DNA from: Octopus vulgaris
Lineage: Eukaryota
Length of the DNA stretch: 64,000 bases
Direction of reading: 5' to 3'
Assembly (NCBI GenBank): GCA_951406725.2
Contig: OX597830.1
Coordinates: 40,238,001-40,302,000 of the forward strand
A program made the position numbers and the translations under genes. The notes beneath the pieces were generated by a model. The model ran no database searches and was not told where the DNA came from. It saw only the letters and a list, made by a program, of their open reading frames with translations. This document shows positions 1 through 64,000 of this stretch, piece by piece; position 1 is the first letter of the stretch, and each line of letters starts with the position of its first letter.

Positions 1-119
1 TTGCAACAGAGTAGACTCTGCTAAAAGCATCCAAGGTGCTAGGTGGTGGTATTAAACCAGGCAACAGACTCAGTCTACCACTCAGGTATACAATCCCACC
101 TAGTTTCAAAAAAAGTAAA

Positions 120-365
120 GTTACCTTCTCGAGTCATGCTGACTGACAAGGGCTGGTTTCCTGATTTCATGATGTATAATGTCTCCACCTGGACAGGATG
201 CCGATCTGTTACAAGACATTTCATTTTTGCCAGCTGAGTGGACTGGAGCAACATGAAATGAACTGTTTTGCTCAAGACCACAACACATTACCTGGACCAG
301 GAATTGAAACCACAATCTTATGGTCATGAATCCAACACCCTAATCACTAAGCGATGTGCCTTCAC
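120..365 (-). mobile_element. tRNA-headed CORE-like SINE (family D), decayed
   Basis: Minus strand reads ...CTTAGTGATTAGGGTGTTGG...GGTTTCAATTCC (A/B-box-like head), then TGTGGTCTTGAGCAAAACAG...TGCTCCAGTCCACTCAGCTGGCAAAAATG, a block shared with copies at 25.1, 27.2, 30.3 and 46.5 kb. Confidence 0.7.
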
Positions 366-369
366 AAGT

Positions 370-520
370 GATACTCGTTTCTACAGCTGAGTGAACTGAA
401 GCAAGATGAAGTGGAGTGTTTTGCTCAAGAACACAATGCATTGCCCAGTCCAGGAATCAGAACCACAATTTTACGATCCTGAGTCCAACACCCTAACCAC
501 TAAGCCACATGTTTCCACAC
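370..520 (-). mobile_element. SINE family D head and core, second adjacent copy
   Basis: Near-repeat of 225-365 (CAGCTGAGTGAACTGAAGCAA...TGCTCAAGAACACAA...CCCTAACCACTAAGCC). Confidence 0.7.
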
Positions 521-529
521 TTAGTTTAC

Positions 530-765
530 TACTTTAGCATTTAAACCAGCAACATCCAGCTGAAATATTCTACCTGCTTTATGTTCAAACTGGACTGATC
601 CAGTCTCTCACTGTTGTAGCTAAAACACCTATCCAACAATGTCGTTCTAAAATTACACAATCATTTCATCAAAATCTTGAAGCTTTTCAAATAATGCAGG
701 ATCAATTCAAAATAATGTGACGACATAAGCATTGCATTTGACAGAGTAATCTGAATGCTAAAGGG
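530..765. mobile_element. piggyBac-like MITE family P1
   Basis: TIR (C)CTTTAGCATT...AATGCTAAAGGG followed by TTAA at 766-769; same family at 23323, 24057 and 27826. Confidence 0.75.
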
Positions 766-1039
766 TTAACACAGTCAACAATCTAACAAAGAAGCTTGTG
801 AAGGTCACATGACCTACTAGAAATAACAGCCAAATTTCCTCCCAATCATACTCTATTTTTCTTCAGAAACAGAAAGAGATGTTAGCATAGTTTGAGAGAC
901 TCCTCACTAAAAGGCCTACTCAATGAAGATGACATGAGCTAAATACCACCACATCCTTAAGTGCCTTTATTGTGATTCACCTTAATGAAAGAATCTGGAC
1001 TAGACTCCAAGTCATTTCACTGTCCATGTCTTTCTCGGA

Positions 1040-1435
1040 GGAACACTGATCTACTCACCACAAGGTCCATCCTTTGTTGGTGTATGGTAACTTGTGTGCC
1101 TCAAAGACCCTGAGAGTTATACCAGTAGAGTGCAAGCTCTTGGTACAGCTTCCTATGCTGGACAGACTAACATAGAGGCCAAACTAATATGGAACACCAC
1201 TTCCCAGAGGTAAAAACAGATTTGCACAGTGCTGACACTCCTACCTAGACAAAAGCAAAGTTAGAGAAACATTAATGACAATTCAAAACCAACAAGACCT
1301 AGGAGAGGAAGGCCTTTCCTTAGGAACTCCCCCACTCAACACACTGAGGGAGTGCCCTGCCAGAGCTGAGAACAGCAGGAAAAAGTTGTTGATGGCCTAT
1401 ATATTCCATAGGGTGTGAAGGGCTCATGTAAGTAC
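1040..1435 (+). mobile_element. short non-autonomous RTE-like element (5' UTR-like part joined to 3' end)
   Basis: 1140-1325 is similar to 28855-29040 (TGGTA.AGC...ATGC.GGACA...AGAGGCCA..CTAA...ATGACAATTCAAAA.CA..AAGACCT). It ends GTTGTTGATGGCCTAT...GAAGGGCTCATGTAAGTA, resembling RTE 3' termini. The family assignment is from memory. Confidence 0.4.
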
Positions 1436-2099
1436 ACTGAACCTGTAGATATTCAGGCTGGATATCAGTTACATCAACCTCAACTATCCAGGAGAGCTTG
1501 CAAAAAATACCCTGTTCTTTTTTACCCTGATTAATTTATCCCAAAAACAAAAATTTGTTTCTAATTTGGGAGATACGAGAGAGCAATTTAATCAAACTAG
1601 GAGTACATAACTGTTAATTTATTGACCCAGGAAAGATAAAAATCAAAGTCAAATGTGACAGGAGCTGAACTCTAAACATAAAGAGACATAATTAAATATT
1701 GCCTTCTACAACAATAATGAAAATATATCTTTGGTTTCCTCAATAGACAGTAAAGGGAGTGGGCTAAAAGAAACAATAAAAGGATCTAATCCTGGTGAAG
1801 CAAGAGAAACATCACAAACCGTGTGTTTTTATAAATTCGCTATCTTATACATTCAGTCATTTATTATAACTTGAATAAATCTGTCAGTAGTTGTAATAAG
1901 AAGAAACATTAAAGTGAAAAGGTCAGATAGATAAAATATTGAACTATCAACAGCAAGCAGCTCAAGGAATATGAATTAAATTTGTTGTAGGTAGTCCAGA
2001 TCTTATAAAAGTCACCTTGGGGAACACCTGAAGATATTTATATTTACAGCCACTTGGCTATGTAGTCTGTAAGTGTATGCAATCTTAGTGACAAGGAAT

Positions 2100-2435
2100 A
2101 TTGGTCCCAAATTTTGGCACAAGGCCAACAATTTTGGAGGAGAGGCAAAGTTTTATTTTATTGACCCCAAAAGCACTAGCGTAACTAGGGGGAGCAAGGG
2201 CAGTCCACCCCAGGTGGCAGTTTTCATCCTGCAGTAAGCAATAGGTTTTTTGTGGGGTCCAGGGGCAGCAAATGTAAGGGCCACCCCAGGTGGCACACAC
2301 TCTAGCTAGGCTAGTGCCCAAAAGGATGAAAGGCAAAGCCAACCCCAGCAGTATTTGAACTCAGAACATAAAGACGGACAAAATGCTGCTAGGCATTTTT
2401 CCAAGCATGCTAACAATTCTGCTAGCTTGCCGCTT
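2100..2435 (-). mobile_element. SINE family A, interrupted by a MITE
   Basis: AAAGGATGAAAGGCAAAG...TTTGAACTCAGAAC...TGCTAACAATTCTGCTAGCTTGCCGC is the reverse complement of the family A consensus seen at 63629. Confidence 0.75.
2173..2317. mobile_element. GC-rich MITE family H (Harbinger-like TIRs)
   Basis: Terminal inverted repeats GCACTAGCGTAACTAG / CTAGCTAGGCTAGTGC; related copies at 22888, 54229, 55650 and 56678. Superfamily is inferred. Confidence 0.6.
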
Positions 2436-3809
2436 TGGTGACAAGAAATATTCTTACAATTAAGAATGCAGCCTGGGCATAGTATTTAATAATTCTTCTC
2501 AAGGTTCTATGTGAAGCCAAATTTTGACCAGAGGGTATCTGTTCTCTCTTTTTTGCATGTGTGTGTGTAGAAGGAAGTGGGGTCTTTTAGCTAGAAAAGG
2601 AGTTGGAACAGTAACCATGTCCTTTGTAAGTTTTCACAGATTGCTACCATTGATGTGGCTGAAGATCAACTTGAACTTCTGTATGTCAACATTTGCAGAG
2701 ATGGGATTCCAGAAGATTGCTGCTTTAAGGTGGAAAGATCGAGTGAAGTGTTTAGTACAAAATCTGCAAAGTAAGGAAGACACAGTAGGAGTGATGAAAG
2801 AAAGAGAAATGAGTGCACTAAATGGATCTGGATTCAGGTGGACACTACAGAGATTGCAGTTTCAGAGTGTAAATAGAAAAAGAAAATTATAGAAGGAGTA
2901 AAAAGATACTGAAAATGAGCCAACAGCATCAACCTACAAAATTTAAACATAAAATTAAACAAACAGTAATGTTACACAAATCAGCAAGTAATTTCAAGAA
3001 GATTTCTTGGGTGAAGGGAACCACTAAGTCAGGGACGAGGACTTTTTTAACCAATAACCGCAAAATATATTTATTTACGCTGACATTACTCCCTTGATTT
3101 GAAAGGAAGAAAATCATAGATTCTTTGAACTCAGAAGGTTTATTGTATCAATTTTCACGTCCATTACATTGGACAGATGCAGTGTTGCCAGAAGAAAAAA
3201 TGTCTGTTGGAACAAGGAACACATTTTTTTATATAATTTTGCTTATGTCTAATGAGTCCTCATTAACCCCAAGAATTACATTTTTAACCCACTTGGTGTA
3301 ATTTACACCAGTTCACTGACCCCTTGTCTAAGTGGTTGACTGACCTGTTAGAAATAGCAGCAAGATCTTCCTCAAATCATGCACTACTACTTTTCGAAAA
3401 AAAAAGAAAAGGATACATTTATATTTTATATCACAATTGGAGAACAATAGTGTCATTGGTTACATATTCCCAATAGGCCAATCACTGGCTCATTGCATTT
3501 CTGATACTGAGAGTGACAAGGGAGTGTCTGTAATTCACTGCAGAACAAATATCTCAGGGGACTTTGTAGGTTACGCACTAGTTTTTCAATTTTGAAGGCC
3601 AATGCTTGTCTCCTTTACTAGCAAAAGATATGTATACACACGCACATATACAGACCTACATCATACACATTTCTGCACAGTTTCTTGCAACCAAAGTTCC
3701 ACTTGAAAGAGAGAATTGTTCAACCTGTGGCTATGATAAAAGGCACTTTACTTGCCAATGAAACCATGCTGTAGGATTGATCCCAGAACCACATGGTTGT
3801 AATCCCTTC

Positions 3810-4016
3810 TACTATAAGCACAGGGTCTGAAATCTTGTGGGAGTGGCTAGTTGATTACATCACCCCCCAATGCACAAGTGGTACTTATTTCATTGACCCC
3901 CCAAAAAGGATGAAAGACAAAGTTGACCTGAAGTGGAATTTGAACTCAGGGATGTGAAGACAGATAAAACGCTCTTCAGCATTTTGTCTGGCTTGCAGAT
4001 GATTCAGCCAGCTCAC
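3810..4016 (-). mobile_element. SINE family A, decayed
   Basis: GGTACTTATTTCATTGACCCC...AAAGGATGAAAGACAAAGTTGACC...GGAATTTGAACTCAG. Confidence 0.7.
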
Positions 4017-4449
4017 TAGATGATGACATATGACTGTTTTAGCAGGAGGAGGCAGTAAATAGAAGGTTTTAAACTAAAATAAAGAAAAAAAAGAAAGCTG
4101 TACTTCTGATCTCAAAGTGTTACTGCTGTCAATACTTAGCTTGCAGATTCCAAATAGATGCTAACTGGTCTAATACACAGGTCAAACAGAGTATAAAAAT
4201 CCCACAATTCATTGAAATAATTCACAAGAAACAATGAATAATTTTTTTGCTATTGAAAAGTTATCAGAAAGAAGGAAATAGAAAAAAAATATGACTAATT
4301 TTAGATACGGAGGGTAGGAGAGAGAAAATGCAGCACACAAGAACAAGCTTAATTTTTTTTATGTTCTTTGTAGTATTGTATACATTTCATAATTCTAACA
4401 TGAGAGAATTTTTTTTCCTCCTTTCTTTGCTGTTTTTTTTTTACTGCAG

Positions 4450-4495
<46 letters not shown>

Positions 4496-4780
4496 ATGGC
4501 TATTGTAAGGTCTGGCCTCACACTCACAAAAGTGGAGGATGGAGGAATTAGAAGGCATATGATGTAGTTATTCTCTTCTACTGTTTATTGATTGCAGTCA
4601 ATGGATTGTGGCCAAGCTGGAGGATCAGTTTGAAGGGTTTGATCAAACTTATCGACCCAGGCACTTGTTTTACCAGCCGCTTATTGTCGAACCTCTAAGT
4701 TATGGGACAGAAACAAAAGGCATTAGTTTTAAACCCTTGTAAAAGTAAAGAGACACAAAGGGGGAGACACATACATGTAA

Positions 4781-4833
<53 letters not shown>

Positions 4834-4995
4834 TCATCATCATCATCATCATCATCGTTTAACGTCCGCTTTCCATGCTAGCATGGGTTGGACAGTTCAA
4901 CTGGGGTCTGGGGAGCCCGAAGGCTGCACCAGGCCAGTCAGATCTGGCAGTGTTTCTACAGCTGGATGCCCTTCCTAATGCCAACCACTCCGAGA

Positions 4996-4998
<3 letters not shown>
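4834..4998 (-). mobile_element. 5'-truncated RTE-type LINE 3' end with (GAT)n tail, embedded in (TA)n
   Basis: (CAT)n CGTTTAACGTCCGCTTTCCATGCTAGCATGGGTTGG...GGATGCCCTTCCTAATGCCAACCACTCCGAGAG, the same 3' end as the longer copies at 52.8 and 28.2 kb. Confidence 0.8.
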
Positions 4999-5033
<35 letters not shown>

Positions 5034-5070
5034 GTATATACACACACACATTTATATATATATATATATA

Positions 5071-5440
5071 TTCTTTTATTCTTTTACTTGTTTCAGTTAT
5101 TTGATTGCAGCCATGCTGGAGCACCACCTTAAAGAGTGTTAGTCGAAGAAATCGACCCCAGGACTTATTCTATCAGTTTCTTTTGACGAACCGGCAAGGG
5201 ACATAGACACACCAGTATCAGTTGTCAGGCATAGTGGGAGGACAAACGTAGACACAAAGACACAGACACATAAATATATATATATATATGACATCCTTCT
5301 TTTTAGTTTCCATCTATTAAATCCAGTCACAGGGCTTTGGTTGAGCTGAGGCTAGAGTAGAAGACACTTACCCAAGGTGCCACGCAGTGGGATTGAACCC
5401 AGAGCCATGTGGTTGGGAAACAAGTTTCTTACCACACAGC

Positions 5441-5443
<3 letters not shown>
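5071..5443 (-). mobile_element. composite SINE family B with internal microsatellite
   Basis: Reverse complement of the family B structure seen at 21438-21880. Confidence 0.8.
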
Positions 5444-5493
<50 letters not shown>

Positions 5494-6113
5494 GCAAGCA
5501 AGCAGAATCATTAGCACATTGAACAAAATAGTTAGCAGCACTTCTGGTTCTTTACATTCTGAGTTCAAATTCTGCCGAGGTTGACTTTGCTCTTCATCCT
5601 TTCAGAGTTGATAAAATAATTATCAGTTGAGTACTGGGGTCAATGAACTGAAATGCCCCCTTCCCTGAAAATTGCTGGCCTTGTACCAAAAGTAGAAAGA
5701 AGAGAGATGGATAGATGGATATATGCATACATACACACACACACACAGACAGACATACATACAGACAGATAGATATACACATGCATACATATACACACAC
5801 AACCAAATAGGCTTCAGCACAGCTTTCATCAACCAAATTTCACTCATAAGGCATTGGCCAGCCCAAGACTAGATTATAATATAAAAGAAACTTGTCTAAG
5901 GTGTCAAACCATGGAACTGAACCCAAAACGCAATGGTTGCAAAGCAAACTTCTTAAACTCAAAGGACAAGACTACAAAATCTTATTTGTTTATAAATTGT
6001 ACAGAATAAGTAGATCACAGCATTCATCCCTTTCTTTAATATCCATTTTCTCAAGATTGCATAGAATTTGTCTTTTCAAGATTTCTTATGACATGTTAAT
6101 TATATTTATTTAA

Positions 6114-6338
6114 CCGTTTCAATACCAACCCAGCTGAAACTGGCTCTGGCTTTGTAGAGAACAAATGTCTTGTTTACATAAGTTTTGAATTAAATTCTTC
6201 CACCAAAACGTTAGTCACAATTTATGTTCCTAACACTCGGTGAACGATAACTAAGTTATTTTACTAAATCCTTTGTTGTACTTAAAATTAATTGAAAGAA
6301 ACACAGCACATCTCAAAATAAATACAGTAAGGAAAGGT
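6114..6338. mobile_element. piggyBac-like MITE family P2
   Basis: Flanked by TTAA (6110-6113, 6339-6342); homologous along its length to 24779-25001. Confidence 0.75.
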
Positions 6339-6819
6339 TTAATAGGTTGTCTCCTATCCTTAGCCTCTGCTCTAACAACATCTACATCCAGCACTAATTT
6401 ATACAATTTATGTTGCTCAGCCTCGTAGGTCGACCATGGATGGTCAGTCCTAAGACCAAAGGTGTTCCAGATATGATCACCTTGTCTTTTCAGCTGTATA
6501 TGGGACTATATTAGACAATATGTTCTTTGTAATGTTGGTGCCGTGAAAAAAAGGTACCCAATACACTCTGTAGAGTAGTTGATGTTTGTCCGCTGCTGAT
6601 ATTCTATGCTTTCTGGCACTGTATTCCTGCACAAGATGCTTTCTCAGGATGAGTAACACGGTTTTATGGCATACTTAGAGTATATCCACATTGAGTTGAA
6701 TAGAAAGATTGCTATTCAGTACTAATACTGCCATCACTAATAACATACATGTGTATGTGCATAGATGTGTGTGTGTGTGTATAAATATTTGTGCGTGTGT
6801 GTGTATATATATATATCAT

Positions 6820-7155
6820 GGAGATGTACTTGCATAGCAAATGACGTGATCTGAGACTGTGTGCGGAAAGAAAAACAATTGCAGCATGGAAGATGTTTGT
6901 AAGTCACTTAACAACACATAAAAACCATTAATTTCACTTCAACATTTAAATTTTTTCGTTGCTTTGAAACTGCAACCTGTTCACTGACAAAACTGCGTGC
7001 TAAAATATTTTGACACAAATTAGATTTAAATTACGGAGATGTACTTGCATAGCAAGTGACTTGATCTGAGATCGTGTGCTGGAACGAAAACAATTGCAGC
7101 GTGGAAGGCGTTTATAAGCCATTTAAGAAGTTTAAGTGAAACTAACAGTTTTTAT
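6820..7155. repeat. interspersed repeat with a ~90-bp direct duplication and a short inverted end
   Basis: GGAGATGTACTTGCATAGCAA...CAATTGCAGC.TGGAAG occurs at 6820 and 7035; 7133-7154 is an inverted copy of 6919-6941. Confidence 0.55.
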
Positions 7156-7751
7156 ATATATATACAAACATACATATATATACATATATATATATATACA
7201 TATATATATGTATGTATGTATGTATAAGCTTGAAAGACTAGTGATAAACTAGATGCCATTATCAAATAAAAAAAATTCATATTTTAACTTAATGTAATAC
7301 ATAATGATATGTGTGCATGTATGCGAAACATATACATGAAAGACATGTATGTACATGTATCTATCATTCCTGCATGTGTGTACATATAATTTGTTTAAAC
7401 CATGCAAGTCGAACAAAACAAAAAGTCGAAAGGAATATATGAATATATTTGGAAAATTTCAAAACCAAAGTTAACATTAGCATAGCACAACAGAATGGTC
7501 TACAGTAAAAAAAAAAAATTAGAAGCAGCGAAATATTTTCACTTAAATCTTAGTTTATCGGAAGATTGCTTTTTCATTGTGGTCTAAAAAGAAACAAGTG
7601 AAGCAAACCAAATTGGTATTGTTTTAAAAAAACCACTCCTAAATTGGATTGATAATTATCAAAATGAATCAGAGGCATAATATAAAAAGAATTTTATCTT
7701 TTGTGAGGTTTTTTTTTTGTTTGTTTTTTGTCAATTTATAAAATATGTTGG

Positions 7752-7781
7752 TATTTCTTCTACATTTCCCTTCAGGTAAGT
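7752..7781 (+). other. candidate recursive splice site (polypyrimidine tract-CAG|GTAAGT)
   Basis: TATTTCTTCTACATTTCCCTTCAG directly followed by the consensus donor GTAAGT, in non-repetitive sequence. Confidence 0.35.
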
Positions 7782-7983
7782 ACTGGACTCCTTAGTTTCC
7801 AAAGATAATTACGAGACACTGCCACTGCCACCTCTTCTTCCCCACTAGATATTTAGAAAATATTTAGGAAAAGGAGGTGGGGAGGGCCAAAGCAAAAGAT
7901 GAAGAGAAATGATAATAGTGTGAGAGAGTGAGTGAGAGCAAAAGAGAGAGAGAGAGAAAACAATAAAGAGAGAGGGTGAAAGC

Positions 7984-8024
<41 letters not shown>

Positions 8025-8242
8025 TGAAAAAAGAGAGAAGGAAGTGAAGTGAGTCACATATGAATTGTGTGTGTGTGTAGAATATGAGTTAATCCACTCC
8101 TCCAAAGGAAATTCTTTGAACATTGAGAAATATTTCATTCTTGGATAATCTCTATTTGAGTTTTGGTTTGCAGTTCCATGTTCACAACTAAACATGAAGG
8201 AGTCATCAATAAGCAATAATCAAACACATACATGCATTTCTT

Positions 8243-8484
8243 TTATTCTTTTTTTTTTTGTTTCAGTCATTTGACTGCGGCCATGCTGGAGCACCACCTT
8301 TTAGTCGAAGAAACTGACCCCCCAAGAGTTATTATTCTTTGTAAGCCTGGTACCTATTCCATTGGTCTCTTTTGCCAAACTGCTAAATTACAGGGACGTA
8401 AACACACCGACATCGGTTGTCAAGCAATGGGGATGGTGGGGTGAGGACAAACACAGACACAAAAACACACATAAATAAATAAAT

Positions 8485-8555
<71 letters not shown>

Positions 8556-8712
8556 AGGCTTCTTTTCAGTTTCCATCTATCAAATCCACTTACAAGGTTT
8601 TATTCAGCTCGAGGCTAAAGTAAAAGACACTTGCCCAAGATGTCACACAGTGGGACTGAACCCAGAATCATGTGGTTGCCAAGCAAGCTTCTTAGCACAC
8701 AGTAACACCTGC
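8243..8712 (-). mobile_element. SINE family B
   Basis: Full head, microsatellite and tail on the minus strand. Confidence 0.8.
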
Positions 8713-8838
8713 TGATTATCTTCTTTTATCCTCTACTTATTTCACTCATTGGACTCTGGCTATACAAGAGCACTGCCTTGAAGAATGTTTAGTAAAACGG
8801 ATCAAACCCAGTACTTTCTTGCTCTTTCTTTTTATATA

Positions 8839-9254
8839 GGCACAGGAGTGGCTATGTGATAAGTAGCTTGCTTCCCAACCACACGGTTCTGGGTTCAGTC
8901 CCACTGCATGGTACCTTGGGCAAGTGTCTTCTACTATAGCTTCAGATCGACCAAAATCTTGTGAGTGGATTTGGTAGACGGAAACTGAAAGAAGCCTGTT
9001 GTATATATATAAACAATGATGATGATGATGATGTATATATTTGTTTGTGTGTCTGTGTTTGTCCCCCCATCATTGCTTGACAACCGATGTTGGTGTGTTT
9101 ATGTCCCCGTAACTTAGTGCTTTGGCAAAAGTGACCGATAGACTAAGTACTAGGCTTACAAAAGAATAAATCCTGTGATCCATTTGTTCGACAAAAGATG
9201 GTACTCCAGCATGACCACAGTCAAATGACTGAAACAAATAAAAGAATAAAAGAA
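8839..9254 (+). mobile_element. SINE family B nested in an older antisense family B copy (8720-9515)
   Basis: GGCACAGGAGTGGCTATGTGATAAGTAGC...GACTGAAACAAATAAAAGAATAAAAGAA; the flanks 8720-8820 and 9270-9515 join into one minus-strand copy. Confidence 0.8.
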
Positions 9255-9582
9255 CATATATATATATATAAGCCTAGTACTCAGTCTCTTTTGCTGAAAT
9301 GCTAAGTTACAGGGACATAAATAAACCAATACTGGTTGTCAAGCACAACTCAAACACAAATAGACACACACACTCCTTTCAGTTTCCATCTTCCAAATCT
9401 ATTCAGCAGATTTTGGTCAGCCCGAGGCCATAGTGAAAGACACTTGCCCAAGGTATCACACAGTGGGACTGAACCCAGAACTATGTAGTTGGGAAGCAAA
9501 CTTTTTGCCATCCTCACCTATTAGAGGTTAATTGCAGGTGTATGCCAGAGAGGGGTTTCAATCCCTTCCACAGTGGCTGATA

Positions 9583-9725
9583 GGGGAGGAGAAGGGGAGG
9601 CGGAGGGGTTGAAGAGGATGAGGGGGGAGATGAGGAGGGGAAGGGGGGAAGAGAGGGAAGAGGGGAGGAGGAAAGGGGGATAGGGGAGGAGGAAAGGGGG
9701 ATAGGGGAGGAGGAGGAGGAGGGGC
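9583..9725. repeat. G-rich polypurine tract
   Basis: Almost exclusively G/A with many G-runs and a duplicated GGGGAGGAGGAAAGGGGGATA unit. Confidence 0.85.
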
Positions 9726-10194
9726 AGCATTTAAAAGTATTAAAGGTGATTGATGAGGACAGATTTAGAAGGATTAGAAGAGAAAATTGTCAGCTAAGCA
9801 GAGACAGAGATTTTACATTCACATCTCTTTCATGTGTTTATTCTTTCATTCTTTGATTCTTTGATACTTTTGTTTCAGTCATTGGACTGTGGTCATGCTG
9901 GAGCACCACTTCAAAGGATTTGGTCGATGAAATTGATCCTGGTATTGATTTTTATAAGTCTGGAACTTATCATTCAATTGGCCTTGTTTTTGCCAATAGC
10001 TGTCAAGAGGTGAGGAGTAAACACACACCCATTGTGCCACAGTAGATTACACTCCCCAAAGGTGCTGTGCAATGGGAGTGAACCCAGAACTATATGGTCT
10101 CGAAACAAACTTCTTAAACACAAAGCCATACCTGTGTGTGTGCGAGACAGAGAAAGAGAGAGAGAGAGAGATACAGACAGGAGTGGGAAGAAGG

Positions 10195-10330
10195 GGAGAG
10201 AGGAAGAGGAGAGGAGAGAGGAAGAGGAGAGGAGAGAGGAAGAGGAGAGGAGAGAGGAAGAGGAGAGGAGAGAGGAAGAGGAGAGGAGAGAAGAGAAGAG
10301 GAGAGGAGAGAAGAGAAGGGGAGGAGAGGG
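10195..10330. repeat. 18-bp polypurine minisatellite
   Basis: (GAGAGGAAGAGGAGAGGA) repeated about 5 times, then degenerating. Confidence 0.85.
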
Positions 10331-11309
10331 GTAGAAGGGGAAGATAGAGGGGTGATGGTTGAAAGAGAGGAGTGAAAAGGGGAATGGGTAAAAGAGGGGT
10401 GAAGAGGTGGGGTGAAACAGGGGCAGAGAAGGAGAGAAAGGTGGATTTGCTGTCAAGTAATCCAGTCCATGTTTTACAATGAGACGTAGCCACAAATGTG
10501 TGATTTGCATTATTACATTAATCACAGCACCAACAGGATCCAACTCTTCTACCTCCTCTCAAGTCATACGCAATCATCTTAAAAATGGAAGGATACACTG
10601 GGAAACATAGTCCCAGAGACACCACAATCAAAAGCTTTGACCATCTCATAAAATTTTTGGCATTCCTCAGCCTTCCTGATTCCTCTGTTATCATACTTTG
10701 CTAGCCATGTTCTGAGTCACGTTGCTTTGAGAAAAAAATACAGCATAGAGTTATGAAAACTCCTTTGCCTTATAGTAGACAAGACAAGTTCACTGTTGCT
10801 GGAATCATGATGAAACACACCTAATACTGTCTCTAAAGTAGTTGGCAAACAAGCAGAGATAATACAAGGTCAAGAGGATCTTTTGGTGTCATTGATGACC
10901 TAACAAGCTTTCTCATGTCACAATAAAACGCTTTCACAAGACACAGTAAAGTGTGTGGTGATAGGAGGGGCATTCTGCAGTAAAACCAAGCCAAAAATGG
11001 AACATATGGGTGAGATATGGTCCTCCAATTTGTTTAGGAGAGCAGTAATTCCATATAAGAAAACAATTTGGACCAGACTATGATGACCAGTCCAACCCAC
11101 GCCAGCATGATAAGCAAATTTAAAAAGAATGATGGTGATGGTGACGATGATGGGACTCCATTATCTAATGTGCCCTTCTTTTGTAACCAAAAGTAAAAAT
11201 GATGATAATGATGAGATGATGAGGAAGAGGAGGAGGATGGGGCTACATTGTATAATGAGACCTTACTTGGTAAGCAAACATCATGATAATAGGACTACAT
11301 TGTCTAATG

Positions 11310-11587
11310 CAGTGGTTCCTAAAGTGGGTGGTACTGCCCCCTCTGTGGGTGGCAGAAAGATCAAGAAGAAAAGTTGGGCAATAATAGGGTGGCCAAGAGA
11401 GGGCGGTGGATGTAACACTCTGCCCCCCAAGAAAAGATAATGGGTTAATTAGATTGTTTTATTTGTGAAATACTGTTGATTTGAATTTGCTGCAGAAAGT
11501 GGTATACATTTGTGGTGCTGGGGGGGGGCTAGGAATGTGGCTTGTGTGTCAAGGGGGCAGCAACCCCATAAAGTTTGGGAACCACTG
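11310..11587. mobile_element. hAT (Charlie-like) MITE
   Basis: TIR CAGTGGTTCCTAAA / TTTGGGAACCACTG; 8-bp TSD GTCTAATG / GTCTAATA. Confidence 0.85.
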
Positions 11588-11689
11588 GTCTAATATGTCC
11601 ATTCTTCTCTTTAAGGTGATGGGTGTGATTTAAAAAGCAATGTGACTGATGCTTCCTGAAGTGACCAAAAAGACACCTCCAATGGCTTG

Positions 11690-11739
<50 letters not shown>

Positions 11740-12277
11740 TCATCATCATCACTGTTAAACGTCCACTTTCCATGCTGGCACGGATTAGATGGTTTGACTG
11801 AAGACTGGCAAGCCAGAAGGCTGCACCACGAAATCTATACATAAAAGATAGAAGAGCAAGTAAAATGAAACTACTCAAAGAGAAAGTAAAACTGCATAAT
11901 ACAAGCATAACTTGCAGAGAACTTGCCGCCAATTTATGGCGTTAATGCTAATACTGAACCTCATGACCAAAATAACATCAATTCTTACACAATATTACTG
12001 AGTGTTTTGTCTGATGAATTTCTCAGAAGCATTATTATGGTTTGTAGAATCAACCAAATCAGACTCAATTATTACAGCAAAAAAAACATCTAAATTGTGT
12101 GGCTGTGTCTACAATGAAAATTATGTTGACAAAACCTGTTAACAATAGAACATTAGCAATGCTAATTAACATAACATTTAATAGTCATATTTTCATATTC
12201 AACATCTAACAGTTTTGTGTGTATATATATGTGCGTCTATATGTATGTGTGTAGGCATACGTGAGTGTGTGTGTGTA

Positions 12278-12308
<31 letters not shown>

Positions 12309-12324
12309 CATACATACATATATA

Positions 12325-12531
12325 TTCTTTTATTCTTTTACTTGATTCAGTCATTTGACTGTAGCCATGCTAGAGCACCACCTTGAAGGGTGTTAGTCGA
12401 TGAAACTGACCCCAGGAATTATTTTTGTGTAAGCTTAGTACTTATTCTAACGGTCTCTTTTGCCGAACCGCTAGGTTATGGGGACATAAACACACAAGCA
12501 TTGGTTGTCAAGTGATGGCAAGAGGACACAG

Positions 12532-12582
<51 letters not shown>

Positions 12583-12720
12583 ACAGGCTTCTTCCATCTA
12601 CCAGATCTACTTTGGTTGGCCTGAGGCTATAATAGAAGACACTAGCCCAAGGTGCCATGCAGTGAGACTGAACCTGGAACCAGGTAGTTGGGCAGCGAGC
12701 TTCCTACCACACAGCCACAT
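12325..12720 (-). mobile_element. SINE family B within a (TA/CA)n field
   Basis: TTCTTTTATTCTTTTACTTG...CACCTTGAAGGG...CCTACCACACAGCCAC. Confidence 0.8.
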
Positions 12721-12831
12721 ACACACATACATACATACATATATATACATACATACATACATACATATATATATATATATACATGTGTGTATATACATAC
12801 GTATATATATGTGTGTGTGTGTATGTTCGTA

Positions 12832-12875
<44 letters not shown>

Positions 12876-13173
12876 TATATATATACATACATATATGTAT
12901 ATGTCAGTGTTCATGTGTGTGTGTATACACACACACACACATTTACACATATGTATGTATGTATATGAAAGCCAAAGCCATTATATAAGTAATGAATGCT
13001 TCCAGCTTCTACTATCTCTAAACTTGAAAAGACTCACTCGCTCATTTGCTCCCACACACCGAATGACATGAACATTTAGAGTCAAAATGCACATATCTTA
13101 AAAAGTCTTTACAAGCGTTTGCTGGAGTTATGAAGTTAGGATCAACACAGTGGCATCAACGTTTATACATATA

Positions 13174-13568
13174 CTAGCAGTATCGCCCAGCGTTGCTCGG
13201 GTTTGTAAGGGAAATAACTATATAAGCATTTTTAGAGATGTAAAGTATAATAGCCATCTCAATATGGCTAACCACAAAGGGAGGTGTTACTGTAGCTTTT
13301 TAAGTTCTGAGATTTAAGAATAAATTTTTAGAGAGTTACTTCCCTTATATATGCCAAAAATGCATTAAAAATGGGAAAAATTTATGGTAAATTTTTTTTT
13401 AAATCGTAGACTCATCGTAGACGCGCGCCAATACCCAGAAGGGCTCGATATGAATCACGACTATAAGATACCCAGTTTTGGTTAAACTGCACCGCAAAAT
13501 GTGGGAGTAGTTAGGAATCTAAATCATAGGAGACAGACAGCACACAACCTCACTTTTATATATAAAGA
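13174..13568 (-). mobile_element. non-autonomous Helitron (395 bp)
   Basis: Minus strand starts A|TCTTTATATATAAAAG and ends with the hairpin CCCGAGCAACGCTGGG, then GATACTGCTAG|T. These are canonical TC...CTAG termini in an AT target with no TSD. Confidence 0.85.
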
Positions 13569-14086
13569 TATATAGTTAGAACAGCTTGTCACATATTCAA
13601 ACATGTAAGAAAAAACTGGTTTTCAGCTATATTCTGTTTAACAAACCACTGCAACTTTGACCCTTTCATCGACAAATGCAAATGTAGTCAAATTTCCAAG
13701 CAAGCTGCAATATATTTGGCCTTAGTCTAATTACTACCAATCCACTATACTGAACATCAGTTAAATAAATGATTAAACAAGCAAGGACAGAGAGAGAGGG
13801 GAGAGGGAGAGAGAGTTTTCATACAGTCACCTGACATTTTAGATACAGTAGATTAATCACCCACCAAATCATCCCATATGTAATTTTAAGTGTATTACCT
13901 CTAACAAGATGGCATGATCATGACTAAAATACCTTTGGTCATATATTTCCCAAGGCATATTTGAGAGGTAAGGAGTTTGCAGTTTGTAAACTGAGCAGGC
14001 AATTTTATGCTAGGAGATAAGGGGACAAAAGATGGATAAAAATATGAGAGAAGGGGCCCAAGCAGAACAGATTTCTGGCTGTAGTG

Positions 14087-14262
14087 ATCATCATCATCAA
14101 TATCATTTAACGTCCACTTTCTATGCTGGCATGGGTTGGACAGTTTGATATGAAGCTGGCCAGCTAGGGAGCTGTCCAAACTCCAACTGTCTGTTGTGGC
14201 ATGGTTTCTATACCTGGATGCCCTTCCTAATACCAACCACGTAACAGAGTGTGCTGGGTGCT
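14087..14262 (-). mobile_element. RTE-type LINE 3' end
   Basis: CATTTAACGTCCACTTTCTATGCTGGCATGGGTTGG...GGATGCCCTTCCTAATACCAACCAC. Confidence 0.75.
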
Positions 14263-14310
14263 AAGCACATAAAAAGGTCACTGTAATTAAAGGTGTGTAG
14301 TAGTAGGTAA

Positions 14311-14348
<38 letters not shown>

Positions 14349-14699
14349 TATGCACTGCAACAGTGCATCACTGCATCCAGCATTATTTGTTGGTGATTTA
14401 CAACTCCTGGTGAATGACACCTTTCTACCACTCAGTTGTCAAATCCTCCAACTTATGGCTTCCATTTGGGTTGCCATTGCCGGTGAGGGATTTTACGAGG
14501 TCAGAGCACAAATCCTACATCTTTTAATTACTTTTTATGACACACAGAGGAAACAGCAGGTCCATTCTTTGACATGTCTTTGACAAGGCACTAGAGCAAC
14601 GTGATTTGCTCAAGAACACAATATACCATCCAGTCCTGAAATCAAATCCACAATCTGCTGATCACAAGTGCAACATCTTGACCACTAGGCTGTCACAAG

Positions 14700-15315
14700 A
14701 TGTAGGAGAAAGGAAATGGAAATAAGTTGACATTTCAAACAATGGTCTTTCATCAAGACAAAAAGAAGGCAAAGTAAAAGAAAAAAAAATGGAAGAAAAG
14801 AAAATAATATGTTGGTTCTCACAAGTAATACACTCTAGTGGCTGACAGGAAGTCATGGAGTAAAGAAGCAGATTTCTGAGTGAAGGGAAATTAATGCAAC
14901 AAGCAGGGGAGGAAAATTAAGTCTGTGTGCAAGTGGGTTTATGTGAGTACGGTTTTTGTGGAAATGTGTGGGAGTTATGTAGGATATGAGTGCAGTACGA
15001 TGTTAACAGGTAGTGTGTGCACAGCGTCATAATGCAGGGTGGAGATGTTTGGGTAGAACAGGTGCAGTGATGTGTTATGTGGTGCAGCAGTGTTTTAGAA
15101 CAAAACCAGTTAGTTGCTAATACATGACATGAAGTATTGACAGCTAGGTAGGTGGGTGGGGGTAACCATACTGGAGAATGAAGAGGACCACATGGTGTGA
15201 ATGAACATCAAGAACTTGTGTATGAAGTGAAAGAATTACAAGTAAGAAAGGAGCTGAAGAGGTGGAAGTTATGATCAGTGTCATCAATGTTTGATGTCGG
15301 TATATAGGTAACAGT
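14700..15315 (-). mobile_element. decayed Penelope-like element fragment with degenerate hammerhead motif
   Basis: Minus-strand translation near 15310-15215 gives TYIPTSNIDDTDHNFHLFSSFLTCNS, resembling the pre-GIY-YIG 'F.I.SSFTC.S' motif; TTGATGAAAGAC...TTTGAAATGTC lies at 14760-14728. Confidence 0.45.
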
Positions 15316-15329
15316 TAGTTGGAAAATAC

Positions 15330-16270
15330 CGCATGGTGCAGGAAATACCCAGCATCAAGTGGACTATTGTCGACAGTGCCACCATATTCACCCGGTGCCT
15401 CTGACTGCCAGCTCTACCTCTACAAAAAACTGCATATCCTCCGACAACCTGCACTATCCATCAACAAGAAATACAATTTATCATATTGCTGTCATCAGAG
15501 GTTTGCCCTTCTGGCAAATTTCTGGCCTCTGGCTGCTACCAACCCAGATATATCACCTTAGCACCAGCTGCTACTCTGCACTGTCTACACCAAGTTCACT
15601 GCTACCAACCTACCCCATGAGCAGGACCGCCAATTACCAATCACCAACGTTTACCAGCCCTCAATGCATACCAATCCCTAACACTTGTTTTGCACATGTA
15701 TACTCATATATGCATGAATGCATATTTGCACTTGCATGCATGTGTGCATGGACACTGGTATGCATGTGAATGAATATGCATTTGTGTATGTGTATGTGTG
15801 TGCATGTGTACATACATATGTGTGTGTGCAGACATACGCTTGAGCACCCACATATAGATGTGCATGCTCGCATCAGTACACACTTGCATGCAAAACCATA
15901 TGAGCATGTCTACACACCCACATATAGAACTATATACTTACACATGCCACCCCTTCCTACTCCCCACCCCACCCAACAACCTGACCGATTTCCTAATCAC
16001 CACATGGTTTATTTCTTGTCCTTCACATGATCAATTCCCTGCTCACCATGCAGTATTTTCCAACTAACTGTTACCCAAATACTAACATCAAACCACAACA
16101 CTGTGTGACCTTCCTCGATCAATCATAGCCCACCTTGATGTAATAACAACCAGTTTCTGTCATTCAAATTCAAAATGGCTGATGACTAGCATCACACTTG
16201 AAACTCAAGAGTACCAATGAATTTGAATCAAACTGTTTTGATCTATACATGTAACTCACAATAAATTTGT
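15330..16270 (+). mobile_element. Penelope-like element 3' fragment (GIY-YIG C-terminal tail plus pLTR with hammerhead)
   Basis: ORF 15319-15561 contains PYSPGASDCQLYLYKKLHILRQPALSINKKYNLSYCCHQRFALL, matching the PLE C-terminal pattern Y...C.LCL.EK..I...LNK..EL...CRH..FLL; a hammerhead core lies downstream at 16176. Confidence 0.6.
16176..16216 (+). ncRNA. minimal type I hammerhead ribozyme motif (PLE-type)
   Basis: TGG-CTGATGA-CTAGCATCACACTT-GAAA-CTC-AA-GAG-TA-CCA: intact CUGAUGA and GAAA boxes, stem III ACUC/GAGU, GUA triplet, stem I UGG/CCA; stem II is weak. Confidence 0.55.
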
Positions 16271-16302
16271 TGAGTGCCCTTCTTTTGTTTGTCTACTCAC
16301 TC

Positions 16303-16336
<34 letters not shown>

Positions 16337-16340
<4 letters not shown>

Positions 16341-18497
16341 TTGCTTTGATACTTTGATAGGTTTCAGCCAGTATTGACCTAGGCCATGTCTAATTTAATA
16401 GCATCAATAATAGAGAGTTATTGTTTATGGAATCATATCCAGGTGAAAGAGGTTTATCCAGGATTTCTTGAAAGAATTTGTCCAAAGACTTCTTGAACTT
16501 TATGGGGTCTGTTTCTGCTCTAATCTGTTTTGGTGTACTATTAAAGAGAGGGGCCAATTGAAGTGAAATAATTGTGCCATATTATGAGATGCGAGTGTGA
16601 TTTATGTTGTGGACGGATAGCATGGGGCCCAAGTCTTGAATGTATCTTAAAAGTGATGCCAACATCATTTGGACAATGCTGATGGAATATTTTCCACATC
16701 ATGCAGATGAAGTAATGCTCACAGCAGCATTGGAGAGAGTAAAGTTTAAGCTTTTCTAGTCAACCCTAATAGTCAAGGCCTGTCATGCCATCTATCTTGT
16801 TTTTAATTGGCCTTTGAGGTGCTTCAACTTTCATGATACTTTGTTTCATGTGGCAAGACCACAGTGGACAACAGCATTCAAGGTGGGGGTCAGGCAAAAG
16901 TGGGGAAGATAAGGATAATGGTGTGGATATCCCTCAACTAGAAATTTCTGAGAATCCAGGAACACATTTTGCAGGCCATGTCAGTAATCTCATTGATATA
17001 GATGATGAAAAGAAGTGGGCCCAACACAGTACCTTTGGAATGCCACTACTGACTTTGGCTGGGCTTGCTATTACTACTTCGACTACAACATGTTGGGTTC
17101 TGTCTGTCAGGAAACAATCCATTGTAGTAACTTTCCAGAGACACCAATATCAGATAGTTTTTTCAAGAGAATATTAAGATCAACCCTGTCAAAGGCCTTG
17201 CTGAAATTAAGGTAGATGACATTGGTGTTGGAGCCCTCTCCTAAAACTCTCAAAATGTCATCAAAGTAATGCAGGAGCTGCGTTGGGCAATTCCTTCTGT
17301 TACAGAACACATGTTGGCTGGGGTTCAGCATCTGTTGTTTTCAAGAAAGTGGGTTATTCGTGATCTCACCACCCTCTCAAATACTTTGATGATATGAGAA
17401 GTGAGTGAGATTAGACAGTAGTTTACTGCAAGGGACTTGTTTCCCTTTTTGAAAACTGGAACAGAAATTTTTCTGGAATATAACCAGCATCCAGTGAGCT
17501 CCTCCACAGATTAGCAAGAGGAGATGCAAGTTGGTGTCGACACACTTTCAGGACACAAGCAAGGAACCTATCAGGGCCTATTGCTGAATTATGATTAATT
17601 TTGTTTATTGCCACTAAGACATCAGAGGCACCAAACACTATGTCCAATATAGTGTGTTGAGGATTAACATCACCGATACAGCCCAGATCAGCCATATCAG
17701 GATTGCTGAAAACAGAGCAGTATTGTTTCTGCAGAATCTCACTTGTGGTTTTGGCATTATCTTAGAGAGTGCCATTTTCATCAATTAGAGGGACAACAGA
17801 GGAGACAGTGACCTTGTGTTTTTTTTCAATGGCCCATTTCTCCTCAACTGTTTTTGGTTATTGGTGAAGGTCTTCATGTATTGTTGGAAATTATATTTTT
17901 TCTGATTAGAGCAGGGTGATAGCCGTGGAATATGTGTAGCTGTTGGCAGTATTTTAGTTTGTTAATTATTTTACTTGTTCTTTTTATTTTTCTGATAATA
18001 GTTTTTCTGTTTTGGGGAAATCTGCACTTAGCTTTGTTCACAGTTCTTGGTGGGATGTGTTTGTGACAGTGTCTACAAAGATCTGCCAAGATATTTTGAT
18101 GCTGGAGGAGATGTGTGCATGTGTGAAAGACCAGTCAATATGTGATAGCTCATTCATGATTGCATCTCAGTCGACATTATAGAGATCCATGTTACCAAAT
18201 GGGTGGGCTGGAGAGAGGTCACTAGGGTTAGCTTTCGGCTGGTGGAACCTCAGGTTACAGAGAACCATGTCATATGGTGAAAGAAGGGTTTTTTCCACTG
18301 AAATATTGTGTATTGTGTTAATGTGGTTACTAAACACTAGGTCTAAAATGTTCAGATATCTTTTAGGTGCAAAGACAAATTGGGACAAAAAAAACTCATT
18401 CATAAAGTCGAGAAGTGACTCTACTGCTTTTTTGTCAGCAGTTGAGGTGGGAGTGCTTGGTTTCAAACTGTTTGTAGACCAATCAACACAGGGTAGA
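16337..18497 (-). mobile_element. decayed CR1-group LINE ORF2 (end of endonuclease plus reverse transcriptase), 5'-truncated and frameshifted
   Basis: Minus-strand peptides LPCVDW..FAPKRYLNILDLVFSN (endonuclease), GPDRFLACVLK..LASPL, NYCLISLTSHIIKVFER, SQHVF..YLNFSKAFDRVD, SGIPQGTVLGPLLF-like and C-terminal FKKSLDKFF; multiple stops and frameshifts. Confidence 0.9.
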
Positions 18498-18529
18498 TAT
18501 ATATTTGTGTGTGTATGTGTGTATATATA

Positions 18530-18735
18530 TATAAAGTTAATCCAAACAAGAAAGCACAAAAAAAACACAACAACGCGAAGACGTGGAACAAATATAGTAT
18601 TATTGGACGCTCAGGAAAGAAGGAAAGAAGGAGGGTTTAACGTTTTGAGCGGAGCTCTTCGTCGGAAACATAGGAGAAGGAAAGATCCAGAGAAGGGAAG
18701 ACAGAGGAAAAAAAATCGCCAACAGTACACACGAG
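18530..18735 (-). mobile_element. short PLE-derived (pLTR-like) repeat with hammerhead-like core at 18635-18669
   Basis: Minus strand GTTT-CCGACGA-AGAGC-TCC-GCTC-AAAA-CGTT-AAAC; homologous to 29312-29485 and 48755-48910. Confidence 0.5.
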
Positions 18736-18972
18736 ATATATATATATATACATACATATATAATATATACAGCGGTTCGGCAAAAAAGAACCGATAGAAT
18801 AAGTACTGGGCTTACAAAGAATAAGTCCCGGGGTCGATTTGCTCGACTAAAAGCGGTGCTCCAGCATGGCCGCAGTCAAATGACTGAAACAAGTAAAAGA
18901 GTATATACATACATATATAGATACATACATACATACATACATATGTACATGTATATAAATATATATATATAT

Positions 18973-19192
18973 ATCATCACCATCTTTTAACATCCGTTGC
19001 CCATGCTGGCATGGGTTGAACAGTTTGACCAGGGCTGGTAAGCTGAGGGGCTGCACCAGATTCCAGTCTGATTTGGCATGGTTTCTATGGCCAGATGCTT
19101 TTCCTAATGCCAACCATTCCAAGAGTGTAATGGGTACTTTTAAGTGCCACTGGCATGGGTGCCAGTTGCATGACACTAGTATCCACCACGAC
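18973..19192 (-). mobile_element. RTE-type LINE 3' end flanked by (TA)n
   Basis: Same 3' UTR motifs as 4834-4998. Confidence 0.75.
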
Positions 19193-19226
<34 letters not shown>

Positions 19227-19594
19227 TGTAAGTATATATCTATATGTGTGTGTGCATGTATATAGATATATGTGTGTGTGTGTGAACTGATCCCAGTATA
19301 TGACCAATGCTTTTAACGTTAATGATCCTGATAATGAAGAAATGGAAGTCAAATCCAACCGGATGTGGAAATGAAACAATGATGAACCGAAGCTATATAT
19401 AGCAATGGTATTTGGTCAAGTACTCTATTGTTGTTTACCAACTAATTTTAGCACTTACGACAGGCAAAGCAATAAGGGACGCGTTGTGTAAATGACAAGC
19501 ATTTCATTACTTTACAGTATGAAGCTGAAATATTAGGAAGAGTCTAGAAACAGAAACACTACAAAAGTTAACCATTCTTAAACCGTTCATAGGT

Positions 19595-20003
19595 TCAGTC
19601 GTGGCTGTGGGGTAAGAAATTTGCTTCCCAACTATATGGTTCCAGGATCAGTCCCACTGTGTGGCACCTTGAGCAAGTGTTTTCTGTTATAGTCTTGGGC
19701 CAACAAAAGCCTTGCGAGTGGATTTGGTTGACGGAAATTGAAAGAAGCGTGTTGTGTGTATGAGTGTGTCAGTATATATCTCTGTTGGTGTGTGTTTTAG
19801 CATCTGTGTTTGTCTCCTCAACACTGCTTGACAGCTGGTGTTGATGTGTTTACCTTCCTATAACTTAGCAGTTCAGCAAAAGAGACTGATAGAATAAGCA
19901 CCAGACTTCAAATAATAAGTCATGTGGTTGATTTGTTCTTGTAAACCCTTCAAGATGGTGGCCCAGCAAATAACTGAAACAAGAAAAGGCTAAGAAATAA
20001 AAG
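19595..20003 (+). mobile_element. SINE family B, older copy
   Basis: GTGGCTGTGGGGTAAGAAATTTGCTTCCCAAC...CACCTTGAGCAAGTG...GACTGATAGAATAAGCACCAG. Confidence 0.75.
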
Positions 20004-20074
20004 AAACCGATCAGATTCTAAAACACAAGATCTTGTCTTTCCCATAACTACAGAATTAAGAAATTTATGTCACA

Positions 20075-20540
20075 GCCTATACCAGTGTTGCATAACTAGC
20101 CCATTTAAAAGTACCCTTGAATTGCCAGGCGATATGCTGTGCTTGAGAAGACCTGTCCGGGTCAAGCAAAACCAGAATCATAGTCATGGCAGACGCCAGT
20201 GCCGCCTGACTGGCACCTGTACTGGTGACATGTAATAAGCACCATTCGAATGTGGGTCGATGCCAGTGCCACCTGACTTGCTCCCTGTACTGGTGGAACA
20301 TAAAAAACACCTCAGAACATGGTTGATGCCAGTGCCCACCGATTGGCTTCCATGCTGGTGGCACGCAAAAATGCCCACTACACTCTCGGAGTGGTTGGTA
20401 TTATGAAGGGCATCCAGCTGTAGAAACCTTGCCTGATCAGGCTGGAGCCTGGTGCAGCCTCCTGGCTTGCCAGTCCTCAGTCAAACCATCAAACCCATGC
20501 CAGCATGGAAAACAGATGTTAAATGATGATGATGATGATT
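20075..20540 (+). mobile_element. RTE-type LINE 3' UTR with ~65-bp internal tandem repeats
   Basis: Three GCCAGTGCC.CCTGACTGG..CC.GT.CTGGTG.CAC.TAA units, then CACTACACTCTCGGAGTGGTTGG...GATGATGAT tail. Confidence 0.75.
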
Positions 20541-20796
20541 ATGTGGTTTTAGATTCGGTCCCATTGTATTGCACTGTGATACTACACTGACCTGAGCACA
20601 CTGTTCAAGTGTGAGTTAAACAATGCTTTCAGTGTGTAATTTTGATAGATGGAAATAAGGTACGGAAGCTTGCTACATATGTATGCATCTACGTATATAC
20701 CTTATACCAGTATACATCAGCAAAAATGTAAACATCAGTGACAAACACATGCACGTATGTATAAGTGTCATTGCTACTATATTAAACTCTCATAAG

Positions 20797-21010
20797 GCAG
20801 CAAGCTGGCAGAATTGTTAGCACGCCAAGTGAAATACTTAGTGGTATTTCGTCTGATGCTACATTCTGAGTTCAACTTCTGCCAAGGTCAGCTTTGCCTT
20901 TCATTGTTTCAGGGTCGATAAATTAACTATCAGTGAAACACTGGGGTCGATGTAATCAACTAGTTCCCTCCTTGTAAGAAATGGCTGCCCTTGTGGCAAA
21001 ATCTAAAACC
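20797..21010 (+). mobile_element. SINE family A
   Basis: GGCAGCAAGCTGGCAGAATTGTTAGCACGCC...GAGTTCAACTTC...GCCTTTCATTG...GGGTCGATAAATTAA. Confidence 0.8.
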
Positions 21011-21437
21011 ATTATGTTAAACTGACGTTTTTTTTTCAATATTTTTACTTGCAATAGCCAGTTCCTTTGGTCAAACTATCGTATCTCCAGCTGCTTCAGA
21101 TGCTAAGATATTAAAAATTGTCAAAGTATAGTACAACGGTTTTGGTGAAACTATTTTTACATTTTCTTAAAAAGCAACATTTTGGACTTACGACACTTTT
21201 GCATAATAGCAACGATATGTATGTATATCTATGTATGTGCTTGTCCCTCACCACTGTGTGACAACCGGTGCTGATGTGATTGCATCATTATAACTTAGTA
21301 GTCCAGCAAAAGAGATTGATAGAATAAATGCCAGGCTTAAAATATAAGGGCTAGGGTTGAATCATTTGACTAAAAATTCAAGGCAGTGCTCCAGTATGGA
21401 CTGAAATTAGTAAAAGGTAAAAGATGATTGTGATATA

Positions 21438-21595
21438 GGCGTAGGAGTGACTGTGTGGTAAGTAGCTTGCTTACGAACCACATGGTTCCGGGTTCATTCC
21501 CACTGTGTGGCACCTTGGACAAGTGTCTTCTACTATAGCCTCAGGCCGACCAAAGCCTTGTGAATGGATTTGGTAGACAGAAACTGAAAGAAGCC

Positions 21596-21627
<32 letters not shown>

Positions 21628-21880
21628 GCATATATATATGTGTGTGTATGTATGTATGTATGTATGTGTGTATAGGTTTGTGTGTCTGCGTTTGTACACC
21701 CAACATCACTTGACAACCGATGCTGGTGTGCTTACGTCTCTGTAACTTAGCAGTTCAGCAAAAGAGAACAATAGAATAAGTACTAGGCTTACAAAGAATA
21801 AGTCCTGGAGTCGATTTGCTCAACTAAAAGGCGGTGCTCCAGCATGGCCATAGTCTAATGACTGAAACAAGTAAAAGAGT
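21438..21880 (+). mobile_element. SINE family B, full-length reference copy
   Basis: tRNA-like head (GTGACTGTGTGGTAAG...GGGTTCATTCCC), CACCTTGGACAAGTG core, internal (TA)/(TATG) microsatellite, 3' module ending GACTGAAACAAGTAAAAGAGT. Confidence 0.85.
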
Positions 21881-22189
21881 ATAAAATATAAATAAGCAAT
21901 ACCATGCCACCATCACCACCACCACCACCACCACCATTACAATAATTTTCCCTAAAAATGTTACTGGTACTTAAAAGCTGAATGAAGGATGAAAAGCTAG
22001 GAGCATTCATAGGTTTAGCCAATCCTTTAATAAATCATAAGGACCCATAACATCAGTTCTGCACAAACCAATGAAGGAACCACTTCATGATCACTCAACT
22101 TCCCATAAATAGCAGTCATATCTCCAATATTAAATCCAATTATCTTAAAAATGGGAAGGACACACTGAAATTAATGAAGTCCTGAATAT

Positions 22190-22439
22190 CTTTTATCTTT
22201 TTTTTTTTTACTTGTTTCGGTCATTTGACTGCTGCCATACTGGGGCACCACTTTGAACAGTTTCAATTGAATGAATCGACTCCAGGACTTATTTTTTTAT
22301 GCCTAGTACTTATTCTATCGATCTCTTTTGCTGAACAGATAAGTTTCAGAGATGTAAACACACCAACACCAGTTGTCAAGCAGTGGTGGAGGGACAAACA
22401 CAGACACAAAAACACACAAGCATAGATATATACATGTGT

Positions 22440-22506
<67 letters not shown>

Positions 22507-22666
22507 CAATGGGCTTCTTTCAGTTTCTATCTACCAAATCCACTCACAAAGCTTTGGTCAGCCTGAGGCTAAAGTAAAAGACACTTGCCCAAGGTGCCAC
22601 ACAATGAGACTGAACCTGAAATCACATGGTTGAGAAGCAAGCTTCTTACCACACAGCCACACCTTC
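22190..22666 (-). mobile_element. SINE family B with internal (TG)n
   Basis: Reverse complement of the 21438 structure. Confidence 0.8.
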
Positions 22667-22887
22667 ACCTACAAGACTTTTCTGAGAAAAGAAGGGATAA
22701 TCTAAGTGAGGATGTTACTAATCATAAAGCTTGTTTGACTAGGGATAATCTGGTGGGGATGCTAGACAATAAGCATTCCAGTAAAATGAAAATCTAACAA
22801 ACAAAACAGTATCCATAGAAATATGCGTTAATTCTACAAATCAATGCTGTTTTTCCACTTTTCTACTGAAAATTAGGTCATTCAAGC

Positions 22888-23021
22888 TCTAGGGTAGCTA
22901 AAGTGTGTGCCGCCCTGGGCGGTCTTTCTGTCTGCCGCCCCCAGACCCCACAAAAAACACATATTGCCTACAGTAGACCAGGGCAAACCACCCCCTTTTC
23001 CCCCTCTTAGCTATGCTGGTG
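22888..23021. mobile_element. MITE family H
   Basis: CTAGGGTAGCTAAAGTGTGTGCCGCCC...CTTAGCTATGCTGG; internal GACCCCACAAAAAAC..ATATTGCCTACAG is shared with 55650 and 56678. Confidence 0.6.
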
Positions 23022-23322
23022 CATTCAAGACAACCAAACTCTGCAACGCCTTTTCAAAAGCGAAACCCCATCTGAAAGAAGTTCACCTGTTCAATTTAAT
23101 CCTTTAAATGTGAAATTAAATTTCATGGTTATTCCGGTAATGATGTTAAACATCTATCAAAAAATAGAATCGGTATTTTCTGCTATGTCACATTGCCTCA
23201 GCTAACTTGACATATCTCATTCATCAACAAAAGATAGATTGCTATATAAAATCTGATTATCCACAGTTAAAGGTAATCAAATTTGGCGTGGATATATCTG
23301 CTTTCCACAGTAAAAGAGTTAA

Positions 23323-23537
23323 CACTTTAGCATTTAAATCAGCCATATTCGGCCCAAAATATTCTTCTTGTCTTATGTTCAAAATGGCCAAATCCAGTCT
23401 CTTGTACATACCCTACAATATCATTTTAAAAGTAAACAATCACAATATCTCAAAGCTACAAGATAATGCATGATTAACTAAAAACAATGTGAATAAATAA
23501 GCATTAAATTTAACAAATTAATTTGAATGCTAAAAGG
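23323..23537. mobile_element. piggyBac-like MITE P1
   Basis: TTAA flanks at 23319 and 23538; CTTTAGCATT TIR. Confidence 0.8.
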
Positions 23538-23689
23538 TTAAAATAAGATTATTTACTATTAAGTCACAGCTGGTTAAGTCAACAGGTTGTCAACTTACTA
23601 GCTGAGGGATTGGTGATCAATATCCAATCACTGACACGGCACTATTTCTACAGACATACTACTGAACTCTTGCTGGTTGGAGTCAATGA

Positions 23690-23900
23690 AAAGGACTCTA
23701 CATAGTCAACTGACATGCTAGTAAAAATAGCAATCAAATCTCCTTCAAGTTCCACTATATTGTCTGAAAAAAGTGAAGGAGACTTTGGATAATGTAGCCC
23801 CAGGTGAACCATCTGAGAAAAAGATGGGGTTGTCATGGCTGAAATGCCTTTGATAAATTGATCTGCTTGGTCCGGACTGACCTGGGACTAAACAACAGCT
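23690..23900 (+). repeat. old interspersed repeat family E (unclassified)
   Basis: GAC.TGCTAG.AATAGCA..CAAATCT..CTCAA...GGATAATGTAG...GTCATGGCTGAAATGCCTTTGAT...GACCTGGG.CTAAACAAC recurs at about 0.8, 3.3, 25.7, 32.6, 33.4, 33.6, 37.8(-), 38.1, 51.2(-) and 53.5 kb. Confidence 0.55.
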
Positions 23901-24056
23901 TTTGTTAGATCAGTTCAGAGGGTTGTAAATAGGTACAATGAATATGCACAGGGAAGTACTATAAACAGTAAGAACTGCTGTATAATTGGCAAGTGTTTGG
24001 TTAATTTATTCAACTGGAAAAGAGCAATGGTAAGCCACTCCTGTATTTAATCTTAA

Positions 24057-24264
24057 CCCTTTCACATTCAGATTATTCTGTCAAAAGTAATACTTATTTA
24101 TTCACACCATTTTGAACTAATGATGCATCACCTTGCAACTTTAAGATGTGATTGCTTATTTTTAGGACATTGTAGGGTAAGTGTGAGAGGCTAGATCTGG
24201 CTGGTTTGAACATAAAACAGGTAGAATGTTTTGGCCAAATATGGCCGGTTTGAATACTAAAGGG
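24057..24264. mobile_element. piggyBac-like MITE P1
   Basis: TTAA|CCCTTT...AAAGGG|TTAA. Confidence 0.85.
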
Positions 24265-24474
24265 TTAAACCTAGGTCTGGTTCATGGCATATCGTGTGTG
24301 TGTGTGTGTGTGTGTGTGTGTTCACAGGTATTTCCAAGTAATAAAGAATTTCACTGTACAATCATAAAGTCTCAGGTTCAATCCCAGTGTAAGCATTTAT
24401 TCCCATAGTCTCTGTTCTTCTGAGTAATGCTGGATTCACTGAAGCCATATTTAAGTCTGTTGGATGGGCTGCAC

Positions 24475-25200
24475 TGGCACTCTGTCGGTTACGACAACAA
24501 GGGTTCCAGTTGATCCGATCAAAGGAACAGCCTGCTCGTGAAATCAACATGCAAGCAGCTGAACACTCCACAAATACATGTCCCCATATATATCCCTGGT
24601 TGTGTTTTTGCAATGCAAAACCTGCTCCTATTTGTTTGGACATGAACTCACCGGGAAACATCTGACTGAGCATACAAAATGTTCAGTAGGGAGTCAACAC
24701 CTGAAGCTAACAGTTGCATACTGTCCTTCCAGATTAATCTAAATACAGTGAAATTTTTTATGTGCATATATGGGTTAACCCTTTTGATATCAACCCACTT
24801 GCAACTGTGTCTGGTTCTGTAGTACAAATGTCTTGTTTACAAAAGTTTTGAATTAAAATCTTCTCCCAACCCTTAGTCCCAATTTATGTCCCCAAAACTA
24901 GCGTAATGATAACTAAGTTATTTTACTAAGTTCTTTGTTATATTTAAAAATTAATTGAAAGAAACACAGAGCATCTCAACAAAAATATGGTAATAAAAGG
25001 GTTAATGTAGTTCTCAGAATATGTGACACAGAATATGACAAGGCTGGCCCCTTTGAATTACTGGTACAACTCATTTTTGCCAGCTGAGCAGACTGGAGCA
25101 ACATGAAATAAAGTGTCTTGTTCAACGACACAACATGTCACCAGGAATTGAACTCATGACCTTACGATCATGAGCCAAATGCCCTAACCACTAAGCCACA
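24475..25200 (-). mobile_element. SINE family D interrupted by two TTAA-type MITEs
   Basis: Head and core at 25200-25065; tail at 24580-24475 (GTGGAGTGTTCAGCTGC...GATCGGATCAACTGGAACCC...GTAACCGACAGAGTGCC). Confidence 0.65.
24779..25001. mobile_element. piggyBac-like MITE P2
   Basis: TTAA|CCCTTTT...AAAAGGG|TTAA; homologous to 6114-6338. Confidence 0.85.
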
Positions 25201-26000
25201 TCTAATTCAAACCAACAATCTCTGAACATATAGTCTTCAAGAGTCTGATTGAAAATTTACATTAAAGTTATCAGTGTCTGTTAAATGATGATGAGATGAT
25301 GATGATGATGGTAGTTTTCCATATCCGAAGACTGTGAGGGAGAGCGGCACCTACACGCTGAATTGAGGCTGCAACTGCCTGTACCATTAATTACCTGTTG
25401 TTTGTGTTTCTTTTCCATCACTGCAGGGTTTTTCTTCTGCCTGCACTTAGTGGTTTTAAAGCAAGAGAGAACCGGCACAATCTGATCTCACAACTTGACA
25501 ACCAGTGTTGGTTTGTTTACATCTTCATAACTTAGCAGTTCAGCAAAAGTGACAGACTTGAGAAAAATAAGTACTGGGGTCGATTTGTTTAACTAAGCCC
25601 TTCAAAGTGGTACCCCAGCATGGCCACAGTCCAATGACGGAAAAATAAAAAGATAAAAATAATACATCATTTAGCCCTAACAACAAAGGATGGTCATGGC
25701 TGAAATGCTTTTCATCATAGATCTGCTCAATCTAGTTTGACCTGGGGTTAAATAAGCAACATCAGTAACAACTACTTAACTGACAAATTTCATCCTCTTC
25801 TAGTTCTCCGTCTCTTGAAAGCTAACCAGACAGGGGTTTCAGGTTTCATAATTCCTTCTGCTTATTACAATTACAGATTCAACTCTCTAGACACGTGTTA
25901 ATACTCCTGAGTCAACTTTCAGAATACAGCATATAGCTGTGCTCTCATCTAAAGTATATGCGCTTGTTGTCAGGCGCCATCAAAAGCAAATAGCTATATA

Positions 26001-26408
26001 GGCGCAGGTGTGGCTGTGTGGTAAGAAGTTTGCTTCCCAGCCACATGCTTCTGGGTTCAGTCTCACTGCATGGCACCTTGGACAAGTGTCTTCTATTACA
26101 GTCTCAGCCAAAGCCTTGTGAGTGGATTTGGTAGATGGAAACTGAAAGAAGCCCATCATGTATATATATTTATACATACAGTAATCCCTCACCATATCAT
26201 GGCTCACCTATCGCCCACTCAATACATTATGGTTCACCAATCGCCCACTCAGTACATCGTGGATTATTCTGGCTAATATATGTAAATTTATATCACGGAC
26301 TCCTCGGTATATCCGGGTTTCTATGGCTGATAGGTATTTAGATTTTTTTAGATTTTAATTATTTCTGTGGGAGGTTTTGGAACGTAACAACAGCGATAGT
26401 CGAGGAAT

Positions 26409-26457
<49 letters not shown>

Positions 26458-26676
26458 TGTGCGTGGGGATGGATGTGTCTTTGTCATTGCATGGCAACTG
26501 GTATTACTGTGTTTATATCCCTGTAACTTAGCAGTTCAGCAAAAGAGACCGATAGAATTAGTACCAAGCTTTAAAAAAAATAAGTACTGGGGTTCATTCG
26601 TTTAACTAGAATTTTTCAAGGCAGTGCTCCAGCATGGCTGCAGTCTAATGACTGAAACAAGTAAAAGATAAAAGAT
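26001..26676 (+). mobile_element. SINE family B containing a MITE in its microsatellite
   Basis: Head GGCGCAGGTGTGGCTGTGTGGTAAG; tail GACTGAAACAAGTAAAAGATAAAAGAT. Confidence 0.8.
26179..26413. mobile_element. pogo/Tigger-like MITE
   Basis: TA|CAGTAATCCCTC... and ...GATAGTCGAGGAATTACT inverted termini; internal ~36-bp direct repeat (TGG.TCACC.ATCGCCCACTCA.TACAT). Confidence 0.7.
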
Positions 26677-27119
26677 ATTTGATGCTCGTCCAGTTCAGTG
26701 TCTTCCAACAAATTTCAGGACATGCCTAAAATAAAGATAAATTCTTTTACTGGTTCAGACAGTGAACTGTGGCCATATTGGAGCATTACTTTCAACGAAG
26801 GCTTCACTGAATCATATTGACCACAGTACTTATTTCAGCCTAATACTTTACACTTAATTTATCCACTCCTATTTGACAAACAGCTAAGTTATATATTTTT
26901 ACATGAGTAAAGTTCGTACCAGGACAGGAAGCATAAACATTGGTAGACATAAACATAGCCATGGCCACAAGCACACACACACACATTCATCATCATCATC
27001 ATTGCTTAATGTCTGTTTTTTATGTTGGCATGGGTTGGATGGTTTGATAAGAGCTGACAAGCCAGAGGACTATGTCAAGGTCCAATGTCTGCTTTGGCAC
27101 AGTTTCTATGGCAACATGT

Positions 27120-27422
27120 ATACATGGCGTGAAGGTGCATGTTTAGGGGGTTGCACTCACCATCTAGAGATCACAGGTTTGATTCCAAGACCAAGTGGTG
27201 CATTGTGTTCCTGAGCAAAACACTTAATTTCATGTCGCTCCAGTCCACTCAGCTGTAAATGGGACACTCTGCGAAGGCTAGCCTTCTGACCAGAGCGAAA
27301 GTAGACCACCTTGTCTAGCCAGAGGGGTGACATCATTTGAAAGCTAAAATGATGCAAAGCACATTGTGACCAGTGATGTATAACAACATCTGATAGGCTA
27401 GTCAATCACATGATCACGTGAT
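27120..27422 (+). mobile_element. SINE family D with CACGTGAT-type tail
   Basis: GGTTTGATTCC B-box, TGTGTTCCTGAGCAAAACAC core; tail ACATTGTGACCAGTGATGT...CACGTGAT is shared with 54678-54860. Confidence 0.7.
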
Positions 27423-27571
27423 ATATACATGACAGGCTTCTGCACAGTTTTCAGCTACCATACTACACTCACAAGGTACCGGCCAACCTGATATAGAATA
27501 GAAGACACTGGCCCAAAAGGGCACACACATAGCAGGCTCATATCTAGAAGAATTTGGTAATGAAGCTAGCC

Positions 27572-27765
27572 CTCGTGGTGGTGGCACGTAAAAGCACCCA
27601 CTACACTCTCAGAGTGGTTGGCGTTAGGAAGGGCATCAAGTTGTAGAAACTTTGCCAGATCAGATTGAGCCTGGTGCAGCCTCTGGCTCACCAGTCCTCA
27701 GTCAAACTGTCCAACCCATGCCAGCATGGAAAGCAGATGTAAAACGATGATGATGATAATGATGA
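27572..27765 (+). mobile_element. RTE-type LINE 3' end
   Basis: GGTGGCACGTAAAAGCACCCACTACACTCTCAGAGTGGTTGGCGTTAGGAAGGGCATC...GATGATGAT. Confidence 0.8.
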
Positions 27766-27825
27766 CAGCTATGCCTGCTCCTGGATGATTACAAGCAAAG
27801 CATTAACTACAGGTTTCTTCAATAA

Positions 27826-28046
27826 CCCTTTAGCACTCAGGTTATTCTGTCAAATATAATGCTTATTATTCACATTGTTTTGAATTAATCAAGCATTATC
27901 TCGTAGCTTCGAGATTTTGATGATGTGGTTGTTTATTTTTAGAATGTCATTGAAAGGCAGATGTGAGAGAGGCCAAATCTGGCCAGCTTGAACATAAAAC
28001 AGGTAGGATATTTGAGTTAGATGCAGCCAATTTAAATGCTAAAGGG
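27826..28046. mobile_element. piggyBac-like MITE P1
   Basis: CCCTTTAGCA...TGCTAAAGGG with degenerate TTAA flanks. Confidence 0.75.
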
Positions 28047-28245
28047 TCAAGTTACATCTGTGCCAAATATCTGCTCCAGTTCACATGATCAGAGCATCAA
28101 ACAAGAATAACAACATGAGTTGCATACAAACAATAAATACTTGTCCACTTGAAATAAATGGTGTCCCATTCAGATTACACCCACAAAGTCCAGCCCTTTT
28201 CTGTGGCATGGTGGTTTGTGAGCCTTACTGACCCTGAAACCTATG

Positions 28246-28836
28246 CATCATCATCATTTAATGTGTGTTTTCCATGCTGGCATGGGTTGGATGGTTTGAC
28301 TGAAAACTATAAGCTGGGGAGCTGCACCAAGTTCCAATCTAATTTAGTATGGTTTCTATGACTGGACGCCCTTCCTAATGCCAACCACTCCAAGACTGTA
28401 GTGGGTGCTCTTTATGCGCCCCTGGCATGGGTGCCAGTTACATAACACAGGCATTGCCCACAACTACAACCTCATTTGGCTTGACAGATCTACACAAGCA
28501 CTGTATATCACCAAATGTCTTGGTCACCTGTGAGGCCCAACGTCCAGATGGCACTTTTTACATGCCACCAGCACAGGGGCCAGTTACACAACATTGACAC
28601 CAGCCATGACTACAATTTCACTTAGCTTGACAGATCTTCTCAAGCACAGCATATCGCCTAACATTGAATAGTTGCTTTTTACATACCAGTTATGCGACAC
28701 TGGCATAAGCTACAACTGCAATCTCTCTTGGCTTGAAAGGTTTTTTAAAGCACAGCACATCGCCAAAGATCTCGATCACTAGTCATTGCCTCCATGAGGC
28801 CCAACATTCAGAGATCATGCTTCACCACCTTGTCCT
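28246..28836 (-). mobile_element. RTE-type LINE 3' fragment including the ORF C-terminus
   Basis: Minus strand 28835-28740 translates DKVVKHDL*MLGLMEAMTSDRDLWRCAVL*KT, a typical RTE C-terminal 'DR..WR..V' segment, followed by the common 3' UTR and GAT tail. Confidence 0.8.
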
Positions 28837-29311
28837 ATACCAGCAAGGTAAAGGTTCCTGGTAGAGCATCCAATGCAGGACAAGTCAAAGGAGAGAGGCC
28901 AGTCTAAAATGGACCATCACTTCCCAAAGCATGAAGAGGTTGTTTGTTGGAGCCAACAGCTCTACCTAGAAAAGAGCAATATTACAGAAGCAATGACGAC
29001 AATTCAAAATCAGAAAGACCTCAAAGAAGAAGACCTTTTCTCTGAGAAACATATGCTGGTGTGAGGCCAGACCTTTAATGAAGTAGTCAGGTTTTAGATT
29101 CACTGCTACTGTGTGGCACCTTGAGCAAGTATCTTCTACAATAGCCTCAGGCTGAATAATGCTTTCCCAGTGAATTTGGAAGGCAGAAACTGTGTTGAAG
29201 CCCATTGGTGCGTGAGTGTATGTGCCTTTGTGATTGTATATGTACCCTCACCACTTGACACCTGGTGCTGGTCTGTTAATGTCCCTATAACTTAGGAATT
29301 TCAAGACACCT

Positions 29312-29485
29312 GTTAATATATGAACAAAAGACGAAGACAGGTCAGGGAAAAAGCAGGTGAATTAGTTTGACGCTCAGGAAGAAAGGAAAAGTCTTAGATG
29401 TTTCAAGCCTATGCTCTTCGACAGAAAGAGATGGGGGGAAAAAAATGGAGAGAGAAAAAAACAATAGAGAGAGAAAAAATATGTG
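29312..29485 (-). mobile_element. PLE-derived short repeat with hammerhead-like core at 29391-29430
   Basis: Minus strand CTTT-CTGTCGA-AGAGC-ATA-GGCTT-GAAA-CATC; shares GACGCTCAGG context with 18606. Confidence 0.45.
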
Positions 29486-30069
29486 TAGGGATTCTGTATG
29501 GACCTCAAGGGTTAGGTTGCTATTTAGTTAGATAATTCAGAAGTTAGTTATAGGTTTACATACTGAATTTATTTACCGACATAGGGTAAATGTGCTTCTT
29601 TGCTGTGGTTTAATTAATAATGTTGGTGTTTAATCCGTCCTAGAATTAAGATTGAATGAATGTGGTGATATCTAAGGTGTGTTTGTTCCCAAACAACACT
29701 TATTTTAGTGCTGTTGACACCGCCAAATTGAATGGTACTGCCCAGGTGTCGAAACCATAGTGATATTCGTGGGGCAGCTGATGATGGAGGTATGTTGGAT
29801 TCTTGGTATGGTTGTTATTGTAATGTGCAGTATAGTTTTATAAGACATATTTGATACATATATATATATATATATAACACATTTACATGCATACACACAA
29901 TCTTACATTATGATTTTATAATCACCAAATCTGAAAAACATATTCAGTTGTTTGTTTCCATGGCTACAATAAAAGGTTCTTTCTATTTTGTTCCATACAT
30001 GAATATGCATGAGTGTATGTGTATATACACACATACACATGAGCATAGAAACATATAAAGATATACATG

Positions 30070-30410
30070 GGATAGAGGGTAAAGGCCCCCATTGGTCATG
30101 AATGACCACGTGATGGCACCTAGAAAGTTCCCCTCCAATGCACAAGTCTGGGCAAGGTTGTTTATGGAAGGCCAGCAGTTGCCCATACATACCAGCCTTC
30201 CCTCTCCGCACCACCAATGTTATCCAAGGGAAAGGCAAACGTCGATACAGCTTGGCACCATCGCAACTCATTTCTACAGCTGAGTGAACTGGAGCAATGT
30301 GAAATAAAGTGTCTTGCTCAAGAACACAACACACAGCCCAGTCCAGGAATCGAACTGACTGCCTCGTGATTGTGAACCTGACGCTCTAGCCACTGAGCCA
30401 TGCGCTTTTC
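30070..30410 (-). mobile_element. SINE family D, full-length
   Basis: GCGCATGGCTCAGTGGCTAGAGCGTC (A-box), AGTTCGATTCC (B-box), TGTGTTCTTGAGCAAGACACTTTATTTCAC core and a distinct tail. Confidence 0.85.
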
Positions 30411-30730
30411 ACCAAAGATATATATACATGTGTGTGTGTTAGTTTTGATGTGTAAATGAGAAAAATTACTCAACACGTGCCATAATTTATTCATTATAAA
30501 TATATATGGGGTGTGATGGAGGGGTGGGTTTTTCGACAGGTGTTAAATATTTACTCAATAATCAGGGTACACATTCGTGGTAAGGTGAAAAAAATAATAC
30601 TACAGAACAATGGAATAAAGAAGATCACATTTAAGAGAGGGACAAAAGGAGAGAAAATGGAAGAAGAATAAGAAAAAGAAAAAGGATGAGCCTTAGGAGA
30701 AACGACAAACAGGAGAGAAAATGGAAGAAG

Positions 30731-30733
<3 letters not shown>

Positions 30734-30792
<59 letters not shown>
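30734..30792. repeat. (GA)n microsatellite
   Basis: Perfect GA run. Confidence 0.95.
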
Positions 30793-30795
<3 letters not shown>

Positions 30796-30987
30796 AAGGC
30801 TAGAATAAAAGGGAAAGACCAGCAAATAGATATTTAGCTTAGGAAAAAGCAGTCAAACAGCTGATTGTCATTCTAAGTGACAGAACTGTGTCTAATATAA
30901 TAATAATTTGTTCCACCATCATGACAACAATTTTCTGCAGTAACTAGGTGGAGACTGTGATACACACACACACACACAAGTTTGTAA

Positions 30988-31018
<31 letters not shown>

Positions 31019-31105
31019 CGTACATTTTTATACACACACATATCTATATACACATGCATACACACAAACTGCTTGTATGTACCAGTATGTATCATAAAAT
31101 ATACG

Positions 31106-31149
<44 letters not shown>

Positions 31150-31240
31150 GATATACATGCATTATATACACATAGATGTATTTTATAGACACACATACAA
31201 TGTACGTACATACATAAATATACACACGCAGAACACATAC

Positions 31241-31272
<32 letters not shown>

Positions 31273-31746
31273 ACTATATGAATATGTAGTATAGACGTAG
31301 CAATCAACACACATTATACACACCTTCAGTGTCAGGAAGATCGAAAATGTTCACTCTGATACATATGAGAAACCATTATACAGATTTAATAGCCTAGTTA
31401 CGCATATACACACATACATACACACACACCCGACACGTATGGAAGAGGGTATAAAGGTGTTAACCAAAGAAAGAAAAAAAATACCGAGAGATCGAAAAAT
31501 AAGGTTATCTAATGAAGCGATCAATTTACTGCATTTTCTATAACCAGAGAAATAATTGTTGTTGTTGCTGTTGTTATTATTGTTTCACTATTATTATTAT
31601 TATTATTATTATTATTCAAAGTGGGCTAGATCAAATCAGTATAATGTGTGGTGAGTTATATCTTCATCTATTAATCTGGTTTAACTGAGAAATAAAAGTA
31701 AAATAGACAGCATTATCATTTCAGACTATGTATGTATATGTATATA

Positions 31747-31806
<60 letters not shown>

Positions 31807-32409
31807 AAACAAATACAAATAACACAGGGAAATTAATGACAAATGTGTTGGAGAGTATATACAAACTGACATCGTTTTTTTTTTTTTTGTGTGTGTGATG
31901 AGAATAATGGTGATGGTGATGATAACGATGATGATGATGGAATAAACAGAGAAAGATGTCGCAGAATAATAGAGTCGAAGGGTGAGAGAGAGTGGACGAG
32001 GTACTTACAGGTAAAGAAAGAGAAAAGGAGAGAGTGGAGGGGGGGTATTTACAGGTAATGAGAGAGAGAGCGAGAGAGAGGAAATGAATTGAAAGTGAGA
32101 GGCGTTATAACGAAGCAAAGGTAAAATTGTACAGCTGGAGAGATGATGAATTGAGAGATGTATAATATGGAGAGAGAGAGAGAGAGATTGAGAAGGGAAG
32201 AAGAAAAAGAGAGATGAATGAAGATAGATAGATAGATAGATAGACAGATGTGAAAGGAGGAAAGATAGTGAGGGATAGGTGAACTGAACTGAGGTGTGTG
32301 TATGTATGTGTAAACGAGAAGATGAAATCTGAGAGAAAAAAAAAGGCAGAATAAATAAATGAACGAGAAAGAAATAGAGATACAGTAAGGTAAAAATAAA
32401 GACAAATGG

Positions 32410-32463
<54 letters not shown>

Positions 32464-35028
32464 ATATATCCAAGCGACAGGTGATACGACATATATTCCA
32501 CAGATGCAAGGTGGGAAAATTTTGGCAGGATATTTTGGTGGGAAGAAGGAAATAAAGAAACCAAGTTCGTTGTTATTTATTAACGTTTCATATTCAGCTG
32601 GTTGTCTTCGACGAGCCGCCAACGAGGGGAAGGCTCAACCTGCTAGAAACATCACACACATACACAAATATCCTACTGTCTTGAAAACAGAAATTTACGA
32701 AAAAAAAAAAAAAAAATGGGAAGGATACGATTGAAGAAAAAATGTCGGTGTAGGCATTTACGACAGGAACGGGATCATGATCATCATCATCACCATTATT
32801 CTAATTATTATTATTATTATAGGCCCGCTCTATTAGCTGATCCGGAACTAAATAACAACTGTTGTCTTGGGGATTTCTTTATTCTGCTCCTCTTCCATTT
32901 ACCAATTAAAGAATTGTTTCATCTATTCATTTAGTTAGTGATTCATTTCATTAATATAATATTTTGAGTGTATTTACCTCTGATTAATCTTTCACTTCCT
33001 TCCTTCCTATTTCTAATCGAACAACGCCAGAGAAATTATTATACTGGTTCGTAAAAATAATTTTCTTTTAAAAATGACAAGAGAAAAAGCGGGGTCAAAA
33101 GACAAGTGCTTAATTTGTCTTATTTTTTCACCTGATGAAAAAAAAATCACTTGTTCTACATACACTCACATAGTGACACATATAGAGGCGCGCATAAATA
33201 CACACATTGACACAAATACATGCACACACAAACAGGCCACATCACAGCTGAGAGATGGATGGTTGGTTGGTGTCCAACAACGACAAATGCCGACCAACAA
33301 GCATCTCTCCATCACAACTGTGCACCTACTTCCTTCCGATCGAGCTATATTTTCTTTTCCTTTTACTCCATGGTCGCTAGACCTGTTGGAAACAGCAACC
33401 AAAATTTCCACTCACACACATAAAAATCACCTATCACCTCCTACCACCTTTAATAAGAAATACGTTTGATAATGTATTTATTCCAAGATATCCCTTCACT
33501 GGTTTCTCCGATCAAGGTTGACCTACAGTTAAACAACAACAGCTACAATACACTTCCGATACTGGCAAAATAACGGGCCAAAGAGAACGGAGGGGGAAAG
33601 TAGACTTTGTGTGATCGTTCGACCAGCTAGAAATAGTAGCTAGATCTTTCCCTCAAATCAAACACTACAGTTTTAAAAATGAAAGGACACATTAAAAGAA
33701 GAGAGGGTAAAAAAAAAAAAAGGATGTTTACAGCCGGAAAAAAAAACAATTTAATCAAACCATAAGTTCTACCGAATTATTTAGGACCGACCAGCGACCA
33801 ATGGCTACACAATAAATAGTATAAGGTATATATAGATATATGGTTTAGCTGTAAAGCATAAGTGATACAAAGATTGATACTTCGATGCGTGGCACTTAGC
33901 AAACCTGTTCACCGACCCTTAACTAACACCACTAAACCTTGTATGAGCGAAGAAGAAGAGTTTGGCCATATCTTGTAGGTTCGGACTATCTCTGCCTGGT
34001 TAGTAATTACACCTTGTGTATGATTCTCCTAATAAGCAACAACTAGAAGACATGAACAACAACGAACGACCAGATTGCTCAAAAATGAACTCAACTCCAC
34101 AGACACACACACACAACTAACCGACCGCTACGTACAATACACTCTCGGCATTGTACTAAAATATATAAACACTTAAATTAAGTTTCAATGGGGGGTGGGT
34201 AACATCAAAGTGAATAAACAAATTTGGAAGAAGACAATAAAAAAAAAACAACCCCAGCCTCGCGTTTCTCTATATTACCTTAAATATGCGAACTACATGT
34301 AAATATACACGGAATTATATACACATGCATATATGTGTTTGTGAGTGTACAAAAGTGTATATATAAACACCTTATATATATATATATTTATATATATATA
34401 TATATGTATGTATGTATGTATATACATATACACATACATATATACGAGCGTGTGTGGTGTATGTAGGCGCGCGTATTGACACATCAATTCAGGCTGAACC
34501 AGCTTTCTTCAAAATGCCGTTGATCAAGTGTTAAGAGCACAGTCGGTGCGAAGAGAAACAGGTCGCACTTGCGAATCTATCTGATCGTCAAAAGTTGAGA
34601 CAGATAAGAGAATAAGAAGACGTACTTAAAGTGATCAGTGTTCAATAACAAGTACTATTACAGATTGTAGGTGTTTCTATGTGTGTGTGTTACATACACA
34701 CACATATATTTATACATACATATATATATATATATAGGTGTGTGCGCGTACGATATTAAATGTCGTTTCTAATTGTATATCCATAGAACACAGAAAAACT
34801 GAATGTATTGAAATGGGATGGGATACCCTAGTTTGTCGATAAACTCTTTCACCCTCATTACAAGCGAGTTTCTCGTTTACCATTCTTCTCTTAGCTGCAA
34901 GATAAACAGTCGAGTCACACATACACAGAGCAATACATTATTGATACACACACACAGAGTGTGTGTATATATATATATATATACACACACACATATATAT
35001 ATATATACACACATATATATATATATAC

Positions 35029-35073
<45 letters not shown>

Positions 35074-35077
35074 TATG

Positions 35078-35124
<47 letters not shown>

Positions 35125-35635
35125 CCACTTCAGCATCAGTTGATGCATGAGCGAACCAGAATTGTTTTGGTGTGCGAGCACCAATAATGATCTCTGTAAG
35201 GGTGTGTTTGTATATGTGACACATAGATGTATGCACGTTGAATGTGTGTGTATGTATATATATATATATATATATATACATATGTGTGTGTGTGTGTGTG
35301 TAATACATTTCTATGTATGTAGTGGATTCGAATGGAGAGAGACTTAGAGAGGAAGAGATTCCGAACCGAAAGAGAGAGCAATCGGCAAATTCTCCCCAGT
35401 TCCCCCTGGAAACATGTAATGCCACCACTAACCTAGTTAATGGAATCCCAACAACAGTAGTTGCACCAACATCAACAATATCACCATCATCATCAAAGAT
35501 GTAGCCACAATAACAGCGGACACTCTTAAACTGGCTATCAATACGTAGCATCCCCACCCCCCTCCAACCATCAAACATTTCCGAATAGATACTCTCCAAA
35601 TTTCTTTGAGAGCACCTGCTGCTGAACACACACAT

Positions 35636-35683
<48 letters not shown>

Positions 35684-35861
35684 TTATTCAAATATGCCTG
35701 CTTCTTAATACAAACACACACACATATATATACATACATATTTCTGAAAATGTACGCAGGATATGTACTTTATGAATTGTATTTATGTACAACGATATAT
35801 AAATATTCGCGTGTGTATTGATGATAGTTCTGAAAATGTGTGTGGTATTGGGAAAAGAGAA

Positions 35862-35908
<47 letters not shown>

Positions 35909-36020
35909 CGCGGCTCCCTCGCTGCGGTGATCCTTCAAACGACAATAATTGCCCACGAGCAAGAAACTCCGAGTAGTAACGAAGGAAGTTAATCATCAAC
36001 CAGGTCTGTACAAATGTTAA

Positions 36021-36128
<108 letters not shown>

Positions 36129-36154
36129 CACAATATTTCCGTGTACGCATGAAT

Positions 36155-36170
36155 GACTCTACTCCGGGAC

Positions 36171-36223
<53 letters not shown>

Positions 36224-36650
36224 CATAGAGAGAGAGAGACATCTATACTCACACACACATATATATACACACAATCGCATATATATATGTATATATAGAC
36301 ATATATACACACATATATGTACATACATACAATCGTGCGCGCACATATATGTATATATATACACAAATACACACAAACATATATATGTACGCACAATCGC
36401 ACACATATATGTATATATATATATAAACATATAGACATATACACACACATATATATATACGTGCACACATACACACAAATATGTATATACAGACATATAT
36501 ACACACACATATATATATGTACACACAATCGCACACATATGTGTATATATAGAGAGAGAGACATATACACACACACACATATATATATACGTGCACACAT
36601 ACACACAAATATGTATATATAGACATACATATACACACACACGCATACAT
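36155..36650. repeat. degenerate (TA/CA) satellite with higher-order duplications
   Basis: ACAATCG recurs 4 times; ATATATACGTGCACACATACACACAAATATGTATATA occurs twice. Confidence 0.8.
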
Positions 36651-37012
36651 ACTAACAGCTTGTTGCGGCCAAAGGCTTACATTTCAAAAAAAAAAAGGAA
36701 AAAACGGCGACGACGAAAGAGAGAACGTAGACGTTACACAGTGATTATAATTGCAAAAGGAGAATAAAAAAACAACAATGATAACAGTAAAAGTAAAAGT
36801 AAACACCCATAACGTGATTGTGGTAAATAAGTCATCTAAATATTATTAGTAAACACACACACTTACATTGGTGTATATAATATATACATCGAGATGGGAG
36901 TGCAGCAAAGCTAGTAGCAACAACCAAAACAGAAATGGCGGAGAGCACGTTGCGAGGGGACATTACTCTTGTATTGCAACGGAATATGTCGTCCGGAGCG
37001 AATCGATTACCC

Positions 37013-37321
37013 GTGGTAGTGGTAGTGGTGATGGTGGTGGTGGTGGTGATGGTCGTCGTCGTGGTGGAGTGGAAGTGATGTTGATGATGATGATGATGAT
37101 GGTAGCGATGATGGTGGCGGTGGGGATGATGGTGGTTGTGGTGGAAGTGATGAAGATGATGATGATGATGATGATGGTAGCGATGATGGTGGTAGTGATG
37201 GTGGCGGTGGGGATGATGGTGGTCGTGGTGGAAGTGATGAAGATGATGATGATGATGATGGTAGCGATGATGGTGGTAGTGGTGATGGTGGCGGTGGGGA
37301 TGATGGTGGTCGTGGTGGAAG

Positions 37322-37352
<31 letters not shown>

Positions 37353-37615
37353 AGCGATTATGGTGTTATTGGTGATGGTGGCGGTGGGGATGATGGTGGT
37401 CGTGGTGGAAGTGATGAAGATGATGATGACGGTAGCGATGGTAGTGGTAGTGGTGGTGGTGGTGGAGCTTGTGGTAGAGTTGATGATAGTGATGGTGATG
37501 ATGATATTGATGGTGGTGAAAGTAATGATAATGACAGTAGTGATGATGATGATGATGGCGGTGGTAGTGGTGGTGGTGGTGGTGGCCGAGATGATAGAAA
37601 TGGTTAGTGGTACTT
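37013..37615. repeat. (GAT/GGT) trinucleotide minisatellite with a higher-order unit
   Basis: GTGGAAGTGATG...(GAT)n GTAGCGAT...GTGGCGGTGGGGATGATGGTGGT.GTG repeated 4-5 times. Confidence 0.9.
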
Positions 37616-38239
37616 GATGTTGGTAATAGTTTCAGAGCCTGGGTAGTAAATGGGTGAGTAAAAGGGATATCACTACTACTACTACTATTGTTACTATATC
37701 TATTAGTATTATTATTAATACTACCACTACTGTAATATTACTTCTGACCGTTACTTGTTACAGCCACTACTACTACTACTACAATTTTTTTGCCACAGGT
37801 CTGTACTAATTAAGTAGAATTATGATCCAACCGTGACTGTCCCCTAACGTGTATATGTAGAGCTACATTGTATAATGTGTCCTTCTTTTTACAGAACGGC
37901 AAGGTTTGATGCGAGGGAATCTAGCTGTTGTTTCTAGCAGGTCGAGTTACCATGTAAAAGCTCTCTCTTCGGTTACTACTGCTGCTGTTAATTAAAGTAA
38001 CACTATAACAGCAAGTACTTATAGTGCTGCTGTTACTACTACTACTACTAGTAGTAGTAGTCTAGTAGTAGTAGTAGTAGTACATTCTATACTACTTCCA
38101 ACGAGGTAGCCTTTATGTGGTCATTTGACTTGTTGGAAATAGGGGGAAAACTTCCCTCTCCTAAAATCATCCTGCTGCCTTAAACATATTAAGGACACAT
38201 TGGATAATGTAATCCCTGATGTACTATGCCTGAAAATAA

Positions 38240-38309
<70 letters not shown>

Positions 38310-38506
38310 GATAGTTCAGGTTGGAACACCGTTGATCCACTGTCAGGACTGACCCGGGGTTAAACAACAACTAGTCACACAGCTGTTTGTAGTGCTTCAT
38401 ATTATCAACACCTACTACAACTACTGCTGCTGCTGCTGCTACTACTACTGCTACTACTAGCCGAAATTGTAATACATAGGAGTAGCCGTTGGGGATGTAT
38501 ACACGT

Positions 38507-38539
<33 letters not shown>

Positions 38540-39012
38540 CATACCATTGTTATAACATTACTACCACTACTACTTTTTGTAGATATGACTATTATTGATA
38601 GTATTATCGCTACTATTATTACTACTACTACTACTACTGAGCGAATGTATTATTATTCGCTATTAGTTCTGATATTTCCACTGCAACTGTTTTGTCATGC
38701 GCCTCTCCATTGCTGGCAGCCTTACTGCACAATGAGAAGGAAAAAAAAAAGAACCTTGCCAGCTGTCTTCTTTCGTACTTTACCTTACTAATACCACTAT
38801 TAGTATTTTATTTCCACTACTGCTGCTGCTACTACTACTGGTATAGTTACTGATGCAGTATCCAATCGCATCTGACTCAGGCCTACACCATTATTTTTCT
38901 GCAACAGTTGTATTATTAACAGGCAATAGCTCTGAAAACGGTAGCAGGAACCAACTATCGGCTGTTGTTGCATGTCATCGGAACTGTTGATACTGTCACA
39001 CACACACACACA

Positions 39013-39058
<46 letters not shown>

Positions 39059-40302
39059 TAACATTGCAACCGCTACGGTTGATGTACTATAACATATTAA
39101 CCTTTAACGGTACGGTTGGCTATTTACGATAGCCTCTTACCTGGCACCTCTAACGACAGCTAAGCTGAAGAAGGAGCTCTTTTAAGTAATCGATTCTAAC
39201 AGGTGAAACATATCAGCTGGAATCGTCCAAAAAGCGATCTCTCTGCTGCCTTTCAACAAGGGTCGGGAGCGAACCATCAAAAGGAAGCGTTTTGTTTATT
39301 TGTCTGATATTCTATGTAATTGCTCAGTCTGTTCTTCGAAGTAGCCAAAATTCCTTTGTCAAACCATATTGTCTTTGAAGTAGGCGCTATAGAATAGTAT
39401 GGGAGTGTCCTGGGTAGGCTCTTAACCTATCTGGTGTAATAATTGAATCTTTTGTTTTTAAAATACTGTTCATAAAAATAGCATAGGAGCTTTCTGCGTA
39501 GACTTTCAAACTGCTTGATGTAACCACCGAAACCTCCCATCAAATTTAAGTACTGGCTTTAAAAAAAGGGACCGCAAAATAACAAGGGAGCTAACTACAC
39601 AGTTTTTGAATCAGTTTAAAATAGCAACCGAATCTTTGTCAGACCAGCATACTATCTATAAAACAGGGGATCACATTAGCAAATAAAGGGGTTCCTATGC
39701 AACCACTCTACCTGTTCACTATAAATCTCCTTCATGAAACATTTCTAATTTTAAAATAGGAACACATGAATCAAAATGGAGTCTCTATGCCAGGGATTGG
39801 CAACAAGTGACCATGCTTCACAAGTGGACAACTGTCATGTTCACAGACCTTGTCTAAAAATCTTTTCAAATTTAATGTCACTGAGAAGTTGATTCTCAGG
39901 TAGTTTTTAGTGTCACAATTTGATTTTTACTTGAGCATATTTTTTTTTCTCTTTCACCCCTTCCCCTATATGTGTGTGTGTGTGTGTGTGTGTTGCAATG
40001 CAGATCCTTCTACAGTGAGTAGCCATACAGATCCCCTTATAGCAATCCCCTCGTCCCTTAACATGAAACTGTTGTCCCACCTCACCTTCCTCAGGATTCA
40101 TAGTCCTGTGAATTGCATGGCAACTTCAGTTTTGGTAGTGGAACAGAAAACAAGCACCCAGTCCATTCTGTTAGGAAGGGCATTCAGCCATAGAAACTAT
40201 CATGGCAGAGCAGAGAGAGGCATTGGAGTTTCATGCAGTCTTTGGACACATTGGATCCAGCTGAATCGTCCAACCTATGCCAGCATAGAATATGCATAAT
40301 AA

Positions 40303-40374
40303 GTGATGATGATGATGATGACGATGACGACGACGACGACGATGATGATGACGATGATGACGATGATGATGATG
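40303..40374. repeat. (GAT/GAC)n microsatellite
   Basis: Direct reading. Confidence 0.95.
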
Positions 40375-40429
40375 CATTACCAGTGATGGAAATGGGATGG
40401 GGATATAAGAAATAATTTTAAAAGTAAGA

Positions 40430-40625
40430 TCATCATCATCATCCTTGTTGTCATCATTTAACATCTGTTTTCCATGCTGGCATGGGTCGGATGGTTTGAC
40501 AGGAGTTGGCAAGCTGGTTGGTTGCACCAGGCTCCAGTCGTTTGTTTTGGCTTGGTTTCTAGGGCTGGATGCCCTTCCTGATGCCAACCACTTTACAGAG
40601 TGTTCTGGGTGCTTTTTACATAGCA
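40430..40625 (-). mobile_element. RTE-type LINE 3' end
   Basis: CATTTAACATCTGTTTTCCATGCTGGCATGGG...GGATGCCCTTCCTGATGCCAACCAC. Confidence 0.75.
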
Positions 40626-41102
40626 TCAGATCACTTTTTATGTGGTACCAATGCTTTTTACATGTATGTACATATGTATGTATGTATATGTCTGTGTGTG
40701 TAGGTGGATGGGCCATGGCAAACAAAAAATTGAAAGTGGGCCATTATATAAAGAAATTGCTGACTCCTGTTCCACACATTCTCTTGACTTGCTACACATA
40801 ACAGCCAAATATTCCTCAAATTACTATCTTTTATCTTTTGTTTCCATCATTACACTGTGACCATGCTAGAGCACTGCCCTGGAAGGGTTTCAATAGAACA
40901 AATTGACCCCAGTTCTAATTTTTTAAGCTGGGAACATATTTTATCAGTTTCTTTTGCTGAACTTCTAAGTTACAGAGACATAAACAAACACTGGTTGGTG
41001 GAGGATTAGCACAAATATGAAGAAACACAAGGAAAACATGAAAAGATCATCATCTTATGTCTGTCTTTCCAGGCATGGCTGTGTGGATAAGATGTTTGCA
41101 TC

Positions 41103-41279
41103 AAGGCGGCAAGCTGGCAGAAGCGGTAGCACGCTGGGCAAAATTCTTAGCGGTATTTCATCTGCTGCTACGTTCTAAGTTCAAATTCCGCTGAGGTCAA
41201 CTTTGCCTTTCATCCTTTCGGGGTTGATTAAATGTCCTTGTTTGTCCCCTCTGTGTGGCCCCTTGTGGGCAGTGAAGAA
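41103..41279 (+). mobile_element. SINE family A inserted into a family B head, 16-bp TSD
   Basis: ATAAGATGTTTGCATC at 41087-41102 and 41280-41295; the host family B copy spans about 41070-41640. Confidence 0.85.
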
Positions 41280-42026
41280 ATAAGATGTTTGCATCCAAAC
41301 CACACATACTTTTGGATTCAGTCCCACTGCATGGCACTATAGCATCAAGTTGACCAAATCCTTGTGAGTGGATTTGGTAGATGTAAACTGAAAGAAGCCT
41401 GGATATATCTATGAGTATGTGTCTTTGTATTTGTGTTAGTCCCCCACCCCTGTTGGACAACTGGTGTTGGTTTTTTTACATCTTTATAGCTTTAAGGTTC
41501 AGCCAAAGAAACTAATGGAATAGGTAACTGAGCTTTAAAAAAATATAAGTATCAGAGGCAATCTGTTTGACTAAAACCTTTCAAGGTGGTGCCCCAGCTT
41601 GGCTGCAGTCCAATGACTGAAACAAGTAAAAGATAAAAGAAGCTTGAATGTCTTGGATCGGTCTTCTCCAACACAGCATCCTGCCACTTGTTGCATCATT
41701 TATAATTCTATATATGCAATTAGGGTTTATTAATGAATTGAAGCATTGCACAAATTTAGTGTTGTTTAAAAGTTGGAAGCCATTCCTATGACCAACCACT
41801 TCACAATATGAACTGGGAGTGTTTTATGTTGCCGCCAGCACTAAAGAGATCTGTCAGGATTAGAGTTTCCTCTCTACTGTATCGGGTTTTATTCAGAGTT
41901 ATGGCTCTCCTAGAGAGGCTGGCTTCATTGCAGCTTGCAGAAGTCTACACCTATCCTGTATATACTTTTGATCAACTGACAGCTTCAGAAATCAACCAAA
42001 TCCAATATACCCACATACATACATAC

Positions 42027-42109
<83 letters not shown>

Positions 42110-42113
<4 letters not shown>

Positions 42114-42265
42114 GTTAGGAAGGGCATCCAGCTGTAGAAACACTGCCAGATCAGACTGGAGCCTGGTGCAGACTCCTGGCTTCCCAGACCCTGGTTGAAC
42201 CATCCAACCTGTGCTAGCACAGAAAACGGACGTTAAACGATGATGATGATAATGATGATGATGAT
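42110..42265 (+). mobile_element. RTE-type LINE 3' end following a long (TA)n
   Basis: GGCGTTAGGAAGGGCATCCAGCTGTAGAAAC...GGACGTTAAACGATGATGAT. Confidence 0.8.
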
Positions 42266-43324
42266 ATATGTATATTCAGGCACATGCACACATTGTGTTA
42301 TAGACATCTTGTAATATTTTTACTCTACAAACACAACCAGAAATATACACATACTTTCAAATGCACACACACACACACATATATGTATGCATTGAAACAC
42401 ATATGCATCATTAAGCATGCACATGCACACATATGCATGCACATACACACATGCACACATATACATGCACACGCGCACGTTAAACCTACCGCTTGCTATT
42501 AAGAAATCAATGTTCTCTCAATTAGGTTTCTGATGTGCAAGGCATGAACATGCAAGAGAGATTCTGTGATGCTGATATATTTTATTTTGTAAAAGAGGAA
42601 TTATTGGCAGGAGTAAAATCAAATGACCACATCTGAGAATCAAAAGCAGGTCACAGACTTCTCTCACCAATAAATGGACATAATTGTAAACTAGACAGAG
42701 GCGTCAGTAGTGGCAGGGGAGTCATCACTGTCATCATCATCATCTAATGACCATTTTCTTCATGCTGACATGTATTGGACAATTTTACAGAATCTGGCAA
42801 GCTGCAGGCTTGTGCCAAGTTCTAGTGCCGACTTTGGCATGGCTTCTACAGCTGGATGCACTTCCTGACACCAACCACATTACAATGTGTACTGGGTGCT
42901 TTCTTTCATAGCACCAGTACTAGTGGGGTTGCTGTGTAACTTGCAATCCAAAGAAAGAACAAGGAGAAAAGGGAAAGGATAAAACTCCTTCTACGAAGTG
43001 AGGAAGAGTGAATTTGAGAGGGGAGAGGTGGTTTTATGTTGGGTGTTGAAAGTTGATAGAGGGAGAACATTCTATTCTACATAACCGTGAATTATATAAT
43101 TCTCAGAAATAGGAATCAATCCCAAAACCATTTGAAGGAATGTTACAGTAGCCTGGCAAAGGAGTGGGTTGGAAGCAGGGATAATTGTCTTTCCTTAGCT
43201 TTGAGCTTTGCTTTTAATTCTTTTGGGGGTCCATAAAATAAGTACCAGTCAAGTACTAGGGTCACTGTAACCAACTAACCCCTTTCCCTTAAATTTACCA
43301 GCCTTGTACCAAAATGTAAAAGAA

Positions 43325-43361
<37 letters not shown>

Positions 43362-43561
43362 TATTATTATTATTACTATTATTATTAATGACATTTCTTT
43401 CATCCTTACATATTGAATTCAAAATTCCATTGAGGTAAACTTAGCCTTTCATTTTCAGGTGAATGATAAAATAAGTATCAGTCAAGTACAGGGGTTGATG
43501 TAATCAACTAATCCCTTTCTCCAAAATTTCAGGCCTTATTTTGTGCTTATATCAGAGAGTC

Positions 43562-43754
<193 letters not shown>

Positions 43755-44204
43755 TAAGAAGGTGAGCTGGCAGAACCATTAATGCATAGGGCCAAATGCT
43801 CAATGGTACTTCTTCCAGGTTTACAATCTGAATACAAACTATGCTGAGTTGTGTGCTTTTGAAAGACTAACACATGTCTTCCACTTGAAATCATTATATT
43901 TCTTCATTTTGGTGCAGCTGTCATTGACATAGGAACGAGAAAACGACAAATGAGGACTGCATCCTCATTTCTTTTAACACAATTCACATCAAGAATACAT
44001 CATTGTGCCACCCCTAAACACTGATCAGTACACAGCTAGAACCCTTGCAGTCACTCCAAATACTAGGCCTCACCTTCATACAGGACCTCTCCTAGCAAAA
44101 GCACATCCTTAACATAGCTAGAGCTGCATCCTAGAGACCAGCCCTACGCTTTAGGGCCAGGGCATATTTCATCCCCAATAACTGCTGGTATTCTACAAAG
44201 GTCA

Positions 44205-45165
44205 AGGCGGGATGGCAGAAACGTTAGCACACCGGGCGAAATGCTTAGCGGTATTTCGTCTGCCGAACTGTCTGAGTTCAAATTCCGGCAAGGTCGACTT
44301 TGCCTTTCATCCTTTCGGGGTCGATTAAATAAGTACCAGTTACGCACTGGGGTCGATATAATCGATTTAATCCATTTGTCTGTCCTTGTTTGTCCTCTCT
44401 GTGTTTAGCCCCTTGTGGGTAGTAAAGAAATAGGTATTTCGTCTGCCGAACTGTCTGAGTTAAAATTCTGGCGAGGTCGACTTTGCCTTTCATCCTTTCG
44501 GGGTCGATCAAATAAGTACCAGTTACGCACTGGGGTCGATATAATCGACTTAATCCGTTTGTCTGTCCTTGTTTGTCCCTTCAGTTTTTAGCCCCTTGTG
44601 GGTAGTAAAGAAATAGGTCTTTCGTCTGCCGAACTGTCTGAGTTCAAATTCCGGCGAGGTCAACTTTGCCTTTCATCCTTTCGGGGTCGATTAAATAAGT
44701 ACTAGTTACGCACTGGGGTCGATATAATCGACTTAATCCATTTGTCTGTCCTTGTTTGTCCTCTCTGTGTTTATCCCCTTGTGGGTAGTAAAGAATTAGG
44801 TATTTCGTCTGCCGAACTGTCTGAGTTCAAATTCCGGCGAGGTCGACTTTGCCTTTCATCCTTTCGGGGTCGATTATAAGTACTAGTTACGCACTGGGGT
44901 CGATATAATTGACTTAATCCGTTTGTCTGTCCTTGTTTGTCCTCTCTGTGTTTAGCCCCTTGTGAGTAGTAAAGAAATAGGTCTTTCGTCTGCCGAACTG
45001 TCTGAGTTCAAATTCCCACGAGGACGACTTTGCCTTTCATCCTTTTGGGGTTGATTAAATAAGTACCAGTTATGCACTGGGGTCGATATAATTGACTTAA
45101 TCCGTTTGTCTGTCCTTGTTTGTCCTCTCTGTGTTTATCCCCTTGTGGGTAGTAAAGAAATAGGT
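44205..45165 (+). mobile_element. multimeric SINE family A: one head plus five tandem ~183-bp bodies
   Basis: Units start at 44251, 44434, 44617, 44800 and 44981; the array is flanked by the direct repeat GGTATTCTACAAAGGTCAAG (44187-44206 and 45163-45182). Confidence 0.9.
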
Positions 45166-45674
45166 ATTCTACAAAGGTCAAGTTAGACACAATATGAAGA
45201 TTTACTTACACATTTAGGAAGCTGCTGCTGCTGATGTACATCTGCAGATGGACCATATCTCTGATTGTTATTACATCAGACACAGACATCTTCCAGCTTC
45301 TGACCCACAAGATTGCTGTTGCTTCTCTCTCTCTCCGCCTTTTCTTTTGTTATTATAAAAGCTTTCATTCTTTGATGCTGGTTTGGCTTGTACCTTTTCC
45401 ACTCAGGTACTCCCAACCTACTCATCATTCCACTTCTCATCACCATTGTCACATCCAGCCACCAGATCAAGACTAACCATTGTAACCAGGCCTTACTTCC
45501 TTCCCCCCCAAAAAATCATCCCTCTGCAATCTTTCATTAGTCATGTCTTCCCTGCAGAGGCTGACTTGCAACACTTTAACACTTTTCTTACCATATTTCT
45601 GTTGAAATACACTCCCTCTGTTTTCTATTTATTCTGAAAATAAGGAAGAATGTTAAAATAATTTTGTCATCATA

Positions 45675-46062
45675 GGCGTAGGAGTGGCTGTGTTGTAAGT
45701 AGCTTGCTTACAAACCACATGGTTCCAGGTTCAGTCCCACTGCGTGACACCTTGAGCAAGTGTCTTCTACTCGGGCCAACCAAAGCCTTGTGAGTGGATT
45801 TGGTAGACAGAAACTGAAAGAAGTCCATCATATATAAGTATATGTGTGTGAGTGTGTGTGTGTGTTTGTGTATCTGTGTTTCTCCCCCCAGCATTGCTTG
45901 ACAACCGATGCTGGTGTGTTTACATCCCCATAACTTAGCAACTCGGCAAAAGAGACCAATAGAATAAGTCCTGGGATCGATTTGCTTGACTAAAGTTGGT
46001 GCTCCAGCATGGCCACAGTCAAATGACTGAAACAAGTAAAAGAGTAAAAAAGAGTAAAGAGT
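45675..46062 (+). mobile_element. SINE family B
   Basis: GGCGTAGGAGTGGCTGTG...AAACAAGTAAAAGAGTAAAAAAGAGT. Confidence 0.85.
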
Positions 46063-46459
46063 TTCATTAAGCTTGCGTTTGTCATCATTAAGCTGATGTT
46101 CACATGAAATTTTGAAGGAATGTTTTAATCTAGATTGCTTTAGAACAGGAAGTTTGCATCATAGGACCAGAGACAGTCTCAGGCAGATTTGCTTCAAAAT
46201 GGTTAAACAGAACAGTATTAATCTCACTGGTGTCAGAGTACATAAAAAGGCCATGGGCACAGTCACTTTCTCCAAGCACAGCAAATAAAATGCATTTCTC
46301 AGAGGAAATCACTTTACATCAAAATGTTGGGGCCCTAAGTATGAGACAGGAGCAACCTATTTTGTTTGTTCCATGTTTGAGAGTAGATTAGGGTCATCAG
46401 TGTTCCTAAGGCCTCCAATCATTTTCTTTACTGAACAGAATTGCATGTCATTCTTCCAC

Positions 46460-46718
46460 TGGCATGTGACATAGTGGTTAAGGTGTTAGACTCACGAATC
46501 ATAAGATTGTGGTTTCAATTCTTGGATAGGGCAACACATTGTGTTCTTGAGCAAAACACATCATTTCACATTTCTACAGTCCACTCAGCTGGCAAAAGCA
46601 AATAACTCTGTGAAACACTGGCACCCCATCCAGGGGTAAATATATACACACCACAGAAACTGGGAAACTGTCCCTTATGAGTCTATGGGGTTCAAGAAGG
46701 ATGCTTCATCATCATCAT
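46460..46718 (+). mobile_element. SINE family D with (CAT)n-ending tail
   Basis: TAGTGGTTAAGGTGTTAGACTC...TGTGTTCTTGAGCAAAACAC...CCACTCAGCTGGCAAAA. Confidence 0.7.
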
Positions 46719-47341
46719 CCTCTTGAATGTGGCAATAAGATGACCAACAGCAAATATTTGTTATTCAGTTTCAATCCCCAGCAGAAACCATTTTACATCA
46801 TTATACCAGCAAATGAAGTCTGCAGTATTGTTTCAATTCTCAGCAGAAACAACCAACTGTCTTGATGTTGGTGTTATAGAGATAGCAAACAATAAGATGA
46901 TAGACAGCAATTGAAGCCTACAATCTGACTTCAATTAGCAATGGAAATCCCTTCACGTCACAGATAAATGCTAACGACAATTATATAGGCCCTCCTCCTC
47001 TTCTCTCATTTGTATACATTTGAGTTGCTGTGCTTAGAAGAGAACTGACGATGGGTGGGTGGGCAGGAAATCAAAAAAAAAACACACACAAAAAACACAA
47101 AAAAAAAGTCAAATCATTATATTTCTTGTTTTAATGGAAATTTACCTCGCCCACACCTCAGGCATGCATCACAAGTAGACAACATAGTAGAAAAAAATTA
47201 ACACAAAAGAATCGCATCAAAGATATACTTTTGTTTGCATTGTATATAGCTACTAGCTTTTCATTCTACAATCTCATCTCGTTTTGATAAGCTTTCAGAC
47301 TTTTTGTAGCAACTATGTAGGTTTTTATTTTCTCTCTCTCA

Positions 47342-47343
<2 letters not shown>

Positions 47344-47431
<88 letters not shown>

Positions 47432-47506
47432 GTATATATGTATGTATATATATATATATATATATATATTCACACACACACACAGATGCATACACTTATA
47501 TGTGTG

Positions 47507-47551
<45 letters not shown>

Positions 47552-47775
47552 TATATGTATATATAAATGTATATATACATATGTACATATGTATATGTAT
47601 GTATTCATGTATGTATGTATGTATATATATGTATACACATATACATACAAACACACACATATATATATACATACACATACATATACACACATATATATAT
47701 ACACACACATATATGTATATACATATATGTGTGTGTATATGTATACATATATAAGTGTGCGCGTGTATGTGTATG

Positions 47776-47808
<33 letters not shown>

Positions 47809-47925
47809 ATATATATATACATATGTATATACATATATATATACATATAGATATGTATAAATACATTTATACACACACACACACATATATATACACACAT
47901 ATATATATTAACACACATATATATG
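47344..47925. repeat. long compound (TA)/(TG)/(CA) microsatellite field
   Basis: Direct reading; source of many spurious ORFs. Confidence 0.95.
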
Positions 47926-48034
47926 TATTTAATGTACAAAGAAAGCAAGTGAAGTGACAAAAGATACTAACCTTTTCATTGATCAATATACCATTGATTA
48001 GAAGGTGGAATCTTGCTATTGTCAATTTTCTTTT

Positions 48035-48243
48035 TTACTCTAAGCACAAGGCCTGAAATTTTTGGGGAGGGGGGCGAGTCGATTAGATCAAACCCAGTAT
48101 GCAGCTGGTACCTAATTTATCAACCCCGAAAGGAAGAAAGGCAAAGTCAATTTCTATGGAATTTGAACTCAGAACAAAAAGACAGACAAAATACCACCAA
48201 GTATTTCGCCCGGTGTGCTAACGTTTCAGCCAGCTTGCTACCT
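48035..48243 (-). mobile_element. SINE family A
   Basis: CCCCGAAAGGAAGAAAGGCAAAGTC...GGAATTTGAACTCAGAAC...TGCTAACGTTTCAGCCAGCTTGC. Confidence 0.8.
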
Positions 48244-48277
48244 TTTGTCATTTTTGTTGTTTTTCTTGTGTTACATA

Positions 48278-48356
<79 letters not shown>

Positions 48357-48501
48357 TTGTCTCCCCTTTGTATATGTATATAAGGACACAGGAAAAAAAA
48401 AATGTGTCGAAGCTATCAGGAGGCGTTCGATGCCTCCTAGGGCTATACAGCGGTGATGTACCCCCTACTGTCACGTTCTTGTTAGATTGACAGTATACAA
48501 C

Positions 48502-48532
<31 letters not shown>

Positions 48533-48754
48533 CATGTGCATGTGTATGTGTGTGTGTGTTAGTGTTCCCTCACCACTACCACCACCCCTATCGCTTGACA
48601 ACCAATGCTGGTGTGTTTAGCAGTTCGGCAAGAGATAGAATAAGTACTGGGCTTAGAAAGAATAAGTTCTGGGGTTAATTTGTTCAACTAAGGGTAGTGC
48701 TCCAGCATGGCTTGTGCCAAACAACTGAAGTAAATAGAAGAGCAAAAGAGTAAA

Positions 48755-48910
48755 AGGGTGAGGACATGCACAAGAATTATGTTAATTTACTGCTCAGTGA
48801 AAGTAGAGAGTTTTTAGCATTTTGAGCATGGCTCTTCATCGGAAATGAGAAAGGGAAAAGTCCAAAGAAGAAGAAAGGAAATTGCCAATGGCCCACGTGT
48901 AGTAACATTT
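48755..48910 (-). mobile_element. PLE-derived short repeat with degenerate hammerhead-like core at 48811-48848
   Basis: Minus strand TTT-CCGATGA-AGAGC-CAT-GCTC-AAAA-TGCT-AAAA; homologous to 18530-18735. Confidence 0.45.
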
Positions 48911-49540
48911 CTGAATCTATATAATTACATCATCATTTCATGTCCCAGGTTGGATAGTTTGATAAATTCCAATGGGCCCAGGGAGTGCGTTGGACTTCAG
49001 TGTCTGCTTTGGCTTAGGTTCTACATCTGGATGCCCTTCCTAATACCAACTGCTTTACAGAGCGCACTGGGTGCTCTTTCCCTCTCACCAGTACTACTGA
49101 GATCACCATGCAGCACACGGTACTACAAACCCCAGGGGAGGTAGGGATCAGCTTTAAACTCAAGGACGAGAAGTTAAAGTATGAAAGAGGGAAAGGAGCA
49201 GGACATGTTCTTGAAGGGGTGTCTATACACACATACACACACACACACACACACGCACACGGAACCATAAACTAACCAATCTACTACAATGAAATCCACT
49301 CCCCAGCGAGATAATCAACTTAAGAACATAATATAATGTAAGACTACCAAATTTTGACTTTACTATCATTACAGATTTATCAATTTATTTTTCAGATTCT
49401 GAAGATGTTTACTAAAACTATTAAATTGAAATGGTTGTAAATGCTACCTTCTTCTTTGTTAATTAATTAAATTAAAGACATACCAGCAAAAACAACGAAT
49501 TTCTCCTTATTATTTACATCTATTTTCTTCTCATATGTGT

Positions 49541-49815
49541 CATCATCATCATCATCATCATCGTTTAACATCCGCTTTCCATGCTAGCATGGGTTGGATG
49601 GTTCAACTGGTGTCTGGGAAGCCCAAAGGCTGCACCAGGCCAGTCAGATCTGGCAGTGTTTCTACAGCTGGATGCCCTTCCTAACGCCAACCACTCCGTG
49701 AGTGTAGTGGGTGATTTTTATGTGCCACCGACACAGGTGCCAGACGAGGCTGGCGAACGGCCATGCTCAGATAGTGTTTTTTACGTGCCACCGGCACGGA
49801 GGACAGGCGAGGCTG
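49541..49815 (-). mobile_element. RTE-type LINE 3' end
   Basis: Nearly identical to 4834-4998 and extends into the UTR repeats. Confidence 0.8.
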
Positions 49816-49819
49816 TGTG

Positions 49820-49928
<109 letters not shown>

Positions 49929-50145
49929 AATAATATATGTATATTTATATACACACATACATATGTATCTATATATATGCATATATGGGTACAGGATGTC
50001 ACCAACAGTAAACAACATGAAATACGAAAACAAATGAGTTTAATGAGCAAACAACAAGAGAAAAAATGGAAAACAGGACAAGTAATATACAGAACGACCC
50101 TTCATCAGTTGTCGGCTGTCTATCTGCTCCTCATTTTTATATATA

Positions 50146-50349
50146 CTAGTATTATAACCTGATTTCATTCGGGTCTTCTCGGGCTACATTTTAAAGATGA
50201 GGAATTTTGCCCTAGAGGCCATGCCTTTCAATTGAGCAAACTCAAAGTTACCATGCAAACTCCCCAGCAGGTCAATCCGACCACATTTACTAACACTTTT
50301 GATGGACAACTGCTTGCGAGATGTCAGAACCTTTTCACAAATATATAGA
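50146..50349 (-). mobile_element. non-autonomous Helitron (204 bp), second family
   Basis: Minus strand A|TCTATATATTTG ... hairpin ACCCGAATGAAATCAGGT ... ATACTAG|T. Confidence 0.7.
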
Positions 50350-51353
50350 TGTATGTATGTATATTTATATTTATGTGTGAGTGAGTCTGTATTTGTCCCC
50401 CTTCTTGCCATTGCTTGACAACCAATGCTGGTGTGTTCATGTCCCCATAAGTTAGTGGCTCAGCAAAAGAGACCGACAGAATAAGTACTAGGCTTACAAA
50501 CAATAAATCCTGGGGGATAATTTTTACGACTATAACCCTTTAAGGCAGTGCTCCAGCATGGCTACAGCCAAATGACTGAAATAAGTGATGAAATAGATAT
50601 ACTCACACCCATGCACACAACCACACCTGCATGAGCATGTGTGTGTGTGTCTGTGTGTGCATGCATGTCTATGTGTGAGTGTGTGCATGAGAGAGAGGGA
50701 GAGAGTGAGAAAGAAAGGAAGAAAAGAGAGAGAGAGAGAGTGTGTGTGTGGGAGGAAGGAGAAAGCGATCATATAAAGCTCTGCTTGAATTCACTGTCTA
50801 AAAGTAACTTCTTTGATTTTTACCATTATTCGTCAATTCAACTTATATGAAATCAGAATTAATAAATCAGGATTTATTACCTTTTCTCTTTCTCTCTTTC
50901 TTTCCCCCCCATATCATTCTCTTCCTCCCTTCCCCTCTTCTTCCCTTTTCCTCTTCCTCCCTTCTCCTCTCCCTCCCCCACCTCTCTTGTATTCTACAAA
51001 CCTTATGAACTCTCAATTTCCAATAACAAAGAACACAAAATAGTCATAAAACAGTCATGCTTGTTAGTTTATTTATTTATATACATATATGTTTGTTTGT
51101 TTGTTTGTTTCATTGATTTTTTTTTTTTTTGATTTTTATTTAGTCCCAGCCACAGGTCAACCTTGACTGAACAACACTTATAATCAATAATACATCAGCT
51201 ATGACCATCACAGTCTTGGATTCGAGTGAGATTTTGCTGCTATTTCTAGTAGGTCAAGTTATCATACAGAGTAGCAGGTCCCTGGCACTTTTCTCACCAG
51301 TTTCATGCAAGACTTAATCAATGCACTGAGGGATCATGCACATAACAAAACGC

Positions 51354-51665
51354 AACAAGAACACTCAGAGAGTGCAAACCTCGACCAAGGCAACACCAAT
51401 GTCCTATCAATGATTAGTCAGAGATGATTTTTAAAATGAGAATATCTGAAATAAACTCGACTGCTCTCACAAACGAGAATACTAAAAATATACCTGGCCG
51501 CTCTCAAATATAAAATTTTAAAAAAAGGGAAAAAATGATCCAGAATCCTTGTCCGACACCAGATCGATCCCAAAATTTAATCAGTTCCTGCCAGTCACAA
51601 CGCCAAACATCCCTGAAAGTTTCATTTGAATCCATTCAGCGGTTTTTGAGATATCTTGTCAAATA
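51354..51665. mobile_element. Helentron-associated (HINE-like) non-autonomous element
   Basis: AACAAGAACACTCAGAGAGTGCAAACCTCGACCAAGG start and GATCCCAAAATTTAATCAG...AAAGTTTCAT..AATCCATTCAGCGGTTTTTGAGATATC body, followed by microsatellite; these motifs resemble that class as I recall it. Confidence 0.45.
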
Positions 51666-51677
51666 CAATAACATGCG

Positions 51678-51708
<31 letters not shown>

Positions 51709-51754
51709 AAACATATATCATCGTTTAACATCCACCTTCCATGCTGGCAAGAAT

Positions 51755-51888
51755 AAACAGACATAGACAGATAGATAGACAGACAGACAGAGACAGACAG
51801 ATAGATAGATAGATAGATAGACTGATAGATAGATGGATGGATGGATGGATGGATGGATGGATGGACAGACAGATAGACAGATATATAT

Positions 51889-51953
<65 letters not shown>

Positions 51954-52003
51954 GACTGACAGACAGATAAGCAGGTATGCAGACAGACAGACAGATACAT
52001 AGG

Positions 52004-52059
<56 letters not shown>

Positions 52060-52120
52060 CAAAAAGAGACTGACAGACACATCGACAGACAGATAAGCAG
52101 GTATGCAGATAGATAGATAG
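51755..52120. repeat. (GATA/GACA/GATG)n tetranucleotide array
   Basis: Direct reading. Confidence 0.95.
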
Positions 52121-52678
52121 GAGAAAAAGTCTACAATATAAGTAACAAGAACAGGGAGACATTGAAGAGTTAAAAGTGCTGAACTTACTGAGAGAGAGGT
52201 CATATTTTGAAAGTCCATTAATCTATTTGCCTTAGTCAAGTGCAGTCAGAAGTGGGTGTCAACTGTCTCATGGTTGAATGGTTTTCCTAAGAGAAAAAGA
52301 AATCATTCAGCTGGAAAAAAAAAACCCACAACTTTTTCAGAAATTAATTTGTATTGTTATTTTGATCCTTTTGGACTTAATACTGCTGTTTAAGTCCTTT
52401 CCTTAATTAAGATAGTAAGGTATGATATGAGGGAGATTTAGCTGCCATTTCTAACTGGTTAAATGACCATGCAGAAACTCTTTTGTTTGCCTCAAAGAAC
52501 ATTTTAGACTGGCCTAGAAGGCAGTTTGTGCTTAGTAAACACAGGTGCAAGTAGTGGTCCAGCAACTAAATTTTCTTAGTGGGTGCAAACCCAGGTCCAA
52601 ATTTTTTAATGAAAAATATGAATTTTTTCAATGTTAACATTAAACCAAATGCAGGTGTAAAAATAATTTTTATCATTA

Positions 52679-52790
52679 TGAGGGTCGACTGAAATGTTCA
52701 TACGCTGAGCAAGACACTCTCATGGAATGTGACCAAATGAAGTTCATTAATTAACGTAGTTTCTCTTACTGTGCACACACTTCCATTAGT
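52679..52790 (+). mobile_element. mariner-like 5' terminal fragment
   Basis: TA|TGAGGGTCGACTGAAATGTTCAT resembles CGAGGG..TGAAAAGTT mariner TIRs; no partner end found. Confidence 0.35.
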
Positions 52791-52807
52791 AGTAGCAGCG
52801 CTTACCA

Positions 52808-53447
52808 AGACCTTTGGAAATATGCAGTGTGTGAGAAAACCCGGCAAGCCAAGTGAGACCATAACCTGTGGCCTATGCCAGGGGTGTAACCAGCCCACTT
52901 ATGCGTACCTTTCCTACATTGGACACTAAACTCTGCTTGTGAAGACCTGTTGAGGCAAGTGAAATTGAAATCAAATCAAATTCGCAAATTCGACGACTCG
53001 CACCCGTGCCAGTGGAGTGCTAGAAGCACCATCCGAGCATGACCACTGCCAGAACAGCTGACTGGCTTCCATACCAGTGACACCATTCGAGCGTGATCGT
53101 TACCAGCACCACCTTACTGGCACTTGTGCCAGTGGTACATGAAAAACATTCAAGCGAGGTCGTTACCAGTACCACTGGACTGGCTCCTGTGCAGGTGACA
53201 CGTAAAAAACACCACTTTAACGCGGCCGTTGTCAGTACCGCCTGACTGGCCCTCATGCCAGTGTCATGTAAAAGCACCCACTACACTCTCAGAGTGGTTG
53301 GCGTTAGGAAGGGCATCCAGCTGTAGAAACTCTGCCAGATCAGATTAGAGCCTGATGCAGCCATCCGGTTCACCAATCCTTTGTCAAATCGTCCAACCCA
53401 TGCTAGCATGGAAAGCGGACGTTAAACGATGATGATGATGATGATGA
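52808..53447 (+). mobile_element. RTE-type LINE: ORF end, long 3' UTR with ~5 tandem repeats, and (GAT)n tail
   Basis: Translates DLWKYAVCEKTRQAK*; tandem ~55-65-bp units at 52995-53280; canonical tail. Confidence 0.85.
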
Positions 53448-54228
53448 TATATATTTGCTCGGAGCACCAACAACCCTGGGACCAGTCCTGGCAGAAAAAC
53501 AATTAACATTCTAACAAGGCAGTCTTCGTGTCTCTCGGACTGCTAGAAACAGTAGCCAAACTTCTTTTAAACCACACATAACCATCGTACAAAAGGGAAG
53601 GACATAATAGATAAATTAGTTTCAAATATCGTTAAAAAACTTGTAATGGTCATGGTTGGAATACCTTTAATTACAAGTCAGTTCAGTGAAGGCTAAACAA
53701 CAACAATATCACACGGGGTAAACAGAGATCCTACGTAGTCACGTGCCCGGCTGCAACCATACAAGCAAAATCCTTCCCACTCTTATTCTGCCAAATAACT
53801 GAGGGAGGTGGCGAAACGTTATCTTTAAAAATAAATGGAATGGTAAAAACGGAAGAATGCGTGGCTAAATGACTAAATGCTTTTCCGCATTTAATTATAA
53901 TGTACCTTATTTAAATTTCTTCGTAGTTTCATCTACGTTTGGATTGATATCATGGTGAACGGAAATAAAGTCACAATTTTGTAAAGAAAAAAATTACAGG
54001 AAAATATCAGATTTCTAATTATTACCAGATAACGTAATTAAACAAATAATATTATAGGTAGCTTTATAAACACACACTATACGACTTGCTTATAATATCA
54101 TCAGATGTCTTGTATACGAACTAAATAAATAAATGATTAAACAAACGTAATTAAATAAACTTATGAAGCTTTATAAACACACTATACGCCTCATATAAAA
54201 TGATAACAAATTTATATAATGCAGTTTC

Positions 54229-54398
54229 CAGTGGCGGAGTTAGCGTGAGCCACCGGGGCAGCCATTAGATTTGTCACCCCCAGCTTGGGTCTCCAAGCTT
54301 GGAGACCCATAAGTCAACACTGACTTATACCCACCAACCTACGCACCTCCTAAAAGCATCGCTCGGGGGCGGACACTTCTCGTCAGCTACGTTACTGA
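54229..54398. mobile_element. Harbinger-like MITE
   Basis: CAGTGGCGGAGTTAG ... CAGCTACGTTACTG inverted termini. Confidence 0.55.
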
Positions 54399-54677
54399 CA
54401 GTTTCTCAAGCAGGATTATAATTTTCAAAGATAAAACTGGGGCCAATATGAGTTAAGATCGTAACCAAGGTACTTCCTACAGGAACCAATCAAAGACACT
54501 TTTTTTAGAAACTTTTCAAATCTTTCTTCACTTTTACAATACTTTCACCATTTTCTTCAAGTATTTTCAGCAAGGTTTTTGCTTATTGAAATACAAATGC
54601 GAAGGCTTGACTGTGTGCTAAGAAATTTTTGTTTCCCAACCACATGATTCTGGGTCCAGTCTCACTGCATAGAAACT

Positions 54678-54862
54678 TATATATATCACGTGACCGACCA
54701 GTCCATCAGATGTAGTTACACATCGCTGGTCACAATGCGTTCGCATTGTTTTAGCCTTCGAATGACGCCACCATGCTGGCTAAGCGAGCAGGCCAACAGA
54801 AGAAAGAGTGGGAGAAAGAGTGATGAAAGAGTACAGCAGGGATCACCACCCCCTGCTGGAGG
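54678..54862 (-). mobile_element. retroelement 3' end (CACGTGAT tail) inserted in a family B head
   Basis: Reverse complement matches the tail of the SINE at 27310-27422; it splits the host motif ...CTT|GGACAAGTGTCTTC. Confidence 0.6.
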
Positions 54863-54896
54863 CTTGGACAAGTGTCTTCTACTATAGCCATGGGCC

Positions 54897-55188
54897 CATC
54901 TCTTTTGACGAACCGCAAAGTTACGGGGACGCAAACACACCAGCATCGGTTGTCAAGCGATGTTGGGGGTACAAACACAGACACACAAACATATACACAC
55001 ACACATATATATATACATATATACGACGGGCTTCTTTCAGTTTCCGTCTACTAAATCCACTCACAAGGCTTTGGTCGGCCCGAGACTATAGTTGAAGACA
55101 CTTGCCCATGGTGCCACGCAGTGGGAATGAACCCGGAACCATGTGGTTGGTAAGTAAGTCACTTACCACACAGCCACTCCTGCGCCTA
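54897..55188 (-). mobile_element. SINE family B, CpG-intact copy
   Basis: CGACGGGCTTCTTTCAGTTTCCGTCTAC...CCACACAGCCACTCCTGCGCC. Confidence 0.85.
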
Positions 55189-55649
55189 TAACCTCGTTCG
55201 GCGTGTTGACTTCATATACTTCATTATTGAAAATGTTTGCTCACAGACATAAGTTTTTCCAAACACTGATACCAAACCAGAGGCAAATGGTGCCATACCA
55301 GAGGTATTTACACAAAAAGTACAGTGCGGCGGTGGCGGTCCAGATGAACTGATTTCGTGAGCCAGATCCGGTAGTTTATGACACCTAGACTAAACCCTTC
55401 GAGGCGGTGCTCCAGCATAGCTTCAGTCCAGTGACTGAAACAAGTAAAAGATTAAAAAATGGTAAAAGTTAAGGCCTTTGTATAATGAAATACAAACTCA
55501 CATGCACACACATGATCGTAAGATCTTGGTTTCGATTCCTGACCTGGACGATGCATTGTGTTTTTTCTGCAAAACACTTCATTTCAGTACACACAGCTGG
55601 CAAAAATGAGAAAACTTGTGACGGACCGGGGTCGCATCCAGGCAGGGAA

Positions 55650-55825
55650 CACTAGCTTAACTAGGGGGGTAGGTGAAGGGTCGTAGGGGCGGTCTGCCCC
55701 GGGTGGCACTTTTAAAGGGACGATACTTTTGGGTCTGCTGTAGGCAATATGCGGTTTTTTGTGGGGTCCGAAGGCGGCAAACAGGAGGGGCACCCCGGGC
55801 GGCCCACACTCTAGCCACGCTAGCT
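55650..55825. mobile_element. MITE family H
   Basis: CTAGCTTAACTAGGGGG ... CTCTAGCCACGCTAG. Confidence 0.65.
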
Positions 55826-56544
55826 TTGGGGAATATACATACTCCACAGAAACCGGATGTGTGTGTGTGTGTGTGTGTGCGTGCGTGTGTGTGTGTCCAC
55901 GTGTGCATATGTTTCACAGTTTTTGTCTACCAAATTGACTCACACGACATTAATCTCGGCGAGGGACTTTAATTAAAGACACTTGTCCAAAGTGCCGCGC
56001 AGTGGAATTGAACTGGAAACACGACTTTACAAAGTGAGCTTCTTAACCACACAACCATCCCTGAAATACATTTCTCAAAAATATATTTTTTAAAAAAATA
56101 AAACAGGAAAAGAGAGAGAAAACTGTCCTACAAATCCCAGTCTGTGTCTTCCGAAGTAAAAGTCAGATTTCAAGACAACAAGAATGTGAAGAATTTCTTT
56201 AATTGTTGGCAGCATTGACAAAAATCTGATATTACCGTGACGTAATGGCATTTTGGTACTGAGCTTAGACTAAGTCATAAAATTCCTTCAGTTGTGTTAA
56301 ATAAACACTTACAGCTATTGGACTGCGGCCATACTGGGGCACAGCCTTGAAGTGTTTTAATCAAACAGAGCGACCTCCGGGAGTAATTTTAAAAATCTGC
56401 TATTAATTTTATCGTTCCTTTCGCCAAACTGCTAAGTTATGAGGACGTAGACAAACCAACACCGGTTGTCCAGCGGCGGTGGGAAGGGTGACAAACACAA
56501 GTACAAAGATACGCACACAGACAGACAGACAGACAGACAAACAA

Positions 56545-56625
<81 letters not shown>

Positions 56626-57997
56626 ACGAGCTTCCACTAACAAGTTTTTACAAATGCTTGTTAATAATTGAGTATATATATTGCCTACAGCAGACCCAAA
56701 GGTAGCACCCCTTTAAAAATGCCGCCCGGAGCGGACCGCCCCTGCCTCCAGCTATGCTAGCGCGTGTATGTTAGTTTAAGTCCTGTAAATTAGAGGTTCG
56801 ACAAAAAGAGAGTGACGAAATCATAACCCAATTTTAAAAATAAGAACTGGAGTCAAAATGATTGACTAATTTTATGCAGGATGTGCTCCAGCATGGCAGG
56901 TCCGATCACTGTAACCAGAAAAAGAATGAAAATATAAAAGAAAGGAAATGCTGTATCGAATAATGTAAGATATCACTTCAACATCTTTTCAGTTTCAAGT
57001 ATATATAGTGACTCTCATATTTCCCCCTGCTAGGTATTTTGCAAGCTCAGATTTAGCGATTTGCGCTTTTATATTCAAAATCACAGCTATACTGAAGACG
57101 GCTCAGAAGCTAGACATGCTTTTATCAGTTTACAATAGGCGCTCTTACACCTTTTTACCTAAAGCGAGAATGTGTTCTCCACGGCAAATTGCAATGAAAA
57201 AGCTATTTCAGGTCCAAATATGTCCCAAATATCTAAAGTTCGTTTAGAGTTTTACATTTTGCCTGCGCTAGACGAAACTTTAGTTCAAAAAGTTTTGAGA
57301 CCAAGTTGAACAAACAGTCTTGTGACTCAAGTCATGAAAAACTGAACTGCATGACAAGAAAAAGTGGCTCTTTAGCGGCAGTGTGTAAATACAGTTTGGT
57401 TGATTTTTTAAAAAAGTAAACTATGAAGAACCAGCAACAAAATATTCGTTTTGAGCCTTTGCAATCGTTTTCGTACAGACAAGGAATTTAATGGAATTTC
57501 TCTAATAATTTCTGAACTACAAGAAGAGCTGGGAGTGAATGTATATGAAATATATGTTGATGACAGATATTTCATTAAATAACAACAGCTAATGAGCAAT
57601 TAAAAAAAGAAAAACAGACAGGCTTCTAGATTAGATGGAATTTCAAAAAAGAATGCTAAAATCAGAGAAAGACAAGATTACAAGAGCATTCTTTTCTACT
57701 CTAGGCACAATGCCCGAAAGATTACAAGAGCATTATCAAACCTTAAGATTACAATGTTTTTTTTTATCGTATAAAAACAGTGAGGTGGCTAATCGTTTGC
57801 ACACAAGGGGTATTTCTTCTGGCTCTTCCACGTTTCGAGTTCAAATCCCACTGCGGTAAACTTTGCCTTTTATCTTTTGGGGGTCAATAAAATAAATTAC
57901 CTATTAAGAACAAAGGTCAATGAAATCGAATGACCTTTTCCCACTAAAATTGTTGGCCTTCTGTCAAAGGTTGAAGCAATTACATGGAAGATTAGGC

Positions 57998-58291
57998 CAG
58001 CGTTTTTCAAGCTGTTTTGTCGTGACTCACCGAAGGGTCGGGACCCACAGTCTGAAAAATGCTGGTTCATATTCTACACGTTGCACCCGCTTGCGTTTTT
58101 TTCCTTCCTTTTTGTCGCGACCCATTTTATTTTTTCCGGGACCCACAGTTTGAAAAACGCTGGTTCATATTCTTCCCTTTGCACCAACTTACGTTGTTTT
58201 TTTCCTTTTTTTTTTTTTCTTTTTGTTGCGACCCATTTTATTTCTTTCGCAGCCCACTGAAGGGCCTAGACGCATAATTTGAAAAACGCTG
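57998..58291. mobile_element. hAT MITE with triplicated right end
   Basis: CAGCGTTTTTCAA left TIR; TGAAAAA(C/T)GCTG right TIR at about 58064, 58162 and 58291; degenerate TSD GATTAGGC / GATTTGAC. Confidence 0.7.
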
Positions 58292-58884
58292 GATTTGACA
58301 AATACTCGAAGATTGAGAGATTGGGGTAGCGATTAGGATACGAAGAAAAGATAAAAGTAAAATGGGATCTTCAGAGACTGTGGTAGTGCCAGGTTAGAGC
58401 AAGAATCTCAAGCATTCTCTCAACAACTTTGTCTGGGCTCGCAAAATTTTATCTTAATGTGACCCTGTATTATTCTGTTCATTGTATGTTGATGGTTTTA
58501 CTTTAGCAGAAGTTACGTTTTCCAATTGCCTTTATTTTCGCCGTAGACCCCCTCCTAATTAGTCACTGTAGTACGATTGTTCTACAACAATTTGCTAATC
58601 TGGAATTAGCAAATAAATACCTTAGGTTTGCACTTTGCTTCTTCTCTCATTTATTTTGGGTAACATCTATCAAGCATTTCCCACCTCGCATTTTTTTCAT
58701 TCTATCGCTTCAAGTACATGAGTGGTACTTTATTTTATCGTTCCCAGAAGATGAAATCGAAGTTGACCACGGCGGAATTAGGACTCTTCAAATTAAATTA
58801 ATAACAACCAATAATAGATATCTGTAGTCAGTTCTATGGTATCCAACCATTTTCTCTACGTTCTTCATTCAGGGCCCACCAGCG

Positions 58885-59285
58885 TGCCCGAACACGAAAT
58901 TTTTTTCCCACAAGAGTTCCAGACCCCAGTTATAAACTTATTTGCATACAGCCAATCAGAGCTCATCTATCAAACTAATTTATGAGTGCATAACAAGTGA
59001 TAAGATAAGGTCACTTGGGTAAGGAATGACCATGCTTCTTTTCTCTTTCAATAACGCTTGTTATTCTTGTTAGGCATAATCTGAGAGCTGAACGGCGCCT
59101 TTCCTTTCACACTTTTCAAGCAATCCTTCAACGGTTTGTCAGCACCAATACAGTTTCTGCTACCAGCAACAGCTTTTGTTAAACTTGACAACAAGGTCAA
59201 GGCAAGCTCTGATTGGCTGTTTTACAAATGAGTTCATTACTGGGGTGCGGAACTCTGGTAGGGGAAAAAAATTCGTCGCCTAGAC
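58885..59285. mobile_element. foldback/MITE with ~80-bp imperfect terminal inverted repeats
   Basis: ACGAAATTTTTTTCCC..AGAGTTCC..ACCCCAGT...ACAGCCAATCAGAGCT is mirrored at 59205-59280. Confidence 0.7.
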
Positions 59286-59382
59286 ATGATGAAAGGATAC
59301 GCCAGAATTAAAACTTTAAGGCACCCACATCCACCTAATTAGTGACAGTAACAAGTAATGTATATTTACCAACTAATATTAA

Positions 59383-59790
59383 GGCGGCAAGCTGGCAGAA
59401 ACGTTAGCACGCTGGGCGAAATGCTTTGCGATATTTCGTCTGTCTTTACGTTTTGAGTTCAAATTCCACCGAGATCGACTATGCCTTTCATCCTTTCGGG
59501 GTCGATTAAATAAGTACCAGTTACGCACCGGGGTCGATATAATCGACTTAATCCGTTTGTCTGTCCTTGTTTGTCCCTTCTGTTTTTAGCCCCTTGTGAG
59601 TAGTAAAGAAATAGGTATTTCGTCTGTCTTTACGTTCTGAGTTCGAATTCCGTCGAGGTCGACTTTGCCTTTCATCTTTTCAGGGTCGATTGAATAAGTA
59701 CCAGTTACGCACTGGGGTCGATGTAATCGACTTAATCCCTTTGTCTGTCCCCTCTATGTTTAGCCCCTTGTGGGCTATAAAGAAATAAGT
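59383..59790 (+). mobile_element. dimeric SINE family A (one head, two bodies)
   Basis: The second body starts at 59615 via the same AAGAAATAG|GTATTTCGTC junction as in the 44-kb array. Confidence 0.85.
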
Positions 59791-60086
59791 AACAACTAAT
59801 GTATGTGAAATCTTTGGATCTTTTTTTTTCTTTTGACAAAAAAAAAAAAAAAAAAAGAGAACAGAAATTTTCCTGGATTCGATAACATGCACAGCAGTAT
59901 TTGACATGCAGTTTACCTTTTACTTGTTCATGCCATCAGATTGCGGCCATACTGGAGCGCTACCTTGACAGGTTTAGTCAAACAAATTGACCCCGGTACT
60001 TATTTTTAATGTCTGTTATTTATTCCAATGGATCCATTTGCCGAATTACTAATAACAGTTACGGAGACAATATTTGTAAACGAAAA

Positions 60087-60302
60087 GGCGGCGAGCTGGC
60101 AGAAACGTTAGCACGCCGGACGAAATGTTTAGCGGTGGTTCGTCTGTCTTCACGTTCTGAGTTCAAATTCCGCCGAGGTTGACTTTGCTTTTCATCTTTT
60201 CGGGGTCGATAAAATAGGTACCAGTTGCATACTAGGGTCGATCTAATCGACTGTCTCCCTCCCCCAAAATTTCGGGCCTTGTGCTTAAGAGTAGAAAAGA
60301 AT
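60087..60302 (+). mobile_element. SINE family A, alternative tail
   Basis: Intact head and core; tail CCCCCAAAATTTCGGGCCTTGTGC...GTAGAAAAG. Confidence 0.85.
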
Positions 60303-60437
60303 ATTGGTAAACAAATTAATATCTGCTGTCAAGCAGTGGAGGAGGGCAATAACACACACGACAGGCTTCCGTACATTTTCCGCCTACCAAATTCACTCGC
60401 AGGGCACGGAGTTATAGCAGAGGACATTTGCCCAAGG

Positions 60438-60650
60438 CACTGGCTCAGAAATAAAATTGGCTTAGCGGGTGCAAACCCAAAGAATTTTTACAAATGTGGT
60501 CATGTTTTTTTTTATTTATTTTTGTTCTTTGAGAAAAACCTAATTTAAGGTATTTTTCGCAGATCACTTTTTACTCACTGTTTTCTAAACCTGAGAAAAG
60601 CAGGTAGGGGTGCAAATTTTGATTTTGCACCCCCTGTCCCCGGGCTTATA
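60438..60650. mobile_element. insertion with an 8-bp duplication inside a family B SINE
   Basis: GCCCAAGG at 60430-60437 and 60651-60658; CTTAG.GGGTGCAAACCC also occurs at 52576. Confidence 0.55.
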
Positions 60651-60768
60651 GCCCAAGGTGTCGCACAGTATGACCGAACACTAAACCATACGCTTACAAA
60701 GCAAACTTCTTAACCACACAGTCATTTCTACGCCTCTATTATAAATATAACTGACAAATTTTCGTTTA

Positions 60769-61290
60769 CGGTAAATCCTCGAGTATAATCCGCATTTTTC
60801 CCCCAAAAATTTAAAGGTCAAAATCCCTTGTGCGTACTATATACGAGGTTAAAAATGAAAAATATTTTCTAAGCAATATCCGAGTCTCTATTTGCTGTCC
60901 GGCAATGTTTATTCAGATGCATTTTGTGATGTCGGGCGCGAAAATACCTTAAGCTAAGCCTGAAAGTAATGAAGTCATAAAAGAATCATCCATAACTTGC
61001 AGTAAGCAACATTTATTAAACGTTATTACTGTTGCTACTGTTACTTCTTTATTTTCTGCAAATAAAATGCACAAAAAAGCTGCACGTTTGCATTATGTTA
61101 TATATACAATAATAATAAAGGACGTTACTGGATACATTTTTACAAACCAAGGACGTTATATAGACCTCCTTGACTCAAGTTAGTGAAGGGGTGCGTATTA
61201 TACACAAGGTTTAGGTTTTTCAGAGGTACAGGCCCCAAAAAATCCCCTACGTATTATACTCAAGGGCGGACTATATTCAAGGATTTACGG
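60769..61290. mobile_element. pogo/Tc2-like MITE with TA TSD
   Basis: TA|CGGTAAATCCTCGAGTATAATCCGC ... GCGGACTATATTCAAGGATTTACGG|TA; subterminal CGTA.TATA..C.AGG repeats. Confidence 0.85.
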
Positions 61291-62657
61291 TAACTATGTA
61301 CTAAAGTTAGAAATCTAGACATAATCGATAGAGCAGCGGACAAAACGCTGACAATTTTCAGTCGTTCTTTTATTTCTCTCTCTAAGTTCAAATCCTGTTG
61401 GAGTTGACTTCACCTTTCATCCTTCTGAGGTTGATATAGTTGGTTACACCGCATTTTCGAAATAAGAGCCTGTTGGTTTATGTCAGAAATATTTATTAGC
61501 ATTATCGCCTCCTCGGAGACATGCGTTTTAGATCGGGCTACGCTACTCTTTTCATAATAACGTGTATTTATTCCCCTCCTTTCTCCTCCATAGATCTTTC
61601 TTTACCCTCTTCAACTGTAGTTAAGAACAATTTTGACTAAAAACGTTTGCCCCTATCGAAATACAGACACGGCAAGTGTGAGGTATCGTATGACAGAATG
61701 GTGCCTTACGATAAACACACCATGAAACATTGAATCCATAACCACTGAGATTATTGTTGGTGGAGAGATGAACAAGACTCAAACAGTCCGACTTCGCACA
61801 TCAGATCCGTGTTCGGGATCTTTCCTCCTGGACCGTTACCCATAACAATTTATGTCCAAGCGTGGTTTGCACGTGAATGTAGGGGAACCATATATAAATT
61901 TAATCTGATAGACAGTTGACAGCGTTGAGTTATCAATGCACTTTGCTTGGTGCTTTATACGTTTCTAAACTAACAAAATCATTAGCAGCGACCTTAGGAT
62001 GTCGAAACACACACATACACATCTATATCAGGAACCGATCTCAAATATAGTCATAAATAAATTGCGGTGGCATTGGCGTTTCTCTATTATACATACACGT
62101 GTATGTATGTATGTATGTAACTAAAATTTTTTGCCGTCTACTTTGATTAACTTCATTTGCAACGGTTGTCATTCACCACCTCCTCAGATTAAGTTTCAAT
62201 GTCCGTTTTTGTAACTACACCACTATACATACATACATACATACATACATACATACATACATACATACATACATACATACATACATACATACAAACATGC
62301 ATACATGCATCCATACATACATACATACATACATACATCATACATACATACAGGTATGCATGCATGTATATATAATACACACACACACACATATATATGT
62401 TGTATATATGTGTGTGTGTCTGTACACGCACAAGCTTACCAACAAACAAAGGAGAGAGAGATAAGCAATGAATGCCTAGTATTAATGAGATTGCCATTTA
62501 TTGATAACTTATACACAGAAGCAATTGTTGTCGGTGATTGCTCATAGAAAAGCGGGTTGCAGGAACATAATATTACCTGTTACCTTCCAATCAATTATTC
62601 AGAAATTAGACACCTCTTCATATCATCTGACAATTTTCATTTTCAAAACCCGTTCTC

Positions 62658-62770
<113 letters not shown>

Positions 62771-63628
62771 TATCTGAACTTTATCATGATGTATTTATGG
62801 TTTCACTTTTATGGATGAATATTAAGCAATAAAGTTAATCTTTGTACCTAAGAACATCTCGTAAAATAAATCTTGTTTTCTTACACTCAACTCAGAGCCA
62901 CCAAACTGCGATTGTTTTCCCATATTTTTATCAAATTTCTTTTTCATTCTTCTTCTTCTTCAGGATTTAGCAGAGAGAGAATTAATTTTGTGATGTCTTC
63001 ACATACACAAACACACACACACACACTGAAATCTTTTTGGTTTCGTTTTAAATCCTTTGTATCTTAGCCCTCTTACTTTGGTTTTCATCATACGACCATT
63101 CTTTAATCCGGCACTTTTGATTATAGTTTTTTTTAAATATTTTTTAAAGCTTTTCCTTCCTTTTCTTTAATCACTTGCCGTCTGTATGTCTCTTTGTTAA
63201 TGGAATTCCATCGCTTTGCTTATAATTCCCTGTTTTACAATATAAACCTATTATCTCCTAAAAGGCCTCGTGATGAAAACGGAACTTGCTAAGAGTAGCA
63301 TCATTAAGCGCAACCAGAAATAAGAGCCTTCTGGGTATAAACTTCAAAAATTGTGATGACCAAGTGAATAAATTGCTTACATATTCCATGACTCATTGGT
63401 GAAGTTTTCAAACCCTGCTCCGAACGTTTGATGGTTCTCTTGTCTAAAGTACCCCGTTTTTACGTGTCCCAGTCAATCAGGCCCAGTAACGAAACAGTGA
63501 GTGGATGGATGAAGTAAAACTATTTATTGAATAATCTTTATAGATATATCTTCACCATTATAGAACGGTTGTTGATTGGAAAATGTATTCAATTCACAAA
63601 TCTTTATTTGACGATCCTTCTATATTGG

Positions 63629-63863
63629 TGCGGCGAGCTGGCAGAAACGTTAGCACGCCGGGCGAAATGCTTAGCGGTATTTCGTCTGCGTTACGTTGTG
63701 AGTTCAAATTCCGCCGAGGTCGACTTTGCCTTTCATCCTTTCGGGGTCGATAAATTAAGTACCAGTTACGCACTGGGGTCGATGTAATCGACTTAATACC
63801 TATGTCTGTCCTTGTTTGTCCCCTCTGTGTTTAGCCCCTTGTGGGTAATAAAGAAATAGGTAT
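63629..63863 (+). mobile_element. SINE family A, monomeric reference copy
   Basis: A-box TGGCAGAAACGTTAG, B-box GAGTTCAAATTCC, central GCCTTTCATCCTTTCGGGGTCGATAAATTAAGTACCAG domain, tail GTAATAAAGAAATAGGTAT. Confidence 0.9.
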
Positions 63864-64000
63864 GAGGAGACAACGTAATTCACCCTTCTTTTCAGCCTCT
63901 TTGTGAGGAAAGGTTGTGTGGGTGAATGACGTTGTGTACCAATATCGAAGGATTGTCTTTTATTCTCGGAATGTAACATGTATGAAGTGCTTTTTGATAA

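What the first reader, a model, noticed from the sequence alone, without database searches (positions are those of the whole stretch)
44187..45182. Head-plus-five-body SINE concatemer inside one 20-bp target-site duplication
Seen: one Pol III head, then five 181-183-bp units, all bounded by GGTATTCTACAAAGGTCAAG. Each junction fuses the SINE 3' end (AAGAAATAGGTAT) to an internal GGTATTT lying just 3' of the loop of a 10-bp head hairpin (GGCGAAATGC-TTAGCG-GTATTTCGTC). The target site also begins GGTATT. Inference: the element's terminal GGTAT matches a site in its own head, so it may multimerise by a built-in route. Candidates are repeated re-priming or template jumping during target-primed reverse transcription, or rolling-circle copying of a circularised body RNA cut at the anticodon-like loop. 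Either would be a SINE-to-satellite system. Variants shared between non-adjacent units (GTCTTT start and TTTATCCCC in units 3 and 5) suggest later DNA-level duplication or conversion as well.
Basis: partly seen in the sequence, partly recalled or inferred. Interest (0 to 1): 0.8.

Follow-up and report, generated by a model that had tools for sequence, protein, structure and literature searches.

The report
SINE array from tail-matching-head joins
Five copies of a short jumping gene's body sit behind one promoter head inside a single insertion scar, and the same join recurs 15 kb away between two different subfamilies; likely the element's RNA ends in a few letters that match a site in its own head, so it would prime on itself, and later DNA exchange probably lengthened and mixed the array.

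Summary
Real and correctly described: one tRNA-type head, five bodies (183/183/183/181/183 bp) and a 20/20 target-site duplication (TSD) that begins GGTATT. The join is not a one-off. A second locus (59381-59787) has the same tail|GGTATTT join between two different subfamilies inside its own TSD. All 7 tails of one subtype (3 loci) are followed by GGT(A/C)T; the other subtype's 2 tails are not. Contigs from four public DNA runs show the tail rejoining the element at a few other recurrent sites (AGAAA, AGGT), each matching a tail end. The array is a mosaic: unit 2 carries a tract shared with the other locus. No ribozyme was found, so a one-circle rolling copy is unsupported. Best reading (0.5): RNA ending GGUAU(U) anneals to GGTATT sites, including its own head, and unequal exchange or conversion then grows and mixes the array. 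The join is also a minimal Pol III terminator (TATTT, mammalian data), which could feed this loop. SINE arrays inside one TSD are known (blood clam, squamate SINE-derived satellites); a fixed self-priming join was not found in my searches. No genome was held, so there is no genome-wide count.

The parts
44187..44206 (+). Left target-site duplication, 20 bp (last 3 nt AAG also fit the element's 5' end, so 17-20 bp); begins GGTATT
   Evidence: (D4); family 5' consensus in the loose ends
44204..44249 (+). tRNA-type Pol III head, present once; A-box-like TGGCAGAAACG at 44213-44223 (box consensus recalled)
   Evidence: ARAGORN finds no tRNA
44233..44262 (+). 13-bp head hairpin; the join point 44250 is the first base of its 3' arm
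44250..44432 (+). Unit 1 (183 bp), with B-box-like GAGTTCAAATTCC at 44274-44286; every unit keeps a B box and lacks the A box
44263..44270 (+). Rare CCGAACTG block, shared by all five units and by none of the five other copies aligned
   Evidence: laid depth falls about 200-fold here
44433..44615 (+). Unit 2 (183 bp); 3' tract 44579-44586 (147C, 148T, 154T) matches unit 1 of the 59.4-kb dimer and makes a T5 run at 44585
44616..44798 (+). Unit 3 (183 bp), starts GGTCTTT; shares 4C and 159T with unit 5, and 88T with unit 4
44799..44979 (+). Unit 4 (181 bp, 2-bp deletion)
44980..45162 (+). Unit 5 (183 bp), most diverged (9 substitutions; 6 CpG left vs 9-10 in units 1-4)
45163..45182 (+). Right target-site duplication
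59347..59806 (+). Independent head+body+body dimer with the same join (59613|59614), joining two subfamilies, inside a 17-of-19 TSD with 17 extra bases at the 5' junction
63629..63863 (+). Monomer of the same tail subtype, followed by GGTAT; only a 3-6 bp TSD candidate
41105..41298 (+). Monomer of the other tail subtype (internal deletion), followed by AGATG inside a 17-of-18 TSD that overlaps the tail by 3 nt; contrast case

Best explanation
This is a tRNA-derived SINE present as one head plus five bodies inside one insertion scar; likely the RNA of this subfamily ends in GGUAU(U), would prime reverse transcription by pairing with GGTATT in target DNA, and so would also prime on the GGTATTT at the tip of its own head hairpin, with unequal exchange and conversion probably growing and mixing the array afterwards. 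Steps: (1) Shown: the target here began GGTATT, and tails of this subtype are followed by GGT(A/C)T wherever seen. (2) Inferred: the extra GGUAU(U) comes from head+body multimers, in which the join places TATTT, a leaky minimal Pol III terminator in mammalian assays, right behind a tail that otherwise has no T4 stop. (3) Inferred: when such an RNA primes inside a resident copy's head, or the growing cDNA re-primes there, the homologous 5' join is seamless and gives head+body+body. The 59.4-kb heterodimer fits this. (4) Inferred: the focal array was seeded by retrotransposition as a monomer or short multimer. The shared unit 3/5 variants point to an early two-unit duplication, and unit 2's foreign tract to conversion or a second template.
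For: Same join at an independent locus with its own TSD. Its two bodies differ at 20 of 151 sites plus a 10-bp indel, unit 1 is nearer focal units 2 and 4 (11/161, 11/159) than its own neighbour, and both keep 10-11 CpGs. So the difference is inherited and local duplication is excluded there. Tail subtype T (T at unit position 171, defined after seeing the data) is followed by GGT(A/C)T in 7 of 7 tails at 3 loci (5 GGTAT, 2 GGTCT); subtype C is followed by AG in 2 of 2. Target GGTATT matches the internal site at 6 of 6 letters (background 3.3e-4). TSDs overlap the tail by 3 nt at the 41.1-kb and 60.1-kb copies, as annealing-primed insertion predicts. In four DNA runs the 3' end goes back to 44217 (2/18/5/7 contigs) and, as 44431>44291, to AGGT (3/4/0/0 contigs); AGAAA, AGGT and GGTAT each occur at one internal site only (AGAAA also once in the tail itself). 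Units 1, 3, 4 and the 63.6-kb monomer have no T4 run. TATTT terminated 42% and TCTTT 50% in HeLa (PMC8466645, passages). Unit 2's three-site match to the other locus was reached in 0 of 20000 star-model simulations under each of two CpG weightings; 3 shared non-CpG variants among units had p about 0.004-0.03.
Against: Only 3 subtype-T loci were examined, all in one window. The focal join (44432>44250) is not among the 15 joints shown of 525. My reference has a rare block at 44263-44270, so only 13 letters would align and that join was not measurable; the 44432>44271 row (13/18/10/0 contigs) may stand in for it, but the only between-letters shown for it are different. 44213, 44271 and 44291 are also alignment break points of my reference, and most rows say 'between: not known'. 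The same TATTT sits in every head, and TGTTT occurs in the body, so these stops must be leaky; octopus Pol III was not tested. The T5 in unit 2 would stop Pol III almost fully, which argues against a whole five-unit transcript if it was already there. All five units share a block carried by at most about 0.13% of laid depth, so they are not independent draws from the family. An endonuclease preference for GGTAT would give the same TSD start. The partner LINE was not found.
Confidence: 0.5

Rival explanations
1. All five bodies were written in one target-primed event. The reverse transcriptase stopped or ran off at the hairpin tip (RNA cut there) and jumped to a new RNA 3' end four times, finishing on a full-length RNA.
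For: One perfect TSD. The join lies exactly at the hairpin tip. 2 of 3 subtype-T loci in the window are multimers. Template-jump concatemers are made in vitro by L1 ORF2p (PMC10830420, passages). The dimer's two units look similarly young by CpG count.
Against: It needs four exact jumps. It does not by itself explain the unit 3/5 sharing or unit 2's foreign tract. Unit 5 has lost more CpG than units 1-4 (5/11 vs 6/44, Fisher p=0.03, post hoc). No young headless monomer starting at 44250 was found in the window.
Confidence: 0.2
2. DNA only: a monomer landed at GGTATT, leaving 6-bp direct repeats 183 bp apart; slippage or microhomology-mediated repair duplicated the body, and unequal crossing-over made five.
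For: The geometry is present (44250-44255 and 45163-45168). All units share the rare block. Unit 3/5 sharing. TSD identity 20/20 is compatible with equal age (P=0.45 at the 3.9% mean non-CpG divergence). Unequal recombination is what PMC10702118 and PMC11481361 invoke.
Against: It cannot make the 59.4-kb dimer, which joins two subfamilies and has no terminal GGTAT. It leaves unexplained why the target began GGTATT and why the 63.6-kb monomer also ends GGTAT.
Confidence: 0.17
3. The partner LINE endonuclease prefers GGTAT, so the element self-inserts without any RNA-guided annealing; the rest is as in the best explanation.
For: The left TSD shows GGTATT was target DNA.
Against: Subtype-C copies with the same head and nearly the same tail inserted at AG sites (2 of 2), so the preference follows the RNA subtype, not the family.
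Confidence: 0.08
4. Rolling-circle copying of a circular 183-nt body RNA (retrozyme-like).
For: Perfect head-to-tail phase; unit size lies within the 150-450 bp range of metazoan retrozymes (PMC7229834, passages).
Against: No Rfam family near its gathering score (2 hits, E 3-4). No exact CUGANGA core on either strand, and one loose HDV-descriptor hit without a credible fold. Circular fold within 0.5 sd of shuffles. Units are a mosaic and the second locus is a heterodimer. A circle does not supply the head.
Confidence: 0.03
5. Assembly artefact.
For: No read or contig spanning the array was examined; the one lay used only the left flank, head and unit 1.
Against: The units differ at 25 columns with private changes in each, the TSD brackets the whole, and left flank+TSD+head lie on single contigs in two other organisms' runs.
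Confidence: 0.02

Closest known systems
TSD1-(SINE)n-TSD1 tandem SINE arrays of the blood clam Scapharca broughtonii (Martelossi et al. 2024, PMC11481361; passages)
   Same: Several SINE units head-to-tail inside one TSD, with a complete tRNA head only on the first unit and the same head truncation on the others; a mollusc; arrays of 4-15 units.
   Different: In the clam the inner units also lack the 3' tail and only the last has it, which reads as an internal duplication. Here every unit has the full tail and the join is tail-end to hairpin tip. The paper suggests unequal recombination between TSDs and, in the passages I saw, no self-priming.
SINE-derived satellites (sSat1-3) of squamates (Vassetzky et al. 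2023, PMC10702118; parts 1, 3 and 4 of 5 read)
   Same: Tandem repeats of a SINE portion (70-290 nt) with a longer terminal unit reaching the SINE terminus; short loci heterogeneous.
   Different: Only 3 middle units here (they analysed loci with 4 or more). No long or homogenised array was seen and chromosomal position is unknown. They invoke unequal recombination or insertion at the same locus, and I saw no fixed tail-matching join in the parts read.
Multimeric B2, Dip and Ves SINEs (PMC8466645; passages)
   Same: Head-to-tail SINE multimers of up to eight units; origin (insertion into a tail vs multimeric template) left open.
   Different: Those are full-length units joined at A-tails; here the units are headless and joined at an internal site.
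Template-jump concatemers of non-LTR reverse transcriptases (L1 ORF2p, PMC10830420) and annealing-mediated 5' joining of LINE inserts (PMC4760211); passages only
   Same: Supply the enzymology assumed here: short-primer extension, template jumps, and joining by annealing of internal cDNA to the target end.
   Different: Shown for L1 and zebrafish L2, not for this element; its partner LINE is unidentified.
Metazoan non-LTR retrozymes (Cervera and de la Pena 2020, PMC7229834; passages)
   Same: Short tandem units of 150-450 bp.
   Different: Defined by a type I hammerhead and circular RNA; no hammerhead is found here, and there is a Pol III head.

Membership tests
tRNA-derived SINE (SINEBase definition, PMC3531059) | Short (<1 kb) interspersed repeat, at least 100 copies | tested here: met
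   Monomer about 229 bp; 9 heads in the window; 156,556-352,089 contigs laid per run (not a copy number)
tRNA-derived SINE (SINEBase definition, PMC3531059) | At least 60% identity to a tRNA over 60 nt; A and B boxes | tested here: inconclusive
   A- and B-box-like motifs seen by eye against a recalled consensus; ARAGORN 0 genes; Rfam no tRNA hit; identity to a tRNA not computed
tRNA-derived SINE (SINEBase definition, PMC3531059) | Variable-length TSDs | tested here: met
   20/20, 17/19, 17/18 and 14/16 at four of five full-length copies; only 5/6 at the fifth
tRNA-derived SINE (SINEBase definition, PMC3531059) | 3' region shared with a partner LINE | not testable with these tools
   BLAST of three monomers against the window gave only SINE-like hits; no genome held
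Named octopus SINEs (OK, OR1, OR2) or a central-domain superfamily (CORE, Deu/Nin, V, Ceph, Meta) | Match to a published consensus | tested here: inconclusive
   Motif look-ups found nothing in the supplements searched or in main texts; SINEBase supplements unreadable; a 38-45-bp core is shared at 87-92% with 5 of 5 metagenome loci
TSD1-(SINE)n-TSD1 arrays (PMC11481361) | One TSD around n units; full head on the first unit only | tested here: met
TSD1-(SINE)n-TSD1 arrays (PMC11481361) | Inner units truncated at the 3' tail; full tail on the last unit only | tested here: not met
   All five units end in the full tail
SINE-derived satellite (sSat, PMC10702118) | Tandem unit shorter than the SINE, with an extended terminal unit | tested here: met
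SINE-derived satellite (sSat, PMC10702118) | At least four middle monomers (their working threshold) | tested here: not met
   Five units in all, three middle
SINE-derived satellite (sSat, PMC10702118) | Long homogenised arrays, subtelomeric bias | not testable with these tools
   No genome held
Non-LTR retrozyme (PMC7229834) | Type I hammerhead ribozyme in each unit | tested here: not met
Non-LTR retrozyme (PMC7229834) | Monomeric circular RNA | not testable with these tools
   All 24 runs listed are contigs; no RNA run was laid, and contigs cannot tell a circle from a tandem transcript

The most novel reading that the evidence does not exclude
A self-reinforcing, RNA-guided self-targeting SINE. 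Once a tail is joined to the TATTT in the head hairpin, the multimer gains a Pol III stop that yields RNAs ending GGUAU(U). These RNAs pair with GGTATT targets, including the head of any family member, and so make more multimers with the same join. Each tail subtype would carry its own preferred self-join (GGTAT/AGGT for one, AGAAA for the other), giving a programmed retrotransposition route from dispersed SINE to satellite seed.
Probability: 0.3. Interest if true: 0.72.

Novelty: new variant of a known kind. Interest (0 to 1): 0.5.

Why it matters
How dispersed SINEs give rise to tandem arrays is left open in the papers read: PMC10702118 and PMC11481361 point to unequal recombination, and PMC8466645 could not tell tail insertion from multimeric templates. 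Here the join is fixed, recurs between different subfamilies and equals the target-site start, so the route can be tested by simple counts in an assembled genome and by RNA 3'-end mapping. If the loop is real, a SINE's own 3' read-through would set its target choice and seed satellites. It would also explain why a very abundant cephalopod repeat is hard to annotate as a monomer. If not, this is a tidy cephalopod example of a known array type.

Tried and rejected
No whole genome is held, so the genome-wide join table could not be made. Pattern scans: viral contigs 0 and 0; genome contigs 0 and 0; metagenome contigs 5 loci, which share only a 38-45-bp core and not the element. Ribozyme or structured-RNA reading rejected: Rfam 2 weak hits far below gathering, monomer fold z -0.80, circular fold ordinary. 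The single lay used 4 of 24 listed runs (X3, X2, X6, X15). It could not measure the focal join, count units in orthologues (contigs end inside the head at 44235 and 44231) or show an empty site. The hole in X3 at 44152-44169 proves nothing (80% of the run read). 'Unit 5 is an older resident' is only weakly supported (p=0.03 post hoc) and is undercut by its two shared variants with unit 3. 'First 22 nt are locus-specific' rests on one clustered block and, at the dimer, on the family's common form, so I give it little weight. The sharing of 169A between unit 4 and the dimer is treated as chance. My recalled guess that the core is the Nin domain was not borne out by the Nin rows shown; no superfamily is assigned. 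A LINE-like ORF at 18167-18610 gave no credible Pfam hit. Earlier-findings look-ups by sequence and place were empty. Literature: nine searches listed no paper on octopus SINE arrays with a fixed internal join. Ohshima and Okada 1994 was not read, and PMC4795812 is not held. SINEBase supplements, file 1 of the supplements of PMC4758252 and PMC4824008, and bioRxiv supplements were not seen and may name this family.

Full report
Observation. The described structure is in the sequence. A 20-bp direct repeat at 44187-44206 and 45163-45182 (20/20) encloses one head (44207-44249) and five bodies starting at 44250, 44433, 44616, 44799 and 44980 (183, 183, 183, 181, 183 bp). The bodies differ by 3.3-8.7% (mean 5.6%) at 25 columns, each with private changes, so this is not a duplicated-contig artefact on its face; no reads were laid across the array. 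The join base is the first base of the 3' arm of a 13-bp head hairpin. Two of four joins read GGTCT.

The family. Nine heads and nine tails of this type lie in the window. Four of five full-length copies have 16-20-bp TSDs. In four public DNA runs, 156,556-352,089 contigs each lay on the element (not a copy number). Left flank, left TSD and head lie on one contig in runs of organisms B and C (43900-44235, 7 other letters; 43900-44231, 8), so the insertion is shared with related organisms. The contigs end inside the head and do not give unit number. No genome is held. Four pattern scans of viral and prokaryote collections found nothing. Five metagenome loci share only a 38-45-bp core. I could not tie the family to a published name.

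The join recurs. At 59381-59787 a head+body+body element has the same tail|GGTATTTCGTC join, inside its own 17-of-19 TSD that begins AG, not GGTAT. Its two bodies differ at 20 of 151 sites beyond position 22 plus a 10-bp indel. Its first body is closer to focal units 2 and 4 (11/161, 11/159) than to its neighbour, and both keep 10-11 CpGs. It therefore joins two subfamilies and cannot be a local duplication. Sorting tails by position 171 (a split made after seeing the data), subtype T is followed by GGT(A/C)T in 7 of 7 cases at 3 loci, and subtype C by AG in 2 of 2. At the focal locus the left TSD shows GGTATT was target DNA, matching the internal site at 6 of 6 letters (background 3.3e-4 per position). 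The 63.6-kb monomer is followed by GGTAT (6.7e-4).

Joins across the family. One search shows 15 of 525 joints. Those going back from the 3' end are 44432>44213 (18/27/15/1 contigs in X3/X2/X6/X15), >44217 (2/18/5/7), >44271 (13/18/10/0), >44291 (11/12/8/0) and 44431>44291 (3/4/0/0, one shared letter). AGAAA (44217), AGGT (44291) and GGTAT (44250) each occur at a single internal site of the monomer, and each resembles a tail end. Limits: most rows say 'between: not known'; 44213, 44271 and 44291 are also break points caused by rare letters in my reference; and the focal join could not be scored because only 13 letters align before the rare block at 44263-44270.

History inside the array. All five units share the 44263-44270 block, absent from five other copies aligned and at most about 0.13% of laid depth in X3 (about 50,000 of 37 million). 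They are not independent draws from the family. Yet they are not one template copied five times and left alone. Unit 2 matches the dimer's first body at three sites within 8 bp (0 of 20000 simulations under each of two CpG weightings), and three non-CpG variants are shared among units (p about 0.004-0.03). Positions 4 and 159 alternate as a two-unit duplication would give. Unit 2's tract creates a T5 run, a near-complete Pol III stop in HeLa, so conversion from the dimer 15 kb away or a second template is more likely than a five-unit transcript carrying it. TSD identity is compatible with equal age (P=0.45). Unit 5 has lost more CpG (p=0.03, post hoc).

Mechanism. Shown: target start equals internal site; subtype-linked following letters; recurrence between subfamilies; mosaicism. 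Inferred: the subtype's RNA ends GGUAU(U) and primes by pairing with the nicked target. TSD-tail overlaps of 3 nt at two other copies fit annealing-primed insertion. Units 1, 3, 4 and the monomer lack a T4 stop, and the join places TATTT or TCTTT right behind the tail. These gave 42% and 50% termination in HeLa (PMC8466645, passages), so multimers would shed exactly such RNAs. The same TATTT sits in every head and mollusc Pol III is untested, so this step is the weakest. An RNA so ended would prime at any GGTATT, including the family's own head; annealing of internal cDNA to the target end (PMC4760211) would give a seamless head+body+body. I put this route, followed by DNA-level growth and mixing, at 0.5. 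Same-event jumping (enzymology in PMC10830420) is 0.2, DNA-only duplication at the 6-bp repeat 0.17, endonuclease preference 0.08, rolling circle 0.03 and artefact 0.02. The circle has no support: no Rfam family near its gathering score, no hammerhead core, and an ordinary circular fold.

Comparison. It works like the TSD1-(SINE)n-TSD1 arrays of the blood clam (PMC11481361; abstract and passages) but fails their inner-unit tail truncation. It resembles a short SINE-derived satellite seed (PMC10702118; parts 1, 3, 4 of 5) but is below their four-middle-unit threshold. It is not a retrozyme (PMC7229834; passages). Other papers seen as passages only: PMC13282606 (supplement search), PMC4758252 (supplement rows and part 4 of file 4), PMC4824008, PMC3531059, PMC9599045. 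Nine searches listed no description of a fixed self-priming join in a SINE; key older octopus papers and several supplements were not seen.

Verdict. Observation confirmed; interpretation partly supported; new variant of a known kind; interest 0.5. Most novel reading not excluded: a terminator-fed, RNA-guided self-targeting loop (probability 0.3, interest 0.72).

Noticed in passing
window 59366-59382: The dimer has 17 extra bases between its left TSD and head; they contain CAACTAAT, identical to the right TSD copy (the left copy has a C>G), which suggests templating from the target during 5' joining.
   Followed up: partly
window 60087-60302, 48028-48238, 5493-5701, 3807-4014: A second SINE type shares the head and core but has a different 3' tail; its break from the reference shows as common loose ends at 44340-44365 in all four runs.
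   Followed up: partly
run X15 (organism E): Much lower depth over the focal tail relative to the body, and 0 contigs for the 44271 and 44291 joints but 7 for the 44217 joint among rows shown; join classes may be lineage-specific.
   Followed up: no
L001-L005 (for example L005 1494-1537): A 38-45-bp core of this SINE is shared at 87-92% with five metagenome contigs whose flanks differ; looks like a conserved SINE central domain of other animals; not assigned.
   Followed up: partly
   Followed up: no
window 41105-41282: Family copy with a clean internal deletion of about 51 bp and an intact TSD.
   Followed up: no
window 18167-18610 (-): 147-aa open frame resembling a LINE endonuclease fragment by recall; Pfam gave only a weak unrelated hit.
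   Followed up: partly
window 53084-53211: 63-bp two-copy tandem within another repeat-like stretch, with further similar units around it.
   Followed up: no
window 37092-37464 and 36342-36641: Higher-order minisatellites (87-90 bp x 4.2; 132 bp x 2.3) built from microsatellite motifs.
   Followed up: no
window 45675-45800: Start of a different tRNA-headed repeat, CORE-SINE-like by recall, about 500 bp right of the array; similar letters follow the 41.1-kb copy.
   Followed up: no
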